DNA of 62,981 nt, the filler included, from Octopus bimaculoides (taxonomy: Eukaryota): assembly GCF_001194135.2 (NCBI RefSeq). It is 4 parts of 4 records of this genome, joined end to end, with 100 filler letters (N's around TTAATTAATTAA, not from the genome) between each part and the next. Parts side by side here need not be neighbours in the genome. Positions count along the whole stretch, not along the records: positions 13,701 to 38,431 come from NC_068987.1; 3 more parts are not named here. The stretch is one strand, 5' to 3'. This document shows, one piece after another, positions 1 to 62,981 of the stretch; the stretch's first letter is position 1, and each line of letters starts with the position of its first letter. A program made the translations under genes and the position numbers. Under the pieces are notes generated by a model. That model worked only from the letters and a program-made list of their open reading frames with translations, was not told the origin of the DNA and did no database searches.

Positions 1-31
<31 letters not shown>

Positions 32-499
32 TTATTTGAAGATGGTCATTATGCCATTTTAGCCAATAAAATCACACGTAGTATATATTTGGTGTTCACC
101 TGCTTCAGCTCTATGTTAAATTAATTCTATTTCGACCAGAATTATTTCGTCACACTTCTGTGACCTCGTCAGTAGTCCCTTGCTTTCTACTTTCTTTTTT
201 GTGCACCTTTCCATACTAAGGATCAACCATTTTGTACTCATATTGTATTTGTATTTATTTGCGCATGCGTATATCCCTGTACCAGGCACATTCCCACACG
301 AACGTGTATAAACAGGGGTTACTGATAATACATGTGCATTCTTACACACATAAACACTTACTAAACATAGACACACACAGGGATATACCCAAGCGCAAAT
401 AAAGACACATACAATAGGAATACAAAATGGCTGATCATTAGTAAGGCAAGACACAAAAAAAGAAAGAAGAAAGCAAAGGACCACTAATCGTACGGTACA

Positions 500-3150
500 T
501 TAATGTTGGACCTTGGACAGCACTAGGCAAATTTAATTTTTTTGACGACCTAGCCCTACTGCATGTTGATCTTTTAAATATGTTGTCAAGGTATTAAATA
601 GCCGTGGGCTCTTGGATCCAAAACTGTTGCAGTACATAGTCCTAACTGTGGGGAGGAGAGGATTGCTACTCCCTCACTCTAGCTCAGCCGTTCCATTGAG
701 AAGCAGTGGCATCCATAGAACCAGCATCGTTTCCGAGGCCTGTGTAATGAAAGTTTTCGGAATTCTTCCTGCGATGTTGGTAATAAGCACGTGAAACGCA
801 GCGTTTTTGATCATAATTCCTGGATCACACGTTGTACTTGAATCTGGGATTGCCACTCGTGTTCTCCCAAAGAATCTTTCTTGCGTTATATTATCACAAT
901 ATAGCTGACAAACTTTTCCTACATTAAATTGTATGTTGTTTGATTCAGCCCGTTTATAAATGGCATCTACCTCTTTCTGTAGATTACCATCGAAATGTTC
1001 CTTCACTGCCTCTATTACTTTTTGATCTTCGACATACCTAGTAAGAATGATTCTATATTCAACTGCTGGCATGTCTCAAACAGCCATCACAAACAGCAGT
1101 GACCCCATGACAGTCACTTGAGACACTCCACTCATTATTGCTGTCTTCTTGGAGAAGGCTCGATTAGTTACCACAGTTTGGCTACTCTCTTTTAAGAAGT
1201 CATGTAACCAGCCTCGCAGTTTTCCGGCTATACGTAGTCTCCATAGCTTGTGACATATCATCCCATGGTCAACTTTATTAAACACTTTTGCAAAATTGAT
1301 ATATATATATCATATCCACGTTTGAGTGATTTGTGAGTTGTTTCAACACATAGTCATAATGCTGCAAAAGGCAGCTTCTTTATAAGCGAAACACATATCG
1401 GGTGCCAGGAGGTAGGTCAGTATGTTCTAGGAACTTAATCATCTTTCGGAAAATAATATGTGCCACGACCTTGCTGAAATATAGCTTTACATCGATAAGT
1501 CTATAATTTTTAGTATCTACTAACTTCTTTCTGGACAGGACATATTATACTTTCTTGTAGCAGTCTGGAAAATCTCCCAATTGCAAGTATGCTCTGGAAG
1601 AGAATCTGTAGTGATCTTACTAGAGCCTCTTTGGGAATCCATCAGGGCCTATGGCTAACTCTAAGTTCATTTAATAAACAGCTGAATTTGAGCTCATTTA
1701 ATCAATAGCTGATATTTCGATGTACTCAATAATTTCCATCATTTGGGGTCGATGTGAGATTCCGAAGAACTCATTAGGCATAATACCTTCCAATGGTCTC
1801 AACGCAATTGCGAAAACAATTTTGCATCGCAGATTGAGTATTTCACTTTTCCTAAGGGTGCCAGCACTCTTTAAGACATTTTCTTTGAATAGCGTCCCTA
1901 CTGAAACAGACTCTTTTGAAAACTTATAGATAGCTTAATGTTTCTCCGTTTTTTTTTAACAGGCCTGGCATCATTCACTGCTCTCTCCTTTTCATGGGAG
2001 TGTTTCAGTTCACTTTCAATATCAAGCAAAATCCGTTTGAGATAAAATTATTCGCCATCCTTTAGTGAACCATTTTGCCTCATTGTAATTTTTGCTCGTC
2101 GTGTCACTAGAACATTTCGATCTCTGGGAATTATCTTCTTTTTTTTCTGTGAGTTTGATATTTCCTCTGTTGCAAAAGTTTTGAATATATCAGGCATGCC
2201 TATCATACAATGCTATAGCTTTATGTCAGCATCTTGCATAAAAAGGCTGGTTGAGCAGATTTTTTTCATGCCCACTTTCTGAATACCCTTCCAATCAGCT
2301 TTATGAAAGTTCAAGCTGGAATGCAGTTGGGTGCTCCTAGTAGCCAATATATCTACAACTTTCTAGAGACTATACACTGTAAATCATATTTTATTACGTT
2401 GCGTGGAAATCGTCGATGTTAACCTAGCATTACAGATTAGCGCCTAATTTTTGAAGCAGATGTTCAGAACATGACTGGTAGAGCACTATTTGCTCCATAA
2501 AGAGCACATGGTGCGATCGAGCAGAAGCACTGCTTACAGCCCTCAGATCATTTGACACTAGGGAGGTTGAAGTATGTGAAGGCTGCCATCTAGTTTGGTT
2601 AATAGTTCTTCCATTTTTTGGTGTTATAGTTAATACTTCTTCAATCTCTTTCAATGAGTCCATACGATTTAGAATATCTGGTGCACGATATGTAGTACAT
2701 ATAACTATTTTCATCTGTTTAATGTATGCCAAAAGAATGCCACAAACTGAATTTTAATGTGACAGCAGGACTATAGGTGTGACATACTCTAGGAGATACA
2801 TTGTAGTTCCATCGGGAGTTCTTCCTCTCTCAGTTTGAAATAATCATCATTTGGCGAATTTATCTCAGCATCTAACATGTCAGCCTTCCAGATGTGCTTC
2901 TGTTAGTGCCATGCATTTTGCTTGATTACATGTCACTAAATCTCTCAGGTATGGGGATTTTTCGTTGGTCCCTCTGTCATTCAGCAAGAGTAATTGTGTG
3001 ACATATAGAGTGTCGACAGAGGTGTCAGATCTGTTAAGTCTTTTTTACTCGACCACGCGGTGAGCAAATCTTGCTCATTTGACGATGGAAATATCCTTAG
3101 AACTGCCATTAAAGTTGATCGATATATAAATGCTTTTTTAATTACGGTGT
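500..3150 (-). mobile_element. Degraded CR1/L2-group non-LTR retrotransposon (APE endonuclease plus RT remnants)
   Basis: RT motifs FNKVDHGMICHKL..GKLRGWLHDFL and SGVSQVTVMGSLLF (1076-1285), LQHYDYVLKQL (about 1350); APE-like IVICTTYRAP (about 2700) and LTEAHL (about 2900). Many stops and frameshifts; boundaries approximate. Confidence 0.8.
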
Positions 3151-3308
3151 ATTCACATTGATGCTAATATATTTAACTAGAGACCACTTAAATTTCAGTT
3201 CAACTCACTCTAGTGTGAGAGTTTCAAGGTTTTCATGAGACTTAAGAAACTTAACTTCACACGTTTTCACAAGCTTGCGCCAATATATCTCTATATATAT
3301 TCATATGT

Positions 3309-3680
3309 GGAGGCGCAATGGCCCAGTGGTTAGGGCAGCAGGCTCGCGGTTTCGATTCCCAGACCGGGAGTTCTGAGTGTTTATTGAGCGTAAATTCCTA
3401 CATAAAGCTCCACGAGGCTCCGGCAGCGGATGGGAGATGAACCCTGTTGTATCCTTTCACCGCAACTTTATTTCTCACCCTTTCTTTCTGTTTCTGTTGC
3501 ACTTGTATTTCAAAGGGCTAGCCTTGTCTCACTCTCTCTCACGCTGAATCGCCCCGAGAACTACGTTAAGGGTACACGTGTCTGTGGAATGCACTGCCAC
3601 TTGCAAGTTAATTTCACGAACAGGCTGTTCCGTTGATCGGATCAACTGGAACCTTCGTGGTCGTAACCGACGGAGTGCCA
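3309..3680 (+). mobile_element. tRNA-derived SINE, family A, near full length
   Basis: Head gtggaggcgcaatggcccagtggttagggcag...ggtttcgattcc (A/B-box-like). Body and tail (..gtaaccgacggagtgcc) are shared with the copies at 25788-26169, 41780-41987 and 45187-45510. Confidence 0.85.
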
Positions 3681-3714
3681 CGAAATATGTTGATATATAC
3701 AGATTGTGTTGGGT

Positions 3715-4575
3715 AAATTGTCGAACTTTTGTATTTTTACTTTTCGCGCACACGCATTGTTTGCTTTTGCTTTTCTCAACTACACAATATAGTAGGGACA
3801 GTTGGGCACCGTCTGTAAGAAAGAAAGCAACATGACGCAATTCACTCTGTCAGCAATTTAGAAAGGATATGCTATACTGCTTCGAATTTTCGCCGAAAGC
3901 TCCAATATGAATATTTCAGAGTGATTGGGTGTCAATCTGCGGACAGTGCAATCTCAGGACATGTACTGAGAGTAATAAAAATCAAACATCCAGTCAACAC
4001 CATGGTGTTTGGAGTGATCACTAGTGATGGCGACGTTATGCCTGTATTCATCTTCTCATATGAACTCAGACTGAACACGGAGGCCTACCTCAAGTACTTG
4101 GAAGGGGTAGTGCTGTTCTGGGGTAAGAGAGTGTCTGTTGGAAGACACTATGTCTAGAAAAAGGACTGCACCAAACCACATAAACAGGAGAACGCAGTCA
4201 TGGCTGTCAGATAATTTCTACGACTACATCACCACTAAAATTTGGCCAGTTAACTCCCTGGACTTCAACCCTGTTTATTATAATATGTGGGGCTCATTTG
4301 AGCGAGAGACCACCATAACTCCATGTTGCATCAAAGATGAACTGAAGGCAAGGATTATAGCAGCGTTCACCCACTTAAACAATGAGTCCATCCAGAAGAG
4401 CTGCACGCGATTCCAAAGTCGTCTAGATACCGTGGCGATTTTATTGAATAAATTTACTCTTTGGTATTTCAAGATATTTTTATGTAATTTCAGTGAATAT
4501 ATCTGCGAAAACGAGATGTCTGTGTTATTTTCAGTTTTGCGTAATTTAGACGACAGTTTATTCACTGCACCCTGA
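3715..4575 (+). mobile_element. Tc1-like DNA transposon remnant with partial DDE transposase
   Basis: VFGVITSDGDVMP...RLNTEAYLKYLE, then frameshifted TQSWL..NF....WPVNSLDFNPVYYNMWG..ER (a WPPNSPDLNP-type motif). Ends at cactgcaccctg+ata. Confidence 0.8.
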
Positions 4576-4594
4576 TATAGGTATGTGTGTGCGG

Positions 4595-4689
<95 letters not shown>

Positions 4690-5895
4690 NNNNNNNNNNN
4701 NNNNNNNNNNNNNNNNNNNNNNNNNNNNNNNNNNNNNNNNNNNNNNNNNNNNNNNNNNNNNNNNNNNNNNNNNNNNNNNNNNNNNNNNNNNNNNNNNNNN
4801 NNNNNNNNNNNNNNNNNNNNNNNNNNNNNNNNNNNNNNNNNNNNNNNNNNNNNNNNNNNNNNNNNNNNNNNNNNNNNNNNNNNNNNNNNNNNNNNNNNNN
4901 NNNNNNNNNNNNNNNNNNNNNNNNNNNNNNNNNNNNNNNNNNNNNNNNNNNNNNNNNNNNNNNNNNNNNNNNNNNNNNNNNNNNNNNNNNNNNNNNNNNN
5001 NNNNNNNNNNNNNNNNNNNNNNNNNNNNNNNNNNNNNNNNNNNNNNNNNNNNNNNNNNNNNNNNNNNNNNNNNNNNNNNNNNNNNNNNNNNNNNNNNNNN
5101 NNNNNNNNNNNNNNNNNNNNNNNNNNNNNNNNNNNNNNNNNNNNNNNNNNNNNNNNNNNNNNNNNNNNNNNNNNNNNNNNNNNNNNNNNNNNNNNNNNNN
5201 NNNNNNNNNNNNNNNNNNNATATATATATATATATATATATACTTATAGACTTAAATACATATACACATACGTACATACATACACACACACACATTTATA
5301 TATATATATATGTCAATATTTGTGTATATGTGTATCTGTATGAACACATATAGACCGGTATACAATCGAATTGACACGGTCAAACAAATAAAGAGTTAAG
5401 TATGTGTTCCTAGATTTATGGCCTGTCTTTCTAATATAAGTCACATCGACCTTAGATTAATTAGCAAATCAGCTGCCTCGTTCAGTATTATCCTCTAAGA
5501 AATAAAGAAAAAAACGTAAAGATATAAACATAAATCATATGCGGTTCACTAGTTACACCGTACTTAATGTCCGCATTCTTTCCAACCTCAGGATATTTAC
5601 AGACTGATGTCAGTATAAGCAGATATAAAGGGACATACACTTCTCACGTATACTTATATATTCACAGAAAGATATATCAATTTTTCTCTCTCTCTCCCTC
5701 CGCACAACCACATACATGCATACACTCTCACACAAACACACATGTATACACATATACACGCGCGCTAACGTGCACACAGCGAATTCCTATTTAATTACAA
5801 ATTTAAAGATACCTTCATACATCCTTATACATTTATTCATAGCAAGATGCTTAAGGAATAGTTGTAAATGCCAAACATGTTTTTAATATCTGAAC

Positions 5896-6105
5896 AACAG
5901 CAAGCTGGCAGAAGCGCTAGCACGCCGGGCGAATTGCTTAGCAATATTTTATCTGGTTTTAGATTGAGTTCAAATTCTGCCGAGGGCGACTTTGCTTTTC
6001 ATCCTTCGGGATCGATAAATCCAGGATCAGTTGCGTATTGGTGTCGATCTAATCGACTGGCTCCCTTCCCTCAGAATTCCCGGCCTTGTGCCTAGAGGAG
6101 AAAAG
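5896..6105 (+). mobile_element. tRNA-derived SINE, family C
   Basis: agctggcagaagcgctagcacgccgggcgaattgcttagc...gagttcaaattctgccgagg...ccttgtgcctagag; matches the copies at 14832-15035, 37610-37795 and 43060-43265. Confidence 0.8.
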
Positions 6106-6560
6106 AATATTTGAACAACAGAAAAAATATTGAATTATAAAATAGTAGAAATACATAGTAACATCAGAAATAGATCGTAGTGCGGTGTATATATTTTAGC
6201 ATCAGTAATTTTCTAAGACACCAAGAATACAATAATTTGTACGTTTTCAATCATTTGTTCGTTAATTTTGTAGTGAAGCAGTGAATTCGTAAATAATGTT
6301 TCTATTGCCAACTTGTAGCAAAGTAGGTTTGCATTCATTTATATATGTAGAGTTTTACAATGCACCAAGTTATAAGTACTCGTTGTTTACATATTTGGTG
6401 TAACATACGTGTGCAAATAAATGAGTTATACTGCATAAATCTAGTATATTTAAATGAGTACATTTTGGTCTTATCTACATTAGCATACTGTGCTATTGGC
6501 ATAAAACGAGGAACATGAACAGTGGTACAGTTACAAATATGAAGCGTATTATTAGTGGTT

Positions 6561-6595
<35 letters not shown>

Positions 6596-6616
6596 CTATG
6601 TATATATATACATATG

Positions 6617-6700
<84 letters not shown>

Positions 6701-7174
6701 NNNNNNNNNNNNNNNNNNNNNNNNNNNNNNNNNNNNNNNNNNNNNNNNNNNNNNNNNNNNNNNNNNNNNNNNNNNNNNNNNNNNNNNNNNNNNNNNNNNN
6801 NNNNNNNNNNNNNNNNNNNNNNNNNNNNNNNNNNNNNNNNNNNNNNNNNNNNNNNNNNNNNNNNNNNNNNNNNNNNNNNNNNNNNNNNNNNNNNNNNNNN
6901 NNNNNNNNNNNNNNNNNNNNNNNNNNNNNNNNNNNNNNNNNNNNNNNNNNNNNNNNNNNNNNNNNNNNNNNNNNNNNNNNNNNNNNNNNNNNNNNNNNNN
7001 NNNNNNNNNNNNNNNNNNNNNNNNNNNNNNNNNNNNNNNNNNNNNNNNNNNNNNNNNNNNNNNNNNNNNNNNNNNNNNNNNNNNNNNNNNNNNNNNNNNN
7101 NNNNNNNNNNNNNNNNNNNNNNNNNNNNNNNNNNNNNNNNNNNNNNNNNNNNNNNNNNNNNNNNNNNNNNNNNN

Positions 7175-7209
<35 letters not shown>

Positions 7210-7500
7210 AAAAATATATATAAGTTGAAATAATTCGTTACATTTTCACAGTTCCTATAATTATTTATATAATATTTCGTTATTTTATATTCATAGTATT
7301 TAATGTAATATTGTAATATAAATAAATTATTGAATGTCAATAGAATATCTCTATATTTAATTTATCTTTCTTATTGAATTATACCAATATATATATATAT
7401 GGTATTCAACTGAAGTACCAGGGAATTAGATGTTTAACACTCCCCTTTGAAAGATTTCTTTTCTTCAGTATGTTACTCTCTCTCTATCTATCTCTCCCTC

Positions 7501-7533
<33 letters not shown>

Positions 7534-7617
7534 ACATATATATGTATATATATTGACAGCACAATATCTGTATATATATACATACACACACACACACACA
7601 CACGCACACATATATAT

Positions 7618-7790
7618 TTGTGTCAGTCATTTGAGTGCAGCTATCCTAGAGCACCGCCTTTAGTCGAGTAAATCGACCCTAGGACTTATTCTTTCTCTCT
7701 CTTTTGCTGAACCGCTAAGTTACGGGGACGTCAACACACCAGCATCGGTTGTCTAGCGATGTTGGGAGGGACAATCACAGACACACAAAC
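7618..7790 (-). mobile_element. SINE family B, 3' half
   Basis: Reverse complement matches the 3' half of 20862-21258 (catcgcttgacaaccgatgctggtgtg..ccccgtaacttagcggttc..). Confidence 0.75.
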
Positions 7791-7804
7791 ATATGCACAC
7801 ACAC

Positions 7805-7840
<36 letters not shown>

Positions 7841-8090
7841 NNNNNNNNNNTATATATATCTTTTGAGAGCTCAATATGAAATTTCACTAGCAATACGCGT
7901 GTGCATAATTTTTGCGCACATAACACTAACACGCGTACGTATAGGGATTCATATACAGCTGTCTCTTTTTTTGCGCGTATATATAAAGATGTTTATGTGT
8001 CTATATAATATATATATATATATATATGTGTGTGTATAATATATGTGTGTGTGTGTTTTGTATCAATATATGTATACATGCATGTATATT

Positions 8091-8545
8091 TCAAAATGCT
8101 CCGGTGGATAGGGGTGTCAAGCAAAGAGACACCATCTTTCCTAAGATTTTCACGTCGTATCTCGAGATGGTCATGATAGACATGAACTGGAACGGATATA
8201 TAAGGATAAACGCAGATCTGCTCACCCATCTGAGATTCGCTGCTAATATAGCGCTGACAGCGGAGAGCATCGATCCAGCTGAAGATCAGCTGTACAAAAA
8301 CCAAGTACATAAGGTCTGAATGCGTACCGATGGGCGATCATGTCGAAAGGTTCACAGATAATCGGTGAACTCGTACAGTGCTCGAGTGGTTCAGGTGCAA
8401 AAGGAAGAGATCACTCGGAAGACCTCCAATCAGGTGGGAAGTTGAGTTAAGAAAGATGTTTGGGACAACGTGGAGGAGTATGGCGAGGGGAATGGATTGA
8501 AAGCCATGGCCAGTGGACCCGACTCATCAAAAAACAGCCTTGCCA
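8091..8545 (+). mobile_element. RTE-clade LINE RT fragment
   Basis: RGVKQRDTIFPKIF..YLE.VM..MNW...I.IN...LTHLRFAANIAL, a degenerate RTE QGD.ISP / LRFADD region. Confidence 0.75.
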
Positions 8546-8791
8546 GGTGATATGTATACTTACATATATANNNNNNNNNNNNNNNNNNNNNNNNNNNNNN
8601 NNNNNNNNNNNNNNNNNNNNNNNNNNNNNNNNNNNNNNNNNNNNNNNNNNNNNNNNNNNNNNNNNNNNNNNNNNNNNNNNNNNNNNNNNNNNNNNNNNNN
8701 NNNNNNNNNNNNNNNNNNNNNNNNNNNNNNNNNNNNNNNNNNNNNNNNNNNNNNNNNNNNNNNNNNNNNNNNNNNNNNNNNNNNNNNNNNN

Positions 8792-8842
<51 letters not shown>

Positions 8843-11162
8843 CTTACTCGGAAGAACGGCCCTTCATCAGTTGTCGGCTGTCTATCTACTCCCCGTTTCA
8901 AGCATTCAATGACTATGTGAGATTTCGAAGACAGTTGCTCCCATAAGTTCCAAAATAAAATTTGGGATTTCTGCATGGTCAAAGTTGGGAACTAAAACAG
9001 GACAGTGGAGATATATGAAGCAAACCGAACGCAAAAGAAACATGGACAGTTTTTAGACCAGAACGAGGGTAAACTAGTGAACGCTGAAGAAATATTTTCT
9101 TTGACAAGAGAAAAGATAGGAGAGAGAGATAGGATATGTGCTGTCCTTAAGACAGTCATGAAAAAAAAGAAAGATGATCATGTGAGGAATAGAAAGATGG
9201 ATGATGGTCACGTGTAAGCAACAAGAGAGAGAAAGGGAGTAAGAGGGAGGGAGAGATAGAAAACGGCGAAGGGGAGGAAAAAAGGGTATTAGAGAAAGGA
9301 TGAGAGAGAAAACAGTATGGAGTAGAGTCGCATCAAAACGATAAAGAGAAACTTACTTGGAAATGGATGCGGGTCGTTTAATCAAATAATAATATAAATG
9401 ATATATATATATAAGTGCGTGTGTGTGTGTTCAGCAATATCACTGCCAAACAATGTTTTGGCTTAGGTGAACTGTAGGTTAGTTAAATTATGGTTGTGAT
9501 ATATTTCAATTTGTAATGGCAAATTCACAGCAGTTACCGTAGAGCAAATGATCTCACTCATGAGAAAGGCGTGAAAAAGTACCATATTTGTCTAGTGATG
9601 TCTCCTGTCGGATTTCCAGACTTGTTTATAGCTTTCGTTGTCATCAATGGCAACTGCTCAAGATAGGCAACTCTGGACAGACTTAATTATAGCTGTAAAT
9701 TTAAATATAAAAAAACAGCCAAAAACAACGTAGAATCTGTGGCCTTTGACCACCAGGTCAGAAGAAATTCAGAAGTAGCAGCGCCAAGCAGTGTTTAGAA
9801 ATTAGCAAACTTTAGGTTAGTTTAAATATGCTTGCGACGTGTTTCAGCTTCTACAGACAAATTCGCCGCAGTGAATTGCCTTTAGAAATCGAAATACGGC
9901 ACAAACATATTTTAACAAACCTAAAGTTCGCATATGTACACATACGCACGCACACAGACAAACACACAGAGACTCGCAAACACTCATACACACATGCAAA
10001 CACACACAAAGACACACACACATAAGCATATGCATATATATTGCTATAAGCATCTACTTATGCGTCTATGCATTCTCTAATTATACAGCATTCTGTATAT
10101 TACTACTTCGAGCTGATAAACTTATAGCTATCAGGATGTGATGTCGTGTAATAAAAATCCGAACATATTTTGTAGTGAGTATAAAAAGAGTATGATGAAA
10201 GATATATAGAAATCACTACATAAATATACATATATATNNNNNNNNNNNNNNNNNNNNNNNNNNNNNNNNNNNNNNNNNNNNNNNNNNNNNNNNNNNNNNN
10301 NNNNNNNNNNNNNNNNNNNNNNNNNNNNNNNNNNNNNNNNNNNNNNNNNNNNNNNNNNNNNNNNNNNNNNNNNNNNNNNNNNNNNNNNNNNNNNNNNNNN
10401 NNNNNNNNNNNNNNNNNNNNNNNNNNNNNNNNNNNNNNNNNNNNNNNNNNNNNNNNNNNNNNNNNNNNNNNNTATATATATATATATATATATATATTTA
10501 CTCGTGCTACAGAAGTATCAAATTCATCGTTTCCTTATAAATTTTGGTTCTCTTCGAATATTATGGATTTTTTTTTTTACATCGCCACAATGATGTTGAA
10601 ATTCTCTATCATAACACATCAGTAAATGTATTTTCCCTGTTGCTTTCTTGAGTCATTTGATGTAAATTAGCAAGGAACGTATTCAGAATGCCGGTAACCA
10701 TCGTAGTATGAAGCCAATAATACGTCTATAATAACATATGAGAAAACATGAACATCTGAGCGCACATAAAGGTAACAAGGTTTGTTAGATATTAGTATTA
10801 ATTATCTTGAACGAATCTCCTGGTGTTCTGTGTTATTTAATAAAAGCTTCACTTTTGTTAACAAATTATCAGCGGAACATTAAATCTACGCAGACTGTTA
10901 TTATCACCAGATATAATTCAATTTTTTTAATTTTTATCTTGGTTGTTATGAATGTTGTTCTTAAATATATGTATGCTAAAATCTATTATTTTAGTGCATC
11001 CCACAACTTATCGTTTATATACGCGATAAAACAGGTTCCTTTCGAAAGTACCATTGTACTGAAACTAATGAAACTTGGGTCAAAATACTTCATTAACTTA
11101 TTGAATCTAATTATCACTTTCCAGCAAAGGAAGAAGGAACGTTCACCTTAATGCTTTATTGC

Positions 11163-11352
11163 AGGCGGCGTACTGACAAAATGCTTTGCCGCATTTCACC
11201 CAACTTTACGTTCAGATTTCAATTACAACGGGATCTTTACTTTTCATCTTCTCCGGGTCGATAAAATAAAATTCTGGTTGATGAGTAGATTTGATGTAAT
11301 AGACTTCCGCTCTCTCTCGAATTCTGCTGGCGTTGTGCCAAAATTTGAACCC
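11163..11352 (+). mobile_element. SINE family C, diverged
   Basis: aggcggcg..aaatgctttgccgcattt...gggtcgataaaataaa...ttgtgccaaaatttgaac. Confidence 0.6.
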
Positions 11353-11567
11353 GTTATTAGGGTGAAATTGCTGATGAAATCTTTCTCAAAATATATTCTA
11401 TCCCTAATTTCATTAAAAGGATTTAAAGGCCAGCCTCGCTGAATCTGTAGCCCTAGATATACTGTGTTTTCTCTGTAAGTACATACACTCCTATTTACGG
11501 AAAAGTGAAAACTAAAATTCAAAAGGGACGAAGAGAATGTGAAAAGATATGTTAATATCAACATAAT

Positions 11568-11762
11568 ATCGGTTTCAAATTTAAGAACAAGGCCGCCAAA
11601 TGTAGATGAGGGGTCTGTCAATTGCATGAAGTGCAGTGTCGAACTAGTACTTATTTGATCAACCCCTAAATGATGAAAGGCAAAGTCGACCTCGGCAGAA
11701 TTTTACCTCTGATCTTAAAGACGGACGAAATATCACCAAGTGTTTTACCCAGCATGCTATCG
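11568..11762 (-). mobile_element. SINE family C, diverged
   Basis: gatgaaaggcaaagtcgacctcggcagaatt...gacggacgaaat is the reverse complement of the family C core. Confidence 0.7.
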
Positions 11763-12504
11763 ATAGCATGCTGGGTAAAATATCAGCATGATATTACACA
11801 TCATTGTCTGCGGAATGCTGGTTACTAATTTTAAATTTTAAATGTTAAGCTGTGATCATTAGAGTTCATCACACACACTGGTTTATGTCCTCATCGATAA
11901 ACCGGTTAAATGAGAAGGAAACGCAGGCATCGGATACTTAGTGCTTCAGAACGAATAATATTCTGGCTACCATAAAACTGACAATCTATGGTAACGCACA
12001 TTTAACTTCCGGTGATACTTCACACAGAATCGTATAGCCATTAAGGACATCCAGCTACCGATCTCTTACAGAAAATAATTGGAAATAATATGGAAATTAA
12101 CTGGCCTATCCATGACGTCGATATCAAGAAAACTGAAGTAAGCTATTGAACAGCCAACAGCTGAAGGCTGCCTAAACTTGCTTATCTACACAGTGGCAAT
12201 TTTTTCAGGAAGAAATGAAATACCTTTCTGTAGAAAAGAAGCAAAGGTCAGCTTATTTTCACCCTAATTATGCATATACTGAGAGCAATTTAGCGAGCAA
12301 AAATGAACGATGGCATTTGTTACATAAATAGATGTGATGAAACCACACAGTTTATCTTTGAAAGAACGCTTTCAGTGAGTTTCTCTCAATGTTACAGCGT
12401 GTAGCGGATAATTACAGCGACCTACGATCTGTTGTAAAAAAAAAAAAACCAGGTTGCATCATATGCATAAATGCATTATATCTATATATATCTGAATTAC
12501 GACA

Positions 12505-12515
12505 TAGATAGATAA

Positions 12516-12575
<60 letters not shown>

Positions 12576-12716
12576 GTAGATAGGTATATAGATAGATAGA
12601 TAGATAGATAGATACATACATACATACATACATACATACATCCATACACACATCCATCCATCCATCCGTCCATACATACATACATACATACATACATACA
12701 TACATACATACATACA
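12505..12716. repeat. Compound tetranucleotide microsatellite (GATA)n-(CATA)n-(CATC)n-(CATA)n
   Basis: Directly visible. Confidence 0.95.
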
Positions 12717-13502
12717 TAAAGTGGTGAATAATCACGGTTAAAAAAGAATGTTATCATAAACCTGAGCAGGTAAATATGGTTAGCCAAACATTTTTTTTTT
12801 TTAAAGTGAGATTAAGTATCGAAGCTTTCCAAAATAGTTTACTGGCCAAAAAACGAAAACAAAAAAAGAACACATTGTACCTCACTTGAACGTTTAACAC
12901 ATTATTTCAACAAATGTTTCACGAAATATTCACTAGTTGTTCAGTCACATACAAATGAGCAATACACATAATTATCCGCTATTCTCTTTTCAGTAAAACG
13001 TCGATCATACTGCTTGCAATGTACTTTATGGCAGAAGGCAAGAAACTTTTCTACTAAATATTACATAATTAACAGCGTTGATCGATAATATTCTTCATTG
13101 CTCAACAAAACGTATTCACGAGGACAATTAACAATAACGGAAACCATTACATTAACTGTAAGTGTGACGCGTGGCAATAAACTTCTATTTCAAGGCGGAT
13201 TACACGATTTATGTATAAATTCATTTTGAAAACGAGTGACAATCTATTTATATAATAACTGACACTCTGCGAACAGAAACTTAATGAAAATATTGTGAAA
13301 ATCTGATAATAGTCGCATATAATATTCAAATGATGAAAGAAAACAAAGTATATTTGGTAAGTTATAATGAAGTGGTAGATGGAGGTATCAGATATATTGT
13401 GCGAAGAACAATTCGAATGTTTAATATGGAAGTGCTTCAATATTGTCAATAGTTACGTGAGTGAATTTGGAAATAAGATTTCAGGACATAGGTTGTTATT
13501 GA

Positions 13503-13518
13503 ACAAGAAGAAGAAGAA

Positions 13519-13565
<47 letters not shown>

Positions 13566-13600
13566 AGAAGAAGAAGAAGAAGAAGAAGAAGAAGAAGAAG
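13503..13600. repeat. (GAA)n microsatellite running into a scaffold gap
   Basis: Directly visible. Confidence 0.95.
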
Positions 13601-13734
13601 NNNNNNNNNNNNNNNNNNNNNNNNNNNNNNNNNNNNNNNNNNNNTTAATTAATTAANNNNNNNNNNNNNNNNNNNNNNNNNNNNNNNNNNNNNNNNNNNN
13701 AGACATACAAGTACACATACATATACATACATAT

Positions 13735-13903
13735 ATACGCCGGGCTTCTTTCAGTTTCCGTCTACCAAATCCACTCACAAGGCTTTGGTCGGCCCGAAGC
13801 TATAGTAGAAGACACTTGCCCAAGGTGCCACGCAGTGGGACTGAACCCGGAACCAAGTGGTTGGTAAGCAAGCTACTTACTACACAGCCACTCCTGCGCC
13901 TAT
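13735..13903 (-). mobile_element. SINE family B, 5' half (a second partial copy follows at about 13930-14045)
   Basis: Reverse complement of aggcgcaggagtggctgtgtagtaagtagcttgcttacc...cggaaactgaaagaagccc. Confidence 0.85.
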
Positions 13904-14831
13904 GTATATAAATATATAATATGTCACATTCAGTTTCCGTTTACCAAATCAGCTCACAAGGCTTTAGCCCGGGGCTAAACTAGAAAAAAACTTGTTCAAG
14001 AATTCATGCAGTAGGCCTGAACTCGGAACCATGTGGTTGGGAGACCTTTTAACTTTCTGCATTCAAAAACAAATTTTGTTGTCTACTAGGAGGGTCATTA
14101 TGTCAATAAATAAACACACGCATTGGTTCTATTTCACTTCTTTTGTTGCTGTTAATGAATTCGTTAGCATTTAACCAATTAACTGATCAATTGATTGATT
14201 AATCGTTCAGTCAGTCAATCAATCAGATATGCTTGTCAAGGTCATTTCGTCACCATCCGCGACCTCATCAATTACATGTCCTCTTTATTCCAGGTCTGCT
14301 TTGGGTCTGTTCGCCATTTGTTTGGACCCCAATAAGTAATGCTCTATGCAGTCGTTCGACTTTCTAGAAATAACAGCCAAATTTCGTTCATATAACATAC
14401 TATTGTATTTAAAAAAGAAGGACACATTTGATAAAGTTCATTGCTTCGTACAAAAAGATAAGAAGCCGATGGCCATATTTTTTATTTTTATCATTGGTCT
14501 GTTTGATTAAAATTTGACTGAACTAAGGACTAAACAACAATACTTACATAGCGAAAATTTCACGATGTGGTCACCCAGCCTGCTAGAAATAGAAATCGAA
14601 TCTTCCTCAAATTACACATGACCATCATCGTAAAACAAGGACACATGGAATAATGAAATTTTGGTTACATTACGTCTAATCTGTCTAATCTGATAAAACA
14701 ACTTCCTGTTCATCGAGGCCATAGCTCTGTCTGACCAACAACTAATAACGATGATGATGATGATGATGATGATGATGATCATCATCATCATCATCATCAT
14801 CATTATTAATAACAACAGCAATATTAGTAAT

Positions 14832-15035
14832 AATGATTTCAAATTTTGGCACGATGCCTGCAGATTTTCAGAAGGGGAAGTCGATTACATCAACTCCAGT
14901 GCTATACTGGTACTTATTTTATCGACTCCGAAAGGATGAAAAGTAAAGTAAACTTCGGCGAAATTTGAACTCAGAAAGTGAAGACGGACGAAATTCCGCT
15001 TGAGCATTTTTCCCGACGTGCAAACGATTCTGTTA
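14832..15035 (-). mobile_element. SINE family C
   Basis: tttcaaattttggcac..gtcgattacatcaactccagtgc..ggatgaaaagtaaagtaaacttcggcgaaatttgaactcagaa. Confidence 0.7.
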
Positions 15036-17063
15036 CATTTGAACTCAGAATCTCTAGGTTCACGATGCTCTAACGATTCTGATTCTCCTTACCATCGTCA
15101 GCATCACCACCATCACATTACCATCATCATCATCATGATTACCCTACTATCATCATTATAATGTGTGTGTGCCCTCGAGCACGCACAAAGAATAAGCATA
15201 GGAGCGCACTTGTTGGTGATTGGCGTCCGAAATGTTGTCAGGCGCTCACAGTTTTCTACCGGTCAAGTTACACGCTTAGTGGCACATCCTTGCATTCCGT
15301 GGAGATCTTGAGGAGACACTGAACATCGACAATCAGCTGAACGACCTATTCTGGTTGACCTTTAACTTGGACTATGGACAGCTTTCATAATTCCCAGGCC
15401 TTACTACCCACTAGTACTTCTAATGGATAGTGCACTGCCGGTTCAGGATAAGCTGTATAAGAACGGTAGCACCCATCCTTGTTTTGCACAGAGCGAAGAA
15501 GCCGTTCTTCAGTGTCCAAGCACTACCAACTTGTGGAATAATGTGGAACTGCTTTTGTTGCAAGTTAACTGATTTGAATGTCAACCGAGTCCACCTGAAG
15601 TATGATCCCCTTGCCTTTCTTTGGTTGGGAAAGGGATGCAGTTCTCCTATGTCTGGTGGCTATGGTGAAAGAGATTATGTGAGGCACATTACTGAAAGAA
15701 TTGAAGACATCCATTCGTCTCTTTCGTCAAACCATCAAAATTCTCAAGTTTGCTTTGGAGAGAAAAGTTGTTTGCGGACAGAAAGGTATCGTTTCCTGTA
15801 AAGTTGTTAAGTGTTTGAGAATGGTAAGAATGGCCCCAGTTAATAGACCTGTTCCCAGCCTGTTCTTGTGGGCCGAAATCACTGTCATGAGAAGGTACTC
15901 TCCCTTAGAAGTCAGGATAGTTTTGGCTCTATAGGGTCCGTTAATCAGCTCTTGGTGGCTTCTCCTTATTGGGAAATTTTCAACTCATTTCCTTTGTATA
16001 TTTTTGTTTTCTGTGTCAGTTTCTTTTTTCTCTCTCTCTCTTTTACTATCATTCTTTCTTGATGTCGTCCTGTCTTTCTCGGTCTCATATCCACCGAACC
16101 AATGAAGGTGGCTGCTAGAAAGAGTAATGAAATTTCCCTCAAATTACATATAACAAGACTCATTGAATAAAAGCACTCCCAGATACCACGCGTCTTCTGT
16201 TCGAGACCTCTAGACACATTGTCAGAGAAAAGACTGAATCATCATGGCTGCTATGTCCTTTATCATAGGAGTGCCTCTTCAGAACTTACCAGAAGATAAA
16301 AAGCAACAACCTCATCATCATCGTCGTCGTCGTCGGAAGTAGCGTAACTGAACACATAACTGCACTTCTCCTCTGTCTGTCTGTCTGTCTGGTTGTCTGT
16401 CTGTCTGCCTACCTTCTGCCTGACTACCTGCATACCTGCCTACCTGTCTGCCTGTCCGCCTGCATACTTTCCTACCTGTCCTCCTGCATACCTGCCTACC
16501 TGTCTGCCTGTCTGACTGCCTGTATAGCTTTGTCCGCGCCTGTGTTCGACTGACCCCTGCCTGTTGTTCGCTATTATAACAAGATGTTTTTAGCTTAAAC
16601 AAAGCTTGACTGGTTTTCAATCAGCAATTTGGAATTCGTTTGAATTTTTCTTAAATGTGATGTGTAGTTCTTGGGACGATTGATTAGATTTTTCATGGCA
16701 TCATGTCTCAATTCGAAAGACCCTGTTGTGTTGTTTATTAAAACCTGATTGAAAACTGAATGCAAGTTCAAATTGAGGTAGAGATATGCTACAACTGCAA
16801 TGTCCTTACCATAACGTTCCATCTTGGAAGAATATTATAATTTCTAATATTGACACAAGAGAACATCCACTTTGGAGAGAGTTGACTTTGTAACCTTCGA
16901 TAGATGAACGGGAAAGGTGACCTTGATGGCGTTTGAATGTAAAAGGCGAAGGGATGTAACAACTGCAAGGAAGTTTATCCGTCACTTTTTCGGATTTACT
17001 AATCCACTGAATTAATCGACTAAATTAATAACTCTTTTGTTATAATATCATCTCTGGTTGCAG

Positions 17064-17258
17064 GTGCAATGGTACAATTACTTGGCTGATGCAAAATACC
17101 ACCTTCCTTATGAGAAAGACACTATAGCTTTTACTATTATTGGTCGACCTGATATGTTTGAGAAAGCTTTTAAAACATTCGTATGTAATAGAACCAGCAA
17201 GCCACTTGTTGATATTGACTACAAGTTTATCATGTTTTATATGAAGAAGATCCAACAG
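17064..17258 (+). CDS. MMACHC: MMACHC/CblC-like paralog A, coding exon equivalent to human exon 2 (VQWYNYLADAKYHLPYEKDTIAFTIIGRPDMFEKAFKTFVCNRTSKPLVDIDYKFIMFYMKKIQQ)
   Basis: Acceptor ctctggttgcag|GTG, donor CAG|gtaagc. 195 nt, phase 0/0, the same length as human MMACHC exon 2. By-eye match to human [31 protein letters not shown] (recalled). Confidence 0.9.
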
Positions 17259-18289
17259 GTAAGCTTTTGAACATAACCCAAGAGTTAATCTAAACTCAAG
17301 CCAAATTTTCAATACAGAATGATAGAATGACAAAACTGCATATACACGCATCTTTGATCCATTTAACCGAAAGAAAGCCTCTCGACTGACTGGCAAAGTC
17401 TCATTCCAGCATAAACGCACAGTGTTTCACCCTCTCTATATATCTGTGTTCTTTTTTTTTATCACTATTAAAACAATATTTGTTCCTTGGGAACAAGCTA
17501 GATGCATGACATCTCTGCATAACCCTACCGAGCATAAATGTTTTTCTTCCCCATCTCCTCACCTCTACAGTGTCTCACATCCGGCACTCATACAAATATG
17601 TAACAACGATAAAATAATAATGACATAATGCAGAGGAGAAATGACTAAAGCAGAATAGTTGCTTAATTATCAATACGGTCATTTATTAAGTTGATTATGA
17701 TATATATTCGTTACAATATATAAGAAATATACAACGTCGTCGCGTTGTTTGTGTATACACATTGTTTGTAGTTGCAGTAAAATATATTCTGGTTCCATGG
17801 TTCATTCTATGATTGGAGAAAAGATCTGAGAGGTCAACTCAATCTCATTAATTTCTGAGTGCAGGACTGAGACAATAGACCGAATACTTGCTTGACAATA
17901 TGGAGAAATGTGGATTTGGTCTCGAATCCTAGCTTAGCTGTTCTGTAGCTGTTCGCTACAAATATTTTCCTTACAGTCTTCCCTCTTCAGATCTTCGACC
18001 GTCTTGAATTCTTTTCATACTCATATTTTACTACAAAACTTGAACATCAGCCGTATAGAGTTCATTAAACTCGAAGGATTTGTGAAGAACATCAAGCTAT
18101 AGTCCCTTGACCCGAATTATAATAATTATTTTTTTTTATCTCCTTGCGTTTATCCCGCTTTGTGTAAGGCCTGCTCGCTTTATTATTGCAACTGAGATGT
18201 TGCTCTAATCGACGCATCACACTGTCTGACAGCAGAGAGATATATCACCGTTCCGAGCCCAGCACTTATTTCCGTTTTAACTTTAGTAC

Positions 18290-18555
18290 TTATTCTATCG
18301 GTCGCTTTTTAACGAACCGCTAGTTCATTGGGACATAAACAAACCAAGAACAGTTGTTAAGCGATGGGAGTAATACAACACAAACACACATACATAGATA
18401 CACGCGCGCGCGCGCATATATATGACAGGCTTCTTTCAGTTTTCGGTTACCAAATCCTCTCGTAAGGCTTTGGTCAACCCAGAGTTATAGTAGAAGACAT
18501 TCGCACAGAGTGACGCGCACTGGAATTGAACCAAAGATTACATGACTGGAAAGCA
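18290..18555 (-). mobile_element. SINE family B, degraded, in the intron between copy A exons 2 and 3
   Basis: gcttctttcagttttcggttaccaaatcc..aaggctttggtcaacccagagttatagtagaagaca. Confidence 0.65.
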
Positions 18556-18640
18556 CCCCACACCCCAGTCACGTCCGTGCCTGTTGTGTCAATAAATTCA
18601 ATTGATTCTTTTTTTTTTTTTTTTGCTGCAATGGTTTCAG

Positions 18641-18784
18641 GAATACAACAACGTCGATATTATTCTCAGAAACGTACGTGGACATCACAGCAATCTTAAT
18701 ACCAATATAGCCGCACACGTCACAGGTGTTGCTTACCGATATACTCAATCTGATGTCCTGCATTATACTTGGCCAAAGACAAAG
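18641..18784 (+). CDS. MMACHC: MMACHC-like paralog A, exon equivalent to human exon 3 (EYNNVDIILRNVRGHHSNLNTNIAAHVTGVAYRYTQSDVLHYTWPKTK)
   Basis: Long poly-T tract, then tggtttcag|GAA; donor AAG|gtatgt. 144 nt, phase 0/0. AAHVTGVAYRY...DV...W matches human [11 protein letters not shown]...DV...W. Confidence 0.88.
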
Positions 18785-19415
18785 GTATGTAGACATAACC
18801 GATTCTTGTTGATCGATAATTTTTCCTATAAATTACGCAAATGTACTTGCATAGCAAGTGAGATGCAGCACGAAGTTTTGTCAATGAACAAGTCGCGGTT
18901 TCAAAACGACGAAAATATTTTAATACAAATGAAATTTAAATGTTGAAGACTAACTATGGGTTTTTGTGTGTTCTTTGAATGGCTTGCAAACATCTTCCAC
19001 CGCTGCAACATGCTCGTACACACAAACCTATGTGCGTGCACACATTCACACACACACACATATACATGTATATATTATTTCATTGAAGCCGAAAAAAAAA
19101 AGAAAAGAACTCCACACACTCTTGCTCACAGTTTCACTTAGCCGTTCATCAAGCTGTTGTGATAAATCAAACTACTCTGAGTAACAGTCTGTAAAGTATA
19201 TTTATTCTTTGGACTCCAGTAAAGTAGCATTTTACTCCACCTTTAATATTCGAGTACTATTCTTTCCCATTTTGTTTTGCGCCTATGGGCTCACCTGCGT
19301 GTTAGAGAGAGTGAAATTCGAATCATAGGTATGTCAGTTCATTATAGAAAATATAACAGAAAAGTCCAATTCTTCCATTGCATGTAACACGGGCAACGCC
19401 GGGTATCTCTGCTCG

Positions 19416-19475
<60 letters not shown>

Positions 19476-20861
19476 TGTATGTGTGTGTGTGTGTGTGTGT
19501 AAGTATGTATGTATGTATGTATGTATGTATGTATGTATGTATGTATAGAGTGTACTGTTCCGTTATTGGCAGGATCAACAAAAATATATTCCATCCAGCG
19601 AGAGATAAATATTATTTAATAAACACAATATTTATATGCGAGCTACTATGAGTGTCACGCTCGGATAATAACAGTAATCGAACATGCTTGTGTAGTGTAG
19701 TGTATACGAGTCTGAACGATGACAGGATTGTAAAGTGAATCTCGAAGCACATAAAGCTATAAATTATAGAGTACGAATATTAGATTAGATCTCCTTCGGA
19801 TAGAAAAAGTTGAAGGCTCCTCGTGGAACTTTTCTACCCCTAAGTGTTTCAGCCCAATATTTAAACGTTATTATTTGTAGCTGCATTTGCTTCGAGACTA
19901 AAAGGAATTATTTCACGTTCTCGAAGTTTTTAATTTCTTATGACCTCAACATCATACAATTCTCTCTGGTGAGAATAAAGTTTTTAAAACGAATTGAGAA
20001 ATTTGAAGGATTGCTTTAGCTAACTAGTAGAGCACAACATGCTTACTTCGAGATTCGCCGTCCACACACATACACACACATGTATGTACATATATTAGTG
20101 TTTATTTTTATGTTCAGTTATAATAAAATCAATTTTATATTAATCTGATGGATTACTCCATTCTTTTGTACAGCGCAATTTTTTCATTCTTATACAAGAA
20201 TGTTGTTGACAGCGACTTCGAAGTTTTGGCTAACCAACCCATCGTCGGTCTTGCTTTTATATAGTTTCTGTTGAGTTCAAATCATCTATGGCCTACAGCA
20301 GACCCCCAAGTGCCACCTCTTTAAAAGTGTCGTCCGGGGCAGACCGCCCTCCACCCGTTACTATAGTGGATGGTAATTAGGTTTTTGTAGTCAGTTGTTA
20401 TGGAAAGGGGTTTTGGAAAAATTTTCATTGATTACATTTGGGGCTATGTTAGTATTTGGAATTTATTCATGCGTATAGCAATTGGTAAACAAACTTGTAG
20501 GTGTTTCTCTTTAGATAAGTGGGCACAAGGTTTGAAAGTATTTTGGGCGCTTTTGGTATTACTGGATTTAATCCTTTCGCTTTGACAATATAATATCTAA
20601 GGGACAAAGCCCAGTATTTAAACCCTTGGTAATTGGACTTGTCAACTTATTTTTTCACAAAAGAATGAGGGGATGTGGCAAGTTTAGGCTGGTCTTCTCT
20701 TTACCTTTGAGCTTTATATTGTCAAAACAATTATTTTATACTTTTACGCTGGCAAAAATGGAATTTATTTCATCATTCTTCGTAATTAAAAAAATCGGTG
20801 ACGTCAACACCAAAGATTAGATAATAATAAAAAAAAATAGCCAGAAATTATTATCATGTAT

Positions 20862-21258
20862 AGGCGCAGGAGTGGCTGTGTGGTAAGTAGTTTGCTTACC
20901 AACCACATGGTTCCGGGTTCATTCCCACTACGTGGCACCTTGGGCAAGTGTCTTCTACTATAACCTCGGGCCGACCAAAGCCTTGTGAGTGGATTTGGTA
21001 GACGGAAACTGAAAGAAGCCCGTCGTATATATGTATATATGTGTGTTTGTGTATCTGTGTTTGCCCCCCCCCCTTCCCCCACCATCGCTTGACAACCGAT
21101 GCTGATGTGTTTACGTCCCCGTAACTTAGCGGTTTGGCAAAAAGAGACCGATAGAATAAGTACTAGACTTACAAAGAATAAGTCCTGGGGTCGATTTTCT
21201 CGACTAAAGGCGGTGCTCCAGCATGGCCGCAGTCAAATGACTGAAACAAGTAAAAGAG
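20862..21258 (+). mobile_element. SINE family B, full length, ending about 37 nt upstream of the copy A terminal exon
   Basis: ggcgcaggagtggctgtgtggtaag...ccgggttcattccc (tRNA-like head), core gtggcaccttgggcaagtgtcttctac, 3' end ggccgcagtcaaatgactgaaacaagtaaaaga. Confidence 0.9.
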
Positions 21259-21294
21259 TATGTGTCATCATGATGTCTTCTCATCTATTTACAG

Positions 21295-21663
21295 AAGCCG
21301 CTTGAATTTGCAGTCCACCACAAGTATGGCGCATGGTATACTGTCCCAGCAGTGATTGTTTTTCGAGATTTCAAACTGCCCAGTCTTCTTTATCCTCTCC
21401 CATTCGATGCCCTTCCATCTCATGAACACAGAAGATATGTTCTACAGTCGCTTCACAATGGTACTATGGAATGGCGACATGCTTCTTTTATGCCAGGAAG
21501 GCAACCGTTTTCTGAGGAAGCAAAACAATATTTCTCTTCAAAATTTAATCAGAGAATTTCAATAGTTAAAAAAACCAAACAATCATGCAAAGAGGGGCGA
21601 TTCACGTATTTCTTTAAGCATATTCTTCCAGCCTTTATGCCTATTTTAGGATGTTGTATGTGA
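21295..21663 (+). CDS. MMACHC: MMACHC-like paralog A, terminal exon (KPLEFAVHHKYGAWYTVPAVIVF...FSEEAKQYFSSKFNQR...ILGCCM*)
   Basis: Acceptor catctatttacag|AAG; open to TGA at 21661-21663 (122 aa). H..YGAW, PFD, W, SEEAKQYFS and QR match human HPRFGGW, PHD, W203, SEEQKAYFS and QR230. Confidence 0.88.
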   Translation, partial: KPLEFAVHHKYGAWYTVPAVIVFRDFKLPSLLYPLPFDALPSHEHRRYVLQSLHNGTMEWRHASFMPGRQPFSEEAKQYFSSKFNQRISIVKKTKQSCKEGRFTYFFKHILPAFMPILGCCM

Positions 21664-22014
21664 CAATGAAGCTTGAAAGTAAATTCCAAAGATTTTCTTC
21701 CAAATTCCTCATAATAGTTATAGCATTAAAAGAATAGTAACTCTTTCAGATAATCCAACGATGCAAACCAAACCACGAAAATATTGTATTTTATTTCAAA
21801 TCATTTTGAGAAATGACAGTGTTGTGTAAATTAATAAAATTGCGTTTTCATGTTGTCGCAATTTTCTTGTAATCTCAATTTTCTCCTTCAAAGCAGTTCA
21901 CAGTCACTTGCTCTTGGGCATTCAATACTTACTTTCGTGTCGCAAATCGAATTTCAACGGTTACATGAAACAACAGAATCCTCAATACTGAACGAACATA
22001 CATACATACATTCA

Positions 22015-22045
<31 letters not shown>

Positions 22046-22181
22046 TTATTTATTTATTTATTTATACACACATATATACATTCATACGCATACATACGTA
22101 CCTAGCTAGCTACCTACTTTGTCAGTAAAGAAAACATAAATGCTTGTTGATATTTGAAGTTAGTGAAGCACTGGTCAATAA

Positions 22182-22523
22182 TTAAACCACTTTAACGTCT
22201 CTTTTGAACATCGGCGTAGAATTGGTACAATATTTCTTGACATCCTTTACGAATTCTTCGCGCTTTTTTCCAAATATCGAAAAGTATGCTTTTGCTTCTG
22301 GAGTATATTTCTTCACCACAGGAATGATATCTGCAAATTTCCAACTCGCCCAGTCATCATTATATTCATTTAATAATTTTATTCTTTTTGTGACGCTATG
22401 AACCACGTCTTTGGGTGACAGACAAGAGAAATTTTTTGGTAGTTTAACATTCTTAAATACGATGACACCTGGGAATGAAATCCATCCTCCATACAGTGGA
22501 TGAATAGCAACACCATAAATTGT
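22182..22523 (-). CDS. MMACHC: MMACHC-like paralog B, terminal exon (TIYGVAIHPLYGGWISFPGVIVF...YNDDWASWKFADI...YTPEAKAYFS...KR...RDVKVV*)
   Basis: Acceptor ttcttatatttcag|ACA; open to TAA (113 aa). GVAIHPLYGGW, N..W..W..D and AKAYFS match human GVCIHPRFGGW, NFHWRDWTYRD and QKAYFS. Confidence 0.93.
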   Translation of the reverse strand, partial: TIYGVAIHPLYGGWISFPGVIVFKNVKLPKNFSCLSPKDVVHSVTKRIKLLNEYNDDWASWKFADIIPVVKKYTPEAKAYFSIFGKKREEFVKDVKKYCTNSTPMFKRDVKVV

Positions 22524-22879
22524 CTGAAATATAAGAAAGTGGATGGAATTAGATAACATTTGTAACTGTAAAAGAAACAGTTGTAGAAATGGTGGATATT
22601 ACCTTTTGGAGTGTCTAGGGGAAGAGGACATGCGCACGCAAGTAGTTTCAGGATAAGGTACTTTAAATATCATTAAGGACATTGCCAGTTTCGATTACAT
22701 CAGAACTAATTAGCATGCGTTAAACGAATGCATTATTGAGGACTTGTATATAGTCAAATACCTTTGTTGTTATAGAAATTAAAGAGTTTATTTTCTACCA
22801 CATGGAGCAAAGGATAAAAGAACTGTATTCGCTGGCTAGCTGAAGCATTCACGAGACTTAAACTGATCAATAGAAGGCT

Positions 22880-23100
22880 GAGTATCCTCACGTCGAATCC
22901 AGTTTGGATGGTAGACTTAACTGTTGTTCAGTTGAATGCTACCACCTGACCCTTGTGTGTCTTTGGCATAGTCCTTTCTGTGGCACGTATTTGAACTCAA
23001 GATATATCCTGAGAGGCTGTCTCCCACTTCAGCTAATCATCACTCATGGTTTCATACTGTCTCCCTCAGCTAGACTTACAGATTGTGAAGAGGCATGGAC
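22880..23100 (-). mobile_element. Possible LINE 3' remnant
   Basis: Minus frame gives KWETASQDIS, resembling the WE..AQDR..W motif near LINE RT C-termini. Weak. Confidence 0.35.
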
Positions 23101-23174
23101 AATGTCTTTCCTCCTCTAACAATGAATGCAACAGAATTTATTAATTCTCCATAAATAGTACCCCTACTTTAGAC

Positions 23175-23445
23175 TAGTGGTTCTCAAACTTTTTCAGGCT
23201 GCCGTCCCCTTGGCACCCAGGTCAAATTCCTGGTGCACTACCTCCGCCACTCATCACCACAAACACAGACCATTTCTTGAAGCAAATTCAAAACAATTGT
23301 ATTTCACAAATAAAACTTAACCTAATTAACCCATTATTTTGGGGTCTTTTTTTTTACATCCATCTTTTGGCCATTCCAATATCGCCCCAATTTCCATCAA
23401 TGCATCCTCCTTGCATCTTTCCACTGCCCACTTTGGGAATCACTA
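23175..23445. mobile_element. Old hAT/Charlie-like non-autonomous element
   Basis: Imperfect 14-bp TIRs tagtggttctcaaa / tttgggaatcacta (12/14); no clear 8-bp TSD. Confidence 0.4.
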
Positions 23446-25430
23446 CTCAGCTTATTGCCAAACTAAATCCATTTCATTCTGAAGCACTTCACAATACGTT
23501 ATGCAAATCTGTGGCATACATGTTAAAAACATCCTATGTCAGACATAAGGGTTATGACATTGAACCCAATTTAGCAGATCGCACACGCACGCACACACTC
23601 ACACACACCACCACCACTACCACCACCATACCATACACAAAATATTGGAAGAAAGAGAAGGAAGGAGAAGGAGAGAGAGAGAGAAGGAAGGAGAAGGAGA
23701 GAGAGAGAGAGAGAGAGAGGAAGGAGGGATAAAAAAGAGAGAGACATTAAAAAAAGCGAAATTCTGTCTCTTCTGTCTCAATATTGGACTGGTTTATTAA
23801 TAAAAATACTGGACTCTTTTATGTCACATTTCAAAATGTCGAACTGTGTTAGTGTTTCCAATACTGGATTGCGTTCAGGTTTCCTGTGCTGGACTGTCTC
23901 AATGCCCCAAATACCGGACTTTATTTAAGAATCTATTACTGAATCAATTAAGGCCAACAAATCACACAGTCGTTAGAGCTCCCAGCTCGGAGGTTTTATG
24001 TCTTGGTTTGGTGCATCTAGAAAGTAAAATAAGAACAAAAGCATACATTCAACAACATACGAATTTCTTCCCTTTGACAACGTGTCGTTGCAATGAAAGG
24101 AAACAAACGGTTCGCCATTATATCCTTCCCAGAGATGGCATTTATACATCACTCTCTCTCTTCTAATTTTTTGTGTGGTGTTTGTGTGTCTGTGTGTTTG
24201 TTTGTGTGTGTGTGTGTCTGTGTTTATGTGTGTGTGTGTGGATGTTTGGGGCGCACTCTCTGCTCAACTGGGTTCAAACTTATAACCTTTAAGTCTAACA
24301 CAGGATGCTTTTAACACGTATGCAACAGAAACATACAGTGTTGTGAATAAGAGCACCAACAACGTATTGTACTTTAGTGAGAATGGTCACTAATTTAAAG
24401 TGTGAAAGTGTTCGCGGAAAAGTCTAGTAAATGTGCTTTTGAGAAGCATGTGTAATGGGAATTAAACAAATAATTTAATTTATTAAATTATTACATGGGC
24501 TAACGATTAAAAAGAGTGTAGCCTGTATGTATGTGAATCAGAGAAAGCATTATAACACGTTTTGAACAATAGATGCAGTTTGGAAGTCGTTACAAGCTAA
24601 TAGGAACGAGACTTGCTTAAACGAAAATATACCGTCCATTACGAGGCAGAGTTGTGGCTGATGTCATCCAGAATTTCGCAGAGCGAAGTTAGAATAAATG
24701 AAATAGGTTGTTCAAGAGGTGAGAAGTCGAGAGTTGATATAACTCAAAGTTAGCTGCGCGAAGTTGGTGATGAAAAACGAAGAGCCGTTCCATGTTGAAA
24801 GAGAGATGCTGCTGGTCCGCCGTCTTTTCGTCAACCGCTCAAAACTCCTGCTTTTCTTCATGGGCACAGAACTGCCTCTAGTATTCATAGGCGTCCAGCC
24901 CTGATTGGCTGGCGTATGCCATAGCACAACGGTTCTACGACGCAACAACAAAAATAACTTTCCTGACTCGCTACAGTATCATCAAGAACCACAACAAAAC
25001 AAACAATGCAACAGTAGGAACAACAGCAACAACTGAGATCAACAGCTGTTGTATTAGGAAGAAAACCAACAGCACCAACAGCAGTCAGAAGAACAGCTAG
25101 TAAGAGCAGCAGTCTTAAGAATTACAACACCATCATCACCGCCGCCGTCACTGTCACTGCTGCCGCCACAACTGCAGCCACTGCCGCCGCTGTTATTTCT
25201 ACCACCATCATCATCATCATCTAAAACAGCAAAATCGACAGTAAAATTGCAGAATCAAGAACAAGAGCAAAAATAGCCATTAATTTCAGCTGTAATAATT
25301 ACAATGATTACACCATCACTCACACAACAACAACAATAACAACAACAACAACAACAACAACAACATTAATGCTTAATAAAGCAGACAATAAGAATGTTAA
25401 ATTATTGTATATTTGATAAACTTTACTGAC

Positions 25431-25580
25431 CTTATTTGCAGGCCAGGTATCCCTAGGGACATCTCTTCGCTGATAGTAATATGCGGCCCCTGACACGTGC
25501 GCTGCTGTCTGTGATAAAATAACAGGATGTCCGGGGCCCAGCATCTTGTAACTAGACAGGAAATCAGTGTCAGGATATAT
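25431..25580 (-). CDS. MMACHC: MMACHC-like paralog B, exon equivalent to human exon 3 ([50 protein letters not shown])
   Basis: Poly-T...aatacag|ATA acceptor, AAG|gtcagt donor. 150 nt, phase 0/0. [21 protein letters not shown].W is nearly identical to the CblC signature [21 protein letters not shown]..DPW. Confidence 0.95.
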
Positions 25581-25787
25581 CTGTATTAAAAAAAAAAAAA
25601 TTAAAACAGGAGTTCAAATCTAAAGCGAAGTGAAGAGGGATTCACATGAACGTGTGTAATAGGGTGTCGTAGGAATCGTTGTGACAGACTACTGTGTAAC
25701 ATATACAATGCGCAATTTACATATTAAATAATATCATTAAAACAGTATTATGAAACATACATTTGTGTAACATATTTTCATATAATA

Positions 25788-26169
25788 TGTTGGCACTCCG
25801 TCGCTTACGACGTCGTGGGTTTCAGTTGATACGATCAACGGAACAGCCTGCTCGTGAAATTAACGTGCAAGTGGCTGAGCACTCCACAGACACGTGTACC
25901 CTTAACGTAGTTCTCGGGGATATTCAGCGTGACACAGTGTGACAAAGCTGACCCTTTGAATTACGGGCACAACAGAAATAGGAAGTAAGAGTGAGAGAAA
26001 GTTGTGGTGAAAGAGTACGGCAGGCTTCGCCACCATCCCCTGCTGGAGCCTCGTGGAGCTTTAGGTGTTTACGCTCAATAAACACTCACAACGCCCGGTC
26101 TGGGAATCGAAACCGTGATCCTATGACCGCGAGTCCGCTGCCCTAACAACTGGGCCATTGCGCCTCCAC
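25788..26169 (-). mobile_element. SINE family A, full length, with a 13-bp TSD, in an intron of copy B
   Basis: TSD ttttcatataata at 25775-25787 and 26170-26182; intact tRNA-like head (gtggaggcgcaatggcccagttg..). Confidence 0.92.
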
Positions 26170-26424
26170 TTTTCATATAATACATCACCAGTAAAAATCC
26201 GGTATACGCAATTCAGGTAGTATTTAATTAAAACAGTCATATATGTATCATATTTAAAGTCGATAGGACAGCTACTACAGTATTTTACCTGAGTTAACAT
26301 CTCTAATGGACTTGCTGTGTTAAAAATAAAATAAAATAAATATTAGAGAGAGACGAAAATTCATCTCAGCAGCAGAGTGTGGGAGCGTTAAGTGCATTTC
26401 GGACACAAGTGCATCTTTCTTTTA

Positions 26425-26610
26425 TCATTTACTTGTTTCAGTCATTAGACTGCAGCCAAACTGGGGCACTGTCTTGAGCTTTTAGTCGAATGGATGAATC
26501 AGCCCCAGTACTTTTTCTATCGGCATTTTTGACGAACCGCTAAGTTACAGGGAGGCAAACACATCAGTACCGGTTGCCAAGCAGTGGTGGTGGTGGGGGA
26601 CAGACACAAA
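26425..26610 (-). mobile_element. SINE family B, 3' half
   Basis: tttacttgtttcagtcatt..gaaccgctaagttacagg..ggttgccaagcagtggtgg. Confidence 0.7.
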
Positions 26611-26754
26611 CACACACACACACACACACACATTTATACATGCATATATGTAAGTATAGTCGTCACTGAAGTGACGGAGGGTGCTAGTCAGCACCAGCAT
26701 TGCTAGAAATAAGAGTTAAAACAACTCTTAGCTACATGAGAACACTTTTCTAAC

Positions 26755-26920
26755 AGTCGGTCCCAAAACTAATCAGTTCGTGTCAGTCATGAGGCCAAAC
26801 ATCTCTGAAAGTTTCATCCGAATCCACCCAGCGGTTCTTGAGATATCTTGTCCACGGACAAACAAACAAACAAACACGACTGTAAACAATACCTCCACCT
26901 TCGCTGAGGCGGAGGTAATA
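26755..26920 (+). mobile_element. Helentron/DINE-like non-autonomous element 3' end
   Basis: (CAAA)n tract followed by terminal hairpin acctccacct-tcgctg-aggcggaggt and taataa; this architecture is typical of DINE-1/HINE elements. Confidence 0.45.
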
Positions 26921-28663
26921 ATAATAATCATAATTTCTTATATAACGAAAAGATGGATTTAGTATTAATCTTTATTTTGTACAACGCTCGTTTCGACCCA
27001 TCCTGCTACTGTCTCTTATGGGTGGGACTCCTTTTCACCATGTTGTGTTGCATCAATTTCGCAGTCTGGGTTTCATCAGGTACATAAAAGTTTGTGTCTC
27101 GCTAAAGATCCTGAGTTATGGCTGTCATGTTGTTCTATGCCCATCTAGTTAGGGAATGAAGCATCGCTACAATATTCTGTTACTATTATCTTTTTCAATA
27201 AGTGTTGCAAACACTTGTAAATATAATAATTGTTGATTAAAAAAATAAGTCAGTAGGGGAAATTAATAGAAGAGTAGGGATGGATTGAATTGTTGCAGGC
27301 GTAAAATTTCATTAAAAGATATCCTTTTTTTCTGAAAGTTATGATGGAAAAAATCGGATCGTGTGAATTTTCCAAATGTTCTCTCTCCACATTCGTTTGC
27401 GCAAATCTTGGTTTTCATATTCGTTTTCTACACGTTTTTTTTTTTACACCTATTAGACTATTTTTTTTTTTTTTTCGTTTTGGTGACCGGGCGCTAAACT
27501 AGATCCTGAAAGTTAAGGGTGAATAAAACGGATTGTGTGAACTTTCCGACAGTCCTCTCCCCACCCCTTCGGAAAAAACATTTTCAAGCATCTTAACTAT
27601 TGTCAGTACTGGATACCAAGTGCGACAACTCTGAAATGACTTGGAATTGCCTGAAACAAGAATTTTTCTCCATGGCAAAATGTAGTGGAAACGGTCTTTT
27701 TACCAGTCAAATGTTTCAAACATATTTGGATTAATCTGAAAGTTTGTTGATTCCACAGCACAGCTTCGTGTCTCTACTATATAATCTGCATAGTCTGAGC
27801 ATGAAAGAAAGAGCCAAGAGACTGAAATTTTGGGAAAGAAGGATTGGGTGTAAAAAAAATTGGTGTTTGGACTGAAGCGTACAGATATTGGCAAAGGAAA
27901 TATAAAATTATCTACGAGTCGTTTTTTTGTTTGGTTCTTGCGTCAGTTCAGTCATGATTGAGCCGAATTATGCTCCAGATGTGAGCATCCCGGTCATTTT
28001 TTCCCCCAGAAACAATGTATCTAGATCACCCTGATCCAGTGTCCCTCCACTATTTAGGTGGTATGGAAATTTGGTTACTATTTCTGACAGGTCGAGTGAC
28101 CAAGTATAGGCTCCCTTTTTATTAAACTTTAATGTAGATGTAGTTAGCCCTTTTATATGATTAAGGACATTCTAGCTGTGACTATAATGTCAACATAAGA
28201 ACATACTATCAGATACGCTTTTTTTTAAAGCACGATTGGGTATTATTTAACCTTTTATCAGTCTTGTGTATCATATGTGATATATTTTCCCGGTGTCCTG
28301 CATCATACTTGATACACATTCCCAATTCTTTTCAACCGTTAGAGTAACTTGGGAACTAATGAAAGGAAAGATTGCTATTACTCAGAACAAGGATTAACTA
28401 AAAGTCTGGAAACAAGCATGGACATTTAGGACAAACTTATGAAAATGCTTTGGACAAGCAGGCTTAAGCGAGATCCATCTGCTGTTTCTGAAGGTCCAGC
28501 AAATACATAATAAACTTTTATGGAAAAACAAAATGGGAAAATTGTGACGTCCATGCTGCTTTTTGTAAAGTTAACTGATTTTTATCAATGAATTGGTTTC
28601 AGTCTAAACACCCCACCGATGAACAGAGCACTAATCGTAAATGTGAAATATTTAGAGACTTAC

Positions 28664-28870
28664 AGCAAAGAATTTCTTGAAATACTTTTGGTTACAGTTA
28701 TCAGTCGGGTCCCCGTCTAGGAGAACGGTAACATTTGATTCACAAATACATGGAATCAATGTTTTCTCGAACATATCTGGTGCTGCAACAACAGTTAGGG
28801 CCAGTGTATTTTTAGGGTAATTCAAGCGGAACATTCGTTTCATTGATTTAATTTCGTTGTAGCATCTCAC
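28664..28870 (-). CDS. MMACHC: MMACHC-like paralog B, exon equivalent to human exon 2 (VRCYNEIKSMKRMFRLNYPKNTLALTVVAAPDMFEKTLIPCICESNVTVLLDGDPTDNCNQKYFKKFFA)
   Basis: Minus-strand acceptor ttcttttatccag|GTG, donor GCT|gtaagt. 207 nt, phase 0/0. YNE, TLA, PDMF and DPTDNC match human YNE, TLA, PAMF and DPVDQC. Confidence 0.9.
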
Positions 28871-29427
28871 CTGGATAAAAGAATAATATATATATAGAAT
28901 TCAGGTAATATCTCGTTTGAAGAAGTAATAGGTATATGCAATTAATGCTTAAGTTGATTTACTGCCTAAAACTCGAACTTGAACTGAATTGTAAGGATAT
29001 TGGTATTATAGCTGGCTAATGACGATTGGATATAGTCTGTTTATCAGTTGAAAAGGTACATTATTAATAGAATAAAAGTATGAATAAGCAAACAAGGGTT
29101 AAGTTGTTACATAAGTACAGGTCATAAAGAGGAAGTAAGTAAGAAGGAGTGCAGATACTCTCCTGAAAATGCTTCAAGAATAGATGCGCGGATAGTGTAT
29201 TTCTTTGAAATGAAAGATAGGCTACCATATAATAGCAATCTTTTCCAACATCGGAGGGAGAATATTGTAACAGACTTTGATCTACTACTAGTATGAAATA
29301 TCTTAGTAGTAGTATTATTAAAATTATCTCCAGACACATATACATATAGACGTTTAACTATACATACATACATACATGCATGCATGCATGCATACAGATA
29401 GATATATGCATGCGTATGTAGAAGTAG

Positions 29428-29682
29428 GAGCACTCCGTCGGTTACGACGATAAGGGTCCCAGCTGATACGGAACAGCTTGCTCGTGAAATTAACGTGCAA
29501 GTGGGAGAGCAATCCACAGACACGTGAACCCTTAACGTAGTTCTCAAGGAGATTCAGCGGGACACAGAGTGTGACAAGGCCGGCCCTTTGAAATACAGGT
29601 ACTACTCATTTTTGCCAGCTGAATGGACTGGAGCAACGTGAAATAAAGTGTCTTGCTCAAGGACACAACGCGTCCTTAAGGA
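29428..29682 (-). mobile_element. SINE family A variant with an alternative 5' segment (headless)
   Basis: The 3' part is family A (..tttcaaagggccggccttgtcacac..gtgcc). The 5' part is gttgtgtccttgagcaagacactttatttcacgttgctccagtcc instead of the family A head. Confidence 0.7.
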
Positions 29683-30445
29683 ACGAAGGGATCGAAGCTG
29701 CGCGACGACGCAACCTTCGTTTTTGGCGTTGAGGTGTTGGTCGAGGGCCATCCTCGCAGCCAACACGTTGGTTGCACTGCCAGTTGTAAGTGCCTCTTCT
29801 AGTTTCTTAACTAAGTCTCCCTCTACTCTATTTCGATCTATCACTAATTCTTTACTAAACCTAATAGATTCCGATTTAATTACCATTTTTAGGGCAAACT
29901 ACCAGCGGTTGTTAACGATGGCTCCTGTTAACGCCCTCTTAATTAACTCGCTAATCCGGTTCCTGTAAACCTGCCGCGCTAAGAGCGAAGCGTTGAGTTT
30001 CCAGTAACCGGGACCCTGCCTATGTGTCTTATCTAAGTCGAGCGTACACGTCACAAATTTGTGATCTGTGTAGCTGAATATTTTAAATTGTGGACATCCT
30101 ACACTATCTCTATCCGCTGTCCTACATAGAACTCTATCTAGATACGACCTCGACGACCCGACGCGGTTTGTTCAAGTCCACGTTGGCACGTTCGGATAGT
30201 CGAGTCGGAACCTGTCAGACAAATGGAAGCGTTAAGGACGGTGCATACACTGCCATCAGACGGAAAGCACACCCGTTTGTGCCATCGACGTCCAAGACAA
30301 CCAGCCTACCCTCCAGGTCTAGGAATATTGGCCTTACTTTTAGGTTTAGACTCTTCTGAAAAAGCACCGCGGTACCACCACCACCACCCATGTTTGGCAG
30401 ACAGGGAGAGAAATAAATGTCGAATTTTTTAGATAGGAATTTTTG
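29683..30445 (-). mobile_element. Tx1/L1-clade LINE ORF2 fragment, APE endonuclease region
   Basis: DIYFSPC..GGGGTAVLF..DLEGRLVVLDV..RLMAVYAP, then SYLDRVL..SYTDHKFV..GPGYWKLNASLL. Internal stops and deletions. Confidence 0.85.
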
Positions 30446-32123
30446 GAACCCCACTACCGCATTTGGATAGAGGGATTTGAGTGTGTGGTGCTGTGTTGGT
30501 GTCAGGTGTATTATTTTAATATGTTCTGGTGGTGTTGTTCGTGGGTGATTGTTAGTTTTGAAGTCACTGTGGCTATTTGCCATTCTACTGGACTTTCATC
30601 GTTAGACGAAAAGTCCGACGGATCAGAAGCGGGTAAGGGCAAGGCATCAGATTCTATGTGTGTACTTTTAGACGTTGTTATATTGTGTGGTGTGTGTGTT
30701 GTTGGGGAATTAGGGTTAGTATTTGTTTTTTTTCATTGGTATTTGTTTTCTTGGTTGTTGTTCTTGGTACTGGTGTTGGTCTATCTTATGATGTTGGTGG
30801 TGGTGTTGTTTCTCTAGTTGGTTTCGGTGTTGGAGGTAATTGTGATGGTGTTGTTTCTCTTCTTGATGCTGATGGTGATGTCGTTTGGTTTTGTTTGTTG
30901 GTTTGTTGCTCTTGACGAGATTCCATTTTTATAAAATATATTTCTTGGATCATTCGTGGGTTTGGTGGTGTTGGTAGCAAAGGTTGTCTTCTATTTGTTG
31001 GGTGTTTTGATTGTAATTGTTCTCCTTGTTGTTTTTTTTGTGTGCCAAAATGCACTTTGCTATTAAGTGGTCCGGGCTGCCGCAGAGGTAGCAACGTGGT
31101 TTTTTCCCCTCCGCCATCACATAGAAGCTTTGTCCGTTCTCGAGTTGGATCACATTTGGCAATTTTTCGATCGAATCTTGATCCATTTGGATCGTGATTT
31201 CGATCGATTTGCCCGGCCAATTATCATGATGGACAACAATGATTTCTAGAATGTTTATTGTTTTCAAATGAAAACATATCGCCGATGTGATCCACTTCGA
31301 TTCAATTTCAGGAGGGACATTTTTTATTTTTATTTTGCTTACCCTCTGTCCCATGTAGTATGGGACCATGACGAGTTCGTCATTTTGTAAGGCTTGCGTA
31401 GAGTGTTGGTTTGCCTCTTCCTGATTATGGAAGCGGACCTGTACAGTTTTATACTGGGGACCCCAGTTTATGTACTCTTTTATTTTCATAATCGGTTTAG
31501 CACATTTTTCTACATCTGTTTTTGCGATTTGTTCTGTTGATTTTTGGGTCTTTCTTATTATTTTGTACATGATTGTCCTTTTATCAACTTCCTCTCTAAC
31601 GCAAGGGTTTTCAAACTTTTTGACTTGCGGACCCCTTTATATTTCAGTCTTTACCTTATAAACGCTTACAAAATTTATACATAAATATTTGCTTAAAATA
31701 ACATATATTTTTACATTTATTTATTTAACAGTATTTAACAAATAGGTTTATTGTCAATTAAAAGATTTCGATTAAAAAAGATATATAAAATCAAATTGCC
31801 CATAAAAAGTATTTGCTGTCCACGGACCCCCTGTCTTGTCCTTGCGGACCCCCTGTGGTACGCGGACCACAGTTTGAAAACTCCTGCTCTAACGTGTTGT
31901 GGTGTGTGTAGTATTAAATTTTGCCCGGATGTTGTGAAAAGTGACCTGGTCTCTAGCAGTTCTTCAATTGTGAAATGTAAAATTTCTTTTGTTTTTGTTT
32001 TTTCATGTCTGCAAATTTTGCTGAACTTCTCTTTGTAATGTTGTCGTTGTGGGTGTTGGTGGTTGTCGCAGCAAAATTGGTGTTAGAGTAGTTGGCTTCG
32101 TGACCATAGTGCTCTTTTTGTTG

Positions 32124-32155
<32 letters not shown>

Positions 32156-32600
32156 AATGTTTGTATCGGCGATACCAGAAACAGTGGATGGTGCATTCTT
32201 AATAGTATTAATATCTTCACCAGTAATAGGCGAGATATTCAATTCAGGCGAATCCGCATGCACAATTGTAGCGATAGTATTGATGTTGTTGTTATTATTC
32301 TCGTTGTTGTTGTTGTTAACGGTTGTTGTGGTAGTGGTGGTAGTGGTGGTGGTGGTGATGACAGGGCTGACAACGGTCGTGGAATTATTATTCACGGCAT
32401 TGACAGCAATTTCTTTTTCAGCGCTTGCTTTAGATTGTGCGCGTTCGAAAGATTCATTCTTTTTTCCCTCCATCACTCCTAGGCTGCGAAAACGTTCATC
32501 CATGAACGACGCCGACCAGCGCTCCACAATCAAATTTCTTGACATTTTTAAAATCGAGAAAGAAGAGTCGATACTAGAAAAGTGATGAAACTGCCCCAAG
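30446..32600 (-). mobile_element. Tx1/L1-clade LINE ORF1 (gag-like, CCHC knuckle), interrupted by a hAT MITE
   Basis: ORF 30950-31570 contains KPRCYLCGSPDHLIAKC (CX2CX4HX4C) and aligns with the ORF1 at 36140-37352; N/T-rich low-complexity N- and C-terminal parts. Confidence 0.8.
31602..31886. mobile_element. hAT (Charlie-like) MITE, 285 bp, with an 8-bp TSD
   Basis: TIRs caagggttttcaaact / agtttgaaaactcctg; TSD ctctaacg at 31594-31601 and 31887-31894. Confidence 0.9.
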
Positions 32601-32962
32601 GGGGCCTATTCCACCCTTAAAAATACCGAAACGAAAGTTGGGCGCTTCAGGCACTTCGAAAGCAAAAATGGGATCTATTNNNNNNNNNNNNNNNNNNNNN
32701 NNNNNNNNNNNNNNNNNNNNNNNNNNNNNNNNNNNNNNNNNNNNNNNNNNNNNNNNNNNNNNNNNNNNNNNNNNNNNNNNNNNNNNNNNNNNNNNNNNNN
32801 NNNNNNNNNNNNNNNNNNNNNNNNNNNNNNNNNNNNNNNNNNNNNNNNNNNNNNNNNNNNNNNNNNNNNNNNAATTCTATCGGCGATAAAATTATTATTT
32901 CCTTGTCAAAAAATGGCTGAAGCATATTGGCAGTAGCTAATAAACCTTTCTATTATAGGCTA

Positions 32963-32996
32963 ACCCTAACCCTAACTCTAGGGTTAGGGTTAGGGT
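32963..32996. repeat. Short palindromic telomere-like repeat (CCCTAA)3-(TTAGGG)3
   Basis: accctaaccctaactct|agggttagggttagggt, 17-bp arms with one mismatch. Confidence 0.9.
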
Positions 32997-33899
32997 AAAA
33001 CAGCAAATTTAAAAAGAAAAAAGCAAATAAAACGAAGAAAAAAAAAGAAAATGAAAAAAGCAAATTTAAAATGAAAAAAGCAAATAAAACGAAGCTATGG
33101 AGATTAAATACGCTTTACACCGCTTAATCAGCCAAAGGAGTAAATATAAACAACTGAATACTTGTCAGTGATTGGTTGAAATTATCGAAATAAGACAATT
33201 TTTTACATGAAATATCTTTGTTCAGTGAAACGTTAGGCAGACGATACGACAACACGTCAGACGTTAGACTTTCTCGACATTTGTGAGAGCCGGGAAAGAA
33301 AAAATAGATATTAAAATAGGGCTGAAATTGCCCATGGGGGAAAATTCCCCCATAAAATAACTTCGAATACAAAATTTGTATCTGTTCTATAACACAAAAT
33401 ATACAAGTATACGAAGTTTGAAAGTGTTTCGTGTGCGAAAATTTAAAACAAAACTTATTCAATAAACTGTAAAAAAGGCGATTACCTGAAGAGCCGATGC
33501 AATAACACGATAGATAGATAGGTAGATAGATAAGACAAAATAGGATTTTTATTGTTTGTGAATGATCGTTCCTCCCAAACACTACTCCCACTTATCAGAA
33601 AGTATATTAAACCAGGAACAAACGCAGATTCAAAAGTATGATGGGGGTACACTAAATCCCCTCTTCCAATTTACAGTTTACACATATTTATACATGTGAA
33701 GGGTTTTATTTTTTATCGCGAGTGCCACTGACTTGCGCGTGTACACGCGTCTGTCTACTGATTAGCGCGGGTTCGCGCGTAGGGTCCACTCTTCTTGAGT
33801 AGTATCGTTTGTGTATAAGAGGCCAACCGAACTTGAAGTGCACTGAGCACCACCACACCATAGTTTAAATCCGGCCCTGGTGGAATCGGAGGAAAATGT

Positions 33900-33955
<56 letters not shown>

Positions 33956-34020
33956 GTGGGTGAGTAGAGAAGATGTATAATAAAACACTATGGCCAAATG
34001 CATCACGTGGTTAGTTGAAG

Positions 34021-34138
34021 AGAGAAGTGAAGAGCGAGAGAAGTGAAGAGCGAGAGAAGTGAAGAGCGAGAGAAGTGAAGAGCGAGAGAAGTGAAGAGCG
34101 AGAGAAGTGAAGAGCGAGAGAAGTGAAGAGCGAGAGAA
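34021..34138. repeat. 16-bp minisatellite (agagaagtgaagagcg), about 7 copies
   Basis: Directly visible, near-perfect units. Confidence 0.9.
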
Positions 34139-34469
34139 AAGTGTTAATGACGTGCTGTTGGGTGGGAAGGGAAATGTGAAGAGATAGAGAAACGTTAAAG
34201 ATATGAAGGGAGGAATTTGCATGGTTAAAAGTTTGTTTAAGAGGTAGAGACAAAGAGAAAAATACAAAGTGCTTAAATCATGAGATATTAGTGTGACGGG
34301 AAGTGAAATATATTGGCAAAATAAAAATCCTATTTCTTTCTTTCTTTCTTTCTTTCTTAAATAGCTTCTCTTAATCATTTTCGTTCTGTGGAATTTCCAC
34401 ATTTTTCTACTAAAGGCTCAAGGCCCGTTTGGGCAGCAATTTTGGGAGAGAGGATGCGACGATTATATC

Positions 34470-34576
34470 AACCCCAGTGTTCGACGGGTACTTTTTTTTA
34501 TCGACCACGAAAGGATGGAAGGCAAAGTCGACCTCGGCGTTATTTGAACTCAGAACGTAGCGACGGACGAAATACC
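34470..34576 (-). mobile_element. Family C SINE, 3' part (its 5' part is at 37353-37412)
   Basis: Joining 37412-37353 with 34565-34470 gives ggcgtgctgacagattcgttagtgcaccggatgaaatgcttagcggtatttcgtc-cgtcgctacgttctgagttcaaat.., a contiguous family C sequence. Confidence 0.85.
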
Positions 34577-46736: not shown

Positions 46737-47950
46737 CCTAGGCTAGGCGAATGGCACCACGAGTGTCGCGTTGCTCTCAGGCAACTCTGCCGTCCGGGAG
46801 CAAACTTGTGCAACTTTAATTCCACAAAAGCGTTCTATAGAGGATTAGTGGAGGGGAGGTGCGACGACGATCTCAGGCAGAATCTGGGCGTCGACGAGGA
46901 ACACCTGATCCGCCTGTTCAGGATAACTTTCGGGCCGGACCCTATGGACAGTCACCAAAGATCCTTGGCCTGGCAGTGCTATCGAGAAGAATTACTCGTT
47001 CGGGATAAGCTCTACAGGCACGGTTCGAGACACACCGGACCGACNNNNNNNNNNNNNNNNNNNNNNNNNNNNNNNNNNNNNNNNNNNNNNNNNNNNNNNN
47101 NNNNNNNNNNNNNNNNNNNNNNNNNNNNNNNNNNNNNNNNNNNNNNNNNNNNNNNNNNNNNNNNNNNNNNNNNNNNNNNNNNNNNNNNNNNNNNNNNNNN
47201 NNNNNNNNNNNNNNNNNNNNNNNNNNNNNNNNNNNNNNNNNNNNNNNNNNNNNNNNNNNNNNNNNNNNNNNNNNNNNNNNNNNNNNNNNNNNNNNNNNNN
47301 NNNNNNNNNNNNNNNNNNNNNNNNNNNNNNNNNNNNNNNNNNNNNNNNNNNNNNNNNNNNNNNNNNNNNNNNNNNNNNNNNNNNNNNNNNNNNNNNNNNN
47401 NNNNNNNNNNNNNNNNNNNNNNNNNNNNNNNNNNNNNNNNNNNNNNNNNNNNNNNNNNNNNNNNNNNNNNNNNNNNNNNNNNNNNNNNNNNNNNNNNNNN
47501 NNNNNNNNNNNNNNNNNNNNNNNNNNNNNNNNNNNNNNNNNNNNNNNNNNNNNNNNNNNNNNNNNACCTCTTGAAAAGGAAGGTGAGAATGGAGAGACAG
47601 GTTTTGTATCGTGAAAGTTTCAAAAAAAGGTGGGTGAATGTAGCAAAGATGGTGCATGCGAGTGACGATACCTCTTTGAGCATGATCCTATAAATCGAGA
47701 AAAAAGATTTTAAAAAAGAGAGAGAAAGAGAGAGCACTTTGCTCTCATGTGTCTATTCCCTGGTGAGGTTACCGTGGTCTTTTCCGTAAGCTTTTCTCTC
47801 CATGGATAAACCTAATGTTACCTTTTTTACACCTTAAACATTTTCTGATACACGATCCCTTTTGATCGTTTTTCTTTTTCTAAAAGAAAAGCTGTACAAT
47901 TGTATTTGTCCCCTCTGTGTGCAACCCTGTGTGGCCAATAAAAGAAAGTC
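46737..47950 (+). mobile_element. 5'-truncated Tx1/L1-clade LINE (ORF2 C-terminus plus 3' UTR; internal gap), flanked by (ATCT)n on both sides
   Basis: RLGEWHHECRVALRQLCR..STKAFYRGLVEG..RSLAWQCYR..VRDKL.RHG, then KRKVRMER..F.KRW. 3' UTR ends in gtggccaataaaagaaag. (ATCT)n at 46677-46735 and 47951-48018. Confidence 0.8.
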
Positions 47951-48019
<69 letters not shown>

Positions 48020-49072
48020 AATACATACATACATGTAAGGGTATTTAGTCGCTCTTCTAAGCTGTTTTAACAGCTATTGTGTTCGAATATTCCTCTATTA
48101 TATGCAAAATACCAACTCACTCAATCGGCGCTCCATATTTTGTTTGATATATATATATATATATATATATANNNNNNNNNNNNNNNNNNNNNNNNNNNNN
48201 NNNNNNNNNNNNNNNNNNNNNNNNNNNNNNNNNNNNNNNNNNNNNNNNNNNNNNNNNNNNNNNNNNNNNNNNNNNNNNNNNNNNNNNNNNNNNNNNNNNN
48301 NNNNNNNNNNNNNNNNNNNNNNNNNNNNNNNNNNNNNNNNNNNNNNNNNNNNNNNNNNNNNNNNNNNNNNNNNNNNNNNNNNNNNNNNNNNNNNNNNNNN
48401 NNNNNNNNNNNNNNNNNNNNNNNNNNNNNNNNNNNNNNNNNNNNNNNNNNNNNNNNNNNNNNNNNNNNNNNNNNNNNNNNNNNNNNNNNNNNNNNNATAC
48501 ATACATATTTATATATATATGTATATATGCATTCAGTTATATATATATATAAATGTATGATGTATCTCTCTGTGTGTATATATATGTATATATATAAATG
48601 TATGTATATATATATTACGTTCAATTTTAAACTATAAACTGTTATCTTTCCAGTGTTCAGCTCTATTTTTATTTTTCGCTGTTCAAATATTTCGAATTTT
48701 TTCCCTCCCGTTCATTTGAATGAAAACTTTGCACAATATACGTTCATATATACATACAAACTTGCACACACATACACACACACACGCTCTCACAGAATAT
48801 ATGTGTCTGTGAGAGCGTGTTTCTTTGAGTGTGTATCTCTGCGTGTGTATGTGTTTATACGTGTATGCGAATGCGATATATTTCTTTCATATTCCCAATA
48901 TTATTTACTTTATATTTCAAGAATTCAGATCGTATATTCTGATTGCAAATATATGACTTCTGTGCATAACAATATCATAGAGATATATTGTTATGCATTC
49001 CACGGCCTGCTCACACAAACGCAATCGTACTTATATACAGACGCGTACCGAGATGTAAAAGCTCTTATAACA

Positions 49073-49110
<38 letters not shown>

Positions 49111-49140
49111 CAAAGAGAGAGAGAGAGAGAGAGAGGGGGG

Positions 49141-49393
49141 GCAGGAGTGGTTGTGTGGAAAGAAGCTAGCTTCCCAACCACATGGTCCCGGGTTCCATCT
49201 CACTGGGTGGCATGTGTTTCTTACAATAGCTTAGGGTCGACCAAAGCTTTGTGAGTGGATTTGGTTGACGGAAACTGAAAGATACATACATATATATATG
49301 TATGTATTGGTCTGTTTGTGTTTGTCTCCCGACCATCGCTTGACTGCCGATGTTGGTGTGTTTACGCTGCCGTAAATTAGTGGTTCGGCAAAA
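49141..49393 (+). mobile_element. SINE family B, partial
   Basis: gcaggagtggttgtgtgg..cccaaccacatggtcccggg..gtgagtggatttggttgacggaaactgaaaga. Confidence 0.75.
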
Positions 49394-49712
49394 GATTTAG
49401 CGCCTTCAGACTATCATCTCTTCGGTGACACGAAAGAGGGTTTGATAGGCAAACATTATTCCAGTGTCAAGGAAGCGAAAACTGTAGTGAAGAAGTGGCT
49501 CAAAGAACAGTCAACAGAACTTTACGGGGCAGGGATACGTGCTCTCATTCGAAGGTGGAACATTGCTCTTGAGAGAAACGGTGACTATGTTGAGAAGTAG
49601 GGATGTGATCCACAGAGGACCAGCTTCATTTTGATGTATGATATATGTTCCTGTGTTGATAATTATACCTGTCCTAAACAAATATGGCATTACTTTTTGA
49701 CTCACCCTCGTA
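49394..49712 (+). mobile_element. Mariner transposase C-terminal fragment with right TIR
   Basis: DLAPSDYHLFG..KEGL.GKHY..V....KKWL......Y..GI.ALI.RW...ERNGDYVEK*; ends ttactttttgactcaccctcg-TA. Confidence 0.85.
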
Positions 49713-49714
49713 TG

Positions 49715-49764
<50 letters not shown>

Positions 49765-50049
49765 CATATATATATATGTGTAAATGTGTGTCTATGTACG
49801 TGTATGTATACATGTATATGTATATATGCATGTGTGTGTGTGTGTGTGTATACATTTATATGTATATATATATGTGTGTGTATGTGTATATGTATATATA
49901 TGTGTGTGTATAGGACTGCACTATTGAAAAATGTGACTCCTATGGTATTGTCAGTCTTTGAGCGCATCGTTATTGAAGTAGACGATTTCTGTTCAGCCCT
50001 TATTCTTTTTGAAGACGAGAAAGTAAGCAGGTTTACGTAGGACAGATCA

Positions 50050-50600
50050 TATATTTACTCTAACACAGCGCATAGAATGAGCAAATGCATGCGAGCTTCC
50101 TCTGCGTATCGCTTTTGTTGATAACGGAAGAACCTTTTCTATCATTGAAATGAATGCGGATTTGAAATCCTTACAGATGCAAAATGTGGAGGTATAATAC
50201 ATCAAACTGCTCACAGTTGCGAACTCTGGATGCACAAGAGATATAGCTCTGCTAACACCACCAGTAAGGCTTGCAATTGGGAAGGGTGTCAAATAAATTC
50301 TTTATCGATTGTCTAGTGATAGTGATGAGAGACATTGACTGGACAAGAAGCGTTGAACATACACACCTAACACACCTCCAATTCGCTGATGACATTGTAC
50401 ACATCGGTGAAACCTCAGACCAGCTGTATACCATACTGACAGAGCTGGACACTGCAAATGAACGGCATGGAAACAAAATATATGCGGTCAGAAAACGTAG
50501 CACGAGGCCGAATAGCAGTGGGAGGAGACGAAATCGAGGCGATAAAGGAGCGCGTCTTCATACGGCACACAGTGAATAAGCACCGAGTTATGGATGCTGA
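50050..50600 (+). mobile_element. RTE-clade LINE RT fragment
   Basis: HLTHLQFADDIVHIGE...L..IL.EL....; preceded by degenerate DFKSAF-like and SP..F..CL..VMR..DW segments. Confidence 0.75.
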
Positions 50601-50719
50601 AATCTTGAAACGAATATATAATATTCTTCTAATCTTAGCTTTATTCGACTTCGTGCTACGTCCTCCGACTCCATATATTTTGTTTTTATGCGTTTCATTT
50701 TATGTAGCCAGGCTGTAGT

Positions 50720-50990
50720 TTCGCCGATGAGTAATGTCAACTGCGAATCGAAGACGCTTTAGTCGCTCGCCATTGATGTATACACCACCCGCTCACTCAA
50801 TGTCCTGGACCACTGAACTCTACACATTTTTTCCATTCTCTCTCTGTTTATTTCCTTTTATTTCTTTCTGTTGAAGAGCGTAGGCTCGAAACATAAAAGA
50901 CATTTTCATTTCTCCTGAGCGTCAAAGTAACACACTTGCTTCCTGTTCCTACATCTGTCTTCGTCTTTTGTTTTTGTTTTGTTTTTTAAA
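50720..50990 (+). mobile_element. Probable Penelope-like terminal repeat containing a hammerhead-like motif
   Basis: tctttCTGTTGAAgagc-gtag-gctcGAAAcataaaaga at 50863-50900; boundaries approximate. Confidence 0.4.
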
Positions 50991-51279
50991 TTTCAACTGT
51001 ATATTATACGCTCACAAGGTTACCCGTGTTTGATCCTGACTGAACCCTCTTATTTTTTGGACTTCCATATCTGAACAACTTCCCGAACTTTCAGCACTTC
51101 TCGTCCACATACCAGCATTCCACCCGGATTATCACTACTGGATCTACTGACTCTACCATCACGGATTTCACTGGTTTTTGCGTGGATATATATATATATA
51201 AACTTAGATGTTTCGACCAAAGATTGGTCCAAGCCATGTCTAACTTAATAGCACCACCTGATAGGATTTTTACAGTCAA

Positions 51280-51635
51280 GTTTTGTTTATGGTCCATTCA
51301 AGTAGTGAGTTCTTATTGAGTGGTTTGTATCCAGGTAGGGGTGGCTTGTCTGGTATTCCTCAAGAAATTTGTTCAGACTCCGTTTAAAGGTGATGGGATC
51401 CTTTTCCTCTTTTATCTGTTTCGGGACAATGTTAAACAGGGCAGAGCCTGTTGACGGAAAGAAATTATGCCGCAGTGTACCTATATGTTGTGATCCTGAA
51501 TTGGATAGGGGACGTATGGCCCGTGGTCCGAGCCTTGGATGAACCAGTTCGTTTGGGCAATGCTGGCGGTATATTCTCCACATCGTGCAAATGATGTACG
51601 GCTCGCGGCGGCGCTGGGGAGAGTAGAGCTTCAAT
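51280..51635 (-). mobile_element. CR1-group LINE 3' end
   Basis: HPRLGPRA..TLRHNFF..TG.ALFNIVPKQI...DP..FKRSLNKFLE, a typical CR1-like ORF2 C-terminus. Confidence 0.7.
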
Positions 51636-53231
51636 AAATAAAGCTATTAAAGAAGAAACAGGCTTAAGATATGTATATATGTATGTATATATATGTATAT
51701 ATATATATATATATATGTATGTATATATATANNNNNNNNNNNNNNNNNNNNNNNNNNNNNNNNNNNNNNNNNNNNNNNNNNNNNNNNNNNNNNNNNNNNN
51801 NNNNNNNNNNNNNNNNNNNNNNNNNNNNNNNNNNNNNNNNNNNNNNNNNNNNNNNNNNNNNNNNNNNNNNNNNNNNNNNNNNNNNNNNNNNNNNNNNNNN
51901 NNNNNNNNNNNNNNNNNNNNNNNNNNNNNNNNNNNNNNNNNNNNNNNNNNNNNNNNNNNNNNNNNNNNNNNNNNNNNNNNNNNNNNNNNNNNNNNNNNNN
52001 NNNNNNNNNNNNNNNNNNNNNNNNNNNNNNNNNNNNNNNNNNNNNNNNNNNNNNNNNNNNNNNNNNNNNNNNNNNNNNNNNNNNNNNNNNNNNNNNNNNN
52101 NNNNNNNNNNNNNNNNNNNNNNNNNNNNNNNNNNNNNNNNNNNNNNNNNNNNNNNNNNNNNNNNNNNNNNNNNNNNNNNNNNNNNNNNNNNNNNNNNNNN
52201 NNNNNNNNNNNNNNNNNNNNNNNNNNNNNNNNNNNNNNNNNNNNNNNNNNNATATATATATATATATATATAGATATATACACATACATATATATATACA
52301 TATATATACATACATATATACATATCTTAAGCCTGTTTCTTCTTTAATAGCTTTAGAAAGATCTTGATTCTTGAGATTATCTCCCTTTTTCAAGCAGAGC
52401 TGGTCATAAGTGCTATTTGCTAATTATCACAGATGTCATAGAAGCGGAAACATTTCTATTAACCAAGCAACCAACCAAGGAACCAAGCAAGCAACCAACC
52501 AAGGAACCAAGCAAGCAACCAAGCAACCAAGCAAGCAACCAACCAACCAACCAATCAACCAATCAACCAATCAACCAATCGACATTTGCTTTGATTATTT
52601 GCGTTGTTACCTTCTGATGAGGTGCGCAAAATTGACTGTTATGTCTAGCATGTCGGGTGATTGTGTGCGGGATCTTTCGTTTGGTGAGGAACAGGATTTT
52701 ATTTAACTGAGGTTTTTGTGAACACTGACTAATCATACCTATGTTGAGAGGCGCTCCAATCGTGACCAGTTCGTCTATCTAAACTTCGTACAACCACAAG
52801 TAAATTATGTAATACATCATTTTTAAAGATAGTGGGCTGTGATTGACTGGAATTCTGGTTGCGATTTCTAGCGGGTCATGCGACTTGATGGAGTATTCTC
52901 GTTGTTGGCGATGGTGGTGATGGCGGTGGTGCCATTATCTAAGTATGAACAGTGTATGTCTTTATGTTTACGATGGAGCCCTGCAGTCTGGTACGTGTGG
53001 TGGTTGTGGTGGCGGCGGAGGTGGTGATGGTGATGGAAGTGGCGGCGACAGCGGTGATGGCGGAGTCTTTAGTATTATGTGCGCACAAATACACACGCAT
53101 AAAGACAGACACAATTACCAACACACCCGCTCACTAATATACATATCTACGTACAGACATATACATATCTACGCATACACCAACATACATGATACATACA
53201 TACATACATACATACATACATACATACTTTT

Positions 53232-53264
<33 letters not shown>

Positions 53265-53612
53265 CAAGAATAAGGGCAGAGAATCGTCAATTAATAATAG
53301 AATTAATAATTAACAATTCTGCCAAGTAGTTCAGTATGAAAAAACCTTTATCGGTAAAACTATTTATCATTATAAATATACAGGGATTAGCAATTTAGTT
53401 GCTTCTCCAACATACTGAAAATTTAGAAATAGCAGTCAAAGAACTACTGATTCCAAACTACAAATTTTTCTCTAAAGTGGATGGCGATATTTATGGCACA
53501 CATAGAACAAAANNNNNNNNNNNNNNNNNNNNNNNNNNNNNNNNNNNNNNNNNNNNTTAATTAATTAANNNNNNNNNNNNNNNNNNNNNNNNNNNNNNNN
53601 NNNNNNNNNNNN

Positions 53613-53692
<80 letters not shown>

Positions 53693-54149
53693 ACACACAC
53701 ATATATCCCTGGACACTCATACAAGTATGTACATATATGTACATATATGTATAATCTTAAAAGAACCAATTCATTTATGTCTGGAACCTGTATGCAAATA
53801 CGCGACAACGTACACTCACACAGACACACAGACATTTAACAGATGAAAAGAAGAACACGAAAGTGTTAAATAACTTTATTAAAGTTTCGATTGTTTCACT
53901 ACCCAGTACAACTAAATTTATACAAATAAATATCTCTAATCATTTTTCTTTTCGACTAACTCAGCAGAATTACCTATTTCATGGATATTTACATTTTACA
54001 TTAAGGAGTACCCTTAAACTGGGCTGGCCTTTATAGAGGAAAAACTTAGAAACTTCTTAAAAAACGGAAAACCTCTCATTTCTTTACAGCCTGATTGTAA
54101 AGTAGTGAAATTTTTAGACGTATTACTGGCCCTAGACTCTATACTTTAT

Positions 54150-54600
54150 CGTTGTTATTGTCCGTAAATTTGGATACAAATGAGAAATTTTCTTTATGAC
54201 ATTAGATAAACATTTTCCCTCATCGAAAGATGTAGTAAGATATTCAAGAGTTATACTGTAAAATTTTCGTACTCTACTATTGGGTAATATAACGGATATT
54301 ATATTGTGTAATATAGCGCCTGTTAACAATAAGAAACTTAACGCTACAAGGAATAGCGAATGTATGTTTAATTATTCAGGCAGTTATTACCAACCTAGTT
54401 CTGCTACAAATAATACAAATCTAACAGGTACACAAAATAGTAATGGCAATAATACAATATATCCTATTAGTAAAAACTTCCACATTGATAAAAAAAAAAA
54501 AAAAGATGACTTATGACAACAAACGAAAAATGGTGTGCAATTTTAGAAACCATGATAAATGTCCTTTAGATAACCAACGTCTGAAGAATATTTCGTTTTT
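54150..54600 (+). mobile_element. Degraded Penelope-like element (RT C-terminus to GIY-YIG linker)
   Basis: Frameshifted LDKHFP, KIFKSYTVKFSYS, GNITDII and CNFRNHDKCPLDNQ.L.KNI, resembling the PLE LDKHFP..KIFNRNTVKVSYSC.PN..CNCR....CPL...CL..N motif series. Confidence 0.6.
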
Positions 54601-54650
54601 GGATTTGGTTTGCAAGATTCTTTATGTGAGTTCGTGTGTTGAAGCATATT

Positions 54651-54773
54651 CTGTTTGTGTCTGGGGAGAGTCATTCTTTTAGAAAAATAAGAAATAAATA
54701 AGTGGACATTTCACCGGTGAGTGTGTTAAATTATAAGGCACCAAAAGAGAATGACTCTCCCCAGACACAACAG
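54651..54773. repeat. Small inverted repeat (about 30-bp arms), MITE-like
   Basis: ctgtttgtgtctggggagagtcattctttt / aaaagagaatgactctccccagacacaacag. Confidence 0.8.
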
Positions 54774-57258
54774 AGTCTGAAGAATAGTTTAATGTATAAA
54801 TGCACATTTAAAACACCTAATAGAGTTCATTATTATATAGGAGCGAAGCTTTCCTAATTCAAGGCCTGATTACATAGCCATGTTCATTCTTTTAAATACA
54901 AAAGAAAAAACACAACACTTCGCTGGCTGAATTCATCTGAGACTTCAAAGAGAAGAATATGGTCCGCTCACTTTGATGGTCATTTATAGGTAGTGCACTT
55001 CTATGCAAAGGCAGAGGCAATATCCGTAATTTGTGATTATTAGATGCGATGCAATTCCTCAGTTGTAAGCCTATTTTAATTAAATGAGCATACCAAGTTA
55101 ATACATTGATCCCTATTATTTAATAAAACTTTAAAAATATTCCACATAAAAGATTCCAAATACCAATTTACTTTGACTCAAAACTAATATTAATGCTATG
55201 GATTCTCTAAACTCCATTTCAATTTATTTCTTGTGTAAACAACCCAAAACTCATTTTCTCAACTAATGTTTAATTTAATCCTTAACTATTGCATCTAATT
55301 TAATTTCAGTTTGATCGTATTAATCCGAAACTTATCTTCAGTTGATTACAGAGATGGGCACTAGTTTATTGTGTGTATACATTCTAACAACTCACTCGTT
55401 CATCATTTTAGTTCAATTCAAGTTCCCCTCACTATCATTATACCGCCTCTCCATTACCGACATTTATGTCATAGTAGTATAAAACTGCCATCCCATTTAC
55501 AAAATCTTCTTTCTCTCTATTCATCATACACATATACATGGAGCTTGATAAGCCCTTGACTTATCGGGGAGAGAGGCACAGGAAGATTTATACGAAATCA
55601 ATGAAAGTGATCAGAATTGTTCCTTATCGATATTGTGTATCAACTGAAATATCATGGTTGAGGTGGACACTTACTGTTTTATTCACAACACTAATATTCT
55701 GTAACCTAACATCCTCCAGTATATTTGTTGGAAATCGCAATATATACGTACCACAGTAACTTTAAAAGTTCTGATGAGATAGCAGGTGGGAACCTACCAT
55801 CTCATTAGGCCATTAATTAATTATTGTTTGGATTTATATAAATTTTATATGTACAAACCTGCGTGTAAATGGATGAATGATTTCACTGACTATGAAACTT
55901 ATGTAACACCATCATCTTCATTACTATTAAAAGCCTCTTCATCCGATGACAAGGAGCATATTCGTTTGTTTATGTTACCAACTATTTCCATAAATATAGA
56001 TGGCGGGTGATTGAAATGATTATTAAAGTAGAATAGCCTTTTATTAGGGTTACAATAAGATTCAAAGTTGATAGATTGTAGATGTAAATTGATATTTTAA
56101 AAAAATAACACATTTAATGTTTGTGTCAACAATTATCGTTTATCGATCAGAATACATGTTTCATAAACGTTTATTATATTATCGTATTTTACTTCATTTC
56201 TCGTTTTTTTAGAGAAATTATTTGGCTCGATTTGTTTTACATAATTCCATGTTCTTATTTCGAAATTTAATTTCGTCCGTTGTTAACCTTTTTCTTATTT
56301 TCTCTCCTCTTTTCTCTTCCCCTCTTCTCTGGCCTTTCCTCCTTTATCCTTTACTCCATCTGTCTGCCTGTCTGTCTCTGTCTGTCTGTCTGTCTCTGTC
56401 TGTCTGTCTGTCTGTCTGTCTGTTTCTCTCTCTCTCTCTCTCCCTCTCTCTCTCTCAGAATTGGCTTTGCTATCCGTGAAATGATTGTGCTGAACCATTC
56501 ATATCTTCCTATTCTCCAGAAAGAAAGAAACAGTGGTCGCGGGGATAATCATGCATTTTCATTGAAAATCTGATGAAACCGCCTAAGAACAAACTGGTGT
56601 TCAGTACAGCACAGAACGGAAATAAAGAAGTCACTCCCATGATCACCATGGCTGTTGAAGCGCAAAGAGTATAATTCAGATAGTATGAATTCGCTCAAAA
56701 TCCTACATGGAAATTGGCCGAATGCCTTCTGCTGCTATGATTGTTGTTTAGCCCTATGGTGTCCCTGATTTAACTGAACTATGATCATAGGCACTCTACC
56801 AACGGCCATCCGATTTTTTAAATATCTTTTCAGGCATGGTCTATCGTCTTTTCTGCGCATCAAGGATCTACGACTGCTGGGGGATTTTTTTTATCAGTGT
56901 TATGTTCTTAACATTGAATGAACATGATTTCCCCTTGCCTTCTTTTAGGTATTTTTTTTACATGACACTATATTGTCGGTTAGGCAGACTAAGCTCGATC
57001 CAAATATCACTACAATCTAGGCGTAAAGTGCTGGAACAGATAACGCAAAATATTTTGTTCAACGTTCTAACAGTTCCGCCAACTCCTCTGGATTGGTAGT
57101 TTAAAAGACTGAAAAACAATGTCATCCTCTGCAATATTTGAACTCAGATTCTCAAGATCCAGAATAAATACTTTTTGGCATATTACAAGACACTCCAACA
57201 ATACTGTCAAACATATAAGATAATAATAATTAGTATTTGTTCTTTTACACTTCTTTCC

Positions 57259-57578
57259 TTTACTCGTTTCAGTCACTTGACAGTGGCCATGCCGGAGCAC
57301 CGTCTTGAAGGGTCTTAGTCGAACAAGTCGACCCCAGGACTTATGTCTTTAAGCCTTGTACTTATTATATCGGTCACATTCACCGTAAATACACCAACAC
57401 TGGTTATCAAGCGGTGATCACCCTTACATACACACATATACATATATATACGACCGGGTTCTTTCAGTTTCCGTCTACCAAATCCACCCAAAAAGCCCGA
57501 GGCTATATTAGAAGGTAGTTGCTCAAGGTGCTGCACAGTCGGACTGAACCCGGAAGCATACGTTTGGAAAGCAGGCTT
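57259..57578 (-). mobile_element. SINE family B, near full length with internal deletions
   Basis: Reverse complement carries both the 5' (..cgggttcagtccgactgtgcagcaccttgagcaac) and 3' (..gcatggccactgtcaagtgactgaaac) family B segments. Confidence 0.8.
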
Positions 57579-60439
57579 AAGACTTATTCCAGGATATTAT
57601 TTTAGGGAAATTTCATAGATAATGCTATCAGAACAAAGGAGCTCTCGCTGGTTCACACCATAGCTGTTATTGTTATTCCTACCTGCCATTGCTGTCGCTG
57701 TTATTAAAGCTGTTACATTTTAGAGGGTATTTAAAACAAAAATACGCTGTTTAGACATTACAGCTTTACAGTTTCTTCTTCACTATGTCCTCCGCTCTAC
57801 CTACCGCTCTACAGCTAAGATCATTTTTATACAACTGTATTGATAACTGTATATGATAAATATTAAAATTTGGATTTATTTGAAATAATTGTTACAACTT
57901 TCGCTTTGTTACATTGGTAGATTTATAGGCAAAGAGAGAGAGAGAGACAAAAACAGAGAGAGTGGCAGAGAGAGAGAGAGAGAGAGAGAGAGAAAGTAAA
58001 AGAAAAAGAGAGGGAGAGAGAGAAACAAAGATAAAGAGAGATAGAGAGAAAGATGAATAGATAACTAAATGGACATATGAGTGTGAATATTTATGTATGC
58101 ATATATACTGATATATANNNNNNNNNNNNNNNNNNNNNNNNNNNNNNNNNNNNNNNNNNNNNNNNNNNNNNNNNNNNNNNNNNNNNNNNNNNNNNNNNNN
58201 NNNNNNNNNNNNNNNNNNNNNNNNNNNNNNNNNNNNNNNNNNNNNNNNNNNNNNNNNNNNNNNNNNNNNNNNNNNNNNNNNNNNNNNNNNNNNNNNNNNN
58301 NNNNNNNNNNNNNNNNNNNNNNNNNNNNNNNNNNNNNNNNNNNNNNNNNNNNNNNNNNNNNNNNNNNNNNNNNNNNNNNNNNNNNNNNNNNNNNNNNNNN
58401 NNNNNNNNNNNNNNNNNNNNNNNNNNNNNNNNNNNNNNNNNNNNNNNNNNNNNNNNNNNNNNNNNNNNNNNNNNNNNNNNNNNNNNNNNNNNNNNNNNNN
58501 NNNNNNNNNNNNNNNNNNNNNNNNNNNNNNNNNNNNNNNNNNNNNNNNNNNNNNNNNNNNNNNNNNNNNNNNNNNNNNNNNNNNNNNNNNNNNNNNNNNN
58601 NNNNNNNNNNNNNNNNNNNNNNNNNNNNNNNNNNNNNNNNNNNNNNNNNNNNNNNNNNNNNNTATGTATGTATGCATTTATACACACACATACACACACA
58701 CACATATATATATATATAACTCACACACACACGAACACACACACAAGCACATATACTTGAGATAAAGAGGGAGAGAGATAGGGAAAAGAAGAAAAAAAGA
58801 GAATGAAAGTTGATAGAATGAGATATGAATGGATGGTTTGATGGCTTGATGGTTAGATGGTTGGAATGATGCATGCTAGCGGGCATGCATGGACGGTTAT
58901 GATTTGCATAGCTATGTATCAAAACTACTTGTGTTCCTACGTGCATATATATACATAAGTCATAAGTATTTATCAAAGCACCTATAAAGATAGCTGCGAT
59001 TCGCCGTCATATCTACACGTACGTTCACCATTACTAAAGGCAGATAAATTCTTATAACTCTGCGACGATTATTATTATCATTAATACTATTATTGTTGTT
59101 GTTGTTGTTGCTGTTGATGATGATGATGTGGCGGCTGCTGCTGCTTCTGGTAGCTGCTGTTGTAGTTTAACATGAAATTGCACTTATAAACACTGAGATG
59201 AAAGGATGTCCTTTCAGCTAATATTCATGAAGACAAAGGACATTTAGACAGGACCATTCCACAGCCGGAAGTCAAGGCAGTGTGGGATATTGTGTTGGCA
59301 GCGGTGGCGGTGTTGCTGGTGGTGATGGTGGTAGTGGCGTTTGGCGTTGATATGTGGTGACAGGTCTCTCTTAAGTCTTCTCAATTTGGTACCGGCTCAC
59401 GTTACAAACGAAACTAAAATTTTCCAGTATCTAACTTAAACTGATTGCCTGACCAAGCAAGTAGGCTGGTATCCTGATNNNNNNNNNNNNNNNNNNNNNN
59501 NNNNNNNNNNNNATATATATATATATATATATATATATACCTGTGTGTGTAAAAGAAAAACATACATACACAAGTACACACACACACACACATTCGCATA
59601 TATATACACACACACATATGTATGTATATACGATATATATATGATTAAGCGGTGCTCCAGCATGGCCGTGGTCAAATGACCGAAACAAGTAAAAGAATAA
59701 AGGATAAAAGAATATACGTTATATATATGTGTGTGTGAGTGTGTGTGTATGTGTGTGTATACACACATATGTATGCATGTATATGTATATAGCTGTGTGT
59801 AAGTGTATACATAGATTTACATATAAGTGTGTATGGATGCGTCTACCAGTGTACGTGTGTATCCATGTGTAGAAAAGTAAACTATTAAATTCCCAACCCT
59901 CAAAAAAAAAAAATAAATAAGGACATTCTCGTCAGTAGATACAAGAAAATGCAGAGAAAGTTGTTACCTATAACTACAGGTTAATTACAAACTACCAACA
60001 TCCACTTCATATATGAATTTTTAGTCAGAAAAGAAGGTAGTGACAAAGAATCTATACAGGGCCTCCTAGTCCAGTGTGAGACTAAGGGAACAGACACAAA
60101 ACCGGAGATTTTTTCCGAATGCTTGCAATAAAGAAGGCTGTGCAAAAGGCACTCACGATACGAGATTGTAGTTTTAATGAAACGATGAGGCAAATCTATC
60201 ACTAGGTTATTTTATAACTATACCGCTTTCTTCTGTTTTAAAGATAGTTACTATGTGATTTAAAGAAACTTGGCTGCAATGTCTACCATATCAAATAACA
60301 GCTTAGAGACGGGTACTTAGGTTGGCTGATCTTTATCAAAGTTCTTGAAAGAGGTAAAATGGCAGCAACATTTCCATGCATTGAATCTTTGATATTTTTA
60401 GGGTTAGTAGCCTATTAAACGATCATTGTTTTATTACGA

Positions 60440-60650
60440 ATTATAAAACCGAAAACTTTGGTATTTGATTATTAGCTATATTCCAATCAACATTTAGATA
60501 TTCGTAGTTTTTCAAAGTCCAATACCTTCTATTGCACGGCGGCAGCACGTCTTGATTTCTTTGTCTGTGATCTGTAGCTAATAAATCTACAAAGAACGTG
60601 ATCCAGAATGGAAAATATGGCCGGTTAACCTGTGGCACACACAGCCTGCA
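60440..60650 (-). mobile_element. Possible Penelope-like GIY-YIG C-terminal remnant
   Basis: PPCNRRYWTLKNYEYLN loosely resembles C.LC..EK..I......LN; weak. Confidence 0.25.
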
Positions 60651-62291
60651 TACATACATACATACATACATACATACAGACAGACATACATACACACATA
60701 CGTGGATTATACGGTAAAAGAACCCACATTATAAGATATACATAGATGCGTATTGATATAATATATGTATGTATATGTATGTATATGTATGTATATGAAT
60801 GTCTATGTGTGTGTACATGTGTGCGTGCGGGTGTATGCGCGCGTGTGTGNNNNNNNNNNNNNNNNNNNNNNNNNNNNNNNNNNNNNNNNNNNNNNNNNNN
60901 NNNNNNNNNNNNNNNNNNNNNNNNNNNNNNNNNNNNNNNNNNNNNNNNNNNNNNNNNNNNNNNNNNNNNNNNNNNNNNNNNNNNNNNNNNNNNNNNNNNN
61001 NNNNNNNNNNNNNNNNNNNNNNNNNNNNNNNNNNNNNNNNNNNNNNNNNNNNNNNNNNNNNNNNNNNNNNNNNNNNNNNNNNNNNNNNNNNGAATGTCTA
61101 TGTGTGTGTACATGTGTGCGTGCGGGTGTATGCGCGCGTGTGTGCGTGTGTATTTGTATGTATTTATGTATGTATATGAATGTGCATCACATATATTCTC
61201 GAACTTCAAGCGTTAATTCTATTATAAGATTCGTGCATGTAAAATCATAAGGCCACCACAAAGTATATGTGCATATAAGTGTGCATGTATGAATGTATAT
61301 AAGTATGAACATTTGTACATGAGTGTGTTCACACACGTACAGTAACACACACATATATATATATGTGTAGAATTAAACACATCACATATATCTATGTAAA
61401 TGGATATATAAAACGCATATCGATATATGCATATACATATATACATACGTTTATATATGTCTGTCTGTCTATCTATCTATATATCTATCTATCTATCTAT
61501 CTGTCTGTCTGTCTGTCTGTCTGTCTATATATGTAGTGAGAGAGACAGGGAGAGAGAAATTATACATATGTATATATATATATATATATATACAAGCACA
61601 ATTAAAGGTTACAAACCTCATCCAGGGATAGCAAAATCCTATGAAAGTACTGGTTATTTACCTATACAAAGAATGTTGAACATTGTATTTACTACTCAAC
61701 TGAAAGGTAACTATATAAACCGTGGTTTATATACATATATCTTTATTATAATAATAAGATGAGAAAATTCTGACCCTCCGAAGGTTAATTAATTAAATTA
61801 AAAATCATTTGAAAGTTGTATGTCTTCAGGGGTAGATAAAGATATACAAAACAAGTGTTCAATACCTGCATGAGTAAACAACTGCAAACCGTTAACTGAT
61901 GCGTTAAGAACGTAGTATAAAATGGTAGGGACCTTACAATGGGAGTAAGGTTGTGTATAATGATAAGTAAAACAATATATTCACCTTGAGTGTCAAGTAT
62001 AAGAAAGCTCAAGTAGATGTAATTGGTAAAAATGTCATATTGCGCTATTATGTCTATTCTTATAAGATTAGTATGTAGAGTTTAATTCAAGTGTGTATAA
62101 TGACTAATATTTAATTAAAGTGGAAGATATTCAGGCAATATATTACTTATTATGAATATAGAAATATTAGACTTATTAGAATATTAACTTAATTTTACGT
62201 TACATAAAAATTATAAATAAAAACATGAATAAAGTAAAGTAATATATATATATATATATATATATGCATGTATGTATGTATGTATATATAT

Positions 62292-62494
62292 GGCCGTGTG
62301 GTAAGAAGCTTCCTTCCCAACCACATGATTCCGGGTTCAGTTCCACTGCATGCTACCTTGGGCAAGTGTCTTCTACTATACCCTCGGGCTGACCAAAGCC
62401 ATCAGAGTGGATTTGTTAGACGGAAACAGAAATAATCTCGTCATATACATATATACATACACACATACACACACACATAAGTATGTGTATGTGT

Positions 62495-62534
<40 letters not shown>

Positions 62535-62750
62535 CTGTCTGTGTTTGTCCCCCACCTCCTAACCATCGCTTGACAACCGATAATGGTGTGTTTATGACCC
62601 CGTAACTTGGCACTTCGAGAAAAGAGACCAATAGAATAAGTACTAGGCTTCTGAAGATTAAGTCCTGGGTTCGATTTCTCCAGCTAAAAACCCTTTAATA
62701 TTGTGCTCCAGCATGGCCGCATTCAAATGACTGAAACAAGTAAGAAAATA
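62292..62750 (+). mobile_element. SINE family B, full length
   Basis: ggccgtgtggtaagaagcttccttcccaaccac..ccttgggcaagtgtcttctac..gcatggccgcattcaaatgactgaaacaagtaag. Confidence 0.88.
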
Positions 62751-62766
62751 AAGGTTTGAAAGTATA

Positions 62767-62811
<45 letters not shown>

Positions 62812-62814
62812 ACG

Positions 62815-62888
<74 letters not shown>

Positions 62889-62981
62889 GATAGACCTGTT
62901 AAACTTCAGTGCATGTTCTTTTTAGTAGCACACTTTATTCACACGATGGACATCTCTATATCTGCCACGAACTAGGCGTAT

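What the first reader, a model, noticed from the sequence alone, without database searches (positions are those of the whole stretch)
21346..22472. Both paralogs share Pro at R161 and Ala at R206, losing two of three glutathione-binding arginines
Seen: copy A has WYTV-P-AV (CCA, 21346-21348) and EWRH-A-S (GCT, 21481-21483). Copy B has WISF-P-GV (CCA, 22472-22470) and SWKF-A-D (GCA, 22334-22332). Both keep Arg at the R230 position (FNQR, GKKR) and both have Ala for Q219. Established: in human CblC R161, R206 and R230 line the GSH site used to dealkylate methyl- and adenosyl-cobalamin, and R161Q/G and R206 variants cause cblC disease. Inference: the common ancestor of the pair had already lost GSH-transferase chemistry. 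These would be non-dealkylating CblC-like proteins (B12 carriers, sensors or reductases), or they use another thiol. Human numbering is from memory and a by-eye alignment.
Basis: partly seen in the sequence, partly recalled or inferred. Interest (0 to 1): 0.85.

Follow-up and report, generated by a model that had tools for sequence, protein, structure and literature searches.

The report
Octopus CblC paralogs lacking glutathione-pocket arginines
The interval holds the last exons of two neighbouring, octopus-specific extra copies of the vitamin-B12-processing enzyme MMACHC/CblC that have both replaced two of the three arginines that hold glutathione, so they probably no longer do the standard B12 dealkylation, which related octopods leave to a normal copy on another chromosome.

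Summary
Copy A (+) has Pro (CCA 21346-21348) and Ala (GCT 21481-21483). Copy B (-) has Pro (22472-22470) and Ala (22334-22332). HMMER alignments to human MMACHC place these at R161 and R206, and both copies keep R230.

The DNA is Octopus bimaculoides chromosome CM046607.1. A and B are convergent genes in a three-gene MMACHC cluster (A, B, C), already annotated in RefSeq as ordinary MMACHC. The convergent A/B pair, with P(L)161 and A206, recurs in O. vulgaris and Argonauta hians.

Both lineages show purifying selection (dN/dS about 0.12-0.17 between Octopus and Argonauta) and model confidently as the CblC fold. Among about 170 family members, P161 and A206 occur only in these octopod paralogs. 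O. vulgaris, O. sinensis and A. hians also carry a canonical R161/R206/R230 gene on another chromosome or contig.

The shared changes (D104, F158, A159, R161, R206, P227) lie in or near the glutathione pocket. Copy B keeps the cobalamin-contact motifs. Copy A has also lost them (G147E, Q131T, Y129R).

Caveats:
- R161 is not invariant in molluscs; oyster and cuttlefish have D161.
- Sister copies carry Arg159.
- No biochemistry exists.

Verdict: a real, undescribed variant of a known family. The functional reading is plausible but untested.

The parts
17064..17258 (+). Copy A (XP_014782766/7/8), exon homologous to human exon 2 (human aa 28-92)
   Evidence: tblastn with human MMACHC and the octopod proteins. 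Splice sites are CAG|GTG and CAG|GTAAGC, phase 0. 100% match to P0020.
18641..18784 (+). Copy A exon 3. Carries the degenerate cobalamin motif NIAAHVTGVAYRYTQSDV, with N118 at 18704-06, I119 at 18707-09, R129 at 18737-39 and T131 at 18743-45.
21295..21663 (+). Copy A last exon including the stop. Key residues: E147 (21304-06), H152 (21319-21), A156 (21331-33), T159 (21340-42), P161 (21346-48), R204 (21475-77), A206 (21481-83), F215 (21508-10), R230 (21553-55). Ends in a hydrophobic Cys-rich tail.
22182..22523 (-). Copy B (XP_014782765) last exon including the stop. Key residues: S159 (22478-76), P161 (22472-70), K204 (22340-38), A206 (22334-32), Y215 (22307-05), G227 (22271-69), R230 (22262-60).
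   Evidence: Identical to P0271.
25431..25580 (-). Copy B exon 3, with the intact cobalamin motif SQTAAHVSGAAYYYQRRDV and S104.
28664..28870 (-). Copy B exon 2. Keeps the D77-P-T-D80 glutathione-contact loop.
21664..22181 (.). 518-bp spacer between the two convergent stop codons. Contains an (ACAT)n-type microsatellite at about 21995-22110.

Best explanation
The interval spans the 3' exons of two convergently transcribed members (A and B) of a three-gene MMACHC/CblC paralog cluster (A -> <- B <- C) on Octopus bimaculoides chromosome CM046607.1.

The cluster arose by duplication of the B12-processing enzyme before Octopus and Argonauta split. Its founder already carried Pro161 and Ala206, together with changes at D104, F158, A159 and P227. 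This gives a remodelled, less cationic co-substrate pocket that purifying selection has kept since. A canonical CblC with the full Arg161/Arg206/Arg230 triad is encoded on another chromosome or contig in related octopods. It presumably performs glutathione-dependent dealkylation of methyl- and adenosylcobalamin.

Inferred mechanism for copy B (and C): it keeps the CblC fold and every conserved cobalamin-contact motif, so it most likely still binds cobalamin. It cannot anchor glutathione in the canonical way. It would therefore be a glutathione-independent cobalamin handler (reductive decyanase or aquocobalamin reductase, carrier or buffer), or it would use another co-substrate.

Inferred mechanism for copy A: it has in addition lost cobalamin and glutathione contacts (G147E, Q131T, Y129R, Q118N, T119I, P152H, G156A, D80Y, Y215F), yet is conserved. 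It is most likely a CblC-fold pseudoenzyme with a new ligand or a partner-binding role.

Shown here: gene structure, family membership, fold, residue states, phylogenetic distribution and selection. Inferred: all biochemistry.
For: - Gene models: three phase-0 introns at the human positions for both copies. Both match RefSeq proteins 100%, and the piece matches CM046607.1 100%.
- Cluster map.
- Family and fold: Pfam PF16690 scores are B 201, A 133 and C 212 bits against a cut-off of 27. The AF2 models have pLDDT 92.7 (B) and 89.2 (A). Foldseek top hits are human MMACHC, TM about 0.8, rmsd 1.9 and 2.5 A.
- Register of P161/A206.
- Conserved synteny: the convergent A/B pair recurs in A. hians (L002) and O. 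vulgaris (L001).
- Selection: NG86 dN/dS is 0.12 for B and 0.17 for A between Octopus and Argonauta.
- Rarity: P161 and A206 occur only in octopod paralogs among about 170 family members.
- Canonical R/R/R copies: P0008/P0266 (O. vulgaris, O. sinensis) and P0025 (A. hians).
- Shared changes: among positions at least 80% conserved in 86 canonical sequences, D104, F158, A159, R161, R206 and P227 are the ones altered in every paralog but not in the canonical octopod gene. B and C keep essentially all the others.
- Pocket location: D104 and P227 are described as lying near the arginine pocket (PMC10740964).
[quoted passage not shown] G147D binds no cobalamin. Q131 hydrogen-bonds cobalamin (PMC9464900).
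Against: - No biochemical, expression or ligand data exist for any of these proteins.
- R161 is replaced by Asp in Crassostrea virginica (both full-length proteins found) and in Sepia pharaonis. Loss of R161 alone may therefore be compatible with normal function in molluscs.
- B/C copies in O. vulgaris and A. hians, and copy C in O. bimaculoides, carry Arg159 on the same beta-strand. This residue could reach the pocket.
- Both window copies keep R230 and a basic residue at 204.
- No canonical O. bimaculoides protein appeared in the protein database, so division of labour is not shown for this species.
- Copy B's dN/dS between O. bimaculoides and O. vulgaris is 0.48.
- O. vulgaris copy A carries a 244-bp insertion in exon 4, which suggests some dispensability.
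- The NJ support for the A+B/C clade is only 71.5%.
Confidence: 0.6

Rival explanations
1. Compensated pocket. The paralogs still bind glutathione and dealkylate alkylcobalamins. They use relocated basic residues (Arg159 on the same strand in most B/C copies, Lys/Arg204, Arg230) in place of R161 and R206.
For: Arg159 is present in O. vulgaris B and C, A. hians B and C, and O. bimaculoides C. Residues i and i-2 of a beta-strand face the same side, and the model has a strand over these residues. K204 (B) and R204 (A) are present. D77, D80, Y215 and R230 are kept in B. Oyster and cuttlefish proteins with D161 look otherwise canonical.
Against: The two copies in this window lack Arg159: B has Ser (TCA) and A has Thr. 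K204 is also present in the canonical octopod gene alongside R206, so it is not a replacement. Ala206 is invariant in all paralogs and unique in the family. In the human enzyme a single R161Q change already costs 25-40-fold in glutathione binding (PMC9464900).
Confidence: 0.2
2. Decaying duplicates. One or both copies are pseudogenes or on the way to loss, and the arginine losses are simply relaxed constraint.
For: Copy A has lost many family-invariant residues. O. vulgaris copy A has a 244-bp SINE-like insertion with a target-site duplication, and a premature stop. The conserved exon 1 of A was not found in O. bimaculoides. Copy B's dN/dS is 0.48 between the two Octopus species.
Against: Exons 2-4 have open frames and good splice sites in the O. 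bimaculoides copies. Matching exon coding segments, including an intact copy A exon 4, are present in A. hians. Long-term dN/dS is 0.12-0.17, with pN about 0.25 against pS about 0.70. The derived residues themselves are conserved: A206 is invariant and P161 is present in all but one paralog. The A-specific motifs NLNTNIAAHVTGVAYRYTQSDV and HHxYGAW are identical between Octopus and Argonauta. The AF2 models are confident. The missing exon 1 of A coincides with a 1.1-kb assembly gap.
Confidence: 0.12
3. Alignment artefact. The arginines are present but shifted in register.
For: MAFFT on the large set put a gap at position 206 for copy A.
Against: phmmer, tblastn and L-INS-i on a curated set all give the same register. 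That register is flanked by the invariant GGW/GAW and W203 anchors.
Confidence: 0.02

Closest known systems
Human MMACHC/CblC (PDB 3SC0, 3SOM, 5UOS): cyanocobalamin reductase / alkylcobalamin dealkylase
   Same: Same Pfam family (PF16690), same fold (TM about 0.8) and the same three intron positions. Copy B keeps the QTAAHVxGAAYYYQ, HP and GGW motifs and Y215, D77, D80 and R230.
   Different: R161 is Pro and R206 is Ala in both copies, with D104S/V and P227G/F as well. Copy A also has G147E, Q131T, Y129R, P152H, G156A and Y215F. Neither has the Pro-rich C-terminal tail. Copy A ends in a hydrophobic Cys-rich tail.
Human cblC disease variants R161Q/G, R206P/W/Q and G147D
   Same: The same positions are hit. 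Literature reports 25-40-fold weaker glutathione binding and impaired dealkylation for R161Q, poor solubility for R206Q, and no cobalamin binding for G147D (PMC9464900).
   Different: Here the changes are fixed, ancient and under purifying selection. They are accompanied by other pocket changes, and related octopods also carry a normal copy.
Canonical octopod MMACHC (O. vulgaris CAI9717092 = P0008, O. sinensis XP_036356450 = P0266, A. hians P0025)
   Same: Closest full-triad relative: 41% identity to copy B, the same cephalopod clade, and A219 is shared.
   Different: It keeps R161, R206, R230, D104, F158, A159 and P227. It lies on a different chromosome or contig and has a higher Pfam score (265 bits).
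Mollusc MMACHC-like proteins with Asp161 (Crassostrea virginica P0192/P0193, Sepia pharaonis CAE1172260 = P0026, unassigned transcript P0012)
   Same: They lack R161 and have Ser159 (WISLDGV, compared with WISFPGV in copy B). Sepia shares S104, K204 and G227 with the B/C copies.
   Different: They keep R206. The residue at 161 is Asp or Gly, not Pro. All are uncharacterised, and orthology to the octopod cluster is weakly supported (47.5% bootstrap).
C. elegans and Trichoplax CblC (5UJC; PMC11910325)
   Same: They are invertebrate CblCs that show that the chemistry varies (thiol oxidase activity, cob(I)/cob(II)alamin stabilisation).
   Different: Trichoplax CblC is stated in PMC11910325 to retain the arginine triad; C. 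elegans CblC is described there as a glutathione-using dealkylase lacking only Asp77/Asp80, and its triad was not checked here. Both use glutathione.

Membership tests
MMACHC/CblC protein family (Pfam PF16690) | Sequence match to the family profile above the curated threshold | tested here: met
   B 201.1 bits, A 132.7 bits, C 212.3 bits, against a cut-off of 27. The canonical O. sinensis protein scores 265.1 bits.
MMACHC/CblC protein family (Pfam PF16690) | CblC fold (nitroreductase-like N-terminal module plus helical C-terminal module) | tested here: met
   AF2 pLDDT is 92.7 (B) and 89.2 (A). The Foldseek top 20 hits are all MMACHC/CblC chains, with TM 0.78-0.82 to the best human chains and rmsd 1.8-2.7 A.
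MMACHC/CblC protein family (Pfam PF16690) | Orthologous gene structure (phase-0 introns at human codons 27/28, 92/93 and 143/144; human boundaries recalled from memory) | tested here: met
   HSP ends and AG/GT sites coincide with these positions in both copies.
Cobalamin-binding CblC | Cobalamin-contact residues conserved (Q131 and G147 are cited in the literature; H122, Y129/Y130, the Q118-T119 motif, H151-P152 and G155-G156-W157 are family-conserved positions) | tested here: met
   Copy B: all are conserved. Actual binding is not testable here.
Cobalamin-binding CblC | The same residues in copy A | tested here: not met
   Copy A has G147E, Q131T, Y129R, Q118N, T119I, P152H and G156A. These are conserved in the Argonauta orthologue. 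Human G147D binds no cobalamin (PMC9464900).
Glutathione-dependent alkylcobalamin dealkylase (the canonical CblC activity) | Arginine triad R161/R206/R230 lining the glutathione pocket | tested here: not met
   Only R230 is present in both copies. P161 and A206 are fixed in the paralog clade.
Glutathione-dependent alkylcobalamin dealkylase (the canonical CblC activity) | Additional glutathione H-bond partners D77, D80 and Y215 (Ruetz 2017, via PMC9464900) | tested here: inconclusive
   B keeps all three. A keeps D77 only, with D80Y and Y215F.
Glutathione-dependent alkylcobalamin dealkylase (the canonical CblC activity) | Measured glutathione binding, MeCbl/AdoCbl dealkylation and CNCbl decyanation | not testable with these tools
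   Needs recombinant protein assays.

The most novel reading that the evidence does not exclude
The octopod A/B/C cluster would be a neofunctionalised branch of the B12-chaperone family. B and C would process or buffer cobalamins (or dietary corrinoid analogues) with a co-substrate other than glutathione. One candidate is the histidine-derived thiols reported in octopus eggs; this is my recollection and was not checked here. Copy A would be a cobalamin-blind pseudoenzyme that regulates or partners with them. If so, this is the first natural CblC with re-engineered co-substrate specificity. A stronger variant: O. bimaculoides has no canonical gene, and these copies carry all B12 processing without the arginine triad.
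Probability: 0.15. Interest if true: 0.75.

Novelty: new variant of a known kind. Interest (0 to 1): 0.55.

Why it matters
The arginine triad is treated as a defining, animal-wide feature of CblC, from Trichoplax to human. R161 and R206 are recurrent disease sites.

A clade of conserved natural CblC paralogs fixes Pro161/Ala206 and co-varies neighbouring pocket residues. This is a natural experiment on what the pocket does. It could separate cobalamin binding and decyanation from glutathione-dependent dealkylation. It could also show which second-site changes make R206 loss tolerable, and it could reveal a non-glutathione co-substrate.

The result also flags an annotation problem. RefSeq names all three octopus paralogs 'cyanocobalamin reductase / alkylcobalamin dealkylase', which is probably wrong for copy A at least. 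Finally, it shows that R161 is labile across molluscs, where oyster and cuttlefish have Asp.

Tried and rejected
1. Exon 1 of either gene was searched for by regex, an exon-1 HMM and low-stringency tblastn. It is not in the piece. B's exon 1 lies about 3.4 kb beyond the piece end (L009 10001-10087). A's conserved exon 1 probably falls in a 1.1-kb assembly gap.
2. The pseudogene reading was rejected for the long term by dN/dS and ORF conservation. It is retained as a minor rival because of the O. vulgaris insertion.
3. The misalignment reading was rejected.
4. The taxon of transcript P0012 (D161/R206/Q230) could not be found. The SRA run numbers appear in no paper.
5. Literature on MMACHC in octopus or cephalopods gave nothing beyond a qPCR primer in a squid gut study.
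6. 'Ala at Q219' is not diagnostic, because the canonical octopod gene has it too.
7. No ML or codon-model software was available. Only NJ bootstrap and Nei-Gojobori estimates were made, and dS between Octopus and Argonauta is saturated.
8. Model coordinates are not exposed by the tools. Pocket geometry, including whether Arg159 reaches the pocket, could not be measured.

Full report
**What is in the window**

The piece (13701-38431) is AT-rich, repeat-laden animal DNA. It is 100% identical to Octopus bimaculoides chromosome CM046607.1, assembly GCA_001194135.2 (locus L009).

tblastn with human MMACHC finds two sets of three exons.
- Copy A lies on the + strand: 17064-17258, 18641-18784 and 21295-21663.
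- Copy B lies on the - strand: 28870-28664, 25580-25431 and 22523-22182.

All introns are phase 0, have good AG/GT sites, and sit where the human introns sit. The two genes are convergent, and their stop codons are 518 bp apart.

The spliced products are identical to RefSeq proteins.
- Copy A is XP_014782766/7/8.
- Copy B is XP_014782765.

Exon 1 of both genes lies outside the piece.

**The observation**

In both copies Pro aligns with R161, Ala with R206 and Arg with R230.

R161, R206 and R230 line the glutathione pocket. [quoted passage not shown] R206Q is poorly soluble (PMC10740964, PMC9464900). Trichoplax CblC keeps the triad (PMC11910325).

**What the two genes are**

They are not the animal's ordinary MMACHC. 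O. bimaculoides has a third copy, C (XP_014782776), about 14 kb beyond B and in the same orientation. The three genes together span roughly 55 kb.

O. vulgaris and Argonauta hians have orthologues of A, B and C. The convergent A/B arrangement is preserved in both (L001 and L002).

O. vulgaris, O. sinensis and A. hians also have a separate gene on another chromosome or contig, with the canonical sequence (WFAMRAA, WKARD, PKDR = R161/R206/R230).

All three O. bimaculoides copies pass the Pfam MMACHC threshold, with lower scores than the canonical gene. AF2 models of B and A are confident. They superpose on human MMACHC at TM about 0.8.

**Evolution**

A bootstrapped NJ tree gives these groupings.
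- Cephalopod plus oyster sequences: 99%.
- The A clade and the B/C clade: 100% each.
- A joined with B/C, excluding the canonical octopod genes: 71.5%.

Pro161 is CCA in the four codons read here: copy A in O. bimaculoides, O. vulgaris and A. hians, and copy B in O. bimaculoides and O. vulgaris. Argonauta B has Leu (CTT). Ala206 is invariant in the paralogs.

Both lineages are under purifying selection over the Octopus-Argonauta split.
- dN/dS is 0.12 for B and 0.17 for A.
- pN is about 0.25 against pS about 0.70.
- dS is saturated, so these ratios are rough.

B is less constrained between the two Octopus species (dN/dS 0.48). O. vulgaris copy A carries a 244-bp SINE-like insertion with a target-site duplication in exon 4, and an early stop. 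Copy A may therefore be dispensable in that species.

**How unusual the residues are**

A full HMMER scan of 1.84 billion representatives found 284 family members. Among the best 150 plus named homologues, R161 occurs in 138 and R206 in 136. Pro161 and Ala206 occur only in the octopod paralogs.

R161 is not sacrosanct in molluscs.
- Both full-length Crassostrea virginica proteins have Asp161 (WISLDGV), R206 and K230.
- Sepia pharaonis MMACHC has D161/R206/R230.
- An unassigned expressed transcript (P0012) has D161/R206/Q230.
- Another unassigned sequence (P0181) has Gly161.
- Solemya velum has the full triad.

Ala206 is thus the truly unique state.

**Pattern of change**

I examined positions that are at least 80% conserved in 86 canonical sequences. 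D104, F158, A159, R161, R206 and P227 are the ones changed in every octopod paralog but not in the canonical octopod gene. S216T and Q219A are changed as well, but the canonical octopod gene shares those two.

D104 and P227 are described as neighbours of the arginine pocket (PMC10740964). F158 and A159 lie on the R161 strand. The derived residues are themselves conserved: S104, G227 and A206 across B/C.

This looks like a remodelled pocket rather than decay. The enrichment estimate (4 of 7 pocket positions against 2 of 25 others, hypergeometric p about 0.01) is my own post-hoc arithmetic. It is only suggestive.

- Copy B keeps QTAAHVSGAAYYYQ, HP and GGW, and also Y215, D77, D80 and R230.
- Copy A has further lost Q118, T119, Y129, Q131, G147 (to Glu), P152, G156, D80 and Y215. 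All of these changes are shared with its Argonauta orthologue.
- Human G147D binds no cobalamin, and Q131 hydrogen-bonds the corrin.

**Most likely mechanism (inferred)**

B and C remain cobalamin binders, but they cannot anchor glutathione canonically. The expectation is loss or strong reduction of glutathione-dependent dealkylation. Reductive decyanation, carrier roles or an alternative co-substrate remain possible.

Copy A is probably a conserved CblC-fold pseudoenzyme.

**Rivals**

- Compensation by Arg159. This residue is present in most B/C copies, though not in the window's B (Ser, TCA) or A (Thr).
- Gradual decay.

An alignment artefact is excluded.

**Caveat**

No canonical O. bimaculoides protein appeared in the database clusters. 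I take this as an annotation gap, but it needs a genome search.

**Novelty**

RefSeq annotates all three copies as ordinary MMACHC. No paper in the searched library mentions MMACHC in octopus. This is a new variant of a known kind.

Noticed in passing
L001 about 29770-29990 (O. vulgaris orthologue of copy A, exon 4): A 244-bp SINE-like insertion flanked by an approximately 18-bp direct duplication (GGTACTATGGAATGGCGA) splits exon 4, and a TAG falls 5 codons before the O. bimaculoides stop. Copy A looks disrupted in this O. vulgaris assembly.
   Followed up: partly
P0192/P0193 (Crassostrea virginica), P0026 (Sepia pharaonis), P0012/L003-L008, P0181: Mollusc MMACHC-like proteins with Asp (or Gly) instead of R161 and Ser159. 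They keep R206, and position 230 is K, Q or R. P0012 is an intron-less transcript seen in six RNA-seq runs from an unidentified organism. R161 seems labile across molluscs.
   Followed up: partly
window 21589-21660 (+): Copy A ends in a hydrophobic, Cys-rich tail (GRFTYFFKHILPAFMPILGCCM), which AF2 models as part of a long helix. Similar tails occur in the O. vulgaris copy, in genomic fragment P0021 (organism not identified) and, more loosely, in Argonauta. Canonical octopod MMACHC has no such tail. It might be a membrane-association or lipidation signal; this is speculation.
   Followed up: no
L001 41576-41785 (-) and proteins P0006, P0007, P0022, P0274: O. vulgaris has extra, near-identical exons and gene models of the B, C and A types on the same chromosome. 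This suggests a recent segmental duplication of the cluster. Several models are chimeric with a hAT/ZBED-like element at L001 35226-37046.
   Followed up: partly
window 30950-31570 (-), 35492-36202 (-), 35703-37349 (-): Retrotransposon remnants lie inside intron 1 of copy B. They include gag-like ORFs with CCHC zinc knuckles and a reverse-transcriptase fragment, and they are interrupted by assembly gaps at 32680-32872, 34713-35071 and 35871-36140.
   Followed up: no
window 13713-13903 and 20860-21260: These are copies of one short interspersed repeat, 92-94% alike, in opposite orientation. One lies just upstream of copy A's last exon. The element shares short sequence motifs with the one inserted in O. 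vulgaris copy A; this was judged by eye and not aligned.
   Followed up: no
window about 19400-19560 and 21995-22110: (ACAT/TATG)n-type microsatellites. The second sits in the 518-bp spacer between the two convergent stop codons.
   Followed up: no
P0097 (226 aa, unnamed): A mammal-like MMACHC sequence with Gln at all three triad positions (Q161/Q206/Q230). CGN-to-CAN decay in a processed pseudogene would produce this pattern.
   Followed up: no
exon 1 of the paralogs (P0271, P0273, P0001, P0003, P0005, P0274; outside the window): The N-terminal helix of the paralogs is markedly more hydrophobic than in canonical MMACHC. It carries an N-x-T sequon (NAT or NST) in most copies. P0181 has a signal-peptide-like N-terminus.
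   Followed up: no
protein database cluster of P0008: The 90% cluster of canonical octopod MMACHC holds O. vulgaris and O. sinensis members but none from O. bimaculoides. The three paralogs from O. bimaculoides are all present in their own clusters.
   Followed up: partly
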